Assembly: GCA_035516255.1 (NCBI GenBank) | Contig: DATJAL010000016.1 | Location: 80,629-144,628, forward strand | Direction of reading: 5' to 3' | Length of the DNA: 64,000 nucleotides | Origin: Chitinivibrionales bacterium | Lineage (GTDB): Bacteria > Fibrobacterota > Chitinivibrionia > Chitinivibrionales > FEN-1185 | In this document: piece after piece, positions 1 to 64,000 of the stretch | Numbering within the stretch: the first letter of the stretch is position 1 | Layout: each line of letters starts with the position of its first letter | Translations under genes and position numbers: made by a program | Notes under the pieces: model-generated | What the model was told of the DNA's origin: nothing | Databases searched by the model: none | The model's input: the letters and a program-made list of their open reading frames with translations, nothing else

Positions 1-446
1 TGCAGACGTCGTTTGTTCCCGCGATTTCCCTCGGGAACGCTACCCCCGACCTTCTTCTCATCGTGCTTTTTTTCTTTTCGCTCAAATACGGCGTGATGCC
101 CGGTATTTTTGTCGGGTTCTTTCTCGGGTTGGGACAAGACCTCTATTCGCCCTCTCTTCTGGGGCAGAACGCGCTCGTGAAAACCCTGACCGGCGCCTTT
201 ATCGGCCTGTTTAACGAGCGCGTGATGCGCACCGACCCGCTCGTCAAGACCGTACTGCTGATCGTGGTGTTCATCGTCCACGACGCGCTCTTTATGGCGG
301 TGCAGGTGCTCAAGCTCCACGATTCGCTGGGCTCGCTGTTTTCCGGGCTCTTTTTCCGCACCCTTCCCCGCGCGCTGTATTCCGTGGCGGTTGCCGCGCT
401 GTTTTACTTATGGGAAATGATCCCCAAGCCCTCCGTGAGAAAGTAG
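1..446 (+). CDS. mreD: Rod shape-determining protein MreD (5' partial, open to window edge)
   Basis: The reading frame stays open from nt 3 to the stop at 444-446. The protein is small and very hydrophobic, and sits directly upstream of PBP2 and RodA, the canonical mreD position. Confidence 0.6.
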   Translation, partial: QTSFVPAISLGNATPDLLLIVLFFFSLKYGVMPGIFVGFFLGLGQDLYSPSLLGQNALVKTLTGAFIGLFNERVMRTDPLVKTVLLIVVFIVHDALFMAVQVLKLHDSLGSLFSGLFFRTLPRALYSVAVAALFYLWEMIPKPSVRK

Positions 447-453
447 GGCGCCC

Positions 454-2352
454 ATGCCGATCAGCCTGCACTTCCAGGACGACCAGCAGGAACGCGCGGC
501 GAAAAGCCTCCGCCTCATCATCGTGGTGTGCGCGCTGTTTGCCGTGCTCATCGCCCGGCTGTTCTTTTTGCAGGTGATCCAGGGCGAGACAAATGCCCGT
601 CTGTCAAGGGAAAACGGCATGCAGCTGCGCGTCATCAAGGCGCCCCGCGGCCTGATCCTCGACAGAAACGGCGTCGTGCTCGCGCGCAACCGCCCTTCCT
701 ATTCCGTCTGCGTGCTGCCCTACAAGGTGAAAAAACGATCCGAGATTATCAACAACCTCATCAAGATCCGCGACGACGAGGGAAATCCCGTGTTCGACAG
801 CCTGGAACTGCTGCAGCAGATGCGTGAGGCGCAAAAGCGGCGGTTCGATCCGGCGCGGCTCAAGGAGGACGTCTCCATGGCGCTCGTCTCCATCATCGAG
901 GAGCATTCCATGGAGCTGCCCGGCATCGTGGTGGAAACGGAATCACGGCGCGAATATCCGCTGGGCGCCAAGGCGTTCCACGTCGTCGGGTACATGAGCG
1001 AGATTCCCGAAAATCAATTTGACTCCCTCAAGAACTTCGGCTACCGGTTCGGCGACCTCGTGGGCAAGGCCGGCATCGAGCGGCAGTACGAAGACCTCTT
1101 CCGGGGCAAGGACGGGGAGGAATACATCGAGGTCAACGCCTACGGGAAAAGCCTGGGCCCCATAAAAAACATGCCGCGGATCGAACCGGTGCCGGGCGGC
1201 AACGTGTACCTCACCCTCGACGCCAAACTGCAGGCCACGGCCGACGACTCGTTCCCGGACACGCTCAAGGGCGCGACCGTCGTGCTTGACCCGCGCAGCG
1301 GCGAGGTGCTCGCGATGATATCCAGCCCCAGTGTCGACCCCAACATCTTCTCCGCAGCGGCAACGCTGCGCTCGAAAAACTGGGCATCCATCGCGCTCGA
1401 CCCGGCCCTGCCGCTTAACAACCGCGCCATTGCAGGCACCTACCCGCCGGGATCGACGTTCAAGCCCGTGACTGCGGTGGCCGGGCTCATGAGTAAAACA
1501 ATCACCGCCGATTCCCATATGCCGGTTCCCTGCCGCGGAAGTTTCCGGTTCGGCAGCCGTGTCGCCCATTGCTGGGACCTCAAGGGGCACGGCAGCCTCG
1601 ACCTCGTGGGCGCTGTCAAGCAGTCATGCGACATTTACTTTTACCAATTGGGCCTGCGGCTCGGCGACAAGCTCATCAACAAGGCGGCGGCTCTGTACGG
1701 TCTGGGCCAGCCCACCGGCATTGATCTGTCGGGTGAAAAGACGGGATGGCTCTCGGGCGAAGAGGAATACAACAAGCGCTTCGCGGCGCGCGGCTGGGTG
1801 TGGACCAAGGGCCTGGACATGGACATGGCCATCGGGCAGACACAGCTTGTCACACCGATCCAGCTCGCCTCGTTGGCCGGCGCCCTCGGCAACGGCCAAT
1901 GCGTGTACCGGCCCTTCCTCATGAAGGAGGTGCGCAGCAGCGACGGCACGGTGATCGCCCAGCAGAACCCTGTCGTGTCACGGACGCTTTCGCTCGATTC
2001 AACGGTGGTCGCGGCGCTCCATAAATCCCTCATCGAGGTGATGGCCGCGGGCGGCACCGGCGGACGTGCCGCCGTGCCCAATGTTCCGGTGGGCGGAAAG
2101 ACCGGCAGCGCCGAAAACCCGGGCCAGAAGACTCATGCTCTGTTCATGGCCTGCGCACCGGTCGACAGCCCGGTGATCGCCATCGCCACGGTTGCCGAAA
2201 ACGCGGGCCACGGCGGAAGCGTCGCGGCGCCCATTGCGGGCGCGGTTTTGCGGTATTTCTTCGCAAACGACCGAGAGGGCAAAAAAATTTCCGATGCCTA
2301 CGCGCAGGCCGCGCGCGACGAAAAAGGCAAAATAAAAACAGCGGCTCGGTGA
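454..2352 (+). CDS. mrdA: Penicillin-binding protein 2 (elongasome transpeptidase)
   Basis: 632 aa with an N-terminal TM anchor. Transpeptidase motifs are present: STFK (SxxK), SCD (SxD/N) and KTGSAE (KTG). It lies between mreD and rodA. Confidence 0.9.
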   Translation: MPISLHFQDDQQERAAKSLRLIIVVCALFAVLIARLFFLQVIQGETNARLSRENGMQLRVIKAPRGLILDRNGVVLARNRPSYSVCVLPYKVKKRSEIINNLIKIRDDEGNPVFDSLELLQQMREAQKRRFDPARLKEDVSMALVSIIEEHSMELPGIVVETESRREYPLGAKAFHVVGYMSEIPENQFDSLKNFGYRFGDLVGKAGIERQYEDLFRGKDGEEYIEVNAYGKSLGPIKNMPRIEPVPGGNVYLTLDAKLQATADDSFPDTLKGATVVLDPRSGEVLAMISSPSVDPNIFSAAATLRSKNWASIALDPALPLNNRAIAGTYPPGSTFKPVTAVAGLMSKTITADSHMPVPCRGSFRFGSRVAHCWDLKGHGSLDLVGAVKQSCDIYFYQLGLRLGDKLINKAAALYGLGQPTGIDLSGEKTGWLSGEEEYNKRFAARGWVWTKGLDMDMAIGQTQLVTPIQLASLAGALGNGQCVYRPFLMKEVRSSDGTVIAQQNPVVSRTLSLDSTVVAALHKSLIEVMAAGGTGGRAAVPNVPVGGKTGSAENPGQKTHALFMACAPVDSPVIAIATVAENAGHGGSVAAPIAGAVLRYFFANDREGKKISDAYAQAARDEKGKIKTAAR

Positions 2353-2359
2353 TGACGAT

Positions 2360-3637
2360 ATGTTCGAACTGCAGAAAAAAAACGAATTCGACCTTGCGCT
2401 GATCCTTGCCGCGCTTGCCCTGTGGACCATCGGCGTTCTACTCGTGTATTCCGCCACCCACATCTACGATGCGGGGCCGCTCATCCATTCCACGAGGAAT
2501 CAAATCATCTGGATCATCATGGGGCTTTTCATCATTCTTCTCGTCACCTCGATCCCGGCCCGGTTCTACTTCTCATTTGCCTATGTGATGTACGGCGCTT
2601 CGCTGCTGCTGCTTTTGTACGGTGTCTTCACCGGCGTCATCAGCAAGGGAGCGGAACGATGGGTGTCCATCGCAGGCCTCCGCCTGCAGCCGTCCGAGTT
2701 CGCCAAGATCGGCCTTCTGCTCGCGCTCGCCCGGTATTTTTCCACCAAGACCGTCACGCTGGAACGCTTGCCGTCGTTCATCGTGCCCGGCATTATGATC
2801 TTGGCGCCGTTCGGGCTCATCCTCAAACAGCCCGACCTGGGCACCGCGCTCATTCTCGGCCTCATGTCGGTGCCCATGATGTACTGGGCGGGGCTCACGA
2901 TCCTGGAGCTTTTTTTCCTTTTCTCGCCCCTTGTTTCATTCGCACTTTCGGCAATCCCCCTTATCTTGGCCTTTACTTTTAAGACGCAAGGCGGAATCTG
3001 GGAGACCATCCCTTGGGGCATTTTCTTCGTGATCCTGTGCAGCGTGCTTTATTTTGCGCGGCCGCGGTTTCTCATCCTTACAAGCGTCGTGATTATCAAC
3101 CTGTTCACGGCCGGCATCACCACCGTGGCGTGGAACGGCGTGCTCAAGGACTACCAGAAAAAACGCATTCTCACCTTTATCAACCCGCAGATGGATCCTG
3201 CCGGCGCCGGATACCAGGTGATCCAATCCAAGGTCGCGATCGGCTCAGGCTCGCTGGCGGGAAAGGGCTACCAAAAGGGCACGCAGACGCGGCTGTCGTT
3301 TCTGCCGGAACAGCACACCGATTTCATCTTCTCGGTACTGGGTGAGCAGTTCGGACTCGCCGGCTGCATCGCCATCCTTCTTTTATTTCTTTTTATCATC
3401 ATCCGCGGATACACCACGACGCAGGTGGTGCGCAACCGGTTCACCAACCTCGTCATCGTCGGCTCGGTGTCGCTCCTTGCCTTTCACATTTTCATCAACG
3501 TCTCCATGACCCTCGGCATGATGCCCGTGGTGGGCGTGCCCCTGCCCTTTTTGAGCTACGGGGGGTCGTTTACCTTGACAATAGCGATACTGCTGGGATT
3601 TTTGTTGAATGCAAGGTACGGCAAACAAGATTTTTGA
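2360..3637 (+). CDS. rodA: SEDS-family peptidoglycan glycosyltransferase RodA (FtsW/RodA/SpoVE)
   Basis: 425-aa polytopic membrane protein with the conserved block GSGSLAGKGYQKGTQTRLSFLPEQHTDFIFSVLGEQFG and the C-terminal PLPFLSYGGS motif. Adjacent to PBP2. Confidence 0.9.
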   Translation: MFELQKKNEFDLALILAALALWTIGVLLVYSATHIYDAGPLIHSTRNQIIWIIMGLFIILLVTSIPARFYFSFAYVMYGASLLLLLYGVFTGVISKGAERWVSIAGLRLQPSEFAKIGLLLALARYFSTKTVTLERLPSFIVPGIMILAPFGLILKQPDLGTALILGLMSVPMMYWAGLTILELFFLFSPLVSFALSAIPLILAFTFKTQGGIWETIPWGIFFVILCSVLYFARPRFLILTSVVIINLFTAGITTVAWNGVLKDYQKKRILTFINPQMDPAGAGYQVIQSKVAIGSGSLAGKGYQKGTQTRLSFLPEQHTDFIFSVLGEQFGLAGCIAILLLFLFIIIRGYTTTQVVRNRFTNLVIVGSVSLLAFHIFINVSMTLGMMPVVGVPLPFLSYGGSFTLTIAILLGFLLNARYGKQDF

Positions 3638-3689
3638 TTAAATATTCATGTGGGGCAAGTTCAGCCTGCCTCGTAACTACCAAAACAAT

Positions 3690-4075
3690 CATGGCGCCTG
3701 CCGGTCACGGCACCGGTTCTACCGCTTCGGGTACTTCCAAGGGTCCGTCCCTCCGGTCTCGCCTTCGGCTCGGGCTGCCACGGCGCGAGGCCGCTTCGCG
3801 GCGGCGTCCGGGCAGCGCCGCGCTCCAGCGACGGCCTGCGGTCGCCCCTGGCGCGCGGGCATAATTCCTTCTGCCGCGACTCTTTCCCCCTTATCAAGGG
3901 GGAGGCCGCCGAAGGCGGAGGAGGATGCACCGCAACCAAGGCGTTACGGAAACGCGACGTCCGCAAGGCGGATGCGTTGCGCTTCGCGCGCGTTTCTGTT
4001 TGAAGGGGTGTGGGTGCAGATCGCCGCGCCACCCCAGGGGAAACCACGAAGTGGTTGCCCCACCAGACATTTTTA
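3690..4075. repeat. Composite GC-rich intergenic repeat (family B modules m2-m4 plus a partial module E)
   Basis: Long stretches match 54117-54510, e.g. CCGTCC(C/T)TCC(G/A)GTCTCGCCTTCGGC(T/C)CGGGCTGCCACGGCGCGA, GGCGTCCGGGCAGC, and GGGGTGTGGGTGCAGATCGCCGC. Shorter matches occur at 40575, 44770 and 56555. Confidence 0.75.
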
Positions 4076-4169
4076 ATTTGAAAAGTCTATACCACTAATC
4101 CCCATTCAGATTTTATTTTTCAATGGGTAACTTATTGTTCAAAAACCCAACAAGGAAAGCATCTCATCC

Positions 4170-5012
4170 ATGCACCCCATTCTGTTCAATATCCATCTCA
4201 TGAAATTCACCGTCCCCATCCACTCCTACGGGTTCATGCTTGCCGTGTCGTTTCTGTTCGGCATCTGGTTTGCCGCGACGCGCGCAAAAAAGGAGGGCCT
4301 GCATCCCGACGTGATCACCGACCTGGGCTTCTGGGTGATCCTCGCCGCGATCGTGGGCGCGCGCCTCTACTACGTGGTGCTTCACTTTGAGGAATTCCAA
4401 GGCGACCTGCTTTCCATCATCAATCCGTTCCATGCCGGCAACCTCGGAATCGGCGGGCTCGTGATGTACGGCGGGTTCATCGGCGCGCTGGTCGCCGCAA
4501 TAATTTACTTCCGGGTGAAAGGGGATCCGTTCCTTCCCTACGCCGACGTTTCTTGCGCCAGTCTCGGCTTTGGAATTTTTCTCACCAGAATCGGCTGTTT
4601 CCTCAACGGCTGCTGCTACGGCGCGGCCACTTCATCCGCGTGCGGCATCAGTTTTCCTTTGCACAGCCCGGCTGGCGCATACCAGCACGAGATGCACGCG
4701 CATGCGCTTCTGCCGTCCCAGCTCATCGAGAGCAGCGGCGGCCTTCTCATCGTCGTCATCATACTGCTTGTCGGAACGCGAAAAACATTTCCCGGGTTCC
4801 GCCTGTACCTCACCGGCATCATGTATGCCGTGCTGCGGTTCGCCGTTGATTTCACGCGCTTCTACACGCCCCAGGAGAGACTCGGCCCGCTGTCCCACAA
4901 CCAGATTGTGTGCATCGTGTTTTTCATCCTGTTTTCCGGGCTCATACTCAGGCACTTCCTTTTTAAAGAGGAAGATACTGCGCAACCCGGGCAGCCCAAT
5001 GCATCTGCCTGA
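4170..5012 (+). CDS. lgt: Prolipoprotein diacylglyceryl transferase
   Basis: 280-aa multi-TM protein. The N-terminal pattern (IHSYGFMLAVSFLFGIWFA...RAKKEGL) and the later GARLYYV and GGLVMYGGFIGA blocks are typical of Lgt. Confidence 0.85.
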   Translation: MHPILFNIHLMKFTVPIHSYGFMLAVSFLFGIWFAATRAKKEGLHPDVITDLGFWVILAAIVGARLYYVVLHFEEFQGDLLSIINPFHAGNLGIGGLVMYGGFIGALVAAIIYFRVKGDPFLPYADVSCASLGFGIFLTRIGCFLNGCCYGAATSSACGISFPLHSPAGAYQHEMHAHALLPSQLIESSGGLLIVVIILLVGTRKTFPGFRLYLTGIMYAVLRFAVDFTRFYTPQERLGPLSHNQIVCIVFFILFSGLILRHFLFKEEDTAQPGQPNASA

Positions 5013-5754
5013 GGTGCGGCAAAAAATAAAATCCCTTCTTGATCGCGCGGCCCGCAACGCAGCCGGCCTTGTTTTCCCAGGCCTCTGCATCGTGTGCCGC
5101 AATCCCTGTTCCGACAAAAACCACTGGCTTTGTGCACGGTGCGCTTCCCACCTCGTGCAAAACCACGAGCGCCGCGACGCGTGCCCGCTGTGCGGCCAGA
5201 ACCGCCGCGCCAGGCCGTGCGCATGTGAATACGCTTGGGACTTTCCGTTTGAAAGAATCTACTCATTGTTCGATTATGACGATACGGTGAAAGAACTTTC
5301 ACACGCATTCAAGTACGGCGGATTTAAGAGGCTCGCCTTTGATATTGGAAAAATCTATGGTGAACTAATTCCTCGGGACTTTTTCAACGGTACGGACATC
5401 GCGGTGCCGGTACCGCTCCATTTTCTGCGAAAGCTGAGACGCGGGTACAATCAGGCCGAGTATTTTTGCCGCGGGGTGCTGGCTTCAAGCGCGGGGCATC
5501 CCGTCCTCTGCATTCAGGCGCTTACGCGCCGGAAGGCAACCAGGACGCAAACGGCGCTATCGAAGGAACAGCGGTCGAGAAACCTTGCTGCCGCGTTCCA
5601 GGTCCCGCCCGGCAAAGCGCGCCTTATAAAAGGAAAAACCATTGCACTCGTTGATGACGTGGTGACCACGGGAGCAACCACCGCGCAATGCGCAGCCATC
5701 CTGCTCGACGCGGGCGCGAAGGCTGTCCGCGTGCTGTCGCTCGCAAGGGGCTGA
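4999..5754 (+). CDS. ComF-family protein / phosphoribosyltransferase-domain protein
   Basis: The ATG at 4999 is in frame with ORF 4570..5754. N-terminal Cys clusters (CIVC...CARC, CPLC) are followed by the PRTase motif ALVDDVVTTGAT. The longer upstream extension overlaps lgt and looks non-coding. Confidence 0.75.
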   Translation: MHLPEVRQKIKSLLDRAARNAAGLVFPGLCIVCRNPCSDKNHWLCARCASHLVQNHERRDACPLCGQNRRARPCACEYAWDFPFERIYSLFDYDDTVKELSHAFKYGGFKRLAFDIGKIYGELIPRDFFNGTDIAVPVPLHFLRKLRRGYNQAEYFCRGVLASSAGHPVLCIQALTRRKATRTQTALSKEQRSRNLAAAFQVPPGKARLIKGKTIALVDDVVTTGATTAQCAAILLDAGAKAVRVLSLARG

Positions 5755-5822
5755 GACTTTTGCACTAAAGGAAAAATTCTGCGGTTCAATCGGGATAAAT
5801 AGTAAAATTTCCAGATTAATTA

Positions 5823-5851
5823 TTGATTTTCTAGGCGTGAGGCCTTATATT
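5823..5851 (+). promoter_or_regulatory. Sigma70-like promoter candidate (TTGATT-17-TATATT)
   Basis: Hexamers at 5823-5828 and 5846-5851 with a 17-nt spacer, about 80 nt upstream of the 5933 start. Confidence 0.35.
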
Positions 5852-5932
5852 TTCCGTTGAAACAGGTGCTTTTCAGTAACTATTTATTTGATTTGACGGT
5901 CTAATGGGTGGTGAGAAACAAAGGAGTGCATT

Positions 5933-6562
5933 ATGAGGAAAAATTCATCAAACGTTTCTTTGATGTTTATCGCCTTCATGGGAATCATCATTGCCGTGTC
6001 GGCAATCGATACTGCGGCATGGGGCGGATTTCGAGGCGGGTATTATGATCATGGTTTCCATCACGGTTTTTATCATGGATATTACGGGTGGGGAACCCGG
6101 TGGCCTTACTGGTATGATTACGGCCCGATTGCCCCTCCCTTCGGAACATTTGTCGCCTACCTTCCCGACGGATATGCCACTATTATTGTTGGCGGCGTTC
6201 CTTATTATTATTGCGGAGGATATTACTTCAGGCCGTATTCGAACGGCTATGTAATTGTTCCTGAACCAGCTGCAAACCCGGCAGCGGTGACCTCTCCGAC
6301 AAAGGAGTCCAGCGCCCAGCAGGTGCCGGAGGCATCTTCAACGTCCGAGCCAGCCAAAGAGGAAGCCAAATCCGGCTCCAAGATCGCTTCGCAACCTCAT
6401 TCGTCAGTACAGGACACTGCGACGATAAACATCCCCAACGCCAAGGGCGGATTTACGCCCGTGAAACTGGCAAAACACAACAACGGGTATATTGGTCCAC
6501 AGGGAGAATTTTACGCAGGCCATCCGACCGTGGAACAGCTCAAGGCGCTGTACGGTAATTAA
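5933..6562 (+). CDS. Secreted/membrane-anchored Tyr/Gly/His-rich protein of unknown function
   Basis: 209 aa with an N-terminal hydrophobic segment. An aromatic-rich region follows (GGYYDHGFHHGFYHGYYGW...YYYCGGYYFRPY). RBS AAAGGAG lies upstream. GC is visibly lower than in neighbouring genes. Confidence 0.5.
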   Translation: MRKNSSNVSLMFIAFMGIIIAVSAIDTAAWGGFRGGYYDHGFHHGFYHGYYGWGTRWPYWYDYGPIAPPFGTFVAYLPDGYATIIVGGVPYYYCGGYYFRPYSNGYVIVPEPAANPAAVTSPTKESSAQQVPEASSTSEPAKEEAKSGSKIASQPHSSVQDTATINIPNAKGGFTPVKLAKHNNGYIGPQGEFYAGHPTVEQLKALYGN

Positions 6563-6574
6563 CAAAGGCTACCA

Positions 6575-6620
6575 AAAAAAATGCGCCGGCTCATGTCAAT
6601 GTGCCGGCGCTTGCTTTTTA
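6575..6620. terminator. Bidirectional intrinsic terminator between convergent genes
   Basis: Stem GCGCCGGC (6583-6590) pairs with GCCGGCGC (6603-6610), flanked by an A-run upstream and a T-run downstream. Confidence 0.6.
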
Positions 6621-6649
6621 GGCATTCAATCGGCTGATTACAGCCGCCG

Positions 6650-7141
6650 TTAAGCCATAACTCCGTGTTGCTGTTCCATCCACTCTTCCTGAGCTTTCTT
6701 CATTTCAACGGGTGTCAGCTCAATGGTGTGGGTTGCAATGTCCCAGAGATAGCCGTAGGGGTCTTTTATCTGGCCCGTCCGGTCGCCCCAGAAAGCGTCC
6801 TGCAGCGACATTGTCGCTTCACATCCCGCTGCCGTGGCTTGAGTGAACAAAGCGTCAACGTCCCCGACGTAAAAATACAACCCCATGGTAACGTAATGCT
6901 CCGGCGGTTTGACACGGTCGCTTCCCCCCATGCTGTCGGCAAGAAAAACGGGGCTGCTTCCGAACTTCAGCAACGCATGGATCACCTTGCCGTCCGGCGT
7001 TGTTTCTACATCGCCGACCTGTACCGCATTGAACGCCTTCTTGTAAAAGTCAATCGCCTCGCGGCAATTCCCGCCGAACCATAATTGTGGTGTCAGTGAA
7101 TAGAGTCCTTCAGGAATCGGTTTTGCGGCTTTATGCGGCAT
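6650..7141 (-). CDS. VOC-family (glyoxalase/bleomycin-resistance, PhnB-like) protein
   Basis: 163 aa. The pattern LTPQLWF..NCREAIDFYKKAF..., HALLKFG...F.ADS, and the C-terminal FWGDRTGQIKDPYGYLWDIATH is typical of PhnB-like VOC proteins. Confidence 0.75.
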   Translation of the reverse strand: MPHKAAKPIPEGLYSLTPQLWFGGNCREAIDFYKKAFNAVQVGDVETTPDGKVIHALLKFGSSPVFLADSMGGSDRVKPPEHYVTMGLYFYVGDVDALFTQATAAGCEATMSLQDAFWGDRTGQIKDPYGYLWDIATHTIELTPVEMKKAQEEWMEQQHGVMA

Positions 7142-7195
7142 TTTTCCCTCCTTTGTTGATTGGTTTCTTTTCCAAGCGAACTCTGTAAAAATTTC

Positions 7196-7211
7196 TGCAA
7201 TTAGTGTGCCA
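7196..7211 (-). promoter_or_regulatory. Sigma54 (-24/-12) promoter candidate upstream of the VOC gene
   Basis: The minus strand reads TGGCAC-ACTAA-TTGCA, an exact match to the TGGCAC-N5-TTGCA consensus, 55-70 nt upstream of the 7141 start codon. Confidence 0.5.
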
Positions 7212-7680
7212 CGGGAAAAGTTATCCCCATGACTAAGTATTTCCTAAAATAAACTTATGAACCCTGCGTCATGCATCGGGGAGAAAAACTTTCGTCTTTT
7301 CATTGATAGAATGTTTTCTCGTCGCCTCTCCCAATTATGAGAATCATCTAAAACATTGATGAAAAAATCACATCACTATGCTTACCTGGCATAAAGATTG
7401 CCGTTTTATCGTCGTATAGCCGTCCTCGTTCGTTCAATCCACTTCGGTAAAGGAGTTCACCATGCGATACCGTCTATTCGGAATGAAGAACTTTACATAT
7501 CGGAACTGTGGGCAGGACAGGGAAAGAAGGCCCGGGTTTTCAGGGAAGTAATTCGTATTCCCATTATTGTAGGATCCAACTGTTTTAATCGGTTTAAATA
7601 TTATTCAATAATGTCGACGCCCCGCTTATTTTTTATTTAGGATTGCCGCGCTGCCTTTTCCAACGTATTTTTCTTGCGCC

Positions 7681-7762
7681 GGAGGAATAGGATAATGGTA
7701 ATCCGACGGTCTTGAAAACCGTTGCCGGCAACGGCTTGGGGGTTCGAGTCCCTCTTCCTCCG
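7681..7762 (+). tRNA. tRNA-Ser (anticodon UGA)
   Basis: Cloverleaf read by eye: acceptor GGAGGAA/TTCCTCC, anticodon stem ACGGT/ACCGT with loop CUUGAAA, long variable arm GCCG-GCAA-CGGC, and T arm GGGGG-TTCGAGT-CCCTC. CCA is not encoded. Confidence 0.85.
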
Positions 7763-7881
7763 CAATAAATTTATTTGGGATTCTTTGCAAGTAGTAAAGG
7801 ATCCCATTTTCTGTTTTCCGGCGCCCTCTTTTCTCTTTTATTTAAAAGATTCATCTTAATTCGAAAATAAAAAGAAAAAGA

Positions 7882-7910
7882 TTGACTTTTTATCTAAAAA
7901 TTGGTAAAAT
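7882..7910 (+). promoter_or_regulatory. Sigma70-like promoter candidate (TTGACT-17-TAAAAT)
   Basis: Hexamers at 7882-7887 and 7905-7910 with a 17-nt spacer, in an AT-rich gap about 85 nt upstream of the 7996 start. Confidence 0.45.
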
Positions 7911-7995
7911 AGATCTAAAGATTTTTAAAATCAGGCTCAAAAATAATGGCCTAAAATTTAAGCGCTTAATTAAATGTCTATGAAAGGAGTTTTTA

Positions 7996-9060
7996 GTGAA
8001 GCTTTTTCCCATCTGGGTATTTGCAATTGTTTCGTTGAGTTTTGGCGCAAACCGCTTCCTGCTTGATGCAGAGCTTCGAACCAACTTTGCAGCCAATGGA
8101 TCAACCACTCAGTTTCTAACCGGTTATTCCTACGATGCCCAAGGGAATAGGATCCAGTCACGAGTATGGAGTGGTTCAGACAGTTCGACATCGCCCATGA
8201 GCACCGATAAACTCACGTATAACGGCAACGGGCAATTATTGGAAGAATTACTTCTCTCCGGCGTTGATACTCTGACAATCGTTCGCTACGTGTACAGCGG
8301 CAACAACCTTATTGCCGTGCACACCTTGAGAAAAGACGGCTCATTGAGGTACACCGACAGCATGCTCTATGACGGCCAAGGACGTCTTATCGAGGAGCAG
8401 CGGATATCCGCAGGAGTTGAGACATATTACCACCGGTACACATTGAACGCTTTTGGAAAAACAGTGGCGGATTCTCTTTATGAATTGGTCTCTTCCGCCT
8501 TTACCGCTACACAGGCGACGCTCTTTACCTATAATCCGGACTCAACGGTGGCAAAAGAAGTGCAATGGCTGATGAGCAGCGGCACGTGGTATTGCATCAG
8601 CACGGCTTTCATGAGTTACTCAAATGGATTTCTGGTATCCGTTGCAACGCACGACCGTGACGGTACAGGTACCGCCATGACCGATTCCCTGGCGTATACT
8701 TACGATGCCTACGGCAACCGCACCAAAGATGAGGATTATGATGGAACCAATACCCTTGTCTATCAAATTGTTTATACATGGCGTGATACGCAAGCGGTTG
8801 CCGCAATCACAAACGCCAGTCCGATTGGGGGACAACAGGCCGTTTTAAGCTGCAATCACGGCCAGCTTTTTGCCCATCTTACCTCTGGCAGCCGCGGGCT
8901 GATTGCTCTTTACGACTTGGCGGGCAGACGCATCTGCCAAGTCATGGCGGGACATTCGGGACTTGTCCCCTTAAACGGCCTAGTAGGCAAAGGTTCCTTT
9001 ATAGCGGTTTATACGAGTGAAACTGATAAACAGGCGCTGAACTTTACAAAATATAACTAG
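7996..9060 (+). CDS. Secreted YD/RHS-repeat protein with a T9SS-like C-terminal domain
   Basis: GTG start with RBS AAAGGAG and a signal peptide. Repeated [21 protein letters not shown] and YDAYGNR motifs are present. The C-terminal ~70 aa ([13 protein letters not shown]...FIAVY) resembles a T9SS sorting domain. GC is visibly lower. Confidence 0.65.
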
Positions 9061-9071
9061 GGAGGCGACGC

Positions 9072-10760
9072 GTGAAACGAATTGCGATCATCCTTTCAAT
9101 GCTCGGGGTTTGTGCAACGGCCGTACTTTCCCAGAACATCGCCACGCCGGTCTTCGTCCTTAAAGACGGCGATGCATCGGCCGCGAGCTATACCGGTACC
9201 GACAAGTCAATCTATGTTGACGGCGGTGCATTGCAGACCGTGGGATGGGTCACGTTCCAGACCCAGGGCGTCGACGTATCGAAGATCGCGTCGGCGAAAT
9301 TGGTGCTGTATGTGAACGCGCTGTCCAGTCCCGGAACGCTGCAGGCACTGCTCTTGACCGCCGACATCACCGCGCCGGAAAATAATGTCAGGCTTTCGGA
9401 CATTCAAACCCAAACGACGCCGGCGGCGACCCAGGTACTTGGAACGGCTGACGTCGAAAAAGTCGTGCAGCTCGACCTGACCGCTGCGCTGAAGAGCGGG
9501 ACATTCAAAGGAGTGGCGCTCTCATCGGATGACGGACTCGTGGCCTCGTTCGATTCAAAGGAAGGCCATCTTGCACCGGTATTGCTCCTGACCAACAATG
9601 TCAATGATGTTGCCGCGGCATGGATGAACGGATCTACCCCGCCTACGTCCGGGGCTGGCAATGACGGCGATTATTATTTGAATACCTCAACAGGCGATGT
9701 AAGTTCAAAGTCCGCAGGGGCCTGGACCGTGGTCATGAACATCATCGGACCGACCGGTGCAATGGGCAGCCAAGGCACCACAGGCCCTCAAGGAATCCAG
9801 GGGCCTCAGGGTGCAACGGGAGACCCCGGCCCGATCGGCCTTGCCGGACCTACCGGTCCTCAGGGACCGATTGGGTTGACGGGTGCGACGGGTTCTGCAG
9901 GCCCTCAGGGACCGCAGGGATTGACCGGCCCGATTGGCCCGCAGGGACCAAAGGGTGACACCGGCGTCGCTGGTCCGCAGGGACCAAAAGGCGACAAGGG
10001 TGATTCTGGCGCCATTGGGCCTCAAGGTCCGATTGGATTTACGGGGGCCACCGGGGCGCAGGGACCGATCGGGTTGACAGGTGCAACCGGACCATCCGGA
10101 GCCACGGGGCCGATTGGGCCGGCTGGACCCCAAGGCCCTGTTGGTTTGACCGGCGCCGTCGGACCAGCCGGTCCCGCGGGCCCCCAAGGGCCCATCGGCT
10201 TGACTGGCGCGACGGGCGCAACAGGAGCTACCGGGCCGGCAGGGCCGGCCGGTTCCACGGGACCCCAAGGGCCGATCGGCTTGACTGGCGCAACTGGACC
10301 TGCAGGCGCCACTGGTCCGCAGGGACCGATCGGGTTGACAGGAGCGACTGGAGCCACAGGGCCTGCCGGGCCGCAGGGCCCTCAAGGGCCGCAAGGCAAT
10401 GCCACTTATTGCTTCGGTATCACCATCGACAACGGCGGAACCCCCATCACCCTGGGGACGAAATCCGGCGCCAATCCCACCATGCCGTTCACCGGCACCA
10501 TTGTCGGTTGGACGATTGTGTCGGACGTGAGCGGCTCAATCGTCATTGACATTACGCGCGCCGCGGGCGCCATGCCGGTCAACAGCATCTGCGGGACGGG
10601 CACCAAGCCCACGCTTTCCAACGCGCAGTACTCAAGCGGCAACACCTTTACAAATTGGACCAGCACGGCGATCAACCAAGGCGATGTGATCGGTTTCAAG
10701 GTGAACTCGGTAACTTCGGTGACGCGCGTGACGCTAACGGTGAGGTGCACGGTACCATGA
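9072..10760 (+). CDS. Secreted collagen-like triple-helix repeat protein
   Basis: Signal peptide, then an N-terminal ~220-aa globular region, then an uninterrupted GXY tract, then a ~120-aa C-terminal beta-rich domain. GTG start with RBS GGGAGG. Confidence 0.85.
9747..10397 (+). repeat. Collagen GXY coding repeat (about 72 triplets)
   Basis: Continuous Gly-X-Y periodicity ([22 protein letters not shown]...[12 protein letters not shown]), with recurring [10 protein letters not shown] units. Confidence 0.9.
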
Positions 10761-12025
10761 ATACTTTCATGTTCCGCATAGTGCTGTTCGTTGCGGTTCT
10801 GCTTTCCGTGGCATCATCGGCATGTGCCGTGGGATGGGTATCTCCCACCGGATACCTTGACGAGGAGGGCGGCCAGTGGACAAATTTGCAGAATGCCTAC
10901 GACAACCCGGTGCAGCCCACGGTCAATTACGCCACCAATTCCCCGCGGCTGGGGTGGGCCGGCTGGGCCGATTTCAGCCTTCCGGCGCCGATCAACTGCG
11001 GCCGCGTGAGGGTGGACTGCGATTTCGGTTATTCGCATGTCGACTCGGTCCAGGTTGATGTATGGAATTCCGATTTGTCGTCATGGCAAAATATTTTTGG
11101 CGGCACGGTCACTGATGGACAATATACCGAACTGACGTTTTCCCCGCGCAATGTTTCAAAAATGCGTTTCAGGTATCATTATATTAACGCGAGCTGGCAG
11201 TTCTGGCTTTACGAAGTGGGATTGTATCAATCCGCTTCCCAAATTGTCGCGCCGACCGTTGTTACCCTTGACGCAACGTCGGTTGACACGGCCTCGGCCG
11301 ACATACACGGCCTGATCAACGATGAGGGCGGCGAACCGTGCCAAACATGGCTGGAGTATGGTCCGACAACTGCCTACGGATCGACCACGGCAATCCAAAC
11401 CGGTGGCCTCACCGGCCAGACTTTCGGTGCTTTTTTAGGCGGCCTTTCCGGAACATATCACTTCCGCGCGGCGGCGAGCAACAGCGCGGGCACGAGCTAC
11501 GGCAATGACCTTGCTTTTACCGTGAGCTCCGTGCCTCTCACCGGATGGGTCAGCCCCACAGGTTCTTTTACCGATTCCACCCCACCCACACCGAACTCAG
11601 GGGGATGGACCAATATGCCTGCCGCATATGATGACGAGGGATTGACAGGCACAAACCTCACCCACACCATTAACGATGCATCGCCGGGCCCTTATTTATA
11701 CCTGACGACCAAAAAGTTATATGCGGATAAAATCCGTTTCATGGCCAAGAAAACGGCCGAGATCACCTCGGTTGACATTTGGCTTCTTATAAGGGGTACA
11801 TGGACCAATGTCTTTCCTTCGGGCACTTTCAATGATGCCGCGGGCGGAACCGTGTGGAACGAGGTTGCGTTTTCGGCTGATTCGGTTTCGCAGGCCAGGA
11901 TCAGGTTCAACGTCCCTACCAATTACGGGCTGCTCCTGACCGTCTATGAATTTGATTTCCACACTGTCGGCATTGAACATTGTGCGGCGTTTGTCGACGG
12001 CGCGTTTGTGGGGGCAACTAAATAA
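10757..12025 (+). CDS. Secreted protein with two paralogous GWVSPTG-initiated domains flanking an Fn3-like module
   Basis: The ATG at 10757 overlaps the upstream stop (ATGA). A signal peptide is present ([24 protein letters not shown]). There is an internal duplication ([18 protein letters not shown].. / [16 protein letters not shown]..). The central segment [11 protein letters not shown]...[16 protein letters not shown] is Fn3-like. Confidence 0.6.
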
Positions 12026-12229
12026 CCGCGGGCTGAGAAGCATCACGAAAAAGATAAAAATTAAATGATGAGCTAAAAAAATCCTTGCGTTTAAAAAGGC
12101 TGTTTGAATGACGGCCTTTTTTATTTCAAACCAGCGCCAATAGAGAGCGCGTTCGGCCGTTGAAACTATTGCAATATCGGAGAGGAATTTTCCAGGGTGC
12201 GGGAAGAAGAAACCAGCCCCGCAATTGAA

Positions 12230-13021
12230 TCAATCCATTGGCGCGAGGGGAAGACGGCCGAAAATACGCGGGTCTATTTCCACCCTGTTTGCAAGGTAGT
12301 ATTCGAAGACTTTTTTATACGCAATTGAGTCCAGGAGCGCCTCGCCGCTCTTGTTGGAATCAAAATTTTTAATTAGGTCTTTTTCGTTAAAAGAATTTTC
12401 AATGTGCCTGAACAAACCGGAAAAAACGTGAAACACGCAAAGCGCCTGTTTCGGCTTGAGGGTCATCTGCCCTTTGCTTTCCTTGCGCAGCTTGACTTCG
12501 AAAATGTCAACCTCCTTCGCCCAGTCCCTCACATTGAGCGGACTTGATGTCTCAAGCGCGTCCACGCTCCTGCTCAAAACGTTTTCGTCGTCCTTCTCGT
12601 AGCCGGGATAGATCATGTTGATGAGCGCGTATTTATTGAGGCTTGACACAAGCCTGGTGTTGAACATTTCTGAAGCCTTCTTCACGAACGCCTTGGCGCC
12701 CCTGTTTTTACATTCAAAGGATTTTTCCGTGTCCGCGGTGGCCGAAATGATGATGAACGGGATGGTCTTGCCGAAGCGGTCGAGAAGATGGAACTCGTTG
12801 CGCTCCACGTCGTTCACCCCGAGGTCGAAAAGGCAGGCGTGGAAGCGTTTTGGAAACTGCTCGATCGTCTCGAGCGCCTTTTTTGTGCTTTCGGCGATCT
12901 GGACGGAGTAAATGCCGAATTCGCTCAGCACGCGCTCGAGCATCGTGAGTATCACGGGCTCGTCGTCCACCACAAGCACATTAACGGTTTTTTCAAGAAC
13001 GGAAAACGGATTTGGGATCAT
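12230..13021 (-). CDS. Atypical response regulator (CheY-like receiver plus an uncharacterised C-terminal domain)
   Basis: Receiver hallmarks: VLVVDDE, phospho-acceptor context ACLFDLG, IIISAT and GAKAFVKK. The ATG at 13021 is preferred over the TTG at 13054. The C-terminal ~140 aa has a possible HTH-like segment (VRDWAKEV...). Confidence 0.7.
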   Translation of the reverse strand: MIPNPFSVLEKTVNVLVVDDEPVILTMLERVLSEFGIYSVQIAESTKKALETIEQFPKRFHACLFDLGVNDVERNEFHLLDRFGKTIPFIIISATADTEKSFECKNRGAKAFVKKASEMFNTRLVSSLNKYALINMIYPGYEKDDENVLSRSVDALETSSPLNVRDWAKEVDIFEVKLRKESKGQMTLKPKQALCVFHVFSGLFRHIENSFNEKDLIKNFDSNKSGEALLDSIAYKKVFEYYLANRVEIDPRIFGRLPLAPMD

Positions 13022-13271
13022 CGCCACGAACGTCCCCTGGAATTTGATCTGCAACCGCGATCGTGATCGATCTATATCTAATATTAATTATACGAACTTG
13101 GTAGCGCAATGTCAATTCATCAGACAATATTGCAACAGTAAATAAGCGCGTAGGCTGAATGATAAGAAAGCTTTAAGGGTTCAAACCCGAAATTCCATTT
13201 ATTATATAAAAATCGATTATATTTGATAAAATCAATGCTTATATGTTAATATAAATTGATAGAAAATCAGC

Positions 13272-15028
<1,757 letters not shown>

Positions 15029-15032
<4 letters not shown>

Positions 15033-17122
15033 TCCGCAGTACCCATGCATGTATTCTGGCTGTGCTGGCGCTTATAATGTTCGGGAGTTCTCCCGCCTTG
15101 GCACAGCGGCAGAAGTCCGCTCCGGCGGTCAAGCCCGCGGCGGAGCAGAAACCCGTCGACCCGGAACAGCAGATCATGTCTCCGCTTGATGTGAAGGACG
15201 CCGACATCCAGGACGTGGTCCGCACCATCTCGAAGGGCTACAACCTCAACATCATCCTCGACAAGGATGTGGCCGGCAAGGTCACGGTGCACCTGTCGGA
15301 CGTGCCGGTCATCGAGGGCCTGCGCACCCTGGCAAAGTCCATCGGCCTCGAGGTGGTGAAGGAGGGCAGCGTGTACCGGATCCGCAAGACCACCGAAGAG
15401 CTGCGCTCCGTGATCAGCTATGCGCGCGGGAAGCTCACCGTTGACGTGCAGAACATGGACGTGAAGGAGTTCCTCAAGGACATCAGCGCAAAGACCGCGA
15501 TCTCCATCGTGCCCGACGCCAAGGTGGACGCCAAGATCACGGGCAAGCTCTACCAGGTTGACCTCGACGACGGCCTGCGCGCGCTTCTCGAAGGCAGCGG
15601 ACTCAAGCTTGTCAAGCGGCGGAACATCTACCAGGTATTCTCGGCCGAGGGCGGCGGCAGCCAGCCTTCCGCCGGCATGACGCCCCCCTTCCCGGGGGGA
15701 GGCCCGCGCGGCGGCCGCGGCGGCGCCACCTCGTTCGTCGTCGACTATTCGAACGGAAAAATCTCGCTCGATGTGACCAATGGCAACCTGCAGGACGTGA
15801 TCAAGGCGATCTCGGAGCAGAGCGACATGCAGATCATCACGTACGGCACCGTGAGCGGCGAGATCAACGCCAAGCTCAAGAATGTCCCGCTCACCGAGGC
15901 GCTCGCCCTGCTTCTGGGCGGCACCATGTTCACGTTTGTCCAGAAGGACTCGATCATCCTGATCGGCGACCGCAATGCGGCCACGCCCTCGGGGCAGGCC
16001 CTTTCCAAATCGGAACTCATCCACCTCAACTGCATCAAGGCCGACGGCGTGATGCAGATTTTGCCCAAGGACATCCCGCCCAACAACGTGAAGGTGATCA
16101 AGGAGCAGAACGCGCTCCTCGTGTCCGGGACATCGGAGGACATCGTGAGCGTGCGCGAATTCATCAACACCATCGACATCCCCACCCCGCAGGTGGGCAT
16201 CAACGCGGTGATCGTCGAGTACAATGAAAACCTGAGCAAGGAATTCGGCGTCAATGCCTGGTGGCACCGGAAGGACACCCAGGGCCAATCGTACCGCAAT
16301 TCACCCAGTTTCCAGACACCGTACGACAGCGCCGCTTCATCGTTTGATCTGGGCACGAGCGGCTCGGTCATTAAAAGTTTTCTCTTCGGCGCGAGCCAGG
16401 TGCCGTCCATCATTTCGGCGCTCCCCGACGACTTTTTCTTCATTCTGCATATGCTCGAATCGCAGGACCAGGCAAAGGTGCTTGCGCAGCCCTCGGTGGT
16501 CACGCTCAACGGAAACAAGGCGTCGATCAACGTCTCCCAGACGCAGTATTTTAAAATGACGACGGGCAGCGTCGCCGGCACCGATTACACCATACGGTTC
16601 CAACCCATCCAGTTCGGCATCACCCTCGACATCACGCCGTGGATATCCATGGGCGGCCAGATAACCGCCGAGATCTCTCCCGACGTCGAGAGCTCCGAAG
16701 GCATCAACAAGGACGGTTACCCGAACATTTCGAGCAGGAAAATCACCACCACGGTCCGGCTCAAGGACGGCGAGACCATCGTCCTGGGAGGGCTCATCAA
16801 AAGCCAGGAAAGCGAGGTACAGGAAAAAATACCGTTCCTCGGCGATCTCCCGCTTATCGGGCCGCTGTTCAGGACAACGACAAAGGTGCGCAACAAGTCA
16901 AATCTCGTGGTGTACATAACGCCGCACATCCTCACCAAGGCCAGCGCCGTTGATCTAAAGGAGGAATTGAAAAACCTTGACAAAAGCAGCAAGGATTTCA
17001 TGGACAAAAAAATCGAGGACAGCATCAACAAGAATTCCGAATCGAAAAAACCCGATTCCGCATCGGGTTTAAACGGGGCTCGCCGGCCGGTGGTCCGCGA
17101 TACCGTCAAGGCGCCCCAATAA
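15029..17122 (+). CDS. Secretin (PilQ/GspD family) with three N0-like repeats
   Basis: ATGA overlap with the ATPase gene and a signal peptide. There are three ~70-aa repeats (e.g. LDVKDADIQDVVRTISKGYNLNIILD...). The secretin core ends in LGDLPLIG..F......NLVVYITPHIL. Confidence 0.85.
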
Positions 17123-17142
17123 CAAAAACGGAAATCGCAGCG

Positions 17143-18387
17143 ATGTTCCACCTCCACGGCATCATTGCCACCGACGAAGGTTCGTTTCTCATGGCGAGCC
17201 TTGAAAAAACCCCGCAGGGCTGGGTCGCGAAACGCCTGCGCCGGTGGAACGCGGGCAACGCCCTTGGCGCTCTGCTGCTGCTGCACCGCGGCGTGGTTGG
17301 CGCGGCGCCCTCGCATTGGAGACCGGACGTTCCGTCTTCCGTTTCCGCAAGCTCCCTCGTTACCTCGCAAACGGGCGGCCCCCTGGCGCCGCAGGCGGGC
17401 GAGGCGATCATCACCAATTATACAAGCCGCCTCTCGCACAACCTGCTTGCCGTTGTCCCGGCCGACGCCTTCCTGTGCACCCTGCCGCTCGCCCTCGTCC
17501 CGGATATTGAGCGGTCGTTTATTTCTGTCTATCAAGAGGCGTCGTTTTACAAAATAGGAATCATCGTCGACGGCGGTCTCGCCGGGGTTTTTGCCATGGC
17601 CCCGGCCGCGCCGCAGGCGCTTGCCGCTCACCTTGCAAGGATCGAGCGGTACTGGGCGCGCATCGCGGCCGCCGCACCGTTTCCCAACCGGGTGTATCTT
17701 CTCGGTTCCTGCGAGGCGCCGGCGGAATTTCCCGCGACCCGGCTCGACTGCTCCGGCTTGGGAATTGACCTGTCTGACCCGGACGCGCTCGCAGCGGCCG
17801 GCGCAGCGCTTTCGGGCCGGTTCGGGAGCGTGCCGCGATTTTCGGCCGATACGGCGCCGGCCTCGTTGAGAAAGCTGCGCACCGCCCTGTACGCGGTTTC
17901 GGCAGGCATGGTGCTTTGTTGCCTGCTCGCGTGCGCCGCGCTCCCCATGCTCGCCGCCGCAACACACGGAAGGCTCGCCTCGTATAAAAAGCAATATCAG
18001 GCCATATTGGCAAACAACCCCGACCTCAAGGTGCTCATGGGCAAAAACGATTCCCTTGCCCGGCTCCTTATTTCGGCGCACGACGAAACTCTCAACCGGA
18101 CGCGCTGGTCCCAGATGCTGCAGACGCTCGGTGCCCTGCGTCCCGACGGAATGTTTCTGGAAATGCTCGGCAGCGAGGGCTCCCCCGCGTCGGGCACGGT
18201 GCGCGTTGCGTTGTCGGGGTGGGTGCACAGCGAATCACAAGTGACGGGGTTCATCGCGTCTTTGCAGCAGAGCGGCCTGTATCCCAGCGTGACGCTTTCA
18301 TCGCTGGAGCGAAATGAATCGTCGAACCTTTTGAATTTTAGGATAACATGCAACCTCAATGTTTCCGCCGGCTTTCCGGCGAAATAA
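17143..18387 (+). CDS. PilN-like pilus alignment protein with a divergent (PilM-like?) N-terminal extension
   Basis: One TM helix (LYAVSAGMVLCCLLACAALPML) is followed by a PilN-like periplasmic region (VRVALSGWVHSESQVTGFIASLQQSG). The N-terminal ~240 aa are not confidently assignable. Confidence 0.45.
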   Translation: MFHLHGIIATDEGSFLMASLEKTPQGWVAKRLRRWNAGNALGALLLLHRGVVGAAPSHWRPDVPSSVSASSLVTSQTGGPLAPQAGEAIITNYTSRLSHNLLAVVPADAFLCTLPLALVPDIERSFISVYQEASFYKIGIIVDGGLAGVFAMAPAAPQALAAHLARIERYWARIAAAAPFPNRVYLLGSCEAPAEFPATRLDCSGLGIDLSDPDALAAAGAALSGRFGSVPRFSADTAPASLRKLRTALYAVSAGMVLCCLLACAALPMLAAATHGRLASYKKQYQAILANNPDLKVLMGKNDSLARLLISAHDETLNRTRWSQMLQTLGALRPDGMFLEMLGSEGSPASGTVRVALSGWVHSESQVTGFIASLQQSGLYPSVTLSSLERNESSNLLNFRITCNLNVSAGFPAK

Positions 18388-18902
18388 TACCGCTTGCGGT
18401 CTTCTCGGGCGCGGTTCTTCTGTCGCTGTGCGTCGCGCGCTACGCGCTTGCGCCGCTGTGGCAGGGATACCGCGCAGTCGCGGCAGAGGTCTCACATGTC
18501 AAGATGTTGGTGTCGGACAAGGACCGCTACGGCGCGATACGGGCGCGGCTCGTTGACAAACAGCAGCAGCTTTCCCACGGCTACGCAAGGCTGGCGCCGG
18601 GACAGGCCGGCCCCGCCGCCGCCGACCTCTCGGGCCTTTTGCAGCTTTTGATCGCAAAGGCCAAGGATGCCGACATACGGTTTGTAAAGATGCTTCCTCA
18701 GCAGGAAGCGCGGCGGCAGGGGCGCGCGGAATATCCGGTGGTCCTCGAAATGACCACGGCGTACCATTCCCTGGGACGCTTCGTTTCGTCGCTCGAGGAC
18801 CTGCCGCGGGTTTTCCGGGTGGAGCGTCTCGCGGTCACGGCGCAGAAAAACGGCCTCGACGTACGCGTCCTCGTCACCTGTTTCCTCGCGAAAACGGAGT
18901 AA
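18348..18902 (+). CDS. PilO-like pilus assembly protein
   Basis: N-terminal TM helix, a coiled-coil region, and a C-terminal segment YPVVLEMTTAYHSLGRFVSSLEDLPRVFRVERLAV typical of PilO. The start is uncertain because it overlaps the upstream gene by 40 nt. Confidence 0.5.
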   Translation: MQPQCFRRLSGEIIPLAVFSGAVLLSLCVARYALAPLWQGYRAVAAEVSHVKMLVSDKDRYGAIRARLVDKQQQLSHGYARLAPGQAGPAAADLSGLLQLLIAKAKDADIRFVKMLPQQEARRQGRAEYPVVLEMTTAYHSLGRFVSSLEDLPRVFRVERLAVTAQKNGLDVRVLVTCFLAKTE

Positions 18903-18906
18903 TGCG

Positions 18907-19398
18907 ATGGCCCTCAAGCGCCCAGTTTTTATCTTGCTTTGCGCCTGCATCATCGCGGCATGGGTCGTTGCGGCAAGGCTTGCTTTAGGCATCGGGGAGC
19001 ATTCGGGAACTCGGCACGCGAGCCCGGATCTCGAAAACGAAGCGGCCTTTTCGGCGTCGTTTGCGCTTGTGGAAAAGGCGCTTGGCCTCCCTCCCGCTCC
19101 CCCCGTCGTCCGTTACGGCGGCGGATTTGAAAGCCCCTTTAAAACCGTTTGGCAAGAACGCCAAGGCGACGAAACCGTGCATCACGCCGCCGCGGCGGCG
19201 TCGGCGCGACCCAGGCTTTCACTCAAGGGAATCCTTTACAAAAGCAACCCGCTCGCGATCCTCGAAGACGCCAACGGCAAGACCTCCATTCTCGGCGTGG
19301 GCGACACCCTGTCGGGCCAGAAGGTGACGGCAATCCAAAAAACTGCGGTGACGCTTCGCGACCGGCACGGCGCGTACGTTTTGACGGTAAAGGAATAA
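18907..19398 (+). CDS. PilP-like protein
   Basis: N-terminal anchor. The C-terminal beta-rich segment LKGILYKSNPLAILEDANGKTSILGVGDTLSGQKVTAIQKTAVTL resembles PilP/GspC HR domains. Confidence 0.4.
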   Translation: MALKRPVFILLCACIIAAWVVAARLALGIGEHSGTRHASPDLENEAAFSASFALVEKALGLPPAPPVVRYGGGFESPFKTVWQERQGDETVHHAAAAASARPRLSLKGILYKSNPLAILEDANGKTSILGVGDTLSGQKVTAIQKTAVTLRDRHGAYVLTVKE

Positions 19399-19403
19399 AA
19401 AAA

Positions 19404-19543
19404 GTCGCCACAAGCCACAGAGAAATAAAATTGAGCGGGAAGTTGAAGGGTGAAAATCCGAAGCAGCGCGGCCAGGCTATAAAACCTTGACATTCTTCAA
19501 TTTTCATCTAACTATATTTTTTATGTCCTTGTGTTTCTGCGTC
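19404..19543. repeat. Intergenic repeat, family K (CACAAG/CACAGAG arms plus a GTTGAAGG centre)
   Basis: GCCACAAGCCACAGAGAAA ... GGGAAGTTGAAGGGTGAAAAT ... TGTCCTTGTGTTTCTGCG. Related in composition and layout to 32855-32990, 34978-35063 and 48195-48275. Confidence 0.4.
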
Positions 19544-19564
19544 AACTCTTTTTAAAGGTGTTGC

Positions 19565-21034
19565 ATGAACATCCGTGGCAACGGCGGCGCCGTACTTCCC
19601 ACCGTGCTCATCTTCGCGGTGTTCGCCCTCATTGTCGCTTCGGTCTATACCGCCGGCCAGCTGACCATCGCAAAGCCCTCGCTGCGCGGTCCCGCGTCAC
19701 TGCAGGCGCTGTGCAACGCGCGTTCCGGCATCTGGAAGGGCCTCGAGCTCTTGTCAAAGAAGCCCTCCGACACCCTCGCAAAAATCAACACCCTCGATTC
19801 CCTGTTCAACAAGAAACTTTTCGGCAGGCCCACGGCCGCGATCGCCTCCGACTCCTTCTCCGGTCTCGTCCCCGACGACACCCCTTTGGCGGTGCAGCCT
19901 TTTTCCTCGGATTCGTTCGGCGACTGCGCCGTTTCGCTCACCTTTTTAACGTGCTACAAAGTCCTTGTGTCACAAGGCCGTTTCCGGGACATTATCAAGT
20001 CAGCAAAGGGATTACTCGGCGGCAGTATTTATCATTCGCCCGACTCGGTTTGTTTTCTCACGACCGGTTCGGCTCCTGAGGGTGGAGGAAGGATTGAGGG
20101 AACAACGGTTTTTCCCGCGCCTGAAGCGGCCCTCAAACCCGTTTCGGCGAGCAAGCCGCGCCCGGAACCGGTCAACAAAAAACAGTCCGCCGATCAATTG
20201 GCAACGGGTGAACTCGCTAAACTCGTGGCCTATTACCGCTCAAAGCTCGGCGCGAAACTTGACACCACGATTCCGGTCGCCCCCCTCCTGATACAGAACA
20301 GCGATCAGGCCGCCGGCATCCCCGAGGTGGTCAACGGCTCGCTCCTGATCAACGGCTCGTTCACCACCATTGCCTGGAAGGAAAAACGCCGCATATTTGT
20401 GCTGGGCGACGTGCAGATAACCGGGAAGGCCAGCATCGAGGACGTGGAGTTCGTGACGTCGGGGGAATTCAAATGCTTCGATGACGCCAGGCTTTTCAAT
20501 GTTTCGGTGTTCTGCCCCAAACGGCTCGTGATCGGCGACCGCGCTTCATTTTCGGGCACCGCGCTGACCCTGTCGTCCCTCCTCGTATATAAAAGCGGCA
20601 GGATCGAAAACAAAAGCATCATCGTTGCTTACGGCGAGAACAAGGGGCTTCCGGCCGCGCCGGCGAAGACACCCAGGCCCCAGTTGCCGGTATCTGTGTT
20701 CATTTCGCAGGACGCGAATGTTGACGCGGTAATTGTCGCGTGCGGAAATCCCGGCGGCATACAAACTGACAAAAACACGGTTGTCAAGGGAATCCTGTGG
20801 GCGCAGGGCGCGATATGCCATCAGGGAACGCTGTACGGCGTTCTTCGCGCGAACGAGCTCGTGGACCTGCCGACGCTGAAGGCGCGCGCAAAGACGTCCG
20901 GGTTGCCCGCGGCGCCCGCGGTACAGCCAAGGAATTCCATGAGCGGATCGATACGCAGGCTCCCCAACGTCACGGAGTATTTCATGCCGTTTTTCCTTGG
21001 CAGGCAGATCATTGCGCGATGGGAGGAGGGATAG
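19565..21034 (+). CDS. Large PilX_N-like pilus-associated protein with a beta-helix-like C-terminal region
   Basis: 489 aa. The N-terminal hydrophobic segment GGAVLPTVLIFAVFALIVAS lacks a G/FxxxE prepilin site. The C-terminal half has a repetitive short-strand pattern. The gene lies between the PilP-like gene and the pseudopilins. Confidence 0.45.
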   Translation: MNIRGNGGAVLPTVLIFAVFALIVASVYTAGQLTIAKPSLRGPASLQALCNARSGIWKGLELLSKKPSDTLAKINTLDSLFNKKLFGRPTAAIASDSFSGLVPDDTPLAVQPFSSDSFGDCAVSLTFLTCYKVLVSQGRFRDIIKSAKGLLGGSIYHSPDSVCFLTTGSAPEGGGRIEGTTVFPAPEAALKPVSASKPRPEPVNKKQSADQLATGELAKLVAYYRSKLGAKLDTTIPVAPLLIQNSDQAAGIPEVVNGSLLINGSFTTIAWKEKRRIFVLGDVQITGKASIEDVEFVTSGEFKCFDDARLFNVSVFCPKRLVIGDRASFSGTALTLSSLLVYKSGRIENKSIIVAYGENKGLPAAPAKTPRPQLPVSVFISQDANVDAVIVACGNPGGIQTDKNTVVKGILWAQGAICHQGTLYGVLRANELVDLPTLKARAKTSGLPAAPAVQPRNSMSGSIRRLPNVTEYFMPFFLGRQIIARWEEG

Positions 21035-21038
21035 CGCC

Positions 21039-21467
21039 ATGCTGCTGCCACGGATTTTCTTCAGCAGCCCGACCTCGGGCATGACCGTCATCGAGTCGCT
21101 CATCGCGGTTTTGATCCTCGGATTCACCACGACCGCGGTGATTGGGCTCATTGTGACCGGAGATAAAATCGCGGGCAGGCGCACCAACGTCGCCTGCGCC
21201 TCCATCATCGCGGCAAACGAGATGGAACGATTAAAAACCTTCGAGAGGTCGCCCGTGCTGCCCGGCGATACGGTCTATTCCGATACTGTCAATGGTCTCA
21301 CCTTTGCGGTAACGCGCACGCGCATCCGGAGGGATTCCCTGCCGGCCGATTCGGTCGTTGTATACCAGGAGTTCGCTGTTTCGGTGCGCCGCGCCCCGGA
21401 GCAGGGACCTTCGGTAACGTTCCGCTTGTTACAGGGATTTTCCAATGATAATGCGCCCTCGCCCTAG
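21039..21467 (+). CDS. Minor pseudopilin (prepilin-type N-terminal domain)
   Basis: The ATG at 21039 is in frame with ORF 20997. The N-terminus is SG/MTVIESLIAVLILGFTTTAVIG (G-x-T-x-I-E-hydrophobic). Confidence 0.6.
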   Translation: MLLPRIFFSSPTSGMTVIESLIAVLILGFTTTAVIGLIVTGDKIAGRRTNVACASIIAANEMERLKTFERSPVLPGDTVYSDTVNGLTFAVTRTRIRRDSLPADSVVVYQEFAVSVRRAPEQGPSVTFRLLQGFSNDNAPSP

Positions 21468-22011
21468 CCGCCCCGCCGCCAAGGGCGGTTTCACCATCAT
21501 TGAATTCATTGTCGCGATTGTCATATCCGGCATCGCGATCTCGCTCGCCTTATTTTCCTGGACCTTCATCTCGCGCCACACCACGCTCCAGAAGCGCAAG
21601 AGTGCCTTTTATGCGCAGACCGAGCAGGCAGCCGCGCTCATTTCCAACGACATCAGGACATCGCCCCAGGTGATCTATTTCAACGACCAAGGCATCACGT
21701 TCTTGTCCCGCGGCAACGGCGACACCGTCACCTATCGGCTCGACAGCGACACGCTGCGGAAAAACGACACGGCGGTGCGGTATTTCAGCGAGGGCGCGAT
21801 CCCGGTGAAATTCTCCATTGAAAAGGACCAAACCGCTCCCCTGCCTTCCCCTTCCCGCGCCGATTCATGCGCACCGCAGGACATCGCGCTCATCATCACG
21901 CTCGGTGCGAAGGACCGGACAGGGCTGACGAGCGAGATACGAAGCAGGGTGAAAATCAGGTATACCGTGGAGGAGGGGGTTGAATACAGCAGGGCAAAAT
22001 GGAACTATTGA
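21445..22011 (+). CDS. Minor pseudopilin (prepilin-type N-terminal cleavage/methylation domain)
   Basis: KGG/FTIIEFIVAIVISGIAISLALF is a classic GFTxxE motif followed by a hydrophobic helix. Confidence 0.7.
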   Translation: MIMRPRPSRPAAKGGFTIIEFIVAIVISGIAISLALFSWTFISRHTTLQKRKSAFYAQTEQAAALISNDIRTSPQVIYFNDQGITFLSRGNGDTVTYRLDSDTLRKNDTAVRYFSEGAIPVKFSIEKDQTAPLPSPSRADSCAPQDIALIITLGAKDRTGLTSEIRSRVKIRYTVEEGVEYSRAKWNY

Positions 22012-22038
22012 TATAAAAAAAATATTCGCCGGCGTGTT

Positions 22039-24057
22039 TTATTGCTGCTTTTTCCGTTTTTCCAATAAAAACATCTTTAAAAACATCGCCTCCGCAAAAT
22101 CAAGATAATCCTGGTTCGCCTTCCGCCGTATGCCGTGTCCTTCGTCCTTCGCCACGATTGACCATACCACTCCGCCGTTTGCCCGCACGGCTCCCGCCAT
22201 TTGTTCTGATTCGTAAAGTGGGACGCGCGGATCGTTCGCGCCCTGGAATATAAAAAGCGGGCACCTGATGCGGGTCGCGCCGGTCAGCGGGGAAATGCGC
22301 AGGAGAAATGCGCGCATGGCGGTGTCGCGCTCGTCGCCGTACTCGGCGCGGCGCAGATCACGGCGGTACGGCGCGGTGCGTTCAAGGAACGTCACAAAAT
22401 TACAGATGCCGTACCGGTCAATCCCCGCAGTAAGCCCGTTGCCGTACCGGATAAGCGAGGCGAGCGCGACGTAGCCGCCGTACGATCCGCCCGAGATCGC
22501 GACGGCCGACGCGTCGAGGTCAGGCCTGGTGGCAACCCAATCGAGCAGCGCGCCGACGTCCTTCACCGCGTCCTCGCGCCTGTACCCGTTGTCAAGAGAC
22601 AGCCATTCCTTGCCGTAGCCGCCGGAGCCGCGGATATTGGGTGCCAGAACGCACAGTCCGAGATCACACACGTCATACTGTAGGTCGGGCTTGAAATAGG
22701 GCCAGAACTGGCTTTCGGGCCCGCCGTGGACATCGATGAGCACCGGGAAGGGGCCCCGCTTGTTTTTCGGTTTGTAAACGAAACAGGGAACGGTGCGCGT
22801 TACTCCGCCGGCGCTGTCGAACGTCGGATATTCCACGAGTTCCGGCGTCACGAGCGCGTTCGAATCGAGTCCGCCGAGCCCGCTCGCGGTCCATCGGACA
22901 AGCGAAAAGTCGGAAAGCCGCAGGGAAAAAGCCTCTTCGGGTTGCCGCGCCGTCGTGATGGTCATGCCGAGCCGCTCACCCGAAGGATCAAACTTGAGTC
23001 CGTAAATCCCTCCCCGGGGAAGTCCCGGAACCTCCCTGTAGGCAAACGTGGCGGTATTCATGATATACACATGCGAGTACCCGTGCTGGTTGGTCTGGAA
23101 CGCGAGCCGGGAGCGGTCCCGCGACATTTCGATTTCGCGCACGTCCCAGGGAATTGATGCGGAAAGCACGGTCTCGCGCCGCGAGGCGACATCAAAGTAC
23201 CGCAGCGTCCGGAAATCCGTGCGCTCGTCGGAGGTGAGAAATATCCCGCGGCCGTCCGGACCCCACGCGCCGATCTCCTGCGACACCGTATCGAGCGTGT
23301 CATGCAGGGGCGCACAGGCGCCCGTCTTGAGGTTGCACGCGTAAAGATACGACGCCGTTCTTGAAAGGTAATGCAGCAGCAGCAGGAGGCTGTCGCCGGG
23401 CGACCAGTCCACCGCCGACCATGAACCCGTCGCCTCCACGAGGGGTCTGACGGACCCGGAGTTCCGGATATCGCATAAGTAAATGCCGAAATCCCTGCCG
23501 TTTCTTCTGTTGCTGTGGAAGGCGAACCGGTCGCCCGCGTTCGACCAGACGATTCCCTCGTTTTGCGCCGCGCCGGAAGTGATACGCGCCGGCGAGCGCT
23601 CGCCGAAAGAAAGCGAGTAGATCTGGAAATTCTCGTCGCCGCCGCTGTCCTTGGTGAACAGCAGCATCCGGCGCGATGAATCCGGGCACACGGCCACGTT
23701 CGTGACGGGTTCGCCAAGAAAGGTGAGCTGCTTGGCCGGCGCTCCGGGGGAAGCAACAAAAAGAACTTGGTTGATCTGTTTGACGCGGGAGACCACAACC
23801 ATTCCGCTGCCGCCCGGCGCCCAGCCCGCGAATGACGCGAAGTTCCAGCTACGGTAGCGCGAAACCGCCCGCGCAAGGGAATCCGGAATTGGCGGTATGC
23901 CCCGGACCGAGAGGGAGGGGGGAGGACGCGTAACGGAGATGCCGTTATGCACGCAGGAGACGAGTGCTCCTGCGGCGAAACAAGGGAGTACAAAAAGCCG
24001 CAACAGTTTTCCACATGGCATCGGCCCAAAATGCATCCGCATGCTTTGGATGTTCAT
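22039..24057 (-). CDS. S9-family serine peptidase (prolyl oligopeptidase/DPP type) with an N-terminal beta-propeller
   Basis: 672 aa with a lipoprotein-like signal. TolB/WD40-like propeller repeats are followed by the catalytic GGSYGGY (GxSxGG) motif and later D and H regions (...GANDPRV...DEGHG). Confidence 0.85.
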   Translation of the reverse strand: MNIQSMRMHFGPMPCGKLLRLFVLPCFAAGALVSCVHNGISVTRPPPSLSVRGIPPIPDSLARAVSRYRSWNFASFAGWAPGGSGMVVVSRVKQINQVLFVASPGAPAKQLTFLGEPVTNVAVCPDSSRRMLLFTKDSGGDENFQIYSLSFGERSPARITSGAAQNEGIVWSNAGDRFAFHSNRRNGRDFGIYLCDIRNSGSVRPLVEATGSWSAVDWSPGDSLLLLLHYLSRTASYLYACNLKTGACAPLHDTLDTVSQEIGAWGPDGRGIFLTSDERTDFRTLRYFDVASRRETVLSASIPWDVREIEMSRDRSRLAFQTNQHGYSHVYIMNTATFAYREVPGLPRGGIYGLKFDPSGERLGMTITTARQPEEAFSLRLSDFSLVRWTASGLGGLDSNALVTPELVEYPTFDSAGGVTRTVPCFVYKPKNKRGPFPVLIDVHGGPESQFWPYFKPDLQYDVCDLGLCVLAPNIRGSGGYGKEWLSLDNGYRREDAVKDVGALLDWVATRPDLDASAVAISGGSYGGYVALASLIRYGNGLTAGIDRYGICNFVTFLERTAPYRRDLRRAEYGDERDTAMRAFLLRISPLTGATRIRCPLFIFQGANDPRVPLYESEQMAGAVRANGGVVWSIVAKDEGHGIRRKANQDYLDFAEAMFLKMFLLEKRKKQQ

Positions 24058-24189
24058 GAATGGAAAAATAAAGGATGGAAGGAGAGAAACGGAGGCGAAT
24101 GCGCAGTAAAAGACCTCAGGACGGCGATTCGTTGATGCAAAGACCGGAAACCGGCTTCCTGTTTGCCGAGAATTCCGCCTTTTATTACC

Positions 24190-24218
24190 TTGACAATATC
24201 CAACAAAATCGATATATT
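24190..24218 (+). promoter_or_regulatory. Sigma70-like promoter candidate (TTGACA-17-TATATT) for the pilin gene
   Basis: Hexamers at 24190-24195 and 24213-24218. This implies a leader of about 155 nt before the 24380 ATG. Confidence 0.4.
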
Positions 24219-24379
24219 ATAGGGTAAGGATGGCCTCCGGAAAAGGCGTGTAAAAAGCGGCATGCACCCCTGATAGTCCGTGTGTACAGCTCAGGTTCTT
24301 TACATGGGAGTTCATTCGGTTATGATCGCGGTCCCTTCTTTTTAAAATAATATTTCCTGTTTCCTTTACAGGAGCGCGA

Positions 24380-24805
24380 ATGTGGACCCGTCGGGCGGCT
24401 GGTTTCACCCTCATTGAACTCATGACCGTTATCCTTATTATCGGCCTTCTGGCTGCGGTCGTGATCCCCAAGTTTTTAAGCGCCTCGGAAAAGGCGAAGG
24501 CCTCTGAATTCCCCGTAATGTTGAACGCCATGTATACGGGGCAGATCTCCTATCACCTCGAACACGGCCTCTATGCGAATGACGTTCAGATTTTAAAGGA
24601 TTCGGCCGGGATAGACATCGCGTCGTCGGGCAAGTGGTTCGGCTATTCGTTGCCGGTTGCGACGACCACGAGCTTTTCCGGAAAGGCACAGGTAAACGTA
24701 CCCGGGTTTGGAAATGCCCTCCCTTCAGACACTGCCGGAATAAACCAGGATAATTTGAAAAGCTGCTCTTCCAATCTGGAAAGGTACTGTCCAAATTGGA
24801 AATAA
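24380..24805 (+). CDS. Type IV pilin / T2SS major pseudopilin-like protein
   Basis: 141 aa. AAG/FTLIELMTVILIIGLLAAVVIPKF is a canonical prepilin leader followed by a hydrophobic alpha1 helix. RBS is CAGGAG. Confidence 0.8.
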   Translation: MWTRRAAGFTLIELMTVILIIGLLAAVVIPKFLSASEKAKASEFPVMLNAMYTGQISYHLEHGLYANDVQILKDSAGIDIASSGKWFGYSLPVATTTSFSGKAQVNVPGFGNALPSDTAGINQDNLKSCSSNLERYCPNWK

Positions 24806-24845
24806 TCATTTGATAGTTACTAAAAGATGATCAGACAACGACAGG

Positions 24846-25166
24846 TTAATTCTCCCTTTTCACGTCCATATTATTGAGCGCCTCGATCAATGCCTTGAAT
24901 TTCGAGTGCGGTTCGTGACCGCCGCCGTACCCTACCGCAAACAACGGGCCCCGGCTTAATTTGCATGCCGTAATCAGGAACCAGTTAAGCTCATTCAATT
25001 CCTTTCGCATTCTTGCCTGCTGTTCAAACAGCACGTTGAACCCCAGAGACTCGAGAAAGGACTGCTCCACGTCGAGTTTGTCGGTGAACCTTTTACCGGA
25101 ATTGACCTGTGAAAGGTTGTCTTTGTAAAATGCGTCAAGATTATTGATATATTCTTGGGTGGGCAT
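24846..25166 (-). CDS. Hypothetical protein (106 aa)
   Basis: ATG preceded by GGAGGTG. Lower GC. No family recognised. It is the second gene of a two-gene minus-strand unit. Confidence 0.4.
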   Translation of the reverse strand: MPTQEYINNLDAFYKDNLSQVNSGKRFTDKLDVEQSFLESLGFNVLFEQQARMRKELNELNWFLITACKLSRGPLFAVGYGGGHEPHSKFKALIEALNNMDVKREN

Positions 25167-25243
25167 GGCACCTCCGGAAATTATTGTTTCCGTGCTTCCC
25201 CGTTTTATCTTGCCCGTTCATCAAGACTTCCGGGTCTCCATTC

Positions 25244-25603
25244 TCATTCCAGCAGGAAATAAATCTTTGAACAGTAAAAGTGGATATCCGCACAGGTGCA
25301 GGTCGCTTTTTTTCTTTTTCCCTGACGCACGTTGCAGATCGCCGCCGGCGGGAGAATGCAGGTCTCGCCGGTAAATTCCTTTTTTACCCTTTCGTGGAGT
25401 TTGTTGTAGTCTTCCCCGAATGCAACGGCAGTAAGGCGACGCCTTTGTTTTTCGTCCATTCTTCCGATTTTCTCAACGGTCGCATTTGCTTTACTTTTAA
25501 GAATTATCGTCCTCAACCCGGCTGCGGGTTCCCACTTTTTCAACGTGTCTGCGCGCAACGCGATTTGGTTGGCCATCGGGCCGTCGTCTTTCTTGTTTTT
25601 CAT
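25244..25603 (-). CDS. Hypothetical basic protein with a Cys-rich tail (119 aa)
   Basis: ORF with an AT-rich upstream region. The C-terminus is ...GETCILPPAAICNVRQGKRKKATCTCADIHFYC. No family recognised, and the exact end is uncertain. Confidence 0.35.
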   Translation of the reverse strand: MKNKKDDGPMANQIALRADTLKKWEPAAGLRTIILKSKANATVEKIGRMDEKQRRRLTAVAFGEDYNKLHERVKKEFTGETCILPPAAICNVRQGKRKKATCTCADIHFYCSKIYFLLE

Positions 25604-25632
25604 TTTATTATAAATTAAAATTCAGGGTAATG

Positions 25633-25651
25633 CGACGAAATCGATTTCGCC
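25633..25651. promoter_or_regulatory. Palindromic motif CGACGAAATCGATTTCGCC (copy 1 of 2)
   Basis: Contains the perfect 14-bp palindrome CGAAATCGATTTCG, 30-50 nt upstream of the 25603 start. The second copy at 30323-30341 matches at 18 of 19 positions. Confidence 0.45.
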
Positions 25652-25800
25652 CGGCGAGGGGAGAAAATACGGTCTTATGTTACTCCAAGCATGCCAAGGA
25701 ATTACACGCACGGGCCGAAACGGGGCTTTTATAATTTTTTCATTTTTACAGGCTGGAATAATTATGCGCCGTAATTAGTTCGGAATTTTTCTTTACCGGA

Positions 25801-26877
25801 TCAACGTACCGGCTTCCCGCTAAACTCATCGAAAATCTCCTCGAATTTCCTGTTGTTCCTGCGGAACATGTCGAGGATCGCAGGATCGAAATGCGAGGGC
25901 ATGGTGCGGCCGTCGCCCTTGGTGATGATCTCCACGGCCTTTACATGGTCGAACGCGGGCTTATACGGCCGCCGGCTCCTGAGGGCGTCGTAGACATCGG
26001 CGAGATTCATGATCCGCGCCGACAGGGGAATGGCGGCCTTTGCGAGCCCTCTGGGATATCCGGTGCCGTCCCACCGCTCGTGGTGGGCCACGGCGATCTC
26101 CTCGCCCATTTTAAGGTACGGTGACTTGCAGTTGCCGAGGATTTTGCCGCCAAGGGCGGCGTGCGCCTTCATGACCTCCCATTCCTGCGGTGTAAAGCCG
26201 CCGGGCTTGAGCAGGATATTGTCGGGGATGCCTATCTTGCCGATGTCATGCATGGGGCTCGAGAAGAATAACCGGTCGCTAAAGTCCGCGTCGCTCCCGA
26301 GCATGAGGGCGATCTCCTTGCAGTAGAAGCTGATGCGCTCAAGGTGGTCGGCCGTGTCTTTATCCTTGTACTCCGCGGCACGGGTCATCGCCACAATGGT
26401 CTCGAGGTAGTTCTGTTTAAGGTCGGCGGTACGCTGCACCACTTTCTCCTCGAGCATCTCGTTATAGTGCTGCAGTTCCTTGTGCAGGAGGCGCACCTCG
26501 AGCATGTTGTATACCCGCATTTGCAGCTCGGCGGGCTCAAAGGGCTTCGGCAGAAAATCCTTTGCGCCCGACTGCAGCGCTCGTATCTTCTTGTCAAGTT
26601 CCCCGGTGATCACCACCACCGGCAGATATCCCGAGGAGTCGATGGCCTTGAGCTTAGCCATCACCGCGAACCCGTCCATGCCCGGCATCATGAGATCGAG
26701 CAGGATGAGATCGTAGTTGTTCTCCGCATGAAGCGGCGCAACAACCCGCGGGTCCGACGAGGTGTCCACGGCCTGGTAGCCGGCCTCTGTCAGGATGCGC
26801 TTTATCAACTCAACCTCAAATTCCTCATCGTCAACGACAAGGATCCTGCTCTTGAGAATCTCGGTTTTTCCTACCAT
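25801..26877 (-). CDS. Response regulator with an HD-GYP phosphodiesterase domain (RpfG-type)
   Basis: Receiver ([32 protein letters not shown]) plus HD-GYP motifs ([26 protein letters not shown]). Confidence 0.9.
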
Positions 26878-26944
26878 CGTGCGTCAAGGCCTTTCTTGTT
26901 CTTGTCAATGAGTTGCTTGCTGACTTTTTTGTTTCTCACCCTCG

Positions 26945-29900
26945 TTATTGCTTCTTCCCCAATACCTCCCGAACCGCGACAAGAAGGTCCGGGATCGTAT
27001 AGGGCTTTTGTAAAAAGCGGAAGTTCTTGTTTTTAATAAAATCCCGGTTCGCCTTTTCGTCGGTATAGCCGCTGGAAAACAGCACCTTTATGGCTCCGCG
27101 CTTGAGCAGTTCGTCCACGAGCTCGACCCCGCTTTGATCGGGAAGCCCCACGTCGGTGAACACCAGGTCGAATTTCCGGTTCTCCTTTTCAAATACCCGC
27201 AGTGCTTCTTTGGCCGAAGGCACGGGAAAAACCACATAACCGTTTGTCGAGAGTATCTCTTGGGCGAGAAAGCGCACCTCCTCGTGGTCTTCCACGAGCA
27301 GGACGCGTTCGCCGCCGCCTTTAAACTCGGCGGTGATCACCTTTTTACCGTTTTTTTGCTCAGGGTGAACGGTGGAAGTGGGGAAATACATGGTAAACGA
27401 GGTTCCTGCTCCGGGCCTGCTTTCGACGTTGACCCATCCCTTATGCTGCTGCACGATCCCGAACACGACCGACAGTCCCAGCCCAGTTCCCTTGCCCTTT
27501 TCCTTTGTTGTAAAGAACGGTTCGTAGAGGTGCTCGAGGATCTTTTCATCCATACCGGTTCCCGTATCCGTGATGGCGAGGCGGACAAAATCGCCCTGTC
27601 TGCCGTTGCTGTGCGCCCTGCAATAGGCTTCATCGATTTTTACATTCTCGGTTGTAATGCACAATTTCCCGCCCGCCGGCATGGCATCGCGCGCGTTGAT
27701 CGCGAGGTTCATGATCACCTGCTCGATGCTGCCCTCGTCCCCGTAAATCGGCCACAGGTCATCCGCCGCCTTGATCTCGATGGTGATGTCCTCGCCGATG
27801 AGACGCTCGAGCATCTTGGCAAGCGACTTCACAGTGCTGTTGAGGTTGAGCGGCACCGGCTCAATGGGCTGCTTCCGGCTGAAAAGCAGGAGCTGGCGCA
27901 CCACGTTCGCGGCTTTTGCCGCCGCATTGCTCACCATGGTCAGGTCGCGGTACATGGGATCGGACTCGTTGAGCTTGGCCATGGCCAGGCTGGAATACCC
28001 GGAAATCGCCGACAGCAGGTTGTTGAAATCGTGCGCCACCCCGCCCGCCAGCCTGCCAACGGCTTCCATCTTCTGGGCCTGGAGAAATTGCGCCTGGAGC
28101 TTTTCCTTTTCCTGTTCGGCCAGCTTGCCTGCGGTGATGTCGGTGAGGAAATTCAGGGAAGCGGGCTTGCCTTCCCACTGGATCAGCACGGCCGCGTTGT
28201 TGACCCACAGGATTTTGCCGTCCAGTCCCACCACTCTAAACTCGTATCGGTCGGGCACCGCCTCGCCGCGCATCCGTTGCTGATACCGATCCGCGATAAA
28301 CCCGCGGTCCTCCGGATGCACCAATTCCAAAAAAGAAAGGCCGATAAGGTCTGTCTCTTTGGCATTGAGAATGCGCAGCGTTCTCGGGTTTGCATACGCG
28401 AGTTTCCCGTCCCGCACAACGATGATGCCCTCGTTTGCGTTTTCGACCACCATCCGGTATTTCTTTTCACTCTCCTGCAGGATCTCCAGGGCCCGCTTGC
28501 GCTCCGTGATGTCTTGGTTGACGCCGTACGTTTTGATTGTTTTGCCGCTTTGGTCCTTGACAATAAAGAACCTAACGGCGATGTGCCCGATTCCGCCGTC
28601 GGCATAGCGCATGCGGTGCTCCACGTAGCGGCTGAAATAAGGATCGTCGGTTTCTATCGCCTTGCGTGTCTCCTCGGCCACCTGATTCGAATCTTCCGGG
28701 TACACGAAACGTTTGGCATAATCGGCAATGGACATCCGGTAGCCGCCCATTTGCTCGGCAGTGGTATGGAAGATGGCGTAGAAACTGTCCGTAAACGTGA
28801 ATATTCCGCTGGCGACATCCAGTTCCCAGGTGCCCAGCCTGGCCATTTTTACCGCATTGGAAAGCTGCGATTCGCTTTTTCGCAGCGCTTCCTCGGCCCG
28901 CATTCGCTCGGTGATGTCGCGGAACACTCCCAGCAGATAGTGACGGCCGTTCAACTCGACATGCCCGACCCGAATTTCCACAGGGATTTCCTTGCCTGTT
29001 TTTGTAACGAGCCGGTCATGGTAGATCAGTTCCCCGCTGCTCGCAAGAGCCTCGACGAAACTTGGGGTCCGTCCGCCGGACAGCTTCTGGGGCGCGTGAA
29101 GGCTCGACTGGGGGTGGCCCACAATCTCCGACTTGTCACGCCCCGCTATTTCGCAGAAGGCCCGGTTGCAGTCGGTAAGCACGCCCGTTTCCGCGTCGGC
29201 AAGGGCGATGCCGTCCTTTGCGTGATCGAACACCATGCGGTAGCGTATCTCGTTTTCGGCGAGCGCATGCTCCGCTTTTGTCCTGGCAATGGCCATTGCC
29301 GCCTGCGCGGCAACGGTCTCAATCACCGAAGGGTTGGCAACGGCGCTTTGGCCGCGAAGAAAGATTGACACTCCGCCCAGGACCTTTGATTCCTTGACAA
29401 AACCGATAACATAAAAGGCCGACACGCCGAGGAGCTTTGCCATGGGTTGCATGACCGCTTCGGGCAATACATGCGCCAGATCGCCCAAACCCGTCTTTAC
29501 TTTCTCCAATTTACCAGTCAATAATGCCTGTCTGGCCTCGGGGCCGAAATCACCGGGAATTTCCAAGGGGTTCTTCCCGAGCATTTTTCTGACCATCTCC
29601 ATGACTTTTTCTAGCCCCATGATGCACTTGGGACGAAACTTGCCCGTGCCCTCGTCGAATTCGCTTACCGCCAGCACCGTATTCGGGGGTGTTATCTGCT
29701 CGAATTGTTCGCCGATGAGCCGGTATAGGTCTTTTTCCCTCGGCAGGTCACCCAGTTCCATTGCCGCATGGGAAACGAAAAGCAGGTCGCGAACGAGCTG
29801 CTGGAGCATGGACTCCGACCGCTTGCGCTCCGAAATGTCTTCGATCATCGCCAAGGAGTAAAGGGGTTTTCCCCCGACGCCATGGATGATGGCGACCGTC

Positions 29901-30238
29901 AGGGCGCCCCAAAACACATCCCCGTTTTTCTTGAGATAACGTTTTTCGGTTTTATAAAACGGAATTTTTCCCGTCCACAGGCTCTTGACTTTTTCATCAT
30001 CCTGCTGCCTATGGTCGGGATGGGTGATCTCTAAAAACGTCTTTTGAAGTACCTCCTTCTCGGTATACCCGAGCATGCGGCAAAATGCGCTGTTGGCGCG
30101 AATGAACTTTCCCGCCCGGTCCACCATCGTCATTCCCAGCGGTCCGTCTTCAAAAACCATCCTGAAACGCTCTTCGCTCGTCTGCAAGGTTGCCTCGAGC
30201 GATTTACTTCTATTCATGTTCGCATTGCTCTTCATCAC
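26945..30238 (-). CDS. Multi-PAS hybrid sensor histidine kinase
   Basis: 1097 aa. It has several PAS/PAC units (repeated ...ERKR.E..L..SE..YR...E), the HisKA H-box GGVAHDFNNLL, HATPase N/G boxes (NLAINARDAM, DTGTGM, GTGLGLS) and a C-terminal receiver (VLLVEDHEEV...DLVFTDVGLPD). Confidence 0.9.
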   Translation of the reverse strand: MMKSNANMNRSKSLEATLQTSEERFRMVFEDGPLGMTMVDRAGKFIRANSAFCRMLGYTEKEVLQKTFLEITHPDHRQQDDEKVKSLWTGKIPFYKTEKRYLKKNGDVFWGALTVAIIHGVGGKPLYSLAMIEDISERKRSESMLQQLVRDLLFVSHAAMELGDLPREKDLYRLIGEQFEQITPPNTVLAVSEFDEGTGKFRPKCIMGLEKVMEMVRKMLGKNPLEIPGDFGPEARQALLTGKLEKVKTGLGDLAHVLPEAVMQPMAKLLGVSAFYVIGFVKESKVLGGVSIFLRGQSAVANPSVIETVAAQAAMAIARTKAEHALAENEIRYRMVFDHAKDGIALADAETGVLTDCNRAFCEIAGRDKSEIVGHPQSSLHAPQKLSGGRTPSFVEALASSGELIYHDRLVTKTGKEIPVEIRVGHVELNGRHYLLGVFRDITERMRAEEALRKSESQLSNAVKMARLGTWELDVASGIFTFTDSFYAIFHTTAEQMGGYRMSIADYAKRFVYPEDSNQVAEETRKAIETDDPYFSRYVEHRMRYADGGIGHIAVRFFIVKDQSGKTIKTYGVNQDITERKRALEILQESEKKYRMVVENANEGIIVVRDGKLAYANPRTLRILNAKETDLIGLSFLELVHPEDRGFIADRYQQRMRGEAVPDRYEFRVVGLDGKILWVNNAAVLIQWEGKPASLNFLTDITAGKLAEQEKEKLQAQFLQAQKMEAVGRLAGGVAHDFNNLLSAISGYSSLAMAKLNESDPMYRDLTMVSNAAAKAANVVRQLLLFSRKQPIEPVPLNLNSTVKSLAKMLERLIGEDITIEIKAADDLWPIYGDEGSIEQVIMNLAINARDAMPAGGKLCITTENVKIDEAYCRAHSNGRQGDFVRLAITDTGTGMDEKILEHLYEPFFTTKEKGKGTGLGLSVVFGIVQQHKGWVNVESRPGAGTSFTMYFPTSTVHPEQKNGKKVITAEFKGGGERVLLVEDHEEVRFLAQEILSTNGYVVFPVPSAKEALRVFEKENRKFDLVFTDVGLPDQSGVELVDELLKRGAIKVLFSSGYTDEKANRDFIKNKNFRFLQKPYTIPDLLVAVREVLGKKQ

Positions 30239-30322
30239 GGGGAAATCCCTCGCCGTGGTCGTTTGCCTGGCTTTACCGGAAAAGACAAATCAATATATTA
30301 TACCAAATTTTTCGGGAAATAT

Positions 30323-30341
30323 CGACGAAATCTATTTCGCC
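30323..30341. promoter_or_regulatory. Palindromic motif CGACGAAATCTATTTCGCC (copy 2 of 2)
   Basis: Matches 25633-25651 at 18 of 19 positions. It spans the stop codon of the receiver gene and lies 85-105 nt upstream of the histidine kinase start. Confidence 0.4.
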
Positions 30342-31066
30342 GTGGCGGGATTGAACAACTTTTGGTACATCGGCAGGTTTTCTTCAAGAAATTTCATGGA
30401 ATTCCGGCAGAATTCACGGTCTTCGGCGGCCGGCGGGGATTTTCCGCTTATGGTTGCTTCGAGCATGCACCGCAGGGAATGGTAAAACGGTATCACAAAA
30501 GACGGCGGCAGTCCGGTTTGCATCGTGGAAATGTTCTGCAGCTGCCGCAGGGTGATGGACGCCCTCTCCGCCCACTCCTTGGGCTCGCGGATCAAGGGGT
30601 TTTTAAGCAGAAAAAGGATTTCCTTGCTTTTGGACACCGTTCCCTTGCAGAGAAGGGCCAGCGGCGCAAGGGCGCACACTTCCCTCACGAGCTTGGCGAT
30701 GCTGCCGCTCCCCTTGTCAATGACCGCTTCGGCCCCCAAACGGATCGCATCGGACGCGCTTTCCATGGAACCGATGCCGGAATAGACTACGGCAAACTGA
30801 AAATTGCCGTTCTCCTTGATAAGCGCCATGCCCTCGTCCTGTTTTCCGCCCAGGCACAGGTCAATGATCCAGCAATGCCACACGCCGCTGAATTTCGCAA
30901 TCGTCCTTCGCGCTTTGTCAATATCGGCGGCAGCGGTAACCGCGGTGAACGGCGTCGAAAACAGGTCTGCAAGCGTGACACGAAGGTTGTCATCGTCTTC
31001 GACAACGAGGATGTTGATCCGCCGGGAGAACAATTCGGAAACGTTTTTGGGAATTGAAATGGTCAT
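30332..31066 (-). CDS. Atypical response regulator (receiver plus an uncharacterised C-terminal domain)
   Basis: Receiver hallmarks: ILVVEDDD, HCWIIDLCLGG, VVYSGIGS, GAEAVIDK. The C-terminal domain has the same layout as 12230..13021 (PKEWAERASITLRQLQ vs VRDWAKEVDIFEVKLR). Confidence 0.55.
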   Translation of the reverse strand: MTISIPKNVSELFSRRINILVVEDDDNLRVTLADLFSTPFTAVTAAADIDKARRTIAKFSGVWHCWIIDLCLGGKQDEGMALIKENGNFQFAVVYSGIGSMESASDAIRLGAEAVIDKGSGSIAKLVREVCALAPLALLCKGTVSKSKEILFLLKNPLIREPKEWAERASITLRQLQNISTMQTGLPPSFVIPFYHSLRCMLEATISGKSPPAAEDREFCRNSMKFLEENLPMYQKLFNPATAK

Positions 31067-31480
31067 AACGACTCAACTCTTTTCGGTCGGACGACGCTGT
31101 TTGCCTGGCACTGCCCGCGTGTTCCCCGTGACTTGGCGCGGGGTTCTTCAATCGCGCATCAAATGTTTTTTCAGAAATGTAAACTCCGTCAGAATATAAG
31201 TATAATATAAATTGATCAAAATGACCATATGAACATCGTGAAAATTCCCGGCCGCGGGCCTGCGGCCGCCGCTTGACAAGAACGGGCACCCGCCAGCGGA
31301 TGCTTTCGGTACCTCGTCTTGCAATTTTCGTGAATTTGTTTCCCATTACTAAAATAGAAACCATTCATTCGGAATTGCATATATGGCTTTTCGCATATTA
31401 TTTTTACATTAAGAAAGAAAACATCGACCGCTTTTTCGCGCGGCGATTTTTCTTTTGAATGCGGGGGCGCCATTTAAACG

Positions 31481-31717
31481 GTGAAAAGAGCTATGGGGCA
31501 GAACAACGATTCTTCCGGGTCCGGCAAGGAAATGGAAGAAACGATCAAGGCCGAAATCGACGAGATTGAAAAATACAAGTGGTATCTCGGCGAACGTCTG
31601 GGCCACGATCCCCTCAACGACCGCTCCATGAACGAAATCTGCAAGGAGTGGATCGAGAAGCATGCCCAGGCCTTCCGCAAGCATTGGGAAGAGGAAAAAC
31701 GGAACACCTGCTCATAA
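31481..31717 (+). CDS. Small acidic hypothetical protein (about 75 aa)
   Basis: ORF with codon usage typical of the window. Contains the motif KYKWYLGERLGHDP. No family confidently recognised; the start could instead be the ATG at 31493. Confidence 0.4.
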   Translation: MKRAMGQNNDSSGSGKEMEETIKAEIDEIEKYKWYLGERLGHDPLNDRSMNEICKEWIEKHAQAFRKHWEEEKRNTCS

Positions 31718-31772
31718 CCCTAAAGACCCACAGCTTCACCATTCCATTCTTATCTCCTTTTTTTGGTTCCTA

Positions 31773-31801
31773 TTGACATTTTCGCCTTTTTGTGTTATAT
31801 T
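31773..31801 (+). promoter_or_regulatory. Sigma70-like promoter candidate (TTGACA-17-TATATT)
   Basis: Hexamers at 31773-31778 and 31796-31801 with a 17-nt spacer. Confidence 0.5.
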
Positions 31802-31802
31802 A

Positions 31803-31831
31803 CAAAGTAGTTTATAATACAAACTACTTTG
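31803..31831. promoter_or_regulatory. Putative operator: perfect 11-bp inverted repeat CAAAGTAGTTT-N7-AAACTACTTTG
   Basis: The palindrome starts 2 nt after the -10 hexamer, covering the predicted transcription start. It precedes the membrane-protein/wHTH-regulator pair. Confidence 0.55.
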
Positions 31832-31851
31832 CCATGCGGAAGGAGACGCCT

Positions 31852-32526
31852 ATGGACACCCTCTCCAGGGAACAACTGGACCAGCTTACGCAGGATATTA
31901 CTTTCGTAAGGAAGGCGATTGAAAAGAACTCATCGATACTCAACCAGATCGACTTCCGCGGATCACTCCGGCTCACCGTGCTGCTGTCGGCCCTGTCGGT
32001 ATTTTTGTTCTGCGGCCTTTTTTATTTCCTTGAAGCGCATTTCGGTGGATTCGATGCAATCCCCGTTTACCTGAAGGCGCTTGCATTCTGCGCCGCGGCG
32101 CTCGATGTCGCGATGCTGGGAATCCTTAAGAACACCGGCGTTCTGAAATCGGCACGCGCCTTCGATCCCGGCATCTCGCTGTTCCGGCTCGTGCGGGAAT
32201 ACTATGCGGGCAAGATGTATCACCACTTCATCCCGACAGGCCTTGTTCTTCTTTTCGCGTGCGTCTGCGCGTGGGAAACGGGCCATGCCAAGCTGATAAT
32301 TCCCTTTGTCTCGATCGGCGTGGGGCTGTTGTACAACACCTTCAACACGTTCCTGAGGATCGATGAATTCCTGGTTTTCGGCTATTGGTTCATCGTCACC
32401 GGCTGCATCCTGGTGGTCTTCAACACCGTTTCACCGCTTCTGGGACTTGCGCTTACGCTCGGATGCGGACTGCTGCTTCTATCATTCATATGGTATCTTC
32501 CTCAGAAAAAAGGAAGCCAGGCATGA
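31852..32526 (+). CDS. Polytopic membrane protein of unknown function
   Basis: The ATG at 31852 follows AGGAG. There are about 6 predicted TM helices. The stop overlaps the regulator start (ATGA). Confidence 0.55.
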   Translation: MDTLSREQLDQLTQDITFVRKAIEKNSSILNQIDFRGSLRLTVLLSALSVFLFCGLFYFLEAHFGGFDAIPVYLKALAFCAAALDVAMLGILKNTGVLKSARAFDPGISLFRLVREYYAGKMYHHFIPTGLVLLFACVCAWETGHAKLIIPFVSIGVGLLYNTFNTFLRIDEFLVFGYWFIVTGCILVVFNTVSPLLGLALTLGCGLLLLSFIWYLPQKKGSQA

Positions 32527-32849
32527 CGGTTGCTGGGTATGATTTCGGTTCGCTGGCGGAGGACAAGGTCATCCACGAGCGGGCACGCCTCCTGATTCTT
32601 TCGTACCTCGCCAGCTGCGAGAGGAGTTCCGTTCCGTTCGGTGAAATTCGTGAGAAACTTGACTTTACAGCAGGGAATTTGTCGGTGCAGCTCAAGACAC
32701 TCGAGGGGGCGGGATACATACGGATCACCAAGGAGTTCCGCGACAACAAGCCGCTCACCCGGGCGTCGCTCACGGCAGAGGGCAGCGCCGCGCTCAAACG
32801 CTACTTAAAGGACATGGAGAATCTGGTTAAAAGGCTGAAGACCAAATAA
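32523..32849 (+). CDS. Winged-helix transcriptional regulator (ArsR/MarR-like, HTH_34-type)
   Basis: 108 aa. IHERARLLILSYLA....VPFGEIREKLDFTAGNLSVQLKTLEGAGYIRI.KEF is typical of small wHTH repressors. Confidence 0.7.
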   Translation: MTVAGYDFGSLAEDKVIHERARLLILSYLASCERSSVPFGEIREKLDFTAGNLSVQLKTLEGAGYIRITKEFRDNKPLTRASLTAEGSAALKRYLKDMENLVKRLKTK

Positions 32850-32854
32850 AAAAT

Positions 32855-32990
32855 CACCACGAGACACAGAGGACACAGAGAAGACAAATGGTTTACAGTT
32901 GAACATGTTTTGTTCGGGCCGTTGCTTTCAACTTTCAACCTTCAACTTCCAACTCTGTAGGGGAGCGCTGTGCTCTCGGTGCCTCCGTGG
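32855..32990. repeat. Intergenic repeat, family K
   Basis: Left arm CACCACGAGACACAGAGGACACAGAGAAG. Centre CTTTCAACTTTCAACCTTCAACTTCCAAC, whose reverse complement recurs at 48202-48231. Right arm CTCTGT..GCTGTGCTCTCGGTGCCTCCGTGGTG is inverted relative to the left arm. Confidence 0.55.
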
Positions 32991-33019
32991 TGGGACACGT
33001 GAAACAGGAGGAGTATTGC

Positions 33020-33706
33020 ATGCCTATCCTTGACATCAAGAACATCCGCAAGGATTACCTCAAGGGCGACAAGAAGATCGAGGCGTTGCGGGGGGTGACG
33101 CTCGCCATTGAAAAAGGGGAATTTTTGTCGATCGTGGGCCCGTCGGGCTCGGGCAAGAGCACGCTGCTCAACATCGTAGGATGCCTCGACACGCCCACAA
33201 GCGGCAGCGTCTTATACAATGGAAAAGAACTCGGCAACTTTACGGAGAGACAGCTCTCCGACTACCGCCGCGACAACATCGCTTTTATTTTCCAGTCGTA
33301 CAATCTGATCCCGGTGCTCTCCGTGAGGGAAAATGTCGAGCTCCCGCTTGTCATAGAACGAAAATACTCCAAGGCCGAAATGGCCAGGAAAGCCATCGGC
33401 GTCATCGAAAGCGTCGGGCTCGGGGCCATGGCCGACCGTCTTCCCCGGGAGCTTTCGGGAGGCCAGGAGCAGCGCGTGGCCATCGCGCGCGCACTTGTCA
33501 AGGAGCCGCTCGTGGTGCTCGCCGACGAGCCAACGGCCAACCTCGATTCCTCCACTGCGGAAGACGTCATCTCCATCATGGAAAAAATGAACTCCGAGCG
33601 GGCGACCACATTCGTTTTTTCAACCCACGATCTCCGCATGGAGCGTCACGCCAAACGCATCGTCACCCTCCGCGACGGCGGCGTGGAAAAGGACGAACGG
33701 AGGTAA
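33020..33706 (+). CDS. ABC transporter ATP-binding protein (LolD/MacB/FtsE-like)
   Basis: Walker A GPSGSGKST, Q-loop, signature LSGGQEQRVAIARAL, Walker B VVLADEPT. The ATG at 33020 is in frame with ORF 32987. Confidence 0.9.
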   Translation: MPILDIKNIRKDYLKGDKKIEALRGVTLAIEKGEFLSIVGPSGSGKSTLLNIVGCLDTPTSGSVLYNGKELGNFTERQLSDYRRDNIAFIFQSYNLIPVLSVRENVELPLVIERKYSKAEMARKAIGVIESVGLGAMADRLPRELSGGQEQRVAIARALVKEPLVVLADEPTANLDSSTAEDVISIMEKMNSERATTFVFSTHDLRMERHAKRIVTLRDGGVEKDERR

Positions 33707-33708
33707 CC

Positions 33709-34965
33709 ATGGGCATGATCCTAAAAATCGCCTTGCGCAACATCGGCCGCCACAAGCGCCGCACCATACTGTCGGCCATCACCATCGCGGCGGGGCTCCT
33801 CGTGTTCATATACATGGACTCCGCGCTCACCGGCGTGGACAGGATGAGCATCGACAATCTCATCACCCTGTCGGCGGGCGCGCTCAAGATCGATACCCGG
33901 CGGTACGACGAGGAAAAGGAATCGTTTCCCCTCACCTACACCCTCGACAGCACCCTGGCCCGGCTGACGTTCGCGCTTTCGAAAGACAAGCGCGTTTCCC
34001 ATGTGACGCGGCGGACCCTGTTCTTGGGCCAGCTCTCAAACTATGAAGAGACCATCCCGGTGGTGGGGACCGTCATCGACCCTGCCACGGACACGCTTGT
34101 GTTCGGCCTGAGGCGCTACCTCGCGGGCTCCTTCCTCGACACCGGCAGCACGCGGTCGATTATCATGGGAAAGCAGCTTGCGCAGGACCTGGGGGTGGGC
34201 GCGGGCGACAACATCACGCTGTACGCCTTGACAAAATACGACAGCCGCAACGCCGACGTATTCAGGATCGCGGGACTCCTTTCGACGGCCGACCCGGTCA
34301 TCAACCACAGCGGCGTGTTCATGACGTACGCGGCGGCAAACGATTTTTTGGACCTTGAAAACTCAACCACGGAGCTCGACGTGGCGGTCCCCCGGAACGA
34401 AAACCTCGCCCGGTTTTCAAACACGGTCAAGGGCATCCAGCGGGACCTGCAGGCCGATTTCCCTTCCCTGCGGATCAATTCGTTTCTCGACCTCGGCGCT
34501 GGCGTCATGGAAATCACCCGCGCAAAACGGATCTCCATGTTCGTCGTGATGGGAATCATCCTCATCATCGCCGTGGTGGGCATCTTCAACACCGTGTTCA
34601 TGAGCGTGTACGAGCGGATACGGGAAATAGGCGTTCTGCGGGCGCACGGCATGAAACCGTCGGACATATCGGCGATGTTCCTCGTCGAAGGGGCCGTCAC
34701 GGGGCTGCTCGGCGGCGTTCTGGGCGTTTCCCTGGGAGCGCTTGTCAACCTGCAGCTCGTGACCCAGGGCATTCCCATGGAAAAGATCGCGGGCAGCCTC
34801 GCGACCGCGTCCTACGGGATCGCCGGGAACATCTACGGCGAGTGGAACGCGCCTGCCATGGCCGTAGTGTTCGTGCTGGGCGTCGCCGTGGCGACCATCG
34901 CGGGGATCATCCCGGCGCGGCGGGCGTCGAAGATACAGGTGACCGAGGCGCTGCGGTTCAACTAG
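33709..34965 (+). CDS. ABC transporter permease, FtsX/LolCE family
   Basis: N-terminal ALRNIGRHKRRTILSAITIAAG, a large periplasmic loop and a C-terminal FtsX 3-TM bundle (ERIREIGVLRAHGMKPSDI). The ATG at 33709 is in frame with ORF 33181. Confidence 0.85.
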   Translation: MGMILKIALRNIGRHKRRTILSAITIAAGLLVFIYMDSALTGVDRMSIDNLITLSAGALKIDTRRYDEEKESFPLTYTLDSTLARLTFALSKDKRVSHVTRRTLFLGQLSNYEETIPVVGTVIDPATDTLVFGLRRYLAGSFLDTGSTRSIIMGKQLAQDLGVGAGDNITLYALTKYDSRNADVFRIAGLLSTADPVINHSGVFMTYAAANDFLDLENSTTELDVAVPRNENLARFSNTVKGIQRDLQADFPSLRINSFLDLGAGVMEITRAKRISMFVVMGIILIIAVVGIFNTVFMSVYERIREIGVLRAHGMKPSDISAMFLVEGAVTGLLGGVLGVSLGALVNLQLVTQGIPMEKIAGSLATASYGIAGNIYGEWNAPAMAVVFVLGVAVATIAGIIPARRASKIQVTEALRFN

Positions 34966-34977
34966 AAAGAAGTCTCT

Positions 34978-35063
34978 CGCAAGGCACGCAAAGGCCGCAA
35001 AGAACATAAGATTTTTTTCCGATCCGAACTCATTTTTCCTTTGCGATCTTTGCGACTTTGCGG
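34978..35063. repeat. Intercistronic hairpin repeat (three CGCAAAG-type units per arm)
   Basis: Left arm CGCAAGGCACGCAAAGGCCGCAAAGAA (34978-35004). Right arm TTCCTTTGCGATCTTTGCGACTTTGCGG (35036-35063) is its imperfect reverse complement. Located between the two FtsX permease genes. Confidence 0.55.
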
Positions 35064-35094
35064 TGAACTTTTTATGAAAACAGCGGAGTAAAAC

Positions 35095-36333
35095 ATGTTT
35101 TCTCTTATCCGTCTCGCGATCCGCAACGTCGGCAGAAACCGGCGCCGCTCGATCCTCGCGCTTGTGTCGGTGGCGATCTCGCTCACGGTGATCGTGTTTG
35201 CCCAGGGGTTCGTGGCGGGCTTCGTGCAGTCGTTTGTGAAGAACGCCACGAAAAACGACGCCGGCCACATTCGCATCGCCGAAAGGAAGTTCGAGGAGCG
35301 CAGCAGGTTCTACCCGGTTGCCTACAACGTGCCGCGCCCCGATTCGATCATCGCCGCCGTCAAGCGCAACCCGGCGGTCGCGGGCGACATCGCCCTGATC
35401 ACGCCGCGCATCACTTTCGGCGTGCTTCTGTCGAACAACGGACTCAACAAAACGGCCCTCGCCCTCGCGGGCGATCCGGCCAAGGAAAAAGGCCTCCTCA
35501 TGTTGCAGCGGTCCATCCTGCCGGGCGGACGGTATCTGGCCGGCCCCCGCGAGCTCATCATGGGCGCCGCGATGGCCAAAAGCCTGCGTTTCCGCGTCGG
35601 CGACACCGTGCGCGTCATGGCCTCGGCGAGCGACTATGCCCTCAACCTCAGGAAATTCGTCATCGCCGGGCTGTTTTCCACCGGCATGAACGTGTTCGAC
35701 GACATGATGTTCCAAATAGGGCTGCCCGACGCGCAGGAGCTTTTGCGGACGGGCGGTGCGGTGCAGCAGATCATCGTCATGCTCAAGGACTACCGCACGG
35801 CCGACAGGGCCGCCGCCCGGATCCGCGCCGATATTTCCGATACGTCAATAAACGTCACGCCGTGGACCCGCGTGGGCGACACCTACACCACCGTCGAGCT
35901 CGTTACGCGCATCTACAACATCATCTACATCGTCATCGCGCTGCTCGGCGCGTTCATCATCAGCAACATCATGATGATGGCGGTGCTGGAGCGCCGAAAG
36001 GAAATCGGCATCCTCAAATCGATGGGGTTCAAGCGCGGCGAAGTGCTCGCGATGTTTTTAGTTGAAGGCATGACGCTCGGGTTCGCGGGGAGCCTCGCGG
36101 GAGTCGCCCTGGGATGCGCCATCACCGCCTTTTTCCACGTGCACGGCATCGACCTGACCGCGTACATGAGCAAGATAAGCGTGCCGCTTGACAATGTGCT
36201 CTATCCGAGAATCGCGGCGGCCAACGTGGCATTTTCGGTGCTGCTCGGCACCGTGCTCGCGGCGCTGGTGTCGGTGGCGCCGGCGCGCCAGGCGGCCGGG
36301 ATGAACGCGGTGGATGCGATAAAAAGTGTGTAA
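35095..36333 (+). CDS. ABC transporter permease, FtsX/LolCE family (second copy)
   Basis: AIRNVGRNRRRSILALVSVAIS at the N-terminus and ERRKEIGILKSMGFKRGEV in the FtsX domain. Same architecture as 33709..34965. Confidence 0.85.
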   Translation: MFSLIRLAIRNVGRNRRRSILALVSVAISLTVIVFAQGFVAGFVQSFVKNATKNDAGHIRIAERKFEERSRFYPVAYNVPRPDSIIAAVKRNPAVAGDIALITPRITFGVLLSNNGLNKTALALAGDPAKEKGLLMLQRSILPGGRYLAGPRELIMGAAMAKSLRFRVGDTVRVMASASDYALNLRKFVIAGLFSTGMNVFDDMMFQIGLPDAQELLRTGGAVQQIIVMLKDYRTADRAAARIRADISDTSINVTPWTRVGDTYTTVELVTRIYNIIYIVIALLGAFIISNIMMMAVLERRKEIGILKSMGFKRGEVLAMFLVEGMTLGFAGSLAGVALGCAITAFFHVHGIDLTAYMSKISVPLDNVLYPRIAAANVAFSVLLGTVLAALVSVAPARQAAGMNAVDAIKSV

Positions 36334-36384
36334 AATAAATTTTCTGGTGGGGGCACCGCTTCGCGGCGGGTGAAAAAAACGTTT

Positions 36385-36432
36385 CCTCTTCACTCCCCTT
36401 CTCCGATTCGGAGAAGGGGTTGGGAGATGAGG
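36385..36432. repeat. Hairpin repeat, family A (CCTTCTCCGATTCGGAGAAGG core with outer arms)
   Basis: CCTCTTCACTCCCCTTCTCC-GATTCG-GAGAAGGGGTTGGGAGATGAGG. Same family as 45909, 50820 and 56666 and as the flanks of the DUF559 gene. Confidence 0.7.
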
Positions 36433-36437
36433 TCAAA

Positions 36438-37349
36438 ATGGATAATGTAATAGAAACGAAAAACCTTACCAAACGATTCGGCGGCTTCACGGCGGTTGAC
36501 AATGTGTCATTGACCGTCGGCAAAGGCGAGATTTACGGCTTTCTCGGCCTCAACGGCGCCGGAAAGACCACCACCATCCGCATGCTGCTCGGCATGATAC
36601 GGCCGACAAAAGGCGAATGCCTGCTCAATGGTAAAAGGGCGTCGGGCTCAAGCAATAATTTTTGGAACAGCGTCGGATACCTGGTTGAGATTCCCTATTC
36701 CTATCCCGACCTTACCGTGCGCGAAAATCTCGAATTGCTGCGGCATCTCAGGTTTATCGGCGATAAAAAATCGGTCGACAGGGCCATGGAATTCCTCAAT
36801 ATCACACGATACGCCGAACGGCGGGCGAAAGACCTTTCCCTCGGCAATGCCCAGCGGCTCGGACTGGCAAAGGCGCTTTTTCACAATCCCGACATACTCA
36901 TTCTCGACGAACCGGCCAACGGCCTTGACCCCGCCGGCATCGTCGAAATCCGGGAGCTGCTGCTCGACCTTGTGCAAAAGCGCGGGGCCACGGTTTTCAT
37001 TTCGAGCCACATTCTCGGCGAAATTTCAAAGTTCGCCACACGCATCGGCATCATCCACGAGGGACGGTTATTACAGGAATTGACCGCGGACGACCTGGAA
37101 CGCGTGCGCAACAAGCGCCTGCTCGTCGCCGTGCACGACGACAAAGCCGCCCAGGCGGCGCTTTTACAACAGGGGATCGCCGCCAGGCTTGCCGGTGAAG
37201 GGCTGCTGGAAATCACGGCTGACCAAGCCATAACAAATCCGGACAAAATCAACGCGACCCTTGTCAAATCAGACAACGTACCGTCGATGGTAAGGGTCGA
37301 GGAAGAAGATTTGGAATCATATTTTTTGCGGATCATCGGGAAAAATTGA
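36438..37349 (+). CDS. ABC transporter ATP-binding protein (ABC-2/BcrA-like subfamily)
   Basis: Walker A GLNGAGKTTT, signature LSLGNAQRLGLAKAL, Walker B ILILDEPANGLD. ATG at 36438. Confidence 0.9.
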   Translation: MDNVIETKNLTKRFGGFTAVDNVSLTVGKGEIYGFLGLNGAGKTTTIRMLLGMIRPTKGECLLNGKRASGSSNNFWNSVGYLVEIPYSYPDLTVRENLELLRHLRFIGDKKSVDRAMEFLNITRYAERRAKDLSLGNAQRLGLAKALFHNPDILILDEPANGLDPAGIVEIRELLLDLVQKRGATVFISSHILGEISKFATRIGIIHEGRLLQELTADDLERVRNKRLLVAVHDDKAAQAALLQQGIAARLAGEGLLEITADQAITNPDKINATLVKSDNVPSMVRVEEEDLESYFLRIIGKN

Positions 37350-37357
37350 GGCGGACC

Positions 37358-38146
37358 ATGAAGGCATTCTCCGCATCGCTCTGGGCCGAATGGCTCAAGG
37401 TACGGCGCTCGAAGATGTTTGCCGGCATGCTTTCGGTGTTCGCGTTTGTCGGCATCATGATGGGTTTCATGATGTTCGCGGCGCAGCACCCTGAAATATC
37501 CGGACGCTCGCCCGCCCTGGCGGCCAAGACCTCTGCCATCGGCAAGGGCGACTGGCCCAATTTATTGGCGCTTTTGGTGCAGACAATTCTCGCCCTCGGT
37601 GCGATGGGATTCGGCATCGTCACCTCGTGGGTTTTCGGAAGGGAATTCTCCGACCGCACGCTGAAAGACCTGCTCTCCCTGCCCGTTTCGCGGCCCGCCA
37701 TTGTCGCGGCTAAGTTTTTCATCATTCTTGTTTGGAGCCTTATGCTCTCGCTCGCGCTGTTTGCAGCGGCACTCTTGACCGCTCTTGCGCTGCCCATTCC
37801 CGGATGGTCGCCGGGTCTTGTAATGCCCGCATTTAAAATATTTTGCCAAAGCGCGCTGCTCACCATCCTGCTCTGCACGCCGGTTGCTTTGATCGCGGGC
37901 ATAGGCCGGGGATACCTGCCGCCGATCGGCTTTGTCGTCCTGACGCTCATCATCACGCAGCTTGTCGGCATAGGAATGCCGGTCGTCGCCGTATATTTTC
38001 CATGGGCCTATCCCGCGCTCGTGAGCGGCGCGGCAGGAGACGCGGTCCCGAAACCGGGCGCCGCAAGCTTGGTTATCTACCTTTCCACCGTTGCGGCGGG
38101 ATATATTCTGACCGTGGCATGGTGGCAGAATGCCGATCATACGTAA
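37358..38146 (+). CDS. ABC-2 type transporter permease
   Basis: About 6 TM helices directly after the ABC-2 ATPase. The ATG at 37358 is preferred; the TTG at 37346 overlaps the upstream stop. Confidence 0.7.
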   Translation: MKAFSASLWAEWLKVRRSKMFAGMLSVFAFVGIMMGFMMFAAQHPEISGRSPALAAKTSAIGKGDWPNLLALLVQTILALGAMGFGIVTSWVFGREFSDRTLKDLLSLPVSRPAIVAAKFFIILVWSLMLSLALFAAALLTALALPIPGWSPGLVMPAFKIFCQSALLTILLCTPVALIAGIGRGYLPPIGFVVLTLIITQLVGIGMPVVAVYFPWAYPALVSGAAGDAVPKPGAASLVIYLSTVAAGYILTVAWWQNADHT

Positions 38147-38584
38147 CTCACCCCCCTGCCCCCTCTCTTAAAAAGGAGGGGGAGAAGGTTAACAATGATC
38201 AAGAGTACCGCCCGACTGCCACGAAAAAATCAGGCGCACGCAGAATCTGTTCTCCGGACCATGCTTCGCAATAGAAAATGTGGAGGGTTCAAATTCGTTA
38301 GGCAATATCCGTTCACTCTTCAGGACATGGATCGCAGCAGGTTCGTGGTGGTTGATTTCTATTGTCACGCGGGGAAACTCGCGATTGAATTGGACGGGGC
38401 CGCACACGGAGGAAGGGAGAAAATCGACAAGTATCGGGAGAATTTGCTTGCCTATAAAGGAATCCGTTTCCTCCGCTTCAAAAACGATGAGGTTTTCACG
38501 AATTTGACCCTCACGCAAACGATTCTAAACCATCTGCCACCAACTCCGCCTCTCCTCTCTTTCAAGAGAGGGGTTGGGGGTGAG
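38147..38584 (+). mobile_element. DUF559 gene cassette bounded by 9-bp perfect terminal inverted repeats and family-A-type hairpins
   Basis: The left end is CTCACCCCC (38147-38155) followed by hairpin CCCCCTC/GAGGGGG. The right end is hairpin CCTCTCT-TTCA-AGAGAGG followed by GGGGGTGAG (38576-38584). GC is visibly lower. The cassette is wedged between two genes of one cluster. Confidence 0.5.
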
Positions 38585-38614
38585 TTCAAAGGAGCATGCC
38601 ATGAAGGCATTTAA
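38195..38614 (+). CDS. DUF559 domain protein (Vsr-like PD-(D/E)xK endonuclease fold)
   Basis: ESVLRTMLRNRKCGGFKFVRQYPF...VVDFYCHAGKLAIELDGAAHG...D..R...L...GIRFLRFKNDEV matches the DUF559 pattern (compare E. coli YcjD-type proteins). The C-terminal tail is translated from the right-hand repeat. Confidence 0.85.
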   Translation: MIKSTARLPRKNQAHAESVLRTMLRNRKCGGFKFVRQYPFTLQDMDRSRFVVVDFYCHAGKLAIELDGAAHGGREKIDKYRENLLAYKGIRFLRFKNDEVFTNLTLTQTILNHLPPTPPLLSFKRGVGGEFKGACHEGI

Positions 38615-39338
38615 GCCTTATGTAGTTTTCATGATCGCCGCAATGTCAACCTATGCCGCCGCCATTACCCCGGAAGAAATCCTGGCCGCCATGGACAGAA
38701 ACCGCGACTACGGCACCATTTCCTATATCGCAACCATGGAGATCCACGTGGGCGGCGAGGTGCGCACCAAGACCATGAAGGCCGTCGCCATGGGCACCGA
38801 AAAGGCGCTCGCGGAATTCACCAACGCCGAGGACCGGGGCACCAAATACCTCAAGATCGGCAAGGAGCTTTGGATCTACTTCCCGTCGGAGCAGGACGTG
38901 GTGAAGATCTCAGGGCACATGCTCAAGGAGGGCATGATGGGGTCCGATGTTTCGTACGAGGACGCGCTCGAGTCTGACGTGCTGCGCAAGAAATATTCGG
39001 CCATCCTCAGCGGCGAGGAGGAATTCGAGGGCCACGCCTGTTACGTGCTGACGCTCGAGGCAACGGTCAAGGACGCACCGTATTACAAGCGAAAAATGTG
39101 CGTCGACAAGACCATGTATATCCCGTGGCAGGAGGAGATGTACGCCAAGAGCGGCACGCTGCTCAAGGTGTCGCACGTGCTTGACGTCAAGAAAATAGAC
39201 GACCGGCATTTCCCGGTGAAAGTCGAGATGGTGAACAAGCTCCGCAAGGACACCAAGACCGTTTTTGAGATGAGCGACGTTCGCTTCGACGTAAAGACGG
39301 ATCCGGCAATCTTTAGTTTACAGAATTTGCAGCGGTGA
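38601..39338 (+). CDS. LolA-like outer-membrane lipoprotein-sorting protein family member
   Basis: The ATG at 38601 follows AAAGGAG, with a signal peptide. ILAAMDRNRDYGTISYIATMEIH.....RTKTMKAV...EKALAEFTNAEDRGTKYLKIGKELWIYFPSEQ fits the LolA_like fold family often encoded next to FtsX permeases. Confidence 0.7.
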   Translation: MKAFKPYVVFMIAAMSTYAAAITPEEILAAMDRNRDYGTISYIATMEIHVGGEVRTKTMKAVAMGTEKALAEFTNAEDRGTKYLKIGKELWIYFPSEQDVVKISGHMLKEGMMGSDVSYEDALESDVLRKKYSAILSGEEEFEGHACYVLTLEATVKDAPYYKRKMCVDKTMYIPWQEEMYAKSGTLLKVSHVLDVKKIDDRHFPVKVEMVNKLRKDTKTVFEMSDVRFDVKTDPAIFSLQNLQR

Positions 39339-39399
39339 TTATCATGACAAATGAATGGATGATGAATTGACCGCCGTGCGCATAAAAGCGGGAGGGGTG

Positions 39400-40542
39400 A
39401 TGACAAACGACCGTTCACTACTAAAAACAATCGCCATACTTTTGATGCTTGTTCTCGCCGCCCGGGCCCAGCAGTCAAAAGAGCAGGGCCTTGTGCTGTC
39501 GGGCAGCCTGCAGGGAGACGTTGACGGACTGGAAACAGTCGACAAGAGCAGGCCCCTTGCGAACCAGTTCGACATGGCGGGCGCGACGCTGCTCACCCTC
39601 AACGGCAGCAATGCAAACACCGCGCATGTGAAATTCGACGCGAGCGCCGATTTGTGGCTGCTACTGGGCGCCTATGCCGACGCCTTCCGCGGCGCCGATT
39701 CCGCCGCGGCGCTGCCCGCGCTCGCCTCGCCGTCGTCGGCGCTCGTTCTTGACGTCCGCAAGCTTTACGGCGAGCTGTTCCTCTCGTTCGCCGACCTTTC
39801 GGTGGGCCGGCAGATCATCTCCTTCGGAGAGGGCCTGGTGTTTTCACCCATCGACGTATTCTCTTCGGTCAACATCCTCGACCTGTCGCTGCGCCGCCGC
39901 GGCAGCGACGTGGCGCGCGTGCGCGTGCCCTTCGGCGAGCTGGCGGGCCTCGACGCCATTGTCAAGGTGAGCTCGCGCGCCGACGGCGTCGCCGGCGCGA
40001 TCAAGGGCTACGGCCACGCCGGCAGCTTCGACCTGGGCGGCGTGGGCATCTACCAGGGCGCAAACAGGGAGTACATCACCGGCGTCATGTTCAAGGGCGA
40101 CCTCGTGGCTGGCGTATACGGCGAGCTCGTGGAGCACTGGCGCTACGGCGGCTACCGCGCCTTTGTGGGCATGCTCGGCGCCGATTATTCCATTGCCGGC
40201 GACTGGTATTTCAACGCCGAATACCTGTACAACGAGCGGCCCCAGCCTGCGGTGTCGCCTTCGCAATTTTCCCTTTTGCAAACCAGCGTCACCCTGCTGC
40301 ACCGCCACTACGGCTTCGCCTCGGTCCGGTACAAGATCAACGAACTCATGAACGTTTCGGCAAGCGCGATCGCCGACGTCACCGCGAAATCCGGCCTTCT
40401 CACCGCTCAGTATTCCTACAACATCCTGCAGAACGCCGACCTGATCGGCTACCTCCAGGCCTTCCCCGCCTCCAGCGACGGCCTGCTGGCCGTTCCCCAC
40501 GCCGAGATCATTTACGGGGTAAGAGTAAAAGTCTCGTTCTGA
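39400..40542 (+). CDS. Putative outer-membrane beta-barrel protein
   Basis: The ATG at 39400 follows GGAGGGG, with a signal peptide (LLKTIAILLMLVLAARAQQ). An alternating beta-strand pattern is present, and the C-terminus ends VRVKVSF (terminal Phe). Confidence 0.5.
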   Translation: MTNDRSLLKTIAILLMLVLAARAQQSKEQGLVLSGSLQGDVDGLETVDKSRPLANQFDMAGATLLTLNGSNANTAHVKFDASADLWLLLGAYADAFRGADSAAALPALASPSSALVLDVRKLYGELFLSFADLSVGRQIISFGEGLVFSPIDVFSSVNILDLSLRRRGSDVARVRVPFGELAGLDAIVKVSSRADGVAGAIKGYGHAGSFDLGGVGIYQGANREYITGVMFKGDLVAGVYGELVEHWRYGGYRAFVGMLGADYSIAGDWYFNAEYLYNERPQPAVSPSQFSLLQTSVTLLHRHYGFASVRYKINELMNVSASAIADVTAKSGLLTAQYSYNILQNADLIGYLQAFPASSDGLLAVPHAEIIYGVRVKVSF

Positions 40543-40574
40543 AACATTTCCATTTTTTTTATCAAAAGAAATAG

Positions 40575-40678
40575 AGCGCCCCGCAGCTTCGCTGCGGCGG
40601 CCGTCCTTCCGGTCTCGCCTTCGGCTCGGGCCGCCACGGTGCGATGGCGCCGACGCGCGAAAGGGGGAACGCCCACAC
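40575..40678. repeat. GC-rich intergenic repeat, family B (m2 module plus GGGGGAACGCCCA end)
   Basis: CGGCCGTCCTTCCGGTCTCGCCTTCGGCTCGGGCCGCCACGGTGCGATGGCGC ... GGGGGAACGCCCAC. Matches 3745-3790 and 54143-54192. Confidence 0.7.
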
Positions 40679-40758
40679 CAATTTTATTTAGGAGCAGATT
40701 CTACTAATAAAATTCTTTTTTCCCCGGAATGTATATTTTACCCTGGCAAAATCGCTAA

Positions 40759-40833
40759 CGGGGTGTGGCTCAGTCTGGCTAGAGCACGTGGTTTGGGACC
40801 ACGGTGTCGTAGGTTCAAATCCTATCACCCCGA
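40759..40833 (+). tRNA. tRNA-Pro (anticodon UGG)
   Basis: Acceptor CGGGGTG/CACCCCG, anticodon stem CGTGG/CCACG with loop UUUGGGA, T arm GTAGG-TTCAAAT-CCTAT. CCA is not encoded. Confidence 0.9.
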
Positions 40834-40843
40834 TTTTCTCTTT

Positions 40844-40920
<77 letters not shown>

Positions 40921-40927
40921 TACATAT

Positions 40928-40966
40928 CAAGGACTTACAGATGAACCTGTGAGTCCTTGTTTGTTG
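40928..40966 (+). terminator. Intrinsic terminator after the tRNA pair
   Basis: Stem CAAGGACTTAC pairs with GTGAGTCCTTG and is followed by TTTGTTG. Confidence 0.5.
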
Positions 40967-41346
40967 AAAATGCCCAAAATTGCCCACGAATTTTGGAGAA
41001 CCTCAATTTTGACCAAAGATCTTTACGAGAAAAGGCAGGAATTGGCTGGATCAAGCGCGGCAGTGGTATTTGAAAACAAGACTCAAACAACGTTCCTCAT
41101 TCAACAATCTTGGAGGGCGTCATGGGTTACTCCGGTTCTTCGCGGGACCCTTGCCGCGCGCGGGTTGATCGCCGGCGGCACCGCGCGAGAATAGACTAAT
41201 AAGAATTTTGATTTTTCATGCGCGTCCGGCCGGGCCTCTCGAGAATCCTTGCCGCCTCCCGCGAATTTTTCCGCGGCGGACTTTTCCGTCCGGACGAATG
41301 CAAGCGGCCTATTTGGGGTCCGTGCCGAGGAACCCGCGGGGCGGAG

Positions 41347-42195
41347 TCATTTCCCGCCGAGGAATTCCCCCACGATTCCATTGAACTCCCGGTATTTCTC
41401 GAATTGGGGATTGTGCCCGCAATCGTCAATCAGCACGAGCCTGGCATGAGGGATTTTCTTCAGCGCTTCGCGCGCGTTTGAAACCGGCATGAAACTGTCT
41501 TGTCTGCCCCATACGATGAGCGCCGGGGGCGAGAGGCGGTCGAGGCGACCGGTGATGTCGTCGCGTACGGCTTTTTTGAGGCCCATCAGGTTGCAGTTGG
41601 TCCGAAGGGCGCGGAAAAACGTTGCGCGGATTTCCGGGTTCCTGACGGCGGAGTAATAGAAATCGAGGAAATCCCGCACGTCGTTCTCGGGAGCGTGCAC
41701 GATCGAGCGCACGTAGATGGCGTAGAGGCTTCTTGGCGGGGCAAAGTTCACGCGGGCCGCAAAGGGAATGCTCGCGGCCAGACGCAGCGGCAGCCCCAGC
41801 CGAGGGCCCAGGGCCGCGGCCGCGGTGAGCACGATCCGGTCCACGGTTGCGGGATTGTCCAGGGTGTAGCGGAGGCAGGCGCCGCCGCCGAGCGAAAGGC
41901 CCATGAGCGAAAATTTCCCGCAGCCCATGCCGGCGGCAAAATCGCCCAGAAACCGGGAGAGCCATTCGAGAGAATATGCGGTGTCCCGAGGCTTGCCGGA
42001 TTTCCCGTGGCCGGGCAAGTCGAAGCACACCACGCGATGGGACCGGGCGAGATAATCGATGTTCTTGCACCATTGCTCGCACGACCCGCCCAGCCCGTGA
42101 ACGAGGATGATGTCGGGCCCCGCTCCCGCCTGCACGAAACGTGTGCGGATGCCGTTGACGGAGATGAATTGATCGGTCCAGGGAAATTGGAGCAT
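41347..42195 (-). CDS. Alpha/beta-fold hydrolase
   Basis: 282 aa. HGLGGS oxyanion region, nucleophile elbow GLSLGG, and C-terminal D.CGH. Confidence 0.85.
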   Translation of the reverse strand: MLQFPWTDQFISVNGIRTRFVQAGAGPDIILVHGLGGSCEQWCKNIDYLARSHRVVCFDLPGHGKSGKPRDTAYSLEWLSRFLGDFAAGMGCGKFSLMGLSLGGGACLRYTLDNPATVDRIVLTAAAALGPRLGLPLRLAASIPFAARVNFAPPRSLYAIYVRSIVHAPENDVRDFLDFYYSAVRNPEIRATFFRALRTNCNLMGLKKAVRDDITGRLDRLSPPALIVWGRQDSFMPVSNAREALKKIPHARLVLIDDCGHNPQFEKYREFNGIVGEFLGGK

Positions 42196-42224
42196 GATTC
42201 AGCGCCCTCGGAAGCTTCTTGCGC

Positions 42225-42926
42225 TCACAGGTGAAACAGCCGTTTCAGGTCGATCCGTTTGCTCAGGAAAAACCGGTGGAACGCAAGAAGGCCTTCGAGC
42301 GGCACGATTGCGGAAACGACAATGACCGACCAGCCGAATTTGTTTTGCCTCAAGAAACCGCCTATCGTATAGTCAAGCCCCACGCAAAGCAGGGCGATAA
42401 TGGCCAGGACCGATCCCACGAGGTATGTTACCGGCTTTATTCGCGCAAAGACGACCAGGGCCAACGCCGCGGCCGCGCCGGCCTCAAGGGTAAGAGGAAG
42501 CCCGAGAGGGAAAAACGAGTCAAGCGTGCCGGTCACGGTATTCAGGACATACACGAACAATGCGGTGGACGCGATCCAGCCCGATAACGCGATCCAGGGC
42601 CGCTTGATGAAAAAGAACGCGAGGGTGAGATATACCCACGTCACCGCGATCCCCCACAGCGGATACACCGACCAGGTGAAGCGGCCGTTTTTGAGCAGGT
42701 CGATTGCCCCCACCGAGCAGACCGCGGCGCTACACACCGCGGACGCGATCTCCCAGGAAAGGATTCTCCATGGCCCTCCGGGACCGTCGGACGGCGCCCG
42801 CGGGGGAGGATACGCGCGCTCCCTTGGCTTTTCGGGCGCGTCCAGTTGCTGAATAGGCGCCTGACACAGGGGACATTGGCGAACGGAATCGCCCACCTCA
42901 ACGCCACATCGCGAACAATACGGCAT
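42225..42926 (-). CDS. Zinc-ribbon-anchored polytopic membrane protein
   Basis: N-terminal CSRCG...CPLC zinc ribbon, a Pro-rich linker, then about 6 TM helices. Confidence 0.6.
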   Translation of the reverse strand: MPYCSRCGVEVGDSVRQCPLCQAPIQQLDAPEKPRERAYPPPRAPSDGPGGPWRILSWEIASAVCSAAVCSVGAIDLLKNGRFTWSVYPLWGIAVTWVYLTLAFFFIKRPWIALSGWIASTALFVYVLNTVTGTLDSFFPLGLPLTLEAGAAAALALVVFARIKPVTYLVGSVLAIIALLCVGLDYTIGGFLRQNKFGWSVIVVSAIVPLEGLLAFHRFFLSKRIDLKRLFHL

Positions 42927-42935
42927 GGATTCTCC

Positions 42936-44243
42936 CTATTCTTTATTCGTTTCGATGAAGACCCTGATTCCCTGCCAGCGGAGCGCGGCGAAAAAGAGCC
43001 TGGGCACGGTTGTCGATAGAACCAGGCCGGCAAAGGTTATCGTCACCCGTTCTCCGAACCCGATGACGCCCACGCTCAGCTTGAGCACGGAATTGGGCGA
43101 AGTGATGAACACGAACCTGTCGACGTGCCGGGCGACGGGTTCCGGAAACCCGACCCCGCCCAGGTTGGAAAGAATACCGGACGCGGTCCGGCTTCCGGAA
43201 TGCGAAAAAACCATGCGCAATATCGGAAGCTTCACGAAAAGAGGTATGAGTCGGTTCATCGGGTTGCGCGCGGAGGCCACGTTCCGGGCTATCTGCTGGT
43301 TGATGAACCGTTCGTCCACCTCAATCTGCATGTAGTGATGCACCGCCTTGAGGATATCGTCAAATTCGTAGGCGCCCAAGGCCGGCCTGATTCCGGGAAA
43401 CACGGTCAGGAAGAAATTCCTCATGGTATGCGACGGGTACAGTCCCCGCAGGTTGACGGGGACCATGACCCGAATGTCCCGGCGCGACCGCCCGCGCGAC
43501 CGGAAAAGCGCCCACAAGTAGTGCGCGGTCAGGAATTCGGTAACGGACACATTTCTCTTTTTGCTTTCTCCCAGAATGGCGGTTTTCGAACAGATCCCCG
43601 AAATAACAAGGAGATCGCCCCCGGGGACCAATTCTCCGGCGGGATGAAAGGCGGTGCCGAGAGCCTGGGCATGGGGAATTTTCTTGTTGAAAAACCGTTC
43701 GTAGGCGTCTTCGAATTCGTCGGCCGCGGGCTCTTGGCCGGGGCGGCGGAGATGGTCCGTGTAATCGAAAACGACGCCGAGAACGCGGAAATACTCCGCG
43801 ACCAAGGTTCTCGCAAACTCCAGCGCGCCCGACCCGTCCGTCAGGACATGAGAAAACTCCACGGAAATGCGTTTCCCGTAATACAAGACCCTAAACAGGA
43901 GGCGGCGCGCGCCGAAGTCCCTGCAGGGCGGATCGCGTTCTTCGCGGACCACGGCCGTCTCGCGAGCCGCCTGCAGGTAGTTCCAGAATACGCCATACCG
44001 GAGGTGGACCAGAAAATAGGGAAACAGGGCCATGGTCCCGTCAAGCGCCTTTTGCAGCGCCGGCGGGTCCACTGGTTCCTTCAAGACCGCGGCGACGCGG
44101 AATGCCGTGGGCGACCGGCTGCCGAGCATGGCCGCGTAGATCCGGGCTGCATTGTCAAGCGGGAACCACGGGGCATTGCGACCGGACGCCGGCGGGACCG
44201 GGGGCAACGGCCGGGGCGAATCGTCGTGCGGCAAGGGGTTCAT
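42936..44243 (-). CDS. Condensation/WS-DGAT-like acyltransferase (HxxxDG motif)
   Basis: The ATG at 44243 is in frame with ORF ..44315. The motif is VEFSHVLTDGSGALEF (HxxxDG catalytic motif of the CAT/condensation/PapA5/wax-synthase superfamily). Size is about 435 aa. Confidence 0.55.
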   Translation of the reverse strand: MNPLPHDDSPRPLPPVPPASGRNAPWFPLDNAARIYAAMLGSRSPTAFRVAAVLKEPVDPPALQKALDGTMALFPYFLVHLRYGVFWNYLQAARETAVVREERDPPCRDFGARRLLFRVLYYGKRISVEFSHVLTDGSGALEFARTLVAEYFRVLGVVFDYTDHLRRPGQEPAADEFEDAYERFFNKKIPHAQALGTAFHPAGELVPGGDLLVISGICSKTAILGESKKRNVSVTEFLTAHYLWALFRSRGRSRRDIRVMVPVNLRGLYPSHTMRNFFLTVFPGIRPALGAYEFDDILKAVHHYMQIEVDERFINQQIARNVASARNPMNRLIPLFVKLPILRMVFSHSGSRTASGILSNLGGVGFPEPVARHVDRFVFITSPNSVLKLSVGVIGFGERVTITFAGLVLSTTVPRLFFAALRWQGIRVFIETNKE

Positions 44244-44769
44244 GGTTGAAAACTTAGGGTACGGGAAAAATATCGGTTCGGGGACGCGCCGGGGCGGCCG
44301 GACAACTACAAGCATAAAATAATTCGAACCAGGGCAAACCGGCGGCCACCGGGCCCTTTTTTTGTACGAACAGGACGCTCTCCTCGCGCGCCCGCGCGAT
44401 CATGCGGATTGACGGGTAATTGCTTTTTCCGCGGGCGGGTGAGCGTATAAGGAAGGTTCTTTACAGACGCTCACTTTCCGTCCGTCTTCCCCACCCCCGC
44501 CGTCCGGATTCTAAAGGGCTTCGAGAAAAAATATAGGTATTCCCTTCTCCACATGTCAAATCCAGGAATACCCGTTTCGCGGCTTCGGCCCAAAGCTTAA
44601 AAGTCAGGCGCGGGGACTGTTCCTTCCACAGGCCGCAGTGTTTCAGAACTTTCGGATCACCCCATTTTCCTCGATGAACGAAATAATCCTCATCTCTCCC
44701 CCGCATTTCGGGCACATGAGCGGGGCTACCTCGTACACACACTTAATGAGCGCGGCCCACCTCATGCGG

Positions 44770-44956
44770 CATTTACGCCTAAACGTCGTGTCCGGTTCGG
44801 CTGTCCGAGCTGGCTGGAGGCCGCGCCGAAGCGCGGTGCTGCCCGGCCCTCGCCGGCAGGCATATAGGGACCGTGGCAGCTTGAGACCGGAAGGAGAACC
44901 GGCCCCGGAAGTGGGGGCGAAAGATTTTTCGCCTCTACATCCGGGGAACCGCCCAA
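44770..44956. repeat. GC-rich intergenic repeat, family B, reverse orientation
   Basis: The reverse complement reads TTGGGCGGTTCCCCGG ... TCCTTCCGGTCTC..GCTGCCACGG ... CGGGCAGCACCGCGCTTCGGCGCGGCCTCCAG. The module order is the same as at 54117-54245. Confidence 0.65.
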
Positions 44957-44971
44957 ATTTATGTAATCTTG

Positions 44972-45646
44972 TTAGAATTCCTTCTTTTTTGTAAAATCAA
45001 AAATCCACCCTAGCCCGGCCGAGATCGAAAACACGCTCTGCAGCAGCGTGCGGTCGTATAGGTTCGGCGCGTCGCGCTTATAAAAATCAATGAGACCGAT
45101 CGAATACCGGATGTCGATGGGGATCACGCCGTTAGCGCCCATCCTGCAATCCAGCGAAAGGCCGGCAGTGAGCCCGACATCCACCGGCTGGGTACTCGAC
45201 ATCTTGTCGTAGGTGTTGCCGCCGTACGACACGGACTCGGAGATAAGGGGAAATCCGATATACGGCCCGCCGTACAGCACGGGGCGAATCTTGTCCTTAT
45301 TGATGAATCTCCATTTTGCCAGGATAGGCACGTCGAGGTAGGTAAAATGAGTCGGATACTTGTTGAAGATGCTGAGGTCGATCGAGTCCTGGTTTTTCCA
45401 GCTTTCGCCTTTGAAGTCGAACATGAGCTCCTCCTGCAGGCCGAAGCTCTCGTTGATCCATTCGCTCGCAAAGCCGCCGAAGCACAGACCGAAACGCGGC
45501 ATCATGAGCTTTGATGTGTCGCCGATGATGCCGGACACATTGAGGCCGAGCCGTGCCCCGGCCGAGAATTCCATGGCCTGACTGGCCTGCGCAACAGCCA
45601 GCGCCAGCAGGATGCCTGCAAAAAGTCCTCCCCAATTCCGTTTCAT
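44972..45646 (-). CDS. Small outer-membrane beta-barrel protein (OmpA-beta/porin-like, OMP_b-brl family)
   Basis: The ATG at 45646 gives a signal peptide (MKRNWGGLFAGILLALAVAQASQA). Alternating strands are present, and the C-terminus ends in F. Confidence 0.7.
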   Translation of the reverse strand: MKRNWGGLFAGILLALAVAQASQAMEFSAGARLGLNVSGIIGDTSKLMMPRFGLCFGGFASEWINESFGLQEELMFDFKGESWKNQDSIDLSIFNKYPTHFTYLDVPILAKWRFINKDKIRPVLYGGPYIGFPLISESVSYGGNTYDKMSSTQPVDVGLTAGLSLDCRMGANGVIPIDIRYSIGLIDFYKRDAPNLYDRTLLQSVFSISAGLGWIFDFTKKKEF

Positions 45647-45764
45647 AACAGCAGCCCTTTCGTTCAACGAGTGGTATTTTTCCTGTTTTTTCGGGCGCCT
45701 GCGAGCGCCGGAACCGATACAGTTCAATATAAAAGTTTCCCGCCTTCAAAAAAACATTTTAGGG

Positions 45765-45907
45765 TTGATTTTTGTCCTCAGCATGGTATAATGAATGATG
45801 CGGGAAAAAGAAATTTCAGCTCCGGCACATGATGACCCTATCCCCCTTGCAGGGCATTGGCGGACTGAATGAGCCCGGGTTCCCCGAAAGACCCGGGCTC
45901 TTTTTTT
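45765..45907 (+). ncRNA. Candidate small RNA or terminated leader (promoter to intrinsic terminator, transcript about 110 nt)
   Basis: TTGATT (45765-45770), a 16-nt spacer, then extended -10 TGgTATAAT (45784-45792). The terminator stem GAGCCCGGGT/ACCCGGGCTC (45871-45900) is followed by T7 (45901-45907). No convincing ORF lies inside. Confidence 0.3.
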
Positions 45908-45908
45908 A

Positions 45909-45968
45909 CCTCACCCCTTTACCCCGCCCCTCTCCATGAGTGGAGAGGGGCGGGGTAAAGGGGTGAGG
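45909..45968. repeat. Family A hairpin, long form: perfect 28-bp stem with a 4-nt loop
   Basis: CCTCACCCCTTTACCCCGCCCCTCTCCA-TGAG-TGGAGAGGGGCGGGGTAAAGGGGTGAGG. Confidence 0.85.
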
Positions 45969-46049
45969 CGAAGAGAGGCGCGAGTTATTTTTCACTTTGC
46001 ATTCAAAAATTTTATCATCCACCAATAGCGCTGTCGAGGTACCTCAACC

Positions 46050-47447
46050 ATGAAACTGCAATTTTTCGGAGGCGCGCAAACAGTCACCGGTTCGCAATAT
46101 GTCTTAACGGTAAACGGCCGCTCGCTGGGCCTCGAGTGCGGCCTGTTCCAGGGACGGCGCGCGGAGTCGTATGAAAAAAACCTGAATTTCAGGTTCGACC
46201 CGAAAACGCTTGACTGCCTGATATTGTCGCACGCGCACATGGACCACAGCGGCAACATCCCGAACCTGGTGAAAAAGGGGTTCGGCGGGCCCATTTACGC
46301 GACACCGCCCACCGTCGACCTGTGCCGCATCATGCTGCGTGACTCGGCCCATCTCCAGCTCAAGGACATTGAATTTGTCAACGCGAAGAAGCGCAAGCAG
46401 CACGACACGCCGCTTGAGCCGCTGTACACCATGCAGGACGCGGAGGCGTGCATGGACAAATTCAGGACCGTGCCCTACCGCAGGCCCTTTTCGCCGATCC
46501 CCGGCGTCACCGTCACCTTCCGCGACGCGGGGCATATTCTCGGGTCGGCGGGTATGACGCTCGAAATCATTGAGAACGGCCGCACGCTGCGTTTCGGCTT
46601 TTCCGGCGACATCGGCAGGCCCAACATGGCCGTGATCCAGGACCCGGACGTGCTGCGCGACCTTGACGTGCTCATGATGGAAAGCACCTACGGCAATCGC
46701 CGCCACGACCATTCCATCCAGGTGGAAGAGGAGCTCGCCGCCGTCATACACGACACTGCGGCGACCGGCGGCAAGATCATCATCCCCGCGTTTGCCGTGG
46801 GGCGCACCCAGCAGATCGTGTATCACCTGCACAAGCTGTTCAACGAAGACCGCATCCCGGACATGCCCGTATACGTGGACAGCCCGCTGGCCTGCGACGC
46901 CACGGAAATTTTCAGGCAGCACCCCGAATGCATGGACCGCGAGACCAACCGCGTTTTTCTTTCGGGCCACGAGGACCCGTTCGGGTTTTCGAGGCTCAAG
47001 TACATACATGACACCGAAGCGTCAAAGGCACTCAACGGGCTCACCTACCCGCACATCATCATCTCGTCGTCGGGCATGTGCGAAGGCGGCCGCATCCTGC
47101 ACCATCTGCGCAACAACATCGAAAACCCGAAGAACCTGGTGCTGTTCGTGGGATACGCGGCCAAGGAGACGCTGGCGCGCAAGCTGATGGACGGCAACCG
47201 CGTGGTGCGCATCTTCGGCATGGAGCACGCGGTGAAGTGCCAGATAAAAACCATCGACGCGTTCAGCGCGCACGCCGACTCGCTGGAGCTCCTCGATTAC
47301 GCCGCACTCACCCCGCCGGCCAAGATGCGACACATCATCCTTGTGCACGGCGAGGAGGACCAGTCGCTGCCCCTGCGCGACGCGTTGATGGCAAAAGGGT
47401 TTAAAAATGTATCTTATCCTGCTTTACAGGAGGTAATTACTTTTTAA
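46050..47447 (+). CDS. Beta-CASP metallo-beta-lactamase-fold ribonuclease (CPSF73/RNase J-like)
   Basis: 465 aa. HAHMDHSGN (HxHxDH), later DAGHILGS, and the beta-CASP and C-terminal H motifs (..FSAHAD..., LVHGE). Confidence 0.85.
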   Translation: MKLQFFGGAQTVTGSQYVLTVNGRSLGLECGLFQGRRAESYEKNLNFRFDPKTLDCLILSHAHMDHSGNIPNLVKKGFGGPIYATPPTVDLCRIMLRDSAHLQLKDIEFVNAKKRKQHDTPLEPLYTMQDAEACMDKFRTVPYRRPFSPIPGVTVTFRDAGHILGSAGMTLEIIENGRTLRFGFSGDIGRPNMAVIQDPDVLRDLDVLMMESTYGNRRHDHSIQVEEELAAVIHDTAATGGKIIIPAFAVGRTQQIVYHLHKLFNEDRIPDMPVYVDSPLACDATEIFRQHPECMDRETNRVFLSGHEDPFGFSRLKYIHDTEASKALNGLTYPHIIISSSGMCEGGRILHHLRNNIENPKNLVLFVGYAAKETLARKLMDGNRVVRIFGMEHAVKCQIKTIDAFSAHADSLELLDYAALTPPAKMRHIILVHGEEDQSLPLRDALMAKGFKNVSYPALQEVITF

Positions 47448-47457
47448 TTTTTGAGAC

Positions 47458-47635
47458 AGCCGGGGGAGCAGGCGGCGCTGCGGACGCGGGGGCGCGGGTT
47501 CCAAGGGTGCTCGCTGCTGAGCGCCCTTGGCCGGGGTCCGGGGGCGGAGCCCCCGTGAAATGAAATGTCAGACTGATTTTCCTAAAAGAAAAGGCGCATA
47601 GCCATGCACCTTTTCCACAGGGGGAACGCCCAACT
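47458..47635. repeat. GC-rich intergenic hairpin cluster ending in GGGGGAACGCCCAA
   Basis: Hairpins CCAAGGGTGCTC..GAGCGCCCTTGG and GGGGGCGGAGCCCCC. The terminal motif is shared with 40664-40676 and, inverted, with 54117-54130. Confidence 0.5.
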
Positions 47636-47648
47636 TTTTATACTTTTT

Positions 47649-48173
47649 TTATTCTTTTCCCCCATAAAACTCCCAATGAACGATCTCATCCAGCTTTTTA
47701 CGCTTCTTGATTGGCGGCTCTGACGCAGGATACCCCAGCGGCGTAAAAATCACCGGCTCCACGGTTTCGGGCAGCTTCAATATCCTGCGCGCCTCGGCCG
47801 CTTTGAAATTTCCCACCCAGCACGTGCCCAGGCCCGCTTCCGCGGCCGCCAGCGTAATGTGGTCCGTGGCAATGGCGATGTCGACGTCGCCGTAATATTT
47901 CTCGTCGGCGCGCTTCCATGCGAGCGTGGTGTCGCAGCACAGCGCGAGGATCACGGGCGCGTTTGCAAACCATGAACGCTCGTAGGCCTTGAGCAATTCT
48001 TTTTTCGTCTCTTCTTTTCTGACAACAATAAACACCCACGGCTGGTTGTTGCAGGCCGACGGCGCAATGCTCCCGGCCTCCAGTATCTTGAGCAGCAGCG
48101 GCTCCTCGACCGGCCTGCTCTCGTATGCGCGGACCGAATACCGTTTTTTGGCGAGTTCAATGAAAGCGGACAT
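47649..48173 (-). CDS. Nitroreductase-family protein
   Basis: 174 aa. KRYSVRAY, APSACNNQPW, and the overall length are typical of small FMN nitroreductases. Confidence 0.85.
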   Translation of the reverse strand: MSAFIELAKKRYSVRAYESRPVEEPLLLKILEAGSIAPSACNNQPWVFIVVRKEETKKELLKAYERSWFANAPVILALCCDTTLAWKRADEKYYGDVDIAIATDHITLAAAEAGLGTCWVGNFKAAEARRILKLPETVEPVIFTPLGYPASEPPIKKRKKLDEIVHWEFYGGKE

Positions 48174-48194
48174 GGTTAATTCCTTTATCTGAAG

Positions 48195-48275
48195 CTTATC
48201 GAGTTGAAAGTTGGAGGTTGAAAGTTGAAAGTGATATCATTTTCCTTCCTTTGACCTTCTCACTCCGTCTCTTTG
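48195..48275. repeat. Intergenic repeat, family K, reverse orientation
   Basis: GTTGAAAGTTGGAGGTTGAAAGTTGAAAG (48202-48231) is the reverse complement of the 32925-32955 core, with minor differences. It is followed by a CCTTCTCACTCCGTCTCTTTG arm. Confidence 0.55.
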
Positions 48276-50702
48276 TTAGTTTGTCGCTTTTTCTTTTCTT
48301 TCGCTCCGCCAACCCCAGACGCCCAGCGCAAGCGTCAGCAGCAAGGAAATCAGGGACAGTACCAGGCCTTTTTTGAAAACATCTTCCGAGAAATAACAAA
48401 CCACTTTGTGGCTCCCCTTTTCAACGGGTATCGCCCGCAATGCGTAATCCGCCCTGAGGACCGGCGCGGGCTTTCCGTCAACCGTTGCTTTCCACGACGG
48501 ATAATCTATTTCGCTTAAAACCAGCAGCCCGTTTTTCGCGCTTGTCACTTCCAAGTCGATTTTATTAAGGGAATAATCCGTGATATCGCATTTCCACGCG
48601 GTGTCGGCGCCCAGCGTGTCCATGGCAAGCGCCGGTTTTTCTTCGAGCACTACGGCCTTCTTATAATCGAAGGATGAGTCATACAGAAGGGGCAGTATCT
48701 TGCTTTCGTCCTGCTCGACCGCATACCCGTACACCATCCTTGCGCGCGGGAAGTACGTCGGGTTGAGCGCGAGGCTCATGGACCGGCGCTGCTCGTCCAC
48801 CGCGATCTTGAACTTGACATTGAGGATATCCAGCGTCCGGTCTTTGCGGTTGACGAGCTGGCGCTTGAGCCGCAGCGGGTTGTATCCCTCCATGAGGAAC
48901 AGACGGTGCACGCTCCCCTGGTTCTTGCGGAACGCCATATACTGGCCGCCCAGGTCGTCGGTGCCCGGGTTCGAGCTGCGCGAGTTGATCCTGAAATATT
49001 CCGTTTTTTCCATTTCCTGGAGCTGCCGCACGGTTTCGGTCTTGGCATACATCACGGCCGGGTCAATGGTGCCCGATGCATAGCCCATGCCGAATGCCAT
49101 GAAATCGAGCGCGGCAAGGCACACAAGCAGGACCGCCGCGGTTTTCGCCGACAGTTTCCCGCGCAGGCGCGCCACCAGGATGCCGGCGGAAAAAACGGCG
49201 AGCGCGACAAACACCCACAGGCCCTTGAGCAGGGCGGGGTATATCTGTCTGTCAACATAGTTCGCGATGCCCCGGCCGTCTGACCCGAACCTTCCGTTGG
49301 CAAGGATGAAATCCACGATCCCGCTTTTAAAAGCGCCGGTTGCCGCGATCACTCCCCACGCAAGGCAGATGCCTGCCGTAACCAAGAGCGCGCGTTCGAG
49401 CAGCTTTTTGCGCTTTGCATCTTCCTTTGAAACGCTTTCCTGCAACCAGGTGAGGCCGAGCCCGGCAAGCAGCGACACCGACAGCGAAAAGAAAAAAGCA
49501 AACCGGCCCGGGATGCGGAACGCGTTGAACGCAGGCAGGAATTTAAACGCGATAAAGTAGAGGAAAAATGAATTTCCCATGGCGAGCAGAAAGCTCAGCA
49601 CCGCCATGATGGAAAGAAAAACCGTGAGCGGCGTGCGCACGAAGAACGGCGCGATCGCGGCGAGCGCCAGCGACACCGTTCCCGCGTACATGGCTGTTTC
49701 CCAGTAGTTGTGCGCCCCGCCGTTTACGTCTTTTTCGGAAATTCCCCAGTATGCATTTTTCTGGGGCGTGCCGAAGTAGTTGGGAACCAGCAGCGTGACA
49801 AATCGGTAGGGACGAAACGACCCCTCGCACGATTCGGAAAATGCAAGCTTGGGCCTCACCGAATTTTTCGCGAGCTCCTCCGTGGGCAGAAACTGCACCG
49901 ATCCCATGCCGATGCCGAGCGCCACGAGCCCGGCAAACAGCACGGCGCGCTTTACTTCCGCGAGCGGTTTTGTTTTCTCCCTGATGCGCACCACGAGGCC
50001 GTATAGGTAGTAGGCGGCGAGCCAGTAATACATGTACACCATAAGCTGCGGATATCCACACAGAAACACGACGGTGAGCACGAGCGCGGTGAGCGCCGCG
50101 TACCGCAGGCTCGTGCGGTCGATGGTCCGCTTGAACAGGAGAATTACCAGCGGGAACCACGCCGCGGCATGGACTAGGTTTTCGTGAAAAATGTGGGTGG
50201 TGAAAAATCCGCACAGCATGAAGGTAACGCCCGCGAGAAGACCGCCGCTTTTGCTCGCGCCGTACTCCCGGGCCAGCAGGTACATGAAGCAGCCTGCCAT
50301 GGCGATGTGAAAAACAATCTGGTATTCCACGAGAATCGGGCTGAGCCAGTCTTTTGTCGCAAAGGGCGTGAGCACGAGGTTGAGCGGATACAGCACCGCG
50401 GCCTGCACGTCGGCAAAAAACGGCATGCCCGAAAACACGTACGGGTTCCAGAACGGCATCACACCCTGCTTGAGCCACACGGCCGCGAAGAGCCGGTATA
50501 CGAAGTTCTGCTCTAGAAAATCGTTCCACAGGAAGCCTTTACAGACCAGAATGGGCCAGTAATACACGGCGGTGAGGAGGATCAGGATGCCGAGGGGAAT
50601 GAATGGCTTCCAGGAAAACAAGGATTTTTGTTTTAAGGATGATTCTTTTTGGGAGTCACGCGTTTTGGGTTTGACGATTTTAATCTTTTTCGATGTATCC
50701 AT
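48276..50702 (-). CDS. YfhO-family polytopic membrane protein (putative glycosyltransferase)
   Basis: 808 aa with more than 12 TM helices in the N-terminal two-thirds and a large C-terminal extracytoplasmic domain with a final TM. Size and layout are typical of YfhO. Confidence 0.7.
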   Translation of the reverse strand: MDTSKKIKIVKPKTRDSQKESSLKQKSLFSWKPFIPLGILILLTAVYYWPILVCKGFLWNDFLEQNFVYRLFAAVWLKQGVMPFWNPYVFSGMPFFADVQAAVLYPLNLVLTPFATKDWLSPILVEYQIVFHIAMAGCFMYLLAREYGASKSGGLLAGVTFMLCGFFTTHIFHENLVHAAAWFPLVILLFKRTIDRTSLRYAALTALVLTVVFLCGYPQLMVYMYYWLAAYYLYGLVVRIREKTKPLAEVKRAVLFAGLVALGIGMGSVQFLPTEELAKNSVRPKLAFSESCEGSFRPYRFVTLLVPNYFGTPQKNAYWGISEKDVNGGAHNYWETAMYAGTVSLALAAIAPFFVRTPLTVFLSIMAVLSFLLAMGNSFFLYFIAFKFLPAFNAFRIPGRFAFFFSLSVSLLAGLGLTWLQESVSKEDAKRKKLLERALLVTAGICLAWGVIAATGAFKSGIVDFILANGRFGSDGRGIANYVDRQIYPALLKGLWVFVALAVFSAGILVARLRGKLSAKTAAVLLVCLAALDFMAFGMGYASGTIDPAVMYAKTETVRQLQEMEKTEYFRINSRSSNPGTDDLGGQYMAFRKNQGSVHRLFLMEGYNPLRLKRQLVNRKDRTLDILNVKFKIAVDEQRRSMSLALNPTYFPRARMVYGYAVEQDESKILPLLYDSSFDYKKAVVLEEKPALAMDTLGADTAWKCDITDYSLNKIDLEVTSAKNGLLVLSEIDYPSWKATVDGKPAPVLRADYALRAIPVEKGSHKVVCYFSEDVFKKGLVLSLISLLLTLALGVWGWRSERKEKATN

Positions 50703-50819
50703 GTGTCATCCCGGAATGATTGTCCTGTTAATTTCTATGATAAAATATAAATAATAACTGGATAATATCTGGAGCGGAGTTTAATAATGAGGAATTATTA
50801 TCCTGCTTGATTTGTCGAT

Positions 50820-50867
50820 GACCTTACCCCGGCCCTCCGGGCCACCCCTCTCCGAATCGGAGAGGGG
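50820..50867. repeat. Hairpin repeat, family A
   Basis: GACCTTACCCCGG...CCACCCCTCTCC-GAATCG-GAGAGGGG. Confidence 0.7.
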
Positions 50868-51127
50868 AAAAATCATTACTATATCCATTCACCCGGGGCG
50901 TTGCCCTGGGTTACAAGTATTTCGCCCCTACGGGGCTTAGAAGAACAGATTTCGGCTGTCAGCCAAGAAAGACCTGATCCTTTATCTTTAACGGTATTTT
51001 TTAGGTAAAGGATTCAGTCTTTTCTTTTCTATGAAATAATGGCGGCGGCGTTGCTTCAACGCCGCCTACAACCGCTGAATCGCCCAACTGCTATATGGAT
51101 TTGTCAATAGAAGGACCGGCGCCAGGG

Positions 51128-51221
51128 AGAGGGTATGGGTGCGGATCGCCGGCGCGCCTGTAGCGTTTTCGGTTTTTCTTAAGGCGCGCCGGAAGCCGCA
51201 CCCTAGGGGGAGACCTCCCCC
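51128..51221. repeat. Module E long hairpin repeat
   Basis: GGGTGCGGATCGCCGGCGCGCC (51137-51158), a T-rich loop, GGCGCGCCGGAAGCCGCACCC (51183-51203), then GGGGGAGACCTCCCCC. Homologous to 54418-54507 with paired differences. Confidence 0.75.
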
Positions 51222-51231
51222 TCCAGATGAT

Positions 51232-51672
51232 TTACTTATTCTTTTTCTTCGAAAACACCCAGTAATGCCCCAGCACGAAATTGACAACCGCGCCGCAGGC
51301 GATGCCGATGAGGTTGGAGACGTGCTTGTCGGAAACCCGCACCAGCGGAAGCGAATAGTGGACGTGCAGCACGCCGGTGAACAGCACGAGCAGGCCCCAG
51401 TTGACCACCATGGCGGTAAGGCCCGAGGAGAGGTGGAACTTGAACATCATGTACAGAAACGATCGCTTGCTCCCGGTTTTGCGGTCCTTCCAGGTCCAGA
51501 AGTAATTCCAGAGGAAATTGTTGATCACCGCGCATTCGATGGCGCAGATGCTCGCGATGCGGTAATCGATGCGGGCGTAATCGGCGAACAAGAAAAAGAG
51601 CCCGGCGTTGACCACCACGCCGCTGCCGCCCACGATGCCGAATTTTACAAAGCGGAAAAGTTGAGAGGTCAT
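51232..51672 (-). CDS. GtrA-family membrane protein
   Basis: The ATG at 51672 is preferred. FRFVKFGIVGGSGVVVNAGLFFL plus four TM helices is typical of GtrA/GtcA. Confidence 0.8.
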   Translation of the reverse strand: MTSQLFRFVKFGIVGGSGVVVNAGLFFLFADYARIDYRIASICAIECAVINNFLWNYFWTWKDRKTGSKRSFLYMMFKFHLSSGLTAMVVNWGLLVLFTGVLHVHYSLPLVRVSDKHVSNLIGIACGAVVNFVLGHYWVFSKKKNK

Positions 51673-51686
51673 GGCGCGAAGCCGCC

Positions 51687-52448
51687 CTACGGGCATGTTC
51701 CCTGGGTGGTCCGCCAGTCAAGCTCCGCATGAATGTCGAGCCATGCCGCAAAGGTGGTCGGAAGCGTGTTAGGACAGATTTGATTGTTATCAATATATAA
51801 TGCAAGCTGGCTTAGTGAAGAGACCGACTGCGGAAGCGTGGTCAGGGAATTATTGTTGACGGAAAGCCGCTGAAGGTTGGTGAGGTTTGAAACCGTCGCC
51901 GGAATATCGGTAAGACTGTTGTAATCGAGACCAAGATCGGTAAGCGAGGTCATGTTCCAAAGCTCTGCCGGGAGTGAAGAAACGGCGTTGTGTGACAGGA
52001 TGAGCGCGCCAAGTGAATGCAATTTGCTGATTCCCGCTGGCAACGTGGTGAGCTGGTTGCTGGAAAGCTGTATCCTAACCAGCGAGGTGCAATTCCAAAT
52101 CTGGGACGGAAGCGCGGTGAGGCTGTTGGTGTCGAGTCGAATGGTTTCGAGCGCGGTGAGCTCGCCGATGCGCGAAGGAATGGTGGTGATCCCCTTGTTT
52201 TGGAGCGTCAGCTCCTTGATGCGGTGAATGTTCCCGTTCACGAGCGTCATGACCAGGATCGTGGGGCTGCCGGCGGAGATCGTTGTAAGGCCGTTGGCGT
52301 CGAGGATTGCCCTCAGGGCAAGCGTGTCGGAATAATCGAAGACGGTTCCCGGTTGGTTCCCTCCGGGATTGGTCCCCTTGTTTTTCCCGCAGGAAAGCGC
52401 AAGCAGCAGGACGCATGCGCACAATCCGAACAGTTTCATCGTCTTCAT
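51687..52448 (-). CDS. Leucine-rich-repeat lipoprotein
   Basis: The ATG at 52448 gives a lipobox (LLLALSCG). There are about 8 tandem 23-aa LRRs (LxxLxLxxNxLtxLPxxi). Confidence 0.75.
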   Translation of the reverse strand: MKTMKLFGLCACVLLLALSCGKNKGTNPGGNQPGTVFDYSDTLALRAILDANGLTTISAGSPTILVMTLVNGNIHRIKELTLQNKGITTIPSRIGELTALETIRLDTNSLTALPSQIWNCTSLVRIQLSSNQLTTLPAGISKLHSLGALILSHNAVSSLPAELWNMTSLTDLGLDYNSLTDIPATVSNLTNLQRLSVNNNSLTTLPQSVSSLSQLALYIDNNQICPNTLPTTFAAWLDIHAELDWRTTQGTCP

Positions 52449-52639
52449 GGGGCGATCCTTTCCGTTGTAAAACGGTGTTCCGGCCCGGCGCCGGCCGGGC
52501 AATTTTTCTGTGGATAAAGATAATTTGCGTCCCGCGGTATTCCACAATAAAAAACGGCAGGGATTATTTTTCATTGATGATCGGCGCAATTCCTCTTTTG
52601 CCGCGTTTGCCGAATGCCTTTGGAAGGTGCTTTCGCTCC

Positions 52640-53521
52640 ATGGCGTGTTCCCGATTCACCTTTTTTATTATGGTCGCATGTTTTGCGGGGTGCGCAGGCC
52701 CCGCGGCAGCCGCCGACACGGCCCGCGCGCACGAAGCGGAATGGAGCAAACTCGAGCGCCAGGCCGAGTACCCGTCATGCTATTCAACCGGTTTCGTTGA
52801 TTCCATTGCCGCGGTAAAACACGTTTCTCCCGCGTTCAGCCTCCGCAGCTTCGACAGCCTGCCGTGGGCAAAGGGCGAGAAATTCGTATACGAGGTCGGC
52901 TGGGGACCGTTTTCCGCCGGGTATGTCATTCTCGAAACCGTTGTCGGCCCGGCCGACGGCCCGGTGGTCATGAGCGCAAAAGGATTGACAAACGGCTTTT
53001 TCAGCGCCATCTACAAGGTGCGCGACCAGATCCGCACCACCCTGGACGCCCGAGGGATCTATCCGTTCTTCTTTGAGCAGCACCTGCGCGAGGGCCGGTA
53101 CAAGGCCGACCGGTGGGAGATGGTCGACCAGGCACGCGCCAGGGTGTTCACGCATGACAATGACACCCAATCGTATGCCGCGCCGCAGTTCGTGCAGAAT
53201 TACTTTTCGCTCACCGCCTACGTGCGCGCGCTGTCGTTCGCGCCGCGCGACTCCTTTTTCATCGACTGCTTCATGCACAACCGGTCCTACCGGATCCTGT
53301 CGTACTGCGTCGAGCGCAAACCGATCCAGTCTCCGGCCGGCACCTTCAACTGCCTTCTGGTAAAGCCCGTGCTCGTGGGCGAGGGACGCGTGTTCAACAA
53401 GAAGGACGAAGTGCGGCTGTGGCTGACCAACGACGCGTACAAGATGCCGGTCATGGTGCAGGCCAACATCGCGCTGGGCACCATCACGGCGCGGCTGATC
53501 TGGTACGAAAGGAAGGATTGA
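52640..53521 (+). CDS. DUF3108-like secreted protein
   Basis: The ATG at 52640 gives a lipoprotein-type signal (FFIMVACFAGCAG). GEKFVYEVGWGPFSAGYVILE and the C-terminal ...MPVMVQANIALGTITARLI fit the DUF3108 pattern. Confidence 0.55.
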   Translation: MACSRFTFFIMVACFAGCAGPAAAADTARAHEAEWSKLERQAEYPSCYSTGFVDSIAAVKHVSPAFSLRSFDSLPWAKGEKFVYEVGWGPFSAGYVILETVVGPADGPVVMSAKGLTNGFFSAIYKVRDQIRTTLDARGIYPFFFEQHLREGRYKADRWEMVDQARARVFTHDNDTQSYAAPQFVQNYFSLTAYVRALSFAPRDSFFIDCFMHNRSYRILSYCVERKPIQSPAGTFNCLLVKPVLVGEGRVFNKKDEVRLWLTNDAYKMPVMVQANIALGTITARLIWYERKD

Positions 53522-54100
53522 GTGCCTCATTTCCTTCTCGCCCTCGACACCCGGCTCTTTCTTTTTTTCAACCATGCCATTGCCAACCCGGTGTTCGATG
53601 CCGTCTTCCCGGTGATCACCAACGGACGCTTCTGGATCATCCCCGGCGTGCTCGCGGCGTTCATTTTTATTTATTTCCAAAGGAGAAAGGCGCTCGTCGT
53701 CATCGCACTTTCGCTCCTCACGGTATCCGTGTCCGACCCGGTGTGCAACCGCGTGATCAAGCCGCTCGCGCCGCGCCTGCGGCCGTGCGACGCGCGCGTG
53801 CACGTCGAGGGCGGCCGGTTCCTCATCGGCATGAAAACGTCGCCGTCGTTCCCGTCGTCGCATGCCATGAACATGTTCGCCCAGGCAATGCTGTTCACAC
53901 TGCTTTACAGAAGGAAAAGGGTATGGATTACCGCGTTCGCGTTCGCGGCAGTGATCGCGTTTTCGAGGGTGTACGTGGGCGCGCATTATCCGTTTGACGT
54001 GCTGGCGGGGGCGATTTTCGGGGTGGTTGTAGGGGGTTTAATTTATTTAGGATACTTTTTTGTGATGAAGAAGTGGGATCCGGGGGTATTGAGAATTTAA
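53522..54100 (+). CDS. PAP2-superfamily phosphatase
   Basis: Motifs KP...RLRP, SFPSSHA and SRVYVGAHYPFDV (PAP2 C1-C3). Six TM helices. GTG start immediately after the upstream stop. Confidence 0.8.
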   Translation: MPHFLLALDTRLFLFFNHAIANPVFDAVFPVITNGRFWIIPGVLAAFIFIYFQRRKALVVIALSLLTVSVSDPVCNRVIKPLAPRLRPCDARVHVEGGRFLIGMKTSPSFPSSHAMNMFAQAMLFTLLYRRKRVWITAFAFAAVIAFSRVYVGAHYPFDVLAGAIFGVVVGGLIYLGYFFVMKKWDPGVLRI

Positions 54101-54116
54101 TTATTTATTAAAAAGT

Positions 54117-54510
54117 TGGGCGTTCCCCCGCTTCGCGGGGTCGGCCGTCCTTCCAGTCTCGCCTTCGGCCCGGGCTGCCACGGCGCGATGGCGCTGATGC
54201 GCCGGCGTCCGGGCAGCACCGCTCTCCAGAGCGGCCTCCAGTCCTGCCTAACGCGCGGGAATAAGTTCACTGCCGCATTTGTAAATCCCATCATGTCTAT
54301 CAGTGGGCTCTATTATTTATCTTCTTCCGCCGTGTAAAGCCCGCGCTGCCGCCGTCGCACCGCCAGCCACTAAATCTTTCCGCGAATCATGGGAGTATCG
54401 GCGCCAAAGAGGGGGTGTGGGTGCAGATCGCCGCCGCCTCCGGCATCTGCTTTTCTTTTTTGTGAAGGAGGCGGCGGAAGCTGCACCCCAGGGGGAGACT
54501 TCCCCCGCAT
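54117..54510. repeat. Composite GC-rich intergenic repeat (family B modules m1-m4 plus module E)
   Basis: This is the most complete copy. m1 is TTGGGCGTTCCCCCGCTTCGCGGGG, and m2, m3 and m4 follow. Module E follows: GGGTGCAGATCGCCGCCGCCTCC, a T-rich loop, GGAGGCGGCGGAAGCTGCACCC, then GGGGGAGACTTCCCCC. Confidence 0.8.
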
Positions 54511-54524
54511 TAATATTTTAGCGA

Positions 54525-56450
54525 TTATTGAACCTCAAGCTCCGCCTGCGCATCCACCACATCCCTATTGACAAGCACAAGCGATTCATGCATCCTGTCC
54601 GCGATGTAGGGATCGGGGATGGTGTCCCGCAGAGTGCGCAGGAGCTGCACGCTCATGCGCAGCACGCGCACGAGGTCGCCCTCGGGAACGCCGAACGACT
54701 CGAGCTGTGCGAGCGTGCAGCCGTTTGCCCAGGCGAACACCGGTGCGGCGAGCGCGAAATCGAGCTCGCGCACGGGCGCGTCGATGTTGTGGCGGAGCTC
54801 CTTGATGCGGAGTTTATGGATCACGCCTTCGGCTGCGAACCGCATCTTGACATCCGAGACAGGCCTGGCGTTGCGGCGCCGGCTCTCTTCGGTGATGAGC
54901 GCCGCGACCACCACGGGAAGCTGCGTGGCGGTGCATTCGTCGAAGCTGCGGGAATAATACAGCTCGCTGGCCTGGATCTCGTAGCCGTTCACGGCCATGG
55001 CGAGCCGCCCCTTGTCCGTGAGGTGGCGTCCGTCAAGGAACCCGGCCGACTGGAGGAACGCGATGCGGTTCTTTATCTGCTCCTCCTCCTGGCGGTAGGA
55101 GTGCGTGTAGGCGAAACGCCCTTTGCGGTAGTTGCGTAGGCTCCTCTGGAAAATCTCGAACGCGGCGTCGCCGTACTGGCTGTACAAGGCAAGAATCGTT
55201 GAGTATGACGCGAAGAACCTGCTCGAGATCACCTCGTTACGGCCGTGCCACAGCCGCTCCACCTGCGTGGGGTCGGTGGCCTCGGGGATGATCTGCGAAT
55301 ACACATAGCCCACGTCGTCCATGCCGCGGCGGCCGGCGCGGCCCGCCATCTGGTTGTACTGCCTTGTCATGAGGTAATTGAAGTCGACGCCGTCGAACTT
55401 TTCGAGCGTGTCGAAGATCACGGTACTGGCCGGCATGTTCACGCCGAGCGCGAACGTCTCGGTGCAGAACAGGAGCTTGATGAGTCCGGCGGAGAACAGC
55501 CGCTCCACGATCTCCTTTGCGGCCGGCAGGATGCCCGCGTGGTGGTAGGCAACTCCGGCCGCCCATAATTGCCGCATGTAAAGCAACCGGTCGTAGGAGG
55601 TGAGGCGGTACTGGGCCGCGAGGTCTTCCACCATGGCGGCGGAACGCGCCTGCTCGTCGGCAGAGAGCAGCTTGAGCCACGCGTGCATGTGCGCGTTGCG
55701 CTCGCACGCGTTGCGGTTGAAGCAGAAGTAGAGGATGGGATAATGCCCTGTGTCAAGCACATGCCGCACCACGCTGCGCGCCGACGGCTTCTTGCGCAGG
55801 AACGCCCGTCGCTGGTCGGGGTTCCTGCGGTAGAGCCCGGCCACCTGCTTGACGCTCATGATCTTGAATTTCGGGCTATACAAAAAATGTTTGAGCGGCA
55901 CGGGCCGGTGCGTCTCCTCGATCACGGTGACGTGCGAGCCGCGCACCGCCTCCATCCACTGCGCGAGCTCGTGGAGGTTGGGCACCGTGGCCGACAGGCA
56001 CATGAAGCGGATGTCGCGCGGCGCGAGGATGATGCTCTCCTCCCACACGGTGCCGCGTTCCGGATCGTCAAGGTAGTGGATCTCGTCGAACACGGTGTAG
56101 TACACGTCGGAAAGCCGCGGCGATCCTTCGAGGATGAGGTTGCGGAAAATCTCGGTGGTCATGATGAGGAGCCGCGCCTCGGGGTTCATGGTAACGTCCC
56201 CGGTGTGGATGCCCACCACCTCGTCGCCGAAGCGCTTCCTAAAGTCGCGGTACTTCTGGTTCGAGAGCGCCTTGATGGGCGCGGTGTAGATCACGCGCTT
56301 GCCGAGCTTCATGGAGGCCTCCACCGCGTACTCCGCGATGAGGGTCTTGCCGCAGCCCGTGGGCGCGGCCACGATGAGCGACTTTCCTTCGTCAATTGCC
56401 TGTACCGCTTTTTCCTGGAACGAGTCGAGGGCGAAACCGAGGTAGTTCAC
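54525..56450 (-). CDS. Ski2-like DEAD/DEAH-box RNA helicase (HelY/Mtr4-like)
   Basis: Motif I APTGCGKT, motif II DEIH, SAT, the helicase C block (..TETFALGVNMPA..., QMAGRAGRRG) and a DSHCT-like C-terminus (EGDLVRVLRMSVQLLRTL). Confidence 0.85.
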   Translation of the reverse strand: MNYLGFALDSFQEKAVQAIDEGKSLIVAAPTGCGKTLIAEYAVEASMKLGKRVIYTAPIKALSNQKYRDFRKRFGDEVVGIHTGDVTMNPEARLLIMTTEIFRNLILEGSPRLSDVYYTVFDEIHYLDDPERGTVWEESIILAPRDIRFMCLSATVPNLHELAQWMEAVRGSHVTVIEETHRPVPLKHFLYSPKFKIMSVKQVAGLYRRNPDQRRAFLRKKPSARSVVRHVLDTGHYPILYFCFNRNACERNAHMHAWLKLLSADEQARSAAMVEDLAAQYRLTSYDRLLYMRQLWAAGVAYHHAGILPAAKEIVERLFSAGLIKLLFCTETFALGVNMPASTVIFDTLEKFDGVDFNYLMTRQYNQMAGRAGRRGMDDVGYVYSQIIPEATDPTQVERLWHGRNEVISSRFFASYSTILALYSQYGDAAFEIFQRSLRNYRKGRFAYTHSYRQEEEQIKNRIAFLQSAGFLDGRHLTDKGRLAMAVNGYEIQASELYYSRSFDECTATQLPVVVAALITEESRRRNARPVSDVKMRFAAEGVIHKLRIKELRHNIDAPVRELDFALAAPVFAWANGCTLAQLESFGVPEGDLVRVLRMSVQLLRTLRDTIPDPYIADRMHESLVLVNRDVVDAQAELEVQ

Positions 56451-56554
56451 GATGCGTACCGCCGAATCAGGATGATAAGAGGTGAGAGGAAAAATATGTC
56501 ATATCATGCGTCAATTACAATCGCCTTATAAAAGCAATCCTAAAATAAAATCCG

Positions 56555-56707
56555 GGAGTTTCCCCGCTTCGCGGGGCCGGGCAGCACCGCGCCCCGGCGC
56601 GGCCTCCAGTCGCGCCTAACGCGCGATATAATTTTCTTTCCGCAAGTTAAACGTTCAGGTCTTTTCCCCTCTCCGATTCGGAGAGGGGCCGGGGGTGAGG
56701 TCTGAAC
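56555..56707. repeat. Family B (m1, m3, m4) followed by a family A hairpin
   Basis: CCCCGCTTCGCGGGG, then CGGGCAGCACCGCGCCCCGGCGCGGCCTCCAG, then TCGCGCCTAACGCGCG, then CCCCTCTCCGATTCGGAGAGGGGCCGGGGGTGAGG (56666-56700). Confidence 0.75.
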
Positions 56708-56743
56708 AATCAAATAAAAGTCAACTTTTAACCTTTAATATTT

Positions 56744-58711
56744 TTATTTCACTGTCGACTGCAAACCGTCAACCGTCAACAGCTTTCTTCCCTTATCGGT
56801 TATAACCCTCACATCCCCCTGCCTTTCGGTGATTCCCTCGCTGTCAAACAACGCGTAGAGCAAAAGGCATATTTTCCTGTTGCCCGAAACAAGGTCGCGG
56901 AACTGCGCCACGGTGATTCCTTTCGGCTCTTTTATGAGCGCATTCAACAGCAATGTCCTGCATTTGTCAACAATTGAGTGATGAAGATACTGCCCTTCAA
57001 CCAGGTACGCCTTTTTCGCAGACACCAGATATTGCAAAAGCTGCCGCAGCCGTTTTTCATCAATTCCGCGCTGTTTGGCAGAAGTGATTATTTCGCTCAT
57101 CAGCGGCGTCTGCATCCCGCACTTCTTGATCATGTCTTCTACGCGGACGCCCCGTTCAGCATCGCCGGCTGAAAGGCTCACCGAGCGGCCGGCAAGGGAA
57201 AACGTGTGGCCGACGCGCCTGAGCTTTCCCTCTTTGACAAGGCTGTCCAGAAACACCTGGGTGAATTCCGCGGCGGCCGGACCGTTTCCCAGGCCGAGCA
57301 TGCCCTGCAGCTCCTCTGCGGTCCTTCCCTTTTCGTCAAAGGGATTACTCTCGTGAAAATCCGAAACGCTCTTTAAGGCCTTTGCGCTCAGCGCATCGCG
57401 GCGTTCCTGCGTGACAAGATAATACTTTTCAGGCGAAGGCAGCACCGCAATGCCCTGCGGAGGATTTTGAGCGATTTGCTCGACAACCTGCTCCGGCGAA
57501 ACATTGAGCGTTTCCGCGAGCGCGGCATGGTCGATCCCCGAGGGCTGCTTTGCCGTTTCAATCACGATCAACTGTGAAAGGCCGCCGCCGGCAAGGCCCT
57601 TGAGCCGCTCCACGAGCTGCGGCGGCCTTCTCCGGTGATGGAGCGGGTGCGGATCGATGACTTCGCCGCCGCCGATGGTGATGTCGCCCGCGCTCGCGCG
57701 CAGCACGAACGCGTCGTTGGCCTGGGCCACGCACGGAAGCGGCAGGTGCAGCTGGGCAAGGCCAGTTCCGCCTCCGTCAAGGTGGTCCTTCTCGAGCAGG
57801 CGGATGCGCGCCTGCGCCTCGAAGGTTCCCATGATGAGCGTTGCCTGCGACCAGGCGCCAAGCGGCCGCACGCCGGTAAACAGCCGCAGGTTGGCGTCGA
57901 GAAGCAGCGAGCCCGTGAGCGGCCGGTCAGCCACCAACATGCCGCGCGTGAATTCCTCTTTGGAAAGACCCACCAGGTTGAGCGACGCTCGGTCACCGGC
58001 GGCCGCCTCGCCCACTTCCTCGCCGTAACGCTCGATGCGGCGCACGCGCAGTTCTTTTCCGGCCGGCAGGAGCCAGGCAGGGCTCCCGGCGCGCAGCGTG
58101 CCGCCCGTGACCGAGCCCGTGACCACCGTGCCGAACCCGCTCACGGAAAATATCCTGTCGATGTACATGCGGAACACGCCGCCGGAAGCGCGCTGGGAAG
58201 CGGCCGAGGCCACTTGCGCAATGGCGGCGACAAGCTCGGAAGTGCCCGCGCCGGTCGTTGCGGACACGTTGACCAGGGGACAGCCGTCGAGAAAAGTGCC
58301 TTTTGTAAATTCACGGATGCGCGCCCGCACCGCTTCGAGGCCCGGGCCGTCAACAAGGTCCGCCTTGTTCACCGCGACAAGCCCGCGCCTGATGCCGAGC
58401 ACCTGGCAGATCTGCAGGTGCTCGGCCGTCTGCGGCATCACGCCCTCGTCCGCAGCGACCACCATGAGCACGAAGTCAATGCCGTGCGCTCCCGCCACCA
58501 TGGTGTGCACGAAATCGCGGTGGCCCGGCACGTCGATGATGCCGACGACGTCCCCGTTGGGAAGCGTGAGGTGGGCGAATCCGAGGTTGATGGTGATGCC
58601 GCGCCGCTTTTCCTCTTTGTGCGTGTCGCAGTCGATGCCGGTAAGGGCCTTGACAAGCGCGGTCTTGCCGTGGTCGATGTGGCCCGCCGTGCCCATGATG
58701 AGGCGCTTCAC
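56744..58711 (-). CDS. selB: Selenocysteine-specific translation elongation factor SelB
   Basis: GTP-binding motifs GHIDHGKT, DVPGH and NKAD, EF-Tu-like domains II/III, and C-terminal winged-helix SECIS-binding repeats. The GTG at 58711 overlaps the selA stop (GTGA); the ATG at 58696 is an alternative start. The longer ORF to 58951 overlaps selA. Confidence 0.9.
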   Translation of the reverse strand: MKRLIMGTAGHIDHGKTALVKALTGIDCDTHKEEKRRGITINLGFAHLTLPNGDVVGIIDVPGHRDFVHTMVAGAHGIDFVLMVVAADEGVMPQTAEHLQICQVLGIRRGLVAVNKADLVDGPGLEAVRARIREFTKGTFLDGCPLVNVSATTGAGTSELVAAIAQVASAASQRASGGVFRMYIDRIFSVSGFGTVVTGSVTGGTLRAGSPAWLLPAGKELRVRRIERYGEEVGEAAAGDRASLNLVGLSKEEFTRGMLVADRPLTGSLLLDANLRLFTGVRPLGAWSQATLIMGTFEAQARIRLLEKDHLDGGGTGLAQLHLPLPCVAQANDAFVLRASAGDITIGGGEVIDPHPLHHRRRPPQLVERLKGLAGGGLSQLIVIETAKQPSGIDHAALAETLNVSPEQVVEQIAQNPPQGIAVLPSPEKYYLVTQERRDALSAKALKSVSDFHESNPFDEKGRTAEELQGMLGLGNGPAAAEFTQVFLDSLVKEGKLRRVGHTFSLAGRSVSLSAGDAERGVRVEDMIKKCGMQTPLMSEIITSAKQRGIDEKRLRQLLQYLVSAKKAYLVEGQYLHHSIVDKCRTLLLNALIKEPKGITVAQFRDLVSGNRKICLLLYALFDSEGITERQGDVRVITDKGRKLLTVDGLQSTVK

Positions 58712-60114
58712 AGGGCCTCCACGGCGCATGCCGCGGCAATCGCCTCCGCCAAGGCGGGAAGTTCCGATTCCCGCACGGCAAGCATGTCGAACACCAGGCT
58801 CCCTTCCCGCAGCACGGCCACCACCGGGCGTTCGGCGGCGCAGAGCCGGTTGAAAATTCCCTTGAGGGAATCGTTTTGTCTCGGGCCTTTTTTCTCGATC
58901 ATAACGCCGCAGCTCGGGATGGAAAGCTCTGGCAGCGTGCCGCCGCCGCACTGGCCCTGCGTGTCTTCAACTGACGATTCGATGCCGCGGCCGTTGAGCA
59001 TTTCCTGCAGCATGACGGCAAGCCGGCGCGTCTCCTCCCTCGCCCTTGACAGATAGGTAAACGTCGGGTTGTTCTTGACAAGCGCGCCATCGTCGAGATA
59101 GGACCGACACGCGGCCGACAAAGCGGCCATGGTGAGCTTTCCAACGCGTAGGGCGCGCATGAGCGGCGCGCGGGAGAGTTTCGCCACGAGCGCCTTTTTC
59201 CCGGCAATGATGCCCGCCTGCGGGCCTCCCAGAAGCTTGTCGCCGGAAAAAAGCACAAGGTCCGCCCCGCTTTTGACGGCGGACGCCACGTCGGGCTCGT
59301 TTTCGAGCCGCAGGCCACTCGGTTTACGGACAAGACCGGAGCCGATGTCATAAACAAAGGGGATCCGTTTTTTTCTCGCGAGCGCCGCGCATTGCCCGAG
59401 CGTTGCCTCTTCAGTAAATCCTTTCACGCTGAAATTTGAACGGTGCGCCTTGAAGATCACGGCGGTGCTTTTTGAAATTGCCTTTTCGTAATCGGCGATG
59501 CGCGTGCGGTTGGTGGTGCCCACCTCAACCATGCGGCAGCCGGCCGCCGCCATGATGTCCGGGACGCGGAACTCGCCGCCGATTTCGATGAGCTCCCCGC
59601 GCGAGACGATGACCTCGCGGCCGGCCGCCAAGGTGGAGAGCGCAAGCACGATGCCGGCCGCATTGTTGTTGACGACAAGGGCATCCTCGGCGCCGGTGAG
59701 AAAGCAAAGCAGACTTGACACATGCTTGTTCCTGTCCCCGCGCCTGCCGGTCGCCGTGTCGAATTCAATATTGGAATAACCGGCAATAATTCCCGCCATG
59801 CCGTTAAGCACCGCCTCGCCGAGCACTGCCCTGCCGAGATTAGTGTGCAAAACAACGCCCGTGGCATTGATGACGGGCCTCAGCGACGGCGTGGTGATCG
59901 AGCAGATTCCCGCCGCGACCATGGCCTCGATTTCTTGACTTAAAGGAATGTCCCCGTCCGGCGAAAGAGTGCTTCTTATCCTGGAAAGCACCGCGCGTGC
60001 GGCAAAAACCGCAGGCGCATGGCCATGACGGCTTGCCAGGGGCGCCACGGACGCGCTTTTCAGCAGCGCGTCAACGCTGGGGAGCGACCTGAGATTTTTA
60101 TTTTCTTTTCTCAT
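58708..60114 (-). CDS. selA: L-seryl-tRNA(Sec) selenium transferase SelA
   Basis: N-terminal LRSLPSVDALL, the PLP-lysine region FSGDKLLGGPQAGII, and a length of about 468 aa. The ATG at 60114 is preferred over 60144. Confidence 0.9.
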   Translation of the reverse strand: MRKENKNLRSLPSVDALLKSASVAPLASRHGHAPAVFAARAVLSRIRSTLSPDGDIPLSQEIEAMVAAGICSITTPSLRPVINATGVVLHTNLGRAVLGEAVLNGMAGIIAGYSNIEFDTATGRRGDRNKHVSSLLCFLTGAEDALVVNNNAAGIVLALSTLAAGREVIVSRGELIEIGGEFRVPDIMAAAGCRMVEVGTTNRTRIADYEKAISKSTAVIFKAHRSNFSVKGFTEEATLGQCAALARKKRIPFVYDIGSGLVRKPSGLRLENEPDVASAVKSGADLVLFSGDKLLGGPQAGIIAGKKALVAKLSRAPLMRALRVGKLTMAALSAACRSYLDDGALVKNNPTFTYLSRAREETRRLAVMLQEMLNGRGIESSVEDTQGQCGGGTLPELSIPSCGVMIEKKGPRQNDSLKGIFNRLCAAERPVVAVLREGSLVFDMLAVRESELPALAEAIAAACAVEAL

Positions 60115-60208
60115 TTGACAAAGGCTTTGCGGATGCGCGCCCAAGGGGGCCCTCTACCGAAGGGTTCGACACATTTACCCGTCAATGCGTCTACCCGTCA
60201 ACTATGTT

Positions 60209-60304
60209 TGGCAGAGAGGGCAGGAATCGAACCTGCCACAGACGGTGTTATCCGCCCGCCACTGGTTTTGAGGACCAGCCGGAACACCAGTTCCAACCCC
60301 TCTG
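60209..60304 (-). tRNA. selC: tRNA-Sec (anticodon UCA)
   Basis: On the minus strand: 8-bp acceptor CAGAGGGG/CCTCTCTG (one G-U), D arm TGGAAC-TGGT-GTTCCG (6-bp stem, 4-nt loop), anticodon arm GCTGGT-CCUCAAA-ACCAGT, a long variable arm, and T arm GCAGG-TTCGATT-CCTGC. It lies directly upstream of selA. The exact ends are uncertain by 1-2 nt. Confidence 0.8.
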
Positions 60305-60400
60305 GGAGTAAAAATAGTTTGAAAAGACCCACATTTTAAAAGAATTTGAGCAGCTGTTGCGTTACGCATTGTTAATGTCCTATTTCAATTCCACGTTCTT

Positions 60401-60556
60401 ATTAATGGGGTCAGAATATAGATGACATTTTTGATGGTAACCGGTACCACTCATGGTGAGCTCATTTACCCTGAGCTCGCCGAAGGGAACCATGAGCATT
60501 CACCCTTCGACAGGCTCAGGGCGAACGGTTGTCATCTATTAAATGACCGGATTAAT
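60401..60556. mobile_element. MITE-like element with ~27-bp imperfect terminal inverted repeats and a nested internal hairpin
   Basis: The TIRs are ATTAATGGGGTCAGAATATAGATGACA (60401-60427) and TGTCATCTATTAAATGACCGGATTAAT (60530-60556), matching at 20 of 27 positions. The inner stem is CCCTGAGCTCGCCGAAGGG (60469-60487) with CCCTTCGACAGGCTCAGGG (60503-60521). There is no ORF. Confidence 0.5.
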
Positions 60557-60647
60557 GAGATGAAAATTAAATGAACGGGCAGGACATTATTTTTACGAAT
60601 CTCAAATATTGCGGAACCTCAATGGATAGACAGGAAAAACCCACGTC

Positions 60648-60708
60648 ATGCCCGGGAAAACGGGCATCCACTGTCAATGTTAAGTTGGATTCCCGCCTTC
60701 GCGGGAAT
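60648..60708. repeat. Pair of short GC hairpins (ATGCCCG-GGAAAA-CGGGCAT and ATTCCCGC-CTTC-GCGGGAAT)
   Basis: Perfect 7-bp and 8-bp stems at 60648-60667 and 60689-60708. When translated they give the ...DSRLRGNG/IPAFAGM-type strings often seen as spurious ORFs in many genomes. Confidence 0.6.
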
Positions 60709-60730
60709 GGCAAATGTAAAGATAATTCGG

Positions 60731-61246
60731 TTACACTACACTCGGATCCTCCGCCGCATGTTCCCGGAAATCTTCCACCATATGCCTTTCAATCTGTGCC
60801 GCCTTAAATTTTCCAAGATCTCTCAGCCTTCCCAGGTACTCATACCACGTCAGGCTGTTTTTGCATCTCTCGCCGAATGTGTCCGGATGGATATCTTGGA
60901 TGCTCAGCCCAAGACATCCCCTGGTAAGGCTCTTCAATAAGCGCCGGGACTTTGCCTCGTTAAGAAGACTTCCGTTGGTGAAAAGGGAGACCGCCAGACC
61001 GAGGCCGTTTGCAAATTCAATCGCCCCGAATAGTTCCGGATGAAGGAGCGGCTCCCCCAGCACATGGAAGCAGACGGTCTCGGCAAGCTTCTTTTCGCCG
61101 AGCTCACGGAGGATCTTCTCCCACAGAGGGCGCTTCATGCTCGTCCGAGGACGGAGCAACGAGTCGCTCGGGCAGAAATTGCAATGGAAGTTGCATGCGT
61201 TGGTAAGCTCGACATGGTCGATGGGCCACAAGACGTTCGACGTCAT
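60731..61246 (-). pseudogene. Radical-SAM domain gene, apparently 3'-truncated
   Basis: The N-terminus carries the CNFHCNFC (CxxxCxxC) cluster and the GEPLLHP motif. The ORF stops after 171 aa exactly where the hairpin/MITE-like repeats begin, and no continuation exists in any frame before tRNA-Sec. Confidence 0.5.
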
Positions 61247-61443
61247 GAGAAATCTTACCCTTTTATTTTTATCAAATTATTCCCTGTAGCAAATACTGCG
61301 GCAATTGTCGTTTCCGTGTTGCTGCGCCATTATGTATATATCCGCTTGTCGCCGCTCCTGTCCCGAAAGAGGTGAAAGAAGCTGCAGCAGGATTTTCTGA
61401 TATGCAAACCGAATGACTCGCGGCAAGGATACGGGATTTCGCA

Positions 61444-63510
61444 CTATCTCGCAATTATCAAGGATTTGCTTTCCTGGCAGTTTCCGGCTTGCAACCGGCA
61501 AAGGTAAAGCCCTGCCGGAAGCCTGCCGGCATCAAACCTGACGGAGTATTGTCCCGGATTTTTCTCGCCATCTTCGACAAGCGCAACTCTTTTTCCGAGT
61601 ACCGTATAAATGCCAAGGTGGACAAGGCAGTGGGATTGGATGCCGTAGTTCAGCGTGATGGCTGCACGGGAGAAGACCGCGTGAAGTCTTGTGGGGAAAG
61701 AAAAAGGTTTTTGATTCTGCGGAAGTACCTGCATTTCGGAAAGGGGTCTGCGCCAGACCCCGCCGCCCAGGACGCCCGCAATCAGATTTCCGCCGCTTAT
61801 GGCGAGCGAGGAGACCGATGTGTTCGTGAGACCGCTGTCAAAGGCTGCCCAGGTCTTCACGCTGTCCGCGGAAAGAAAAACCCCGTTATAGGTGCCAGCA
61901 AAGATGTTGCCGCCGCTTGCCGCAAAGCAGGAGAAATCTGTGAAATTGGCAACTCCGCTTCCGACGGCCGACCACGAAGCGCCGTTGTTCGTGGAAATTG
62001 ACAAATGTGAGCCGCCGGCAAATATGCTGTTGCCGATGACGGCAAGGGCATCAATGAACACATCCGCAAGGCTGGTGTCGGTGGTGTGCCATGACGCCCC
62101 GGAGTCAGCGGAAAGAAATACACCGCAACCGTAGGTACCCGCGGCAATTTCGTTTCCGCCCACCGCAAGGGTGTTCACGGTGCGGCAGTCAAGACCGTTG
62201 GTGGCCGGGATCCACGATGCCCCATTGTCCGTGGTGCGGTACACATCGCCGCTGGCGGCGAAGACGCCGCCACCGCTCACCGCCAGTGCGTGTATATACG
62301 GGTTGGCCAGTCCGGTGTTGACCGCGGCCCAGGAGGTTCCATTGTTCTGAGACAGAAATATCCCGTCGGCGGTGCCAGCAAAAATACCGCCTCCGCTCCC
62401 GGCCAAAACGTTGATTTGCCAATTTGTCAATCCTGTATTTTTTGCGGTCCACGATGTGCCAAGGTCTGTAGAAAGAAAAATCCCCCCAGATTGTGTGCCT
62501 GCGAAAATGGTGTCGCCTTTCGCCATGACCGTGTTTACCCATGTGTTCCTTATCCCCCTGTTGACTGCCGTCCATGACGTGCCGTTGTCCGTGGAAAGAA
62601 AAAGCCCCGCCCCGGTCCCGGCAAAGAGATCGCTGCCGCTTGCCAAGATAGCGGTGACGCCCGCGTGCGCCGGCAGACCGGTATTCGCTTTTGTCCAGGA
62701 TGCGCCGTTATTCGCGGAAAGAAACAAGCCGCTTGATGTTCCGGCGAAGATGTCGCTGCCGCCCACGATAAGGGCGTTTACAACCGTGTCAACAAGACCC
62801 GCATTGGCCGCGGTCCATGACGCGCCGTTGTTTGCAGACAGAAACACCCCGTTGCCGGTGCCGGCAAAGATATTGTTGCCATTCACCGCGATCGCGCTGA
62901 CATTCGTATTTGCCGGCAGCCCCGTGTCGGCCGCGGTCCATGATGCGCCGTTATTGACGGAAAGGAACACGCCGCCGTATGTTCCGGCAAAAACGGTATC
63001 ACCGCTCGCCGCAAGAGCATTCACATAGGTATACGGGAGGCCAACGCTGGCCGCGGTCCATGACGCGCCATTGTCGGCGGAGAGATATACTCCGCCGCCG
63101 GGACCGTCATCAGGGGGTTCCCTGGCGGCAAAGATATTGTTTCCGCTTATCGCAAGCGCGGTGACAAACCCGGGCGGAAACCCGGCATCAATGGCGGTCC
63201 ACGATGCGCCGTTGTCCTTGGAACTGTGCAGGCCGCCGCCGCTCACAAGGATCCTATTGCCACTCACCGCAAAGGAATTGACGGTCATATTCGTCGAAAG
63301 GCCGGCATCTGCAGGACTCCAGGACGCACCGTTATTCGCGGAAACGTACACTCCGCCGTACCGGGTGCCGGCAAAAACATCGCCGCCGCACACTGCGAGC
63401 GCGGTGATATATGCCGCCTCGGGACCATTGGTCTGCACCCACTGGCCGACCGCCTTGTTCGTCCCGATCAACCCGACGGCAATTGCTATAACCGCCAGAC
63501 ATTTTCTCAT
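61444..63510 (-). CDS. BNR/Asp-box (Ycf48/sortilin-like) repeat protein with a T9SS C-terminal sorting domain
   Basis: The ATG at 63510 gives a signal peptide. There are about 14 tandem ~45-aa units, each with S.(D/N)NGASWT. The C-terminal ~80 aa (ITLNYGIQSHCLVHLGIYTVLGKRV...GLYLCRLQAG) is T9SS type-A-like. Confidence 0.8.
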   Translation of the reverse strand: MRKCLAVIAIAVGLIGTNKAVGQWVQTNGPEAAYITALAVCGGDVFAGTRYGGVYVSANNGASWSPADAGLSTNMTVNSFAVSGNRILVSGGGLHSSKDNGASWTAIDAGFPPGFVTALAISGNNIFAAREPPDDGPGGGVYLSADNGASWTAASVGLPYTYVNALAASGDTVFAGTYGGVFLSVNNGASWTAADTGLPANTNVSAIAVNGNNIFAGTGNGVFLSANNGASWTAANAGLVDTVVNALIVGGSDIFAGTSSGLFLSANNGASWTKANTGLPAHAGVTAILASGSDLFAGTGAGLFLSTDNGTSWTAVNRGIRNTWVNTVMAKGDTIFAGTQSGGIFLSTDLGTSWTAKNTGLTNWQINVLAGSGGGIFAGTADGIFLSQNNGTSWAAVNTGLANPYIHALAVSGGGVFAASGDVYRTTDNGASWIPATNGLDCRTVNTLAVGGNEIAAGTYGCGVFLSADSGASWHTTDTSLADVFIDALAVIGNSIFAGGSHLSISTNNGASWSAVGSGVANFTDFSCFAASGGNIFAGTYNGVFLSADSVKTWAAFDSGLTNTSVSSLAISGGNLIAGVLGGGVWRRPLSEMQVLPQNQKPFSFPTRLHAVFSRAAITLNYGIQSHCLVHLGIYTVLGKRVALVEDGEKNPGQYSVRFDAGRLPAGLYLCRLQAGNCQESKSLIIAR

Positions 63511-63855
63511 AGAATCCCCGTCTGCCCGCCTCAAACATAATAATATAACGATTCATAACTTAAAAGCGACCATAAAAATCTCATCTTGTTAAAAAATGGT
63601 TTCCAACAGAAAACATTGTGCCCCTGTGGCGCATAACACTTAAGATCGAATTCATTCTTTAAACGATTTACCGGTGAATGAAAACAATAAAATTTCCTGC
63701 TCCAATCATTTCAGCTTTTATTTGAAATAAACTTCTTTTATTTGTAAAATATAGTACCGTGGATAACCGTTATCCGCTGATTAACCAGAATCAAGTATTT
63801 TTATAGGCGGATACACGCCGAGTAACAGTGTTTTTTATCGGATGCATTGGTAGTT

Positions 63856-64000
63856 ATGCTGCACGTCATCACCCACCTCGTCACCACCTTCGGGTACGCC
63901 ATCGTCGCCGCCTTCATCCTGCTGGAATGCGCCGGCTTCCCGATCCCGGGTGAAACCGCGCTGCTCGTCGCGGCGGGGTTTGCCGGTGCGGGCAAGCTGT
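63856..64000 (+). CDS. DedA-family membrane protein (3' partial, runs off the window)
   Basis: Translation from the ATG at 63856 gives MLHVITHLVTTFGYAIVAAFILLECAGFPIPGETALLVAAGFAGAGKL, a typical DedA N-terminus (..LE.aGxPiPgE..L..aG). Confidence 0.6.
   Translation, partial: MLHVITHLVTTFGYAIVAAFILLECAGFPIPGETALLVAAGFAGAGKL

Follow-up and report, generated by a model that had tools for sequence, protein, structure and literature searches.

What kind of element fills the GC-rich spacer between the genes for RodA and Lgt in an uncultured wetland bacterium (Fibrobacterota, order Chitinivibrionales), and in what form does its fold matter? The spacer lies in the window, the 64,000-nucleotide stretch analyzed here (contig C16:80629-144628 of the 4.28-Mb, 61-contig, 55% GC Chitinivibrionales genome G000). 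A preliminary description of this DNA had assigned positions 3690-4075 to a modular intergenic repeat, here called family B, and had taken it for a structured RNA or DNA element under constraint rather than random GC-rich spacer. High copy number and paired substitutions in the stems bore out the modular repeat family; the step to a structured RNA was not supported.

Anatomy of family B and its copies in the window

A family-B unit comprises an A-rich leader of ~18 nt, a core of ~145 nt and one of three alternative 3' tails. Alignment of the 5' flanks revealed a sharp boundary, with A-rich sequence from -18 to -3 followed by (A)ATC-TGGGCG. In the core, a closing helix P1 (GGGCGYY with RRCGC) encloses five hairpins, P2 to P6, together with two conserved unpaired pyrimidine-rich motifs, TCGGYYCTCCTTCC and CCTCCAGTC; its 3' end reads CCT(A/G)(A/G)CGC. 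Additional hairpins are optional and have fixed positions, namely the tip of P2 and the interval between P3 and P4, and the length of the family varies in hairpin units, not in codons. Two main core subfamilies, alpha and beta, have like architecture but different helix sequences: P5, for example, is GCTGCC...GGCAGC in alpha versus TTGCCGG...CCGGCAA in beta. Tail T1 consists of CGGCGGCGGAGTTCCAGTTAGTCAAC, ~10 variable nt and GTGGCGCCGATCGGAC, and ends in an inverted, distal second copy of the 5' end, GGCGCCGATC; a profile detected ~42 T1 tails, of which 33 are joined to a core. Tail T2 is a hairpin with a copy-specific stem and a loop resembling CATAAGTCAAC, in many cases with a T-run behind it, and tail T3, CGGAACATCATCCTC and then a T-run, belongs to a subfamily with a longer 5' leader.

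All five copies named in the preliminary description were found at their sites by reading the sequence. A repeat scan of the window connects the five sites through families D6, D7, D9, D11, D13, I1 and I2. The stem of its third module, which corresponds to P6, was exactly as claimed at 56587-56602 (CCGCGC-CCCG-GCGCGG) and, on the minus strand, at 44821-44836 (CCGCGC-TTCG-GCGCGG), and the reported double swap from G-C to T-A is present at 54219-54234 (CCGCTC-TCCA-GAGCGG).

The interval 3690-4075 does contain a real family-B copy, but it is not one element: the whole RodA-Lgt spacer is filled by a mosaic, all on the plus strand. Eight nucleotides past the RodA stop codon (3637) starts a 5' leader module (3645-3690; GTGGGGCAAGTTCAGCCTGCCTCGTAACTACC...AATC) with ~15 copies in the genome, which accompanies the B2 subfamily and was also found ahead of other ATCATGGCGCCTGCCGG-type copies. 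Copy 1, of the B2 subfamily, follows at 3690-3877 and was matched by the covariance model, R1, at 3725-3843 (50.7 bits). It has the 5' end ATGGCGCC, the P2 hairpin TGCCGGTCACGGCACCGG, an extra hairpin insert (~3717-3745), the core helices P3 to P6, CCTGGCGCG as the 3' strand of P1 and a tail hairpin with a variable stem (CGCGGGCA...TGCCGCG, ~3851-3877). Blastn depth is ~120 across 3750-3840, corresponding to ~120 genomic copies of the core. An unrelated repeat module at 3882-3928, made of CCCCCTTATCAAGGGGG and CCGCCGAAGGCGG hairpins and present in ~14 genomic copies, often lies 3' of family-B tails and was seen after several other copies. Another unrelated module (GAAGGGGTGTGGGTGCAGATCGCCGC...GGGGAAACCACGAAGTGGTTGCCCC) occupies 4000-4068; it has ~15 copies in the genome, and the window repeat scan placed more of them at 51127 and 54409 (family D12).

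A complete core is seen in copy 4 (54115-54259, plus strand; R1 match, 109.2 bits), which begins 15 to 18 nt past a stop codon (54100). On model R1, its helices are P1 (54120-54124/54250-54254), P2 (54126-54131/54135-54140), P3 (54143-54147/54154-54158), P4 (54161-54163/54167-54169), P5 (54174-54217) and P6 (54219-54224/54229-54234), all on the plus strand, followed by a tail hairpin of the T2 class (GCGG-gaataagttcactg-CCGC, 54260-54285) whose stem varies among copies. Copies 2, 3 and 5, in contrast, are defective. Copy 2 (40571-40677, plus strand; R1 match, 57.6 bits), upstream of two tRNA genes (40759-40917), retains the 5' strand of P1, P2 (CCGCAGCTTCGCTGCGG), P3, P4 and the 5' part of P5; it is broken within P5 and fused to an inverted 5'-end fragment (GGGGGAACGCCCA). 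Copy 3 (44796-44960, minus strand; R1 match 44796-44928, 87.7 bits) has a palindromic insert (TGTAGAGGCGAAAAATCTTTCGCCCCCAC) that lengthens P2, but lacks P4 and its 3' end, being cut after CCTCCAG and joined there to a remnant of the C terminus of an IS91-type transposase. In copy 5 (56551-56627, plus strand; R1 match, 37.8 bits), P3 through the 5' half of P5 are deleted, so that P1 and P2 run straight into the 3' half of P5, P6 and the 3' strand of P1.

Copy number, genomic position and species range

The genome-wide collection of copies that the preliminary description had suggested yielded 221 merged loci by blastn with the five window copies and 235 matches, 157 of them at least 120 nt long, with an nhmmer profile; the covariance model gave at least 146 matches (150 candidates scored). 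In total, ~146 to 157 full and ~70 partial copies are present in the genome, which is far above chance. Many copies are truncated, internally deleted or chimeric, and 161 of 169 are singletons, with only four tandem and four tail-to-tail pairs within 1 kb.

As had been claimed, the copies lie outside genes and mostly 3' of them, usually right after the stop codon: 151 of the 157 long copies (96%) were intergenic according to our own, crude gene caller. Co-oriented copies mostly start 0 to 30 nt past the stop codon, which sometimes falls within the A-rich leader, and TAA stops are enriched among the genes that precede them (43 of 64, versus 43% genome-wide). For copies in the opposite orientation, it is the tail side that faces the stop codon. 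Since either the start or the tail faces the stop codon, the composite element occupies the gene-end side of the spacer whichever way it points; it leaves ~100 nt ahead of the next start codon. Mapping of orientation relative to the flanking genes, also proposed in the preliminary description, gave a random result (44 co-oriented versus 56 anti-oriented copies in same-direction gene pairs). Convergent spacers are mildly enriched, harboring 32 of 150 copies versus 13% of all spacers. With regard to GC skew, the sense strand was on the C-rich strand in 94 copies versus 55 (n = 149; P = 0.002, repeats masked), and this share was about equal for copies with neighboring genes on the leading or the lagging strand. 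The resulting orientation bias (63:37) is modest, and is linked to replication, not to transcription.

Among 81 genomes of the order, the covariance model detected family B in five of the six species of one genus and in none of the 32 other genera. The sites themselves differ between sister species. The spacer orthologous to that of copy 5 is ~30 to 70 bp long and lacks the element in G001, G002 and G005. In G002 and G003, no copy is present in the spacer of copy 4, which in G004 holds two copies of other subfamilies. Base-exact boundaries were not obtained from sister species, whose spacers were too diverged to align, and three or four wetland metagenome runs yielded no base-exact empty-site allele. 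In DNA contigs from wetland metagenomes, the summed depth at the repeat was ~100-fold that of the flanks, and the contigs break there. Family B has thus multiplied to ~150 to 200 copies per genome in one Chitinivibrionales genus, where it is found almost only between genes, turns over between species and leaves truncated and chimeric copies.

Such positions might point to a transcript-end device adopted by the host, in which a very stable GC-rich fold between an A-run and T-runs would stop or protect transcripts irrespective of its orientation. On the opposite strand, the A-rich leader (-18 to -3) becomes a U-run after P1, and in 44 copies a tail hairpin is followed by a T-run; the location of composite elements on the stop-codon side in both orientations and the mild enrichment in convergent spacers fit as well, and comparable effects have been reported for REP and BOX elements (PMC3333891, PMC3049150). 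An intrinsic terminator would be a GC-rich stem with a U-run directly behind it, in the orientation of the upstream gene. Family B has an A-run on its 5' side and T-runs after T2 tails; tails with T-runs did not favor the orientation of the upstream gene (24 versus 20). Terminator-like sites in the window were not above those in shuffled sequences (29 versus 24.5; 5 versus 2.5), sister species do without the element at the same sites, and the conserved ends and the subfamily structure would be left unexplained. We therefore regard a host device as an unlikely account of the family.

Covariation of the helices and the RNA reading

On hmmalign or MAFFT alignments, RNAalifold predicted hardly any structure, since helix sequence and register vary between the subfamilies; it did recover the long-range closing helix on the MAFFT alignment, where two variable pairs read UA:20/CG:17 and UA:19/CG:19. 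For this reason, the six-helix structure (P1; P2, P3, P4, P5 outer and inner, P6) was drawn by hand on 12 alpha copies to give model R1, to which 90 copies from five species were aligned. Standard pairs made up 90.0% of the cells, versus 75.0% after shuffling and 37 to 45% with partners slid by 1 to 3 columns. In support of the earlier claim that the stems are kept by paired substitutions, 40 of 43 pairs showed double-sided changes (470 cells), and none of 500 shuffles attained any observed covariation value; the variable positions of P1 read UA:49/CG:26-27. This alignment is fitted to the model, yet the swaps between subfamilies are visible in the raw sequences. P3 is an exception in that it varies only by C/U opposite G, the sequence TCGGYYCTCCTTCCGG itself being conserved. 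The helices of family B are kept by compensatory changes between subfamilies, and it is subfamilies, as source lineages, that these changes separate.

Other measures differed from what is expected for RNA copies selected one by one. In the well-supported helices, with P3 and the two outermost pairs of P1 left out, G·T occurred in 50 cells versus 48 for A·C, and 27 pairs show each kind. Individually selected RNA copies would be expected to tolerate G·U and to purge A·C, so that a G·T count no higher than that of A·C is unlike them. Moreover, paired and unpaired columns are equally diverged within subfamilies (0.135 versus 0.174, P = 0.26; 0.175 versus 0.189, P = 0.82). Computed for the whole element, minimum free energy slightly favored the antisense over the sense strand, with RNA as well as with DNA parameters, and lent no support to folding of the sense strand. 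A strand test with an R/Y-collapsed alphabet was set aside, since it was dominated by spurious pairs and by base composition, T being twice as frequent as A.

These observations bear on a reading in which every copy would serve as a small gene for a structured RNA or as a cis-acting element of the 3' UTR, with the six-helix fold selected in RNA and acting via its conserved single-stranded CCUCC-type motifs, for instance by Shine-Dalgarno pairing or protein binding. Covariation is strong in five helices, including the long-range closing helix, the unpaired motifs are conserved across subfamilies and even across genera, and the hairpin expansions sit at fixed sites. Conserved unpaired motifs, optional hairpins at fixed positions and a closing helix are typical of functional RNAs, too. 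The restriction of P3 to C/U opposite G fits G·U pairing on the sense strand, and co-oriented copies would be co-transcribed, as they lie 0 to 30 nt past stop codons. However, the random gene orientation (44 versus 56), the parity of G·T and A·C in the supported helices, the equal divergence of paired and unpaired columns, the slightly better fold of the antisense strand, the genus-restricted and patchy occurrence with empty sites in sister species, and the many truncated copies all argue against it. No sign of a promoter belonging to the element was seen: the aligned 5' flanks contain no conserved -35 element, only the A-rich leader, and a scan of 3000-4600 around copy 1 gave no promoter-like site. 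Comparison with Rfam 15, which includes TwoAYGGAY (RF01731), ribozymes and IS605-orfB/HEARO-type RNAs, matched family B to no curated family; only tRNAs and tRNA-Sec were found in the whole window at the gathering threshold, and nothing relevant was found for copies 1 and 4 at E-values up to 10. An RNA function of individual copies is not supported, and a family of structured-RNA genes or 3'-UTR elements appears distinctly improbable. What stands of the "structured RNA/DNA element under constraint" proposed earlier is the maintenance of stems by paired substitutions; constraint as a structured RNA is not supported by the data above.

The lack of gene-orientation bias, the wobble and divergence results, the narrow range, the turnover, the defective copies and the skew together fit a repeat whose source copies need the fold and whose resident copies drift. 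In our judgment, family B is probably a lineage-specific, non-autonomous dispersed DNA repeat that is BOX/REP-like, of the same broad kind as BOX, REP/BIME and MITE elements. The fold would be needed in single-stranded form when a source copy is copied or moved, and a putative trans-acting enzyme may recognize the conserved ends (P1, P2 and the CTCC motif). Most resident copies would drift neutrally as inert sequence, and whatever effect they have on the host would be secondary, either by protection of transcript 3' ends or by termination at the GC-rich fold between A-run and T-runs. Among the points that count against a dispersed repeat are that no mobilizing enzyme was found, that inspection of the flanks by eye showed no target-site duplication, that the ends are complementary over only ~7 nt and that the replication-orientation bias is modest (63:37).

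Shared ends, mobilization and relation to known repeats

The first 50 nt of family B also match repeats in other families of Chitinivibrionales, and the two such repeats that we inspected have family-B ends around different interiors. The shared ends, GGGCGTT, a hairpin and TCGGYYCTCC ... CTAACGC, occur with different interiors in at least five other genera. A pattern of the ends (GGGCGTTYCC...CTAACGC, with 80 to 200 nt between the parts) matched 43 to 204 times per genome in five species of the family-B genus, with the maximum in G005, and elsewhere 26 times in G073, 9 times in G022, 7 times in G033, 6 times in G043 and 5 times in G012; the reversed pattern, used as a control, gave 0 to 1 matches. 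Searching with the 5' domain only gave much the same picture, except for G022, where one match was obtained versus nine with both termini. Presence of the pattern is patchy within genera, and g22, g32 and g1 each include positive and negative species. As the ends are shared and the interiors differ, the conserved part consists of P1, P2, the CTCC motif and the 3' CTAACGC, the expected target of a recognition factor that would act in trans.

In several respects family B resembles MITEs such as Correia/NEMIS, RUP and ERIC: it is 100 to 200 bp long, non-coding and intergenic, has complementary ends and occurs in many copies, some of them truncated or nested. Unlike in MITEs, the ends pair over 5 to 7 nt, much shorter than usual terminal inverted repeats, and they covary. 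Complementary ends of ~7 nt are short for a DDE transposase. Inspection of flank listings by eye revealed neither a recurrent direct repeat nor a target-site duplication at the family-B flanks, and no insertion sequence with matching ends was present in any genome looked at. The search for an autonomous parent did not turn up an element with family-B ends and an open reading frame (ORF); three split copies enclose an alcohol dehydrogenase gene, radical-SAM genes and other ordinary genes only.

REP, BIME and REPIN elements are associated with RAYT transposases (Ton-Hoang et al. 2012, PMC3333891; Bertels and Rainey 2011, PMC3116915), and compensatory differences between REP types are known (PMC3333891). 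Family B is likewise high in copy number, extragenic and hairpin-forming (146 to 157 full copies, 96% intergenic), forms mosaic clusters with other motifs, shows compensatory differences between its types and no target duplication by eye, and resides in a genome with a single RAYT-like gene. This gene is located 10 kb upstream of the window (G000:C16:69809-70405) and scored 79.6 bits with NF047646 (cut-off, 80) and 28 bits with Pfam Y1_Tnp. Family B could accordingly be imagined as a REP/BIME-type system that is moved as folded single-stranded DNA at replication forks by an HUH tyrosine enzyme, either RAYT or an IS200-like TnpA. This would fit a hairpin-rich element with a GC-skew bias independent of gene direction (94 versus 55). 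Read from the antisense strand, the TTC triloops form C-GAA-G mini-hairpins, which are unusually stable in DNA. Decayed RAYT pieces are present in G002 and G004, and intact homologues in G073 and G022, both of which carry elements with the same ends.

In contrast, several findings speak against this route. The RAYT-like gene is flanked by inverted GGCCCGACCTGAAGGTCGGG hairpins of another kind (~3 to 6 copies), not by family B, and RAYT homologues across the 81 genomes do not track the repeat: there is no homologue in G005, which has the most copies (204 pattern matches), nor in G033, G043 and G012, and many RAYT-positive genomes are without elements. RAYT was therefore rejected as the mobilizer, being present but linked to the repeat neither by its flanks nor by co-inheritance. 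In addition, a REP is a hairpin (an imperfect palindrome) of 20 to 40 nt, with a GTAG or CGTC tag 5' of the foot of its stem, or an inverted doublet, whereas the family-B unit has ~145 nt, six helices and a closing stem. There is no conserved GTAG/CGTC tag at a fixed place, CGTC being found only inside the P3 arm of one subfamily, and family-B copies are singletons (161 of 169) rather than BIME- or REPIN-like inverted doublets. Elements of the IS200/IS605 type have a near-total orientation bias, while that of family B is only 63:37. Movement by an HUH enzyme thus seems to us a poor prospect. Family B fails the defining tests for REP/RAYT membership and, with no autonomous insertion sequence that has its ends, appears not to be a classical MITE either.

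A bolder reading takes the ends, GGGCGUU, P2 and UCGGYYCUCCUUCC ... GGCCUAACGC, as the mark of a superfamily of structured elements without proteins that extends over the order Chitinivibrionales; in six or more genera, these ends bracket quite different interiors. Such elements would spread by a mechanism undescribed in bacteria, one possibility being a host or other nuclease/ligase, or a reverse-transcription route, that acts on a folded single strand. This reading is, in our estimate, very doubtful. If it were true, the CCUCC loop, which is anti-Shine-Dalgarno-like, would give a transcribed element ribosome- or mRNA-directed activity.

Finally, an origin of the copies from a decayed protein gene or insertion sequence, one of the outcomes by which the preliminary description would have been overturned, is extremely improbable. 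In its favor, copy 3 adjoins 38 aa left from the C terminus of an IS91-type transposase, and the region is crossed on both strands by long spurious ORFs. However, this remnant is unique in the genome and unrelated to the family, the spacer-spanning ORFs gave no above-threshold match in Pfam, the copies differ in length by hairpin units instead of codons, and no longer parent element exists.

As a dispersed, non-autonomous repeat, family B is on our best reading closest in kind to pneumococcal BOX (PMC3049150), and then to REP/BIME (PMC3333891). BOX has the structure boxA-(boxB)n-boxC, and BOX, RUP and SPRITE were judged parasitic from their distribution by like reasoning (Croucher et al. 2011, PMC3049150). 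Similar to BOX, family B is modular, with terminal modules that pair and optional internal modules; it has more than 100 intergenic copies in one species group only, no transposase of its own and a strong secondary structure that is expected to affect co-transcribed genes (PMC3049150). It thus shows the ordered modules, complementary ends, variable middle, non-coding nature and lineage restriction of BOX-type elements. The resemblance is of kind only, as there is no sequence relation and the host belongs to another phylum (Fibrobacterota). Unlike BOX, which forms one long stem, family B is a GC-rich six-helix junction with conserved pyrimidine-rich unpaired motifs and three alternative 3' tails, and its ends recur, throughout an order, on elements that are otherwise different. 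A literature search found no paper that deals with repeats in Chitinivibrionales.

Interspersed structured repeats are known as a kind, but none was found elsewhere that unites the features of family B: a six-helix fold of large size in which compensatory variation is very clean, copies in the hundreds, ends shared with otherwise different elements in at least five other genera of the order, and no recognizable transposase. This makes it a good case for studying how protein-less repeats spread in bacteria. In practical terms, metagenome assemblies of Fibrobacterota from peat and wetland are interrupted at family-B repeats, which also create long spurious ORFs and, situated right after stop codons, could shape transcript ends.

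Conserved motifs and inserts within the repeat

The best-conserved unpaired motifs of family B, the ~145-nt six-helix intergenic repeat, were pyrimidine tracts with CTCC (CCCTCCTTCC and GGCCTCCAGTC), which lie in the loop of hairpin P3 and at the junction of P6 with the closing helix P1 (e.g., window positions 54145-54156 and 54235-54244). Read as RNA, the sense strand of these tracts is similar to the anti-Shine-Dalgarno end of 16S rRNA, and the opposite strand (AAGGAGG/GGAGG) to a ribosome-binding site. In a subset of copies, including copy 3 and many others, P2 was longer by a conserved palindromic insert, TTTGTAGRGGCGAAAAATNTTTCGCCYCTACAAA, found at the P2 tip of copy 3 (about 44905-44940, minus strand). 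This insert looks like a mini-palindrome nested inside the P2 hairpin loop.

Upstream stop codons and adjoining elements

Among 64 genes with a co-oriented copy no more than 35 nt downstream, 43 ended in TAA, versus 43% genome-wide. A stop codon just before a copy is exemplified at 54098-54100, and in some cases the A-rich leader of the repeat contained the stop codon of the upstream gene.

Directly 3' of copy 4 lies a second repeat family of ~200 nt (54306-54520), with many further genome copies (e.g., C42:16288-16497, C47:82551-82752, and C30:12044-12305, on other contigs). A short hairpin repeat, TTTTCCCCTCTCCGATTCGGAGAGGGG(CCGGGGGTGAGG), present at 56662-56700 and 50845-50871, repeatedly adjoined family B tails, and at several other sites it likewise followed a copy on its 3' side. 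Copy 3 is truncated at its 3' end, where it abuts the C-terminal remnant of an IS91-type (Y2 HUH) transposase (38 aa, AALIKCVYEVAPLMCPKCGGEMRIISFIEENGVIRKF*; 44640-44756, minus strand), which occurred once in the whole genome.

RAYT-like gene and other features

The genome encodes a single RAYT-like gene (REP-associated tyrosine transposase; 199 aa), located outside the window on the same contig (C16:69809-70405, locus L030:1210-1809, minus strand). Inverted hairpins (GGCCCG(C)ACCT-TCAG/GAAG-GTCGGGSC), of which only about 3 to 6 copies exist genome-wide, were found on both sides. Gene and bracketing low-copy hairpins are a small REPtron with no relation to family B.

The window also contains a selenocysteine tRNA gene (60212-60304, minus strand; Rfam RF01852, 64.9 bits). 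Inside a long open reading frame region, a run of at least 10 coding repeats of ~120 nt, 60 to 75% alike, was detected at 61860-63410; this region probably encodes a repeat-domain surface protein.

Follow-up and report, generated by a model that had tools for sequence, protein, structure and literature searches.

The boxC/PIT/TMECO repeats have been an orphan family since the 1990s, and their origin and spread have not so far been connected with any gene. Reports of them come from more than 260 prokaryotes, Escherichia coli K-12 among them, with no mobility gene found, and the repeats have been associated with local instability of the genome and treated as a structure-forming source of it (Holder et al., 2015; PMC4666352). 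Their pairs in E. coli tend towards internal loss with the hairpin potential kept, and the same authors cite earlier work in which the motif had neither promoter nor terminator activity (PMC4666352). REP/RAYT systems are built around a gene of low copy number that is mostly chromosomal and inherited vertically. Inverted copies of a short GC-rich palindromic repeat flank it, and the repeat is dispersed without the gene in intergenic DNA, often beside terminators, with a sequence that differs between lineages; the enzyme is an HUH/Y1 (IS200/IS605-like) tyrosine transposase. A Vsr-fold nuclease that serves a selfish element has a precedent in I-Bth0305I (PDB entry 3R3P), named a ‘mobile intron protein’ in its PDB entry and a group I intron homing endonuclease in a review. 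Caulobacter VsrA, with a proposed role in T/G mismatch repair (PMC12907096), is the only experimentally studied DUF559-domain protein that we found in the literature.

The locus described here combines features of these systems. In the 64-kb stretch of DNA that we analysed (‘the window’), a DUF559 gene (38195..38614, forward strand, 139 aa) lies in a 438-bp insert in an operon spacer. Upstream is an ABC-2 family permease gene (37346..38146, forward strand; Pfam PF12730, E=9e-25), the TAA stop of which adjoins the insert, and downstream a LolA-like/TP_0789-like lipoprotein-sorting protein gene (38601..39338, forward strand; Pfam PF17131, E=8e-51). The two ends of the insert carry inverted units, each composed of a tip (CTCACCCC / GGGGTGAG) and a CCCTCTC-loop-GAGAGGG hairpin. 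The left unit (38147..38182), directly 3′ of the permease stop, consists of the tip CTCACCCC(C) at 38147-38155 and an inner hairpin CCCCCTC-loop-GAGGGGG at 38159-38182, whose right arm (GGAGGGGGAG) is also the Shine–Dalgarno-like sequence of the DUF559 gene. The right unit (38549..38586) consists of an inner hairpin CCTCTCT-TTCA-AGAGAGG(GG) at 38554-38573 (arms CCTCTCTT/AAGAGAGG, 38554-38571, in the inverted-repeat scan), a TTG spacer and the tip GGGGGTGAG(TT) at 38576-38586; the ribosome-binding site of the LolA-like gene (AAAGGAG) begins 4 nt past this tip. The tips form a perfect 9-bp inverted repeat (CTCACCCCC at 38147-38155 and GGGGGTGAG at 38576-38584) that lengthens to 22 nt with 82% complementarity (38145-38166 versus 38565-38586).

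A first-pass annotation of the window had already delimited the insert by the permease stop (38146) and the LolA-like start (38601) and had noticed the 9-bp terminal repeat, and on both points our analysis agrees. It had also placed a hairpin just inside each end; both are present at the coordinates given above, but the left one folds at the level of shuffled sequences (z=-0.8). The consensus of the left unit in orthologous elements is AACTCACCCCCGGCCCCTCTCTTRAAAGAGAGGGG, from which the window copy deviates, and judged against these elements the left end of the window element has decayed. The further idea that the gene sits within a split copy of one hairpin, that is, inserted into the loop of a solo hairpin, had to be abandoned because a complete inner hairpin, and indeed a complete unit, is found on each side of the gene. 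The insert had been called visibly lower in GC: its GC content is indeed lower (0.507 versus 0.568 for the window), but only modestly so, at the 14.5th percentile of 438-nt windows, which makes a weak argument for a foreign origin. The GC3 value sets the gene apart more (0.57 versus 0.66-0.86 in the neighbouring genes). Terminal inverted repeats, gene-less derivatives and presence/absence polymorphism recall MITEs and TIR insertion sequences. The insert differs from these in lacking a DDE or other known transposase and a visible target-site duplication (its flanks, TAA/CTCAC...GTGAG/TT, contain no direct repeat), in that a hairpin and a mirror-repeat tip together make up each terminal repeat, and in that the orientation of the units relative to the gene varies between loci. 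No cleavage site is definable from the junction sequences.

The open reading frame matches the Pfam DUF559 family (PF04480) with E=2.1e-22 (79.5 bits, cutoff 20.6, profile positions 4-105/109), as its first-pass identification had it. Gene callers start at M23 and obtain 117 aa; we place the true start at 38195 because homologues begin with MIKKTARLLRK. The catalytic core spans approximately residues 1-112. From about residue 116 onwards the residues are translated from the right repeat, and the stop codon (38612-38614) falls within the start of the LolA-like gene, which itself begins inside the DUF559 tail, so that this part of the first description also stands. All of the columns invariant in the family alignment (E17, R36, Q37, D54, K61, E65, D67, H71, D78, R81 and R94) are present in the window protein, the invariance of the eight from D54 to R94 having been scored across 15 homologues. 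A search with the sequence profile finds PDB entry 3HRL (E=2e-27) and I-Bth0305I (E=2.5e-5), and Foldseek, run with the AF2 model (pLDDT 74, with the tail residues 122-139 below 50), ranks 3HRL first (TM 0.76 on target) and 3R3P, the I-Bth0305I entry, second (E=1e-3, probability 1.00). The protein is thereby predicted to have a restriction-endonuclease-like fold, with mobile-element nucleases (I-Bth0305I, the R2 endonuclease domain and TnsA) among its neighbours. A PD-(D/E)xK enzyme of the mobilizing or homing kind had been suspected from the start, and the presence of a homing endonuclease among the nearest solved structures bears this out at the level of fold kinship.

With Vsr and VsrA, the window protein shares superfamily and fold, and some sources annotate its homologues as very-short-patch-repair endonucleases. 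It differs from Vsr in that the Pfam search did not return the Vsr family model (DUF559 was the one match, besides MTES_1575 below threshold), in that no partner cytosine-5 methyltransferase is encoded nearby, the neighbours being ABC transporter and LolA-like genes, and in that its gene is dispensable and flanked by repeats. It differs from I-Bth0305I, with which it shares the Vsr-like catalytic fold, in being a bare 139-aa domain encoded in an operon spacer between inverted hairpins; no intron or intein is present at the window locus. The gene, which is the only open reading frame of the insert, does not match the Y1 transposase family. NCBIfam returns a sub-threshold match to the YcjD model, and PADLOC a marginal DpdF match only, which leaves a defence-system reading unsupported. 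The DUF559 family is large, with 8,737 clusters at 50% identity in our search at E ≤ 0.001.

By its sequence, the window repeat belongs to the boxC/PIT/TMECO ‘intrastrand triplex’ family. The family unit consists of a pyrimidine arm CCCTCTCC(C), a short loop, a purine arm GGAGAGGG, a 2-4 nt spacer and a second purine block GGGGTGAGG; the window unit, CCCTCTCCC-loop-GGGAGAGGG-NN(N)-GGGGTGAGGG, is the same sequence, and both the right terminal unit (38549-38586) and a solo hairpin at 56666-56702 fit it. As for boxC, the window units are intergenic, multi-copy and more frequent than chance: six units lie at five intergenic sites, GAGAGGGG occurs eight times (1.8 expected; no shuffle reached eight), CCCTCTCC-N2-8-GGAGAGGG three times (0 expected) and GGGGTGAG six times (1.7 expected; 1/100 shuffles attained six). 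They also occur singly or as inverted pairs and are liable to small hairpin-preserving deletions, as boxC units are. The difference lies in the company they keep, since here they bracket a nuclease gene, whereas Holder et al. reported no associated mobility function (PMC4666352). In the literature outside subscription-only sources, we found no paper linking boxC/TMECO repeats with DUF559 genes.

Four hairpins that lack a gene had been listed by the first-pass annotation, and all are present, including a 28-bp perfect stem. The hairpin at 36385..36432, picked up by the hairpin scan between an FtsX permease gene and an ABC ATPase gene, is a degenerate two-tier structure (CCTCTTCACTCC / CCCTTCTCC-GATTC-GGAGAAGGG / GGGAGATGAGG; -15.4 kcal/mol, z=-4.1). 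The one at 45909..45968 is a perfect two-tier hairpin, with both tips around one inner hairpin and the unit carried on both strands (28-bp stem, -39.8 kcal/mol, z=-14.4), and begins 1 nt past the T-run of an intrinsic terminator. The solo at 50820..50867 is a left-type unit with a degenerate tip CCTTACCCC, a small GC hairpin and CCCCTCTCC-GAATC-GGAGAGGGG (z=-4.7), and has no right tip. That at 56666..56702 is a right-type unit (CCCCTCTCC-GATTC-GGAGAGGGG-CCG-GGGGTGAGG) and a canonical boxC/TMECO unit by comparison with Table 1 of PMC4666352. At Rfam gathering thresholds only tRNAs are found in the window, and the hairpins match no RNA family. The solo of about 60 nt at 45909-45968 is missing at the orthologous site in six relatives, the closest of which has 89% amino-acid identity in the flanking gene; this is most simply a gain in the window lineage, and such presence/absence fits a topology of a gene plus dispersed repeats like that of RAYT/REP. 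The three clean solos of the window have a CCCTCTCC stem and a loop of 5-6 nt, whereas the ends of the DUF559 element have a CCCTCTCT stem and a TTCA loop, and the GATTC/GAATC loops that the solos have in common are not found in the resident element. Given this difference in subtype, the resident DUF559 gene may not be the partner of the window solos.

The junction with the LolA-like gene, on which we anchored a census of relatives, reveals both insertion and decay. The element is intact in the window and at loci L007, L043 and L103, with a tandem triplication of the left unit in L103; it is frameshifted in L091 and reduced in L041 to a 3′ fragment plus the right unit. Only remnants are left in L047, L042, L045/46 (TAACTCACCgctGGGTGA) and L033 (TAACTCAC), while L038, L039 and L048 show no trace of the element and no repeat unit either; in other relatives, the junction holds an unrelated repeat of about 130 nt. 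The insertion into an operon postulated in the first-pass annotation, for which the permease/LolA-like junction of relatives had been named as the place to look, is thus seen as a discrete element in the spacer, with no-trace sites, tip-only remnants and broken copies among the relatives. The repeat is more strongly conserved than the gene: CTCTCTTTCAAGAGAGGGG and GGGGTGAGTT of the right unit are invariant in eight lineages (the window, L007, L043, L091, L103, L041, L044 and L005), whereas the 150 nt of coding DNA beside this unit have a mean identity of 57% (in seven of these, L005 being left out). DUF559 and LolA distances correlate (r=0.78). The window copy, the only DUF559 gene in the 64 kb, is probably old and vertically inherited, and shows no sign of recent mobility: it occupies the same locus in many lineages, co-diverges with its neighbour and has a decayed left end.

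The same flanks recur at DUF559 genes far outside this clade, as the first-pass annotation would have it. The repeat flanks small DUF559 genes in Fibrobacterota, Alphaproteobacteria, Bacillota, CPR bacteria, a cyanobacterial plasmid and E. coli (ycjD). Across 21 loci that are not phylogenetically independent, many being from Devosia, 42/60 CCCTC..GAGGG hairpins and 38/80 tips fall within the 4.9% of the sequence that adjoins DUF559 ends (binomial p=5e-41 and p=3e-28, respectively). These loci come from Fibrobacterota, Bacillota, Zambryskibacteria (39% GC), an unclassified 34%-GC genome, Devosia, Martelella, Mesorhizobium, Sinorhizobium, Aurantimonas and E. coli K-12. Within each 10-kb locus, it is the DUF559 ends alone that show the enrichment, and the pairing also holds in the 34-39% GC genomes, where the motif is otherwise rare. 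Further paired loci are L100 and L104; in the latter, the element exactly fills the MFP/MacB junction. The genome scan covered the closest subfamily only, and its sample leans towards proteins with RFVVVDFY or KFVRQY motifs. The DUF559 frame routinely reads into the right unit, and a hairpin-encoded C-terminal peptide (PLS..GEG..GVR and frame variants) ends 20/131 small representative DUF559 proteins, compared with 0/240 and 0/131 in the controls. The orientation of the units relative to the gene is not fixed: the tips point outward in the window and in L007, where the terminal inverted repeat is 35 bp long and matches at 34/35 positions, and inward in L104, and in L006 they lie in tandem. Devosia loci carry two DUF559 genes within 10 kb. 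In two cyanobacterial cases, the DUF559 gene has flanks of comparable design but with another unit (CCCCCCAATTCTGGGGGG + CTAGGGGGGC), which suggests that the repeat sequence varies with lineage. The gene is rare on plasmids (seven records) and phages (three records), so these routes of spread gain no support.

We may then ask whether the nuclease and the repeat belong together. The same pairing across distant phyla suggests, by analogy, that the orphan repeat family has a cognate nuclease as REP has RAYT. The reading that we favour, and to which we give an even chance, is that a PD-(D/E)xK nuclease and the repeat form a pair of the REP/RAYT type, and that the insert is an old copy, passed on by vertical inheritance, of a kind of small chromosomal element that is widespread. 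In such elements, a gene for a DUF559 nuclease of about 110-130 aa lies between two hairpin units in inverted orientation, and in each unit a pyrimidine arm is followed by a loop, a purine arm and a further purine block, the ‘tip’; the low-copy gene would stay between its cognate repeats, and gene-less copies would be scattered in intergenic DNA. More tentatively, and at somewhat less than an even chance, small DUF559 nucleases including E. coli YcjD could be the cognate enzymes of boxC/PIT/TMECO repeats throughout bacteria. We attach the same reserve to a still more general proposal, that the coupling is a second REP/RAYT-like partnership, independent of HUH transposases and built on a Vsr-fold nicking nuclease that would recognize a hairpin-plus-mirror-repeat DNA structure. 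The likeness to REP/RAYT may extend to the window gene being single-copy in 64 kb, rare on plasmids and phages and co-diverging with its neighbour. The differences are that the enzyme, a Vsr-fold PD-(D/E)xK nuclease where REP/RAYT has an HUH/Y1 transposase, would not be expected to carry out covalent strand transfer, that the window units lack the GTAG/CGTC tag of REPs, and that the boxC-type unit sequence is common to several phyla, whereas REPs are usually lineage-specific. The first-pass annotation had proposed an autonomous element with non-autonomous derivatives; the recurrent inverted architecture and the presence/absence of a solo agree with this, but the different subtype of the solos and the absence of signs of recent mobility in this copy lend it no support.

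As to how the protein might act on the repeat, we infer three steps. The nuclease would recognize the unit by its sequence, probably as a hairpin or cruciform on single-stranded or supercoiled DNA, and would nick at the tip or close to it. Units would then be copied, deleted or collapsed by the replication and repair systems of the host (template switching, hairpin bypass or short-homology recombination); the host is invoked here because we know of no strand-transfer chemistry for Vsr-fold nucleases. Two-tier solos could arise by recombination of two directly repeated inner hairpins with the gene dropped, or alternatively from a unit pair copied alone. If DUF559 and the repeats do belong together, each acquires a testable function: the origin and instability of an orphan repeat family would be explained, a family of thousands of proteins would gain a role, and repeat-disseminating ‘domesticated’ nucleases would not be confined to the HUH/RAYT class. 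There would also be a rationale for annotating the hairpins and the spurious peptide tails on open reading frames.

The evidence can also be read in other ways. The element might be a self-contained selfish cassette without mobilization in trans, every solo being the remnant of a full element collapsed by inner-hairpin recombination or hairpin-bypass deletion. The decay series at the LolA junction (intact, frameshifted, truncated, half unit, tips only, 5 nt) is what this would produce, a two-tier solo of tip, one hairpin and tip is the expected product of inner-hairpin recombination, and boxC pairs in E. coli lose internal parts while keeping hairpin potential (PMC4666352). We nevertheless consider it unlikely that this accounts for the solos, which far outnumber the genes (the window has four solo sites and one gene, and E. 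coli K-12 has 23 TMECO units and a single ycjD), share a GATTC/GAATC loop unlike that of the resident element and include no site at which a recently inserted full element is seen. Homing would reverse the order of events: the repeats would pre-exist as landing pads and DUF559 would cut empty units and be copied in by repair. The position of a Vsr-fold homing endonuclease, I-Bth0305I, as second-best match in both structure and sequence, the constant location of the gene between repeat units and the persistence of repeats in E. coli lacking ycjD all speak for it. Yet each side of the gene has a whole unit, not half of a split one; I-Bth0305I also has a separate DNA-binding region, and the 139-aa window protein has no such domain. 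In the Chitinivibrionales clade, moreover, the gene has kept to a single locus and diverged together with its neighbour, without spreading to other units, and the no-trace junctions L038, L039 and L048 offer no unit to home into. Homing is, in our view, quite improbable.

An equally improbable explanation is a host function, in which DUF559 is a housekeeping or repair nuclease and the hairpins act on its expression at the RNA level, as mRNA stabilizers, ribosome-binding site or operon insulators, the solos being unrelated REP-like regulatory elements that resemble them by convergence or common descent. The intact frame and catalytic residues invariant over approximately 40-45% amino-acid divergence at one locus would be expected of such a gene; the purine arm of the left unit provides a Shine–Dalgarno-like GGAGG upstream of the ATG, and the DUF559-domain protein VsrA of Caulobacter has been proposed to act in mismatch repair (PMC12907096). 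Against these points, the gene is dispensable, having been lost repeatedly, in close relatives as well as in E. coli, where about 38% of the genomes lack it, and has no adjacent cytosine methyltransferase. A role in RNA also leaves unexplained the inverted symmetry at the DNA level, the invariance of the loop sequence, the triplicated left unit of L103 and the pairing in a 34-39% GC genome, and the motif had no promoter or terminator activity in the work cited by Holder et al. (PMC4666352). Finally, GC-rich REP-like hairpins and small, horizontally acquired genes of the DUF559 sort could simply gather in the same variable intergenic spots; the LolA junction does hold an unrelated repeat of about 130 nt in other relatives, and the sapF-fabI interval of E. 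coli is a known variable site. Such a coincidence is scarcely credible given the enrichment (p=5e-41) and its restriction to DUF559 ends within each 10-kb locus, the fusion of the reading frame to the repeat, the association in AT-rich genomes and the invariance of the repeat beside a fast-evolving gene. The favoured reading remains a nuclease paired with its cognate repeat.

With ycjD and its 23 TMECO units, E. coli is an immediate experimental system for this pairing. The ycjD gene is absent from about 38% of E. coli genomes. The sapF-fabI interval was considered as an empty ycjD site and discarded: strains lacking ycjD carry the eefRABCD efflux operon there, which is a replacement and so has no bearing on mobility. 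The median number of boxC-like matches is 17 in ycjD-positive (n=37) and 8 in ycjD-lacking (n=23) E. coli, a comparison confounded by phylogeny, and strains without ycjD retain up to 18 matches. The C-terminus of E. coli YcjD (RSPSP, followed by the stop) lies within a hairpin of this kind, and TMECO #9 follows downstream.

The DUF559 gene (38195-38614, + strand) encodes a 139-residue protein that matches Pfam DUF559 far above the curated threshold (E=2.1e-22). Public gene calls start it at M23, giving 117 residues, but 38195 is the real start, since the homologues begin with MIKKTARLLRK. The protein keeps every residue that does not vary among 15 homologues, namely D54, K61, E65, D67, H71, D78, R81 and R94. 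Against solved structures, the family profile matched the Neisseria DUF559 structure 3HRL (E=2e-27) and the catalytic domain of the homing endonuclease I-Bth0305I (E=2.5e-5); the same two were the top structural matches of an AlphaFold model of the protein (mean pLDDT 74), followed by PvuRts1I, the R2 retrotransposon endonuclease domain and TnsA. The final 18 residues are predicted to be disordered in this model, and the C-terminal tail is the translation of the right-hand repeat and the spacer past it. A six-frame HMM scan of the 64-kb window found no second DUF559 gene.

The gene is set in an ABC-transporter/LolA operon: on one side is an ABC-2 permease gene with its TAA stop at 38146, on the other a LolA-like gene with its ATG at 38601. 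The insert that holds it has a GC content that is only modestly low (0.507 versus 0.568, 14.5th percentile) and a GC3 that is clearly lower (0.57 versus 0.66-0.86 in the adjoining genes). The insert opens with the tip CTCACCCCC (38147-38155) and a CCCCCTC/GAGGGGG hairpin (38159-38182) and closes with the hairpin CCTCTCTT/AAGAGAGG (38554-38571) and the tip GGGGGTGAG (38576-38584). This terminal inverted repeat is perfect over 9 bp and 82% identical when extended to 22 nt; the left unit is decayed relative to the orthologue consensus, and its predicted fold is no more stable than that of shuffled sequences. Repeat motif counts in the window exceed those in dinucleotide shuffles, and the gene-less copies (solos) comprise a degenerate two-tier hairpin, namely tip, single inner hairpin, tip (36385-36432), a perfect 28-bp stem (45909-45968; -39.8 kcal/mol, z=-14.4), a left-type unit only (50820-50867) and a right-type unit only (56666-56702). 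Re-reading the window thus bore out the first-pass annotation, both in its observation of a DUF559 gene within inverted hairpin repeats with gene-less copies elsewhere and in the coordinates and sequences of the ends. A CCCTCTCC stem and GATTC/GAATC or ATGAGT loops are common to the solos, whereas in the element and its orthologues a TTCA/TGAA loop tops a CCCTCTCT stem, so that the resident gene may not be their partner; at L006, a locus from another genome, the solos in contrast match the subtype at its DUF559 ends.

The unit CCCTCTCC-loop-GGAGAGGG-NNN-GGGGTGAGG can be identified by its sequence as the boxC/PIT/TMECO 'intrastrand triplex motif', of which E. coli K-12 has 23 copies and to which G/C-rich motifs in >260 prokaryotes are related; local variability is raised around the motif, and transposase or integrase remnants were explicitly stated as not found near it (Holder et al., PMC4666352). 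Repeat family and protein family are each already known. No paper linking DUF559 or ycjD to boxC-type repeats was found in the literature searched, mainly that outside subscription journals; their systematic pairing appears to be unreported and would be a new variant of a system of the REP/RAYT kind.

The breadth of this pairing emerged from a genome scan with the closest DUF559 subfamily, which returned 22 loci from Fibrobacterota, Bacillota, a CPR Zambryskibacterium (39% GC), an unclassified 34%-GC genome and many Alphaproteobacteria. Nearly all carry boxC-type units at both gene ends. In 21 loci, which are phylogenetically non-independent though the pattern spans phyla, the stretches next to DUF559 ends make up 4.9% of the sequence but contain 42 of 60 CCCTC..GAGGG hairpins (binomial p=5e-41) and 38 of 80 tips (p=3e-28). 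At L104 an MFP gene and a MacB gene are separated by exactly one such element, its tips facing inward. A hairpin-encoded C-terminal peptide was found in 20 of 131 small representative DUF559 proteins, compared with 0/240 and 0/131 in controls. The DUF559 genes of two cyanobacterial plasmids (L101 and L102) have on their flanks a unit that is analogous yet not the same, CCCCCCAATTCTGGGGGG plus CTAGGGGGGC, which is how a co-evolving enzyme-repeat pair would be expected to look, although only three sequences are concerned. The G-run unit CCCCCCAATTCTGGGGGG with CTAGGGGGGC tips forms arrays there (L101 1290-1450 and 1840-2080; L102 1330-1460 and 1830-2010), and both genes lie among DUF499/DUF1156 neighbours in clusters that resemble restriction or defence loci. 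A third cyanobacterial plasmid copy, from Synechocystis (L100), is a further DUF559 example, with the ordinary unit instead and BREX PglX as neighbour.

The window belongs to a metagenome-assembled genome of the Chitinivibrionales (Fibrobacterota). The closest DUF559 homologues with readable context all lie immediately upstream of a LolA-like gene. Pairwise identities of DUF559 and LolA proteins are correlated (r=0.78, 15 pairs; two of six pairings were inferred from contigs of equal length, and a further one, P0006 with P0021, was confirmed by contig reading). DUF559 has diverged at roughly double the rate of LolA, identity to the window protein being 56-66% for the former and 75-80% for the latter. 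This shared locus and co-divergence mark the element here as old and inherited vertically. The comparison of orthologous junctions, suggested earlier, revealed a polymorphism with every stage from intact element to no trace: intact in the window, L007 (35-bp terminal inverted repeat, 34/35), L043 and L103 (left unit triplicated in tandem); a frameshifted gene in L091; a 3' fragment with the right unit in L041; half a unit in L047; the right tip alone in L042; both tips alone (TAACTCACCgctGGGTGA) in L045/L046; five nucleotides (TAACTCAC) in L033; and no trace in L038, L039 and L048. An unrelated repeat of ~130 nt takes the place of the element in L031, L032, L036 and L037. The right unit stands out for its conservation: CTCTCTTTCAAGAGAGGGG and GGGGTGAGTT do not vary among eight lineages, one of which (L005) has them at another locus, and only the 2-3-nt spacer between them differs. 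The adjoining 150 nt of coding DNA averages 57% identity (seven of the eight, L005 left out), and the DNA repeat is thus more strongly constrained than the gene beside it. Tandem copies of the left unit CTCACCCCCGGCCCCTCTCTTRAAAGAGAGGGG number three in L103 (509-640), straight after the FtsX stop codon, and two to three in L043 (1870-2090).

The solo at 45909-45968 begins 1 nt past the T-run of a conserved intrinsic terminator. Its ~60-nt hairpin is missing in six relatives that retain the terminator and flanking genes, including the closest (89% identity in the flanking β-CASP protein), and parsimony makes it a gain of the window's lineage. This solo shows no target duplication. It is possible that a full element inserted here and then collapsed. 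As each inner hairpin is a palindrome, the two are direct repeats of each other, and recombination between them would yield exactly a two-tier solo. A candidate small RNA lies just before this solo (45785-45907, + strand), with a -10-like GGTATAAT followed by ~100 nt up to the strong intrinsic terminator AGCCCGGGTTCCCCGAAAGACCCGGGCTCTTTTTTT; a conserved version lies between the OMP beta-barrel and β-CASP genes of five or six relatives, and Rfam gives no match at the gathering threshold.

In E. coli K-12 (L027) the DUF559 gene is ycjD (b1289), between sapF and fabI. Its final codons (RSPSP*) run into a CCCTCTCCC...GAGGGGG hairpin, after which come a partial duplicate of the gene's 3' end and then TMECO #9. 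This second, partial copy (ATGGAGACGGTGCTGGAGAATATTCGGCAAGGTCTGAACCG...) has a degenerate hairpin (L027 2790-2900), and a perfect 17-bp hairpin, TCACCTCATTCTGACAA / TTGTCAGAATGAGGTGA, lies upstream of ycjD. The gene is present in ~3,378 of 5,426 complete E. coli genomes; the others have the eefRABCD operon at the sapF-fabI site, so that E. coli offers no empty site. In a spread sample, the median number of boxC-like BLAST matches per genome was 17 with ycjD (n=37) and 8 without (n=23, range 1 to 18); since the two groups divide along phylogroups, the Mann-Whitney p=3e-9 is purely nominal. Matches are fewer without ycjD, but the repeats clearly persist.

The best-supported reading, which we hold at about even odds, is that DUF559 and the hairpin repeat form a REP/RAYT-like partnership. 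As in REP/RAYT, a low-copy, chromosomal, largely vertically inherited gene lies between inverted copies of a conserved hairpin unit, and gene-less copies of the flanking unit are scattered in intergenic DNA. The enzyme, however, is a Vsr-fold PD-(D/E)xK nuclease and that of RAYT is HUH; we infer from this that the DUF559 protein would do no more than nick or cut at the unit, and that copying, collapse and deletion of units would fall to host replication and repair. What the data show directly is the architecture, its breadth, the constraint on the repeat and the polymorphism, whereas any action of the protein on the repeat is a proposal. The interpretation in the first-pass annotation is supported in part. 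Its topology of a gene with derivatives holds and is general, and its inference of an insertion into an operon is correct; the window copy itself is ancient, partly decayed and of a subtype other than the window's solos.

A self-contained element whose solos are decay products only is rather improbable; the graded remnants upstream of LolA speak for it, and the difference in stem and loop between the solos and the resident element speaks against it. We consider it unlikely that the DUF559 gene homed into pre-existing repeats, a reading favoured by the structural match to I-Bth0305I and disfavoured by the vertical inheritance at one locus. A host repair or regulatory role, for which the invariant catalytic residues speak and against which the loss of the gene in relatives counts, is similarly doubtful. 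Coincidence is highly improbable, with units at both gene ends across phyla.

Further features were seen around the operon. The ~130-nt conserved element (GGGGAAGTATCCCCCTCGC...CTACCCCCTC...GTTGCAAGAATCA; L031 3800-3930, L032 3650-3780, L036 2290-2420, L037 860-990) fills the LolA-upstream junction in relatives without the DUF559 element. The window has no copy of it, and it may represent a further repeat family or a non-coding RNA. The ABC ATPase and ABC-2 permease pair (window 36438-38146) is present in the FtsX-LolA interval of the window, L031, L037, L038 and L048 and absent there from L007, L032, L033, L036, L091 and L103. In the window the pair has the degenerate solo at 36385-36432 on one side and the DUF559 element's left end on the other, and it may have been gained or lost through the repeats. 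The FtsX-ATPase spacer of L031 (1880-1935) carries a perfect palindrome, long and of a different type (GGTGCCATGTAGGGGCGCAAAATTTTGCGCCCCTACATGGCACC), where the window has a degenerate boxC-type hairpin. Finally, the window contains four tRNA genes, one for selenocysteine and three ordinary (60212-60304, - strand; 40759-40917 and 7681-7762, + strand), two ordinary ones lying in tandem just downstream of the ABC-transporter/LolA operon.

Follow-up and report, generated by a model that had tools for sequence, protein, structure and literature searches.

Module E, the long hairpin of which one copy is displayed above, is a peripheral arm and one optional module of a longer composite unit. We read this unit as a mobile, probably transcribed, small structured RNA to which E contributes a structural arm, and we give this reading a probability of about 0.55. 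The window, by which we mean the whole 64,000-nt stretch of the Chitinivibrionales genome that was analyzed, carries two full copies of E (copies 1 and 2) and one truncated copy (copy 3).

The genome contains hundreds of folded, protein-less intergenic units (∼75 with E, ∼30 with a second hairpin termed E2, and 185–254 copies of a partner family in 4.3 Mb), none of which is found in Rfam. With module E, the case that such repeats are more than decaying junk is unusually clear: copies keep 98% of their pairs at only ∼80% identity, and they do so on one strand. If transcribed, the units would make up a new type of abundant RNA in bacteria, built modularly from head, arm, and tail and finished by a tRNA-like end, comparable to the TwoAYGGAY loci. 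If they act as DNA, they would point to an unrecognized mobilization system. In either case, they are well suited to studying how structured repeats of high copy number originate, swap parts, and persist.

Copies of module E in the window

The initial annotation had described two long hairpins, each followed by a small second hairpin, and a shortened third copy. All were found within one base of the positions it gave; the hairpin of copy 2 starts at 54419, so that 54418 was one base early. The third copy (4005–4067) is internally deleted, as described, and carries a longer second hairpin. The differences between the arms of copies 1 and 2 (CAG/CTG to CGG/CCG and GCCGCC.. to GGCGCG..) are indeed matched on both sides, and the 4 × 3 internal loop ATCG/AAG is identical in the two copies. 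The T-rich loop that had been noted in both is not a conserved feature, because the apex varies from 3 to ∼100 nt across the family and has no conserved sequence. Similarly, copies differ by more than the matched changes that had been described, as the family also contains 76 G·U pairs and ∼47 non-pairs in ∼1,280 stem cells.

Both full copies are much more stable than shuffled sequence, with a folding energy of −61.1 kcal/mol for copy 1 (z = −2.8) and −62.4 kcal/mol for copy 2 (z = −4.6). A 72-amino acid open reading frame that runs across copy 2 (54303..54521, plus strand) was rejected as coding because the lengths of the inner hairpins (17, 40–50, and 65–89 nt) ignore multiples of three and break the frame across copies. 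The spacer that contains copy 1 (50702–51232, 530 nt) consists of several repeat modules piled up, and only ∼60–100 nt are present there in two sister genomes. Hairpins of the form CCCCTCTCCGAWTCGGAGAGGGG constitute another small repeat family in the same spacers (50840–50870 and 56666–56688) and occur also at 36396–36418.

Table 1. Positions of E units, their parts, and adjoining features, counted from the first nucleotide of the window
Feature	Position	Strand	Details
Copy 1, 5′ module	51000..51129	+	Degenerate type A (..atcgcccaac..ggaccggcgccagggag), no intact TATAAT box
Copy 1, lead-in	51130..51137	+	AGGGTATG; single-stranded, conserved (consensus GGGGTGYG); last G is first base of basal helix
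Copy 1, module E hairpin	51137..51203	+	100.5 bits (model R1)
Copy 1, basal helix Pa	51137–51144 with 51196–51203	+	
Copy 1, internal loop	51145–51148 and 51193–51195	+	ATCG versus AAG
Copy 1, upper helix Pb	51149–51158 with 51183–51192	+	
Copy 1, apex	51159–51182	+	
Copy 1, 5′ arm	51137–51158	+	GGGTGCGG-ATCG-CCGGCGCGCC
Copy 1, 3′ arm	51183–51203	+	GGCGCGCCGG-AAG-CCGCACCC
Copy 1, Pc and tail	51206..51227	+	TA after E, then short hairpin Pc GGGGGAGACCTCCCCC (51206–51221), then TCCAGA (consensus NCCARA)
Gene convergent to copy 1	51232..51696	−	Ends 5 nt beyond tail
Copy 2, 5′ module	54314..54411	+	Type A; −10-like hexamer TATTAT within ctattatttatc, CU-rich start TCTTCTTCCGCCGTGTAAAG, to ..GGCGCCAAAGAG
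Copy 2, lead-in and module E hairpin	54412..54488	+	Lead-in GGGGTGTG (54412–54419); 110.8 bits (model R1)
Copy 2, basal helix Pa	54419–54426 with 54481–54488	+	
Copy 2, internal loop	54427–54430 and 54478–54480	+	ATCG versus AAG
Copy 2, upper helix Pb	54431–54441 with 54467–54477	+	
Copy 2, apex	54442–54466	+	
Copy 2, 5′ arm	54419–54441	+	GGGTGCAG-ATCG-CCGCCGCCTCC
Copy 2, 3′ arm	54467–54488	+	GGAGGCGGCGG-AAG-CTGCACCC
Copy 2, Pc and tail	54491..54512	+	CA after E, then Pc GGGGGAGACTTCCCCC (54491–54506), then GCATTA
Gene convergent to copy 2	54525..56450	−	Ends 13 nt beyond tail
Partner-family copy	54110..54262	−	More abundant, different structured repeat; points away from copy 2, together one divergent cassette
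Copy 3, 5′ module	3925..4004	+	Type C (..gcgttacggaaacgcg..cgcgtttctgtttgaa) with its own covarying helix
Copy 3, truncated module E	4005..4036	+	GGGGTGTG, GGTGCAG, ATCG, and CCGCGC retained; apex and most of 3′ arm gone; CACCCCA left
Copy 3, Pc and tail	4037..4067	+	Long-form Pc GGGGAAACCACGAAGTGGTTGCCCC, then ACCAGA

The E family and its consensus

A motif search of the window genome assembly (4.28 Mb, 61 contigs, 55% G+C) yielded 76 copies of E. Both arms could be parsed in 69 copies, and the upper helix reaches at least 7 bp in 64; 35 copies lie on the minus and 29 on the plus strand. The unit is ∼200 nt long and consists of a 5′ module, the lead-in GGGGUGYG, E, CCA, a short G5/C5 hairpin (Pc), and the tail NCCA(R)A.

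Module E itself is a hairpin of 60–140 nt. A basal helix (Pa, 8 bp in the consensus) is followed by an asymmetric internal loop, in which AUCR on the 5′ strand faces AAG on the 3′ strand (63/69 copies have AAG), and then by an upper helix (Pb) of 7–16 bp or more. Pc occurs as GGGGGAGACYUCCCCC or in longer forms such as GGGGAAACCACGAAGUGGUKNCCCC. The 3′ edge after Pc reads D-C(83%)-C(67%)-A(76%)-R-A and becomes T-rich from ∼+10 (to +20).

Scans against Rfam 15 at gathering and at permissive thresholds matched E to no family. The gathering-level matches in the window are four tRNAs, none of them at E, and the best E-values at the E locus belong to chance matches to miRNA-precursor hairpins (20–22 bits against a 90-bit threshold). 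A literature search returned nothing on these elements.

Selection on the fold and on one strand

In 36 aligned copies, 98.1% of the stem cells hold standard pairs, compared with 82.8% in shuffles, and both sides change in 16 of 25 pairs; none of 500 shuffles reaches any of these measures. Sliding the partner by 1–3 columns lowers pairing to 48–57%. The additional genomic copies, which the initial annotation had suggested scoring for covariation, retain their pairing.

Among the basal helices, complete swaps are seen (GGUGCAG, GGUGCGG, and CCCCCGG). Four of its positions switch jointly between C-G,C-G,C-G,C-G and G-C,G-C,U-A,G-C, a fifth alternates between G-C and A-U, and another genus has the version CCUGAAG/CUUCAGG. 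The upper helix is more varied still, with 40 distinct 5′ arms among 64 copies. A G·U pair on one strand corresponds to an A·C pair on the other. Across both helices, there are 76 G·U against 9 A·C pairs, and this 8-fold excess indicates that single-strand folding occurs on the written strand, which for each of the three copies is the plus strand of the window.

The E copies are old. The nearest paralog of a copy has a median identity of 81% and a maximum of 92.8%. In 51 paralog pairs of equal length, the apex diverges at 45% and the stems at 10.5% of sites, i.e. loops change about four times faster. Paralog comparisons reveal 76 changed pairs, of which 68 remain paired, 29 through changes on both sides and 39 through a one-sided change that leaves a wobble; the other 8 are broken. 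The fold of E is under purifying selection and is not merely inherited from one folded ancestor. Of the two explanations that the initial annotation had offered, function as a structure gains support from pairing kept over ∼40 arm sequences, from the slower stems, and from the changed pairs that still pair; the other, templating of one arm by the other, is taken up with the alternatives below.

Two further candidates were discarded. Pairing of the 5′ leader CUUCC-GCCG with the 3′ arm of E involves similar sequences without covariation, and GGA motifs of the CsrA type lie inside the stem and outside the loops.

Module E is an exchangeable part of a composite unit

The 5′ modules that precede GGGGUGYG belong to at least four unrelated classes (A, B, C, and D), all of which join E at one point. 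Type A is the commonest. Among 36 aligned type-A units, conservation starts abruptly at TATAAT, with none upstream, and T1, A2, A4, and T6 are each present in 32/36. The hexamer is followed by ATTT, by a CU-rich start TCTTCTTCC(R)C CGTGTAAA, and by ∼90 nt that partly covary and end in GGCGCCAAAGAG. Types B, C, and D differ from it and consist of several GC-rich helices each, with compensatory changes of their own. Each major 5′ class carries both Pa versions and, therefore, the modules reassort.

The slot of E can be filled by other hairpins. In the E2 units, a second irregular hairpin (GGGGG-yAGCGrAGGACCGG-nCGyGC..apex..GCrCG-nCCGGGCCGsAGCGA-GGGGG) takes exactly this place, with the 5′ modules and the Pc-NCCA tail unchanged, and one of its pairs covaries (C-G in 7 copies, U-A in 5). 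Examples are found at C17:29380(−), C13:100574(+), and C61:4695(+), and none within the two loci of the window. A third middle hairpin, E3, occurs at least twice (genome C10:7566(+) and sister genome locus L061); its inner arms GCAATGTmGAGA..TCTCkACATGy stand on a shortened basal helix between GGGGTGTG and CCA-GGGGG. The combinations A+E (47), A+E2 (22), B+E (6), B+E2 (8), and C+E (14) were counted.

Five units possess no middle hairpin, and the 5′ module runs directly into the GGGGG of Pc, e.g. at C10:40170(−), C29:83042(−), and C27:121206(+). E- and E2-units have GGGGG on both sides of the insert, E-less units a single GGGGG. The paired GGGGG resembles a 5-nt duplication or a deletion scar and could stem from either insertion or deletion. 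E is thus both exchangeable and dispensable. As it is substituted or absent in some units, the constant part is the junction, composed of GGGGUGYG, the foot of the helix, CCA, Pc, and NCCA.

Two side observations concern the sequence around individual units. In the copy at C29:163(−), an insertion after GGATCACCGG starts an IS3-like orfA (MSTSRKKYDDAFKREAVQLL..) at the end of the contig. In the sister genome G005, arrays of the 5–6-mer TCAAC(T) lie directly upstream of a unit with a type-B module at loci L038, L045, L071, and L074.

Genomic context and the partner repeat family

The orientation of E units is random with respect to GC skew (20/47) and to the local majority gene strand (19/41) but not with respect to adjacent genes, so that the strand bias raised in the initial annotation exists in one of the two respects it had named, replication and adjacent genes. 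The 3′ end of the unit faces the end of a convergent gene in 45/73 cases, usually at a distance of 1–40 nt, and both full window copies are arranged in this way. A co-oriented gene follows 28 of the 73 units at 70–150 nt, and 10 of the 73 are set between divergent genes. In the genome neighborhoods of the E copies, no gene recurs and no autonomous parent element was found; the window genome likewise has no reverse transcriptase.

The partner family, which has 185–254 signature matches genome-wide and further copies in the window at 3745–3839 and 40566–40658, diverges from the E unit within 350 nt in 17/76 units (about one quarter). Just upstream of its 5′ start GCGCGTTAGGCAGG lies a −35/−10-like TTTACA-N16-TATTMC, and its 3′ end ..GGGGGAACGCCCAAC is followed by TTTTT.

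Distribution and turnover

Taxon counts were obtained with a covariance model of E plus Pc. The window genome and three congeners contain 43 to at least 48 E matches each, among the matches listed, a fifth congener contains 15, and a sixth 0. The search of related genomes that the initial annotation had proposed for dating the family thus places E in 13 of the 33 genera of the order, with 0 to at least 48 copies per genome within the genus. Elsewhere in the phylum, only single weak matches of at most 48 bits were found. The E family has the character of a dispersed repeat confined to one lineage of uncultured bacteria from peat and wetlands.

In a synteny test, 38 E-bearing loci were taken from G005, and both flanks lie close together on one contig of the window genome at 17 of them. 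A good E is present in the window genome at 3/17. The two species align at these three shared loci in the Pc-tail end and the neighboring gene but have different 5′ modules and E subtypes there. Where a locus is filled in G005 and empty here, an entire cassette of ∼480 nt is missing, which comprises an outward-facing repeat of another family, an AT-rich core, the 5′ module, E, and Pc. The flanking spacers of filled and empty loci are too diverged to reveal a target-site duplication. At the positions of the window's two E loci, sister genomes have a spacer of ∼10–60 nt or unrelated repeats. Contigs of metagenome DNA break at the repeats, and the one joint that skips the cassette was set aside because its anchor is only 23 nt long. 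Within one bacterial order, units appear, disappear, and are replaced over the time in which species diverge.

Transcription signals and RNA evidence

The type-A unit has TATAAT at its edge, with no −35 box and no standard intrinsic terminator. No U-tract adjoins either hairpin on either strand; Pc is followed by DCCARAWWW, and the sequence is T-rich only from ∼+10. A scan with a terminator consensus called none at the ends of copies 1 and 2, its sole call there being inside the apex of copy 1. The −35-like TTGACA that is present in many apical loops was rejected as a promoter, as no −10 box stands at the right spacing.

Contigs from four wetland metatranscriptomes match family members at 85–99% identity; they derive from mixed communities, are unstranded, and do not stop at the CCA tail. 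When their coverage is compared with that of the flanking gene, the ratio does not exceed the one found by DNA sequencing of comparable samples. Because RNA depth does not exceed the DNA copy-number ratio, these contigs may also reflect read-through or DNA carry-over. Transcription of E units is plausible.

Proposed role of module E

In our reading, the molecule under selection would be an RNA. In type-A units, transcription would start from the conserved TATAAT at the 5′ edge and yield an RNA with its 3′ end near the NCCA tail. Module E, as a helix of roughly two turns, would stiffen and shield the 3′ domain, and it would present the conserved AUCR/AAG loop, probably to a protein partner. The core function would be carried by the constant junction, from GGGGUGYG and the foot of the helix through CCA and Pc to NCCA, and the units would spread as DNA cassettes.

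Several points weigh against an RNA. TATAAT might mark the terminus of a DNA element instead, and the wobble asymmetry is not specific to RNA, since G·T is also tolerated in folded single-stranded DNA. The patchy, lineage-specific distribution looks like that of a selfish repeat and argues against an essential cellular RNA.

A bolder version of the RNA reading, which we regard as improbable, takes the E units as protein-less, self-contained mobile genes for small RNAs, each bounded on one side by a minimal promoter and on the opposite side by a tRNA-like helix-NCCA end, with 5′ heads and middle arms that are shuffled among copies. Host enzymes of tRNA-end or RNA processing, or some recombination route that recognizes the constant junction, would define the ends of such genes and perhaps drive their spread. 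The 3′ end of the 16S rRNA (genome C29:∼126849) reads GGUGCGG-CUGG-AUCACCUCCUU, and the 5′ arm of E reads GGUGCGG-AUCRCC(G/U)CC, e.g. at 51138–51152 in the window. GAUCACCUCC itself, opposed by GGAGG on the other arm, is found in a few E copies; GAUCGCCGCC predominates, and in a distant genus the sequence is GACCCC. Era is known to bind a site at the 16S 3′ end. In a sub-variant that the sequence likeness suggests, the 5′ arm GGUGCGG-AUCACC(U/G)CC might copy the 3′ strand of helix 45 together with the anti-Shine-Dalgarno tail and serve as a mimic for a factor such as Era. The similarity of E to 16S rRNA may be a coincidence.

Alternative explanations

The most probable of the alternatives, although we consider it unlikely, is that E is a site in single-stranded DNA, comparable to REP/REPIN sequences, the ends of IS200/IS605 elements, or attC, at which a strand-specific HUH transposase or a recombinase moves or exchanges the modules, and that the fold is selected during transposition. 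The succession of basal helix, unpaired spacer, upper helix, and free apex resembles the layout of attC and REP sites. Strand-specific selection, patchy presence at variable copy number, the replacement of modules at fixed loci, the location of copies at gene 3′ ends, and the GGGGG direct repeat that flanks E relative to E-less units would all agree with such a site.

The genome also encodes one REP-associated tyrosine transposase (RAYT), a protein of 199 amino acids with HUH and YxxxNP motifs that scores 79.6 bits against NF047646. Its gene (C16:∼69,800–70,450; locus L021 1210–1809, minus strand) lies ∼10 kb before the start of the window. However, it is bracketed by different hairpins, inverted copies of GCCCGACCTKMAGGTCGGGC (GCCCGACCTGAAGGTCGGGC), which have no other good copies in the genome. 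In addition, the congeneric genomes G001 and G005 give no match to Y1_Tnp and have at least 43 E copies each. Mobilization by a RAYT or an IS200-type transposase was rejected on these grounds, as the sole RAYT has different flanking hairpins and does not co-occur with E.

Other observations also speak against a DNA site. No gene recurs beside E copies, and the orientation bias relative to GC skew that IS200/IS605-type elements do show is absent. The signature motifs GTTRRRY and GTAG are missing. No pair of copies is >93% identical, so that there is no sign of recent bursts, and selection during transposition alone fails to explain that old copies are still paired.

A second alternative, less probable than the first, is that E and the short hairpin act only in cis on the neighboring genes, as a terminator, an insulator, or a protection of the 3′ end in the manner of REP, ERIC, or Correia elements, and that the upstream modules are passengers. 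The proximity of the 3′ end of the unit to the stop codon of a convergent gene (1–40 nt in 45/73, including both window copies), the high stability of the hairpins on both strands, and the T-rich stretch at +10 to +20 are in line with this idea. Against it stand the missing U-tract beside either hairpin and the G·U bias, which puts selection on the strand opposite to the mRNA of the convergent gene. Moreover, a considerable number of units precede a co-oriented gene (28/73) or lie between divergent genes (10), and action in cis leaves unexplained why GGGGUGYG, AUCR/AAG, and NCCA are conserved and why the 5′ modules covary.

An arm-copying mechanism (snap-back synthesis, hairpin-primed synthesis, or palindrome correction), which would make the matched differences a by-product and for which the mirrored differences of the window copies and the apparent movement of whole inner hairpins as blocks between different basal helices could be cited, is very improbable: the arms are not exact complements, the asymmetric 4 × 3 loop is conserved in 63/69 copies, one-sided changes leave wobble pairs in 39 cases and break pairing in 7, the apex between the arms is 3–100 nt of unrelated sequence, and arms that were templated and then decayed neutrally would give similar numbers of G·U and A·C pairs instead of 76 and 9.

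Relation to known repeat classes

By analogy, the RNA unit that we propose would work most like REP/BIME, BOX, or ERIC-type repeats and the TwoAYGGAY loci, yet it appears to belong to none of them. The REP, BIME, and REPIN sequences of Enterobacteria and Pseudomonas, which are moved by RAYTs, are high-copy intergenic imperfect palindromes like E. They share with it compensatory change in the stem, mosaics of interchangeable modules, enrichment at gene 3′ ends, and copy numbers that vary from relative to relative. REP/REPIN sequences are, however, short palindromes (∼20–40 nt) with a GTAG motif, whereas E spans 60–140 nt, has the lead-in GGGGTGYG, and lacks any motif of the GTAG type. The E unit as a whole (∼200 nt) is five to six times longer than a REP and has covarying 5′ modules, a TATAAT edge, and an NCCA tail. 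With respect to miniature inverted-repeat elements (MITEs), the unit has no terminal inverted repeats, and its closest E copies are 92.8% identical.

The attC sites of integrons, e.g. the repeats of Vibrio cholerae, likewise keep structure over sequence and fold strand-specifically; as in E, an unpaired central spacer separates their basal helix from the upper one, and the terminal structure varies. In contrast to attC, E lacks the RYYYAAC/GTTRRRY core, is dispersed over both strands and not arranged in arrays of co-oriented cassettes, and has neither an adjoining integrase gene nor a recurrent neighbor gene.

The dispersed BOX repeats of Streptococcus pneumoniae (boxA-boxB-boxC) are modular in the same way as the E units: their middle module varies, they form stable hairpins in transcripts, and they encode no protein of their own. 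To our knowledge, an NCCA tail, a TATAAT edge, and covariation of comparable richness are all absent from BOX modules.

TwoAYGGAY RNAs (RF01731) occur in Pseudomonas as tens to hundreds of structured copies, the number of which differs sharply between relatives; they often form divergent doublets ∼250 bp apart, with short repeat arrays upstream and with peripheral hairpins that are variable or replaced (bioRxiv 10.64898/2026.09.22.753630). The E units resemble these loci in being high-copy structured units with divergent doublets, upstream short arrays (compare the TCAAC(T) arrays above), a copy number that varies between relatives, and variable peripheral hairpins. The two show no similarity in sequence or structure: E has no AYGGAY loops, belongs to a different phylum, and has no Rfam match. 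Whereas a TwoAYGGAY doublet joins two copies of the same element, the E unit is paired with an unrelated partner family.
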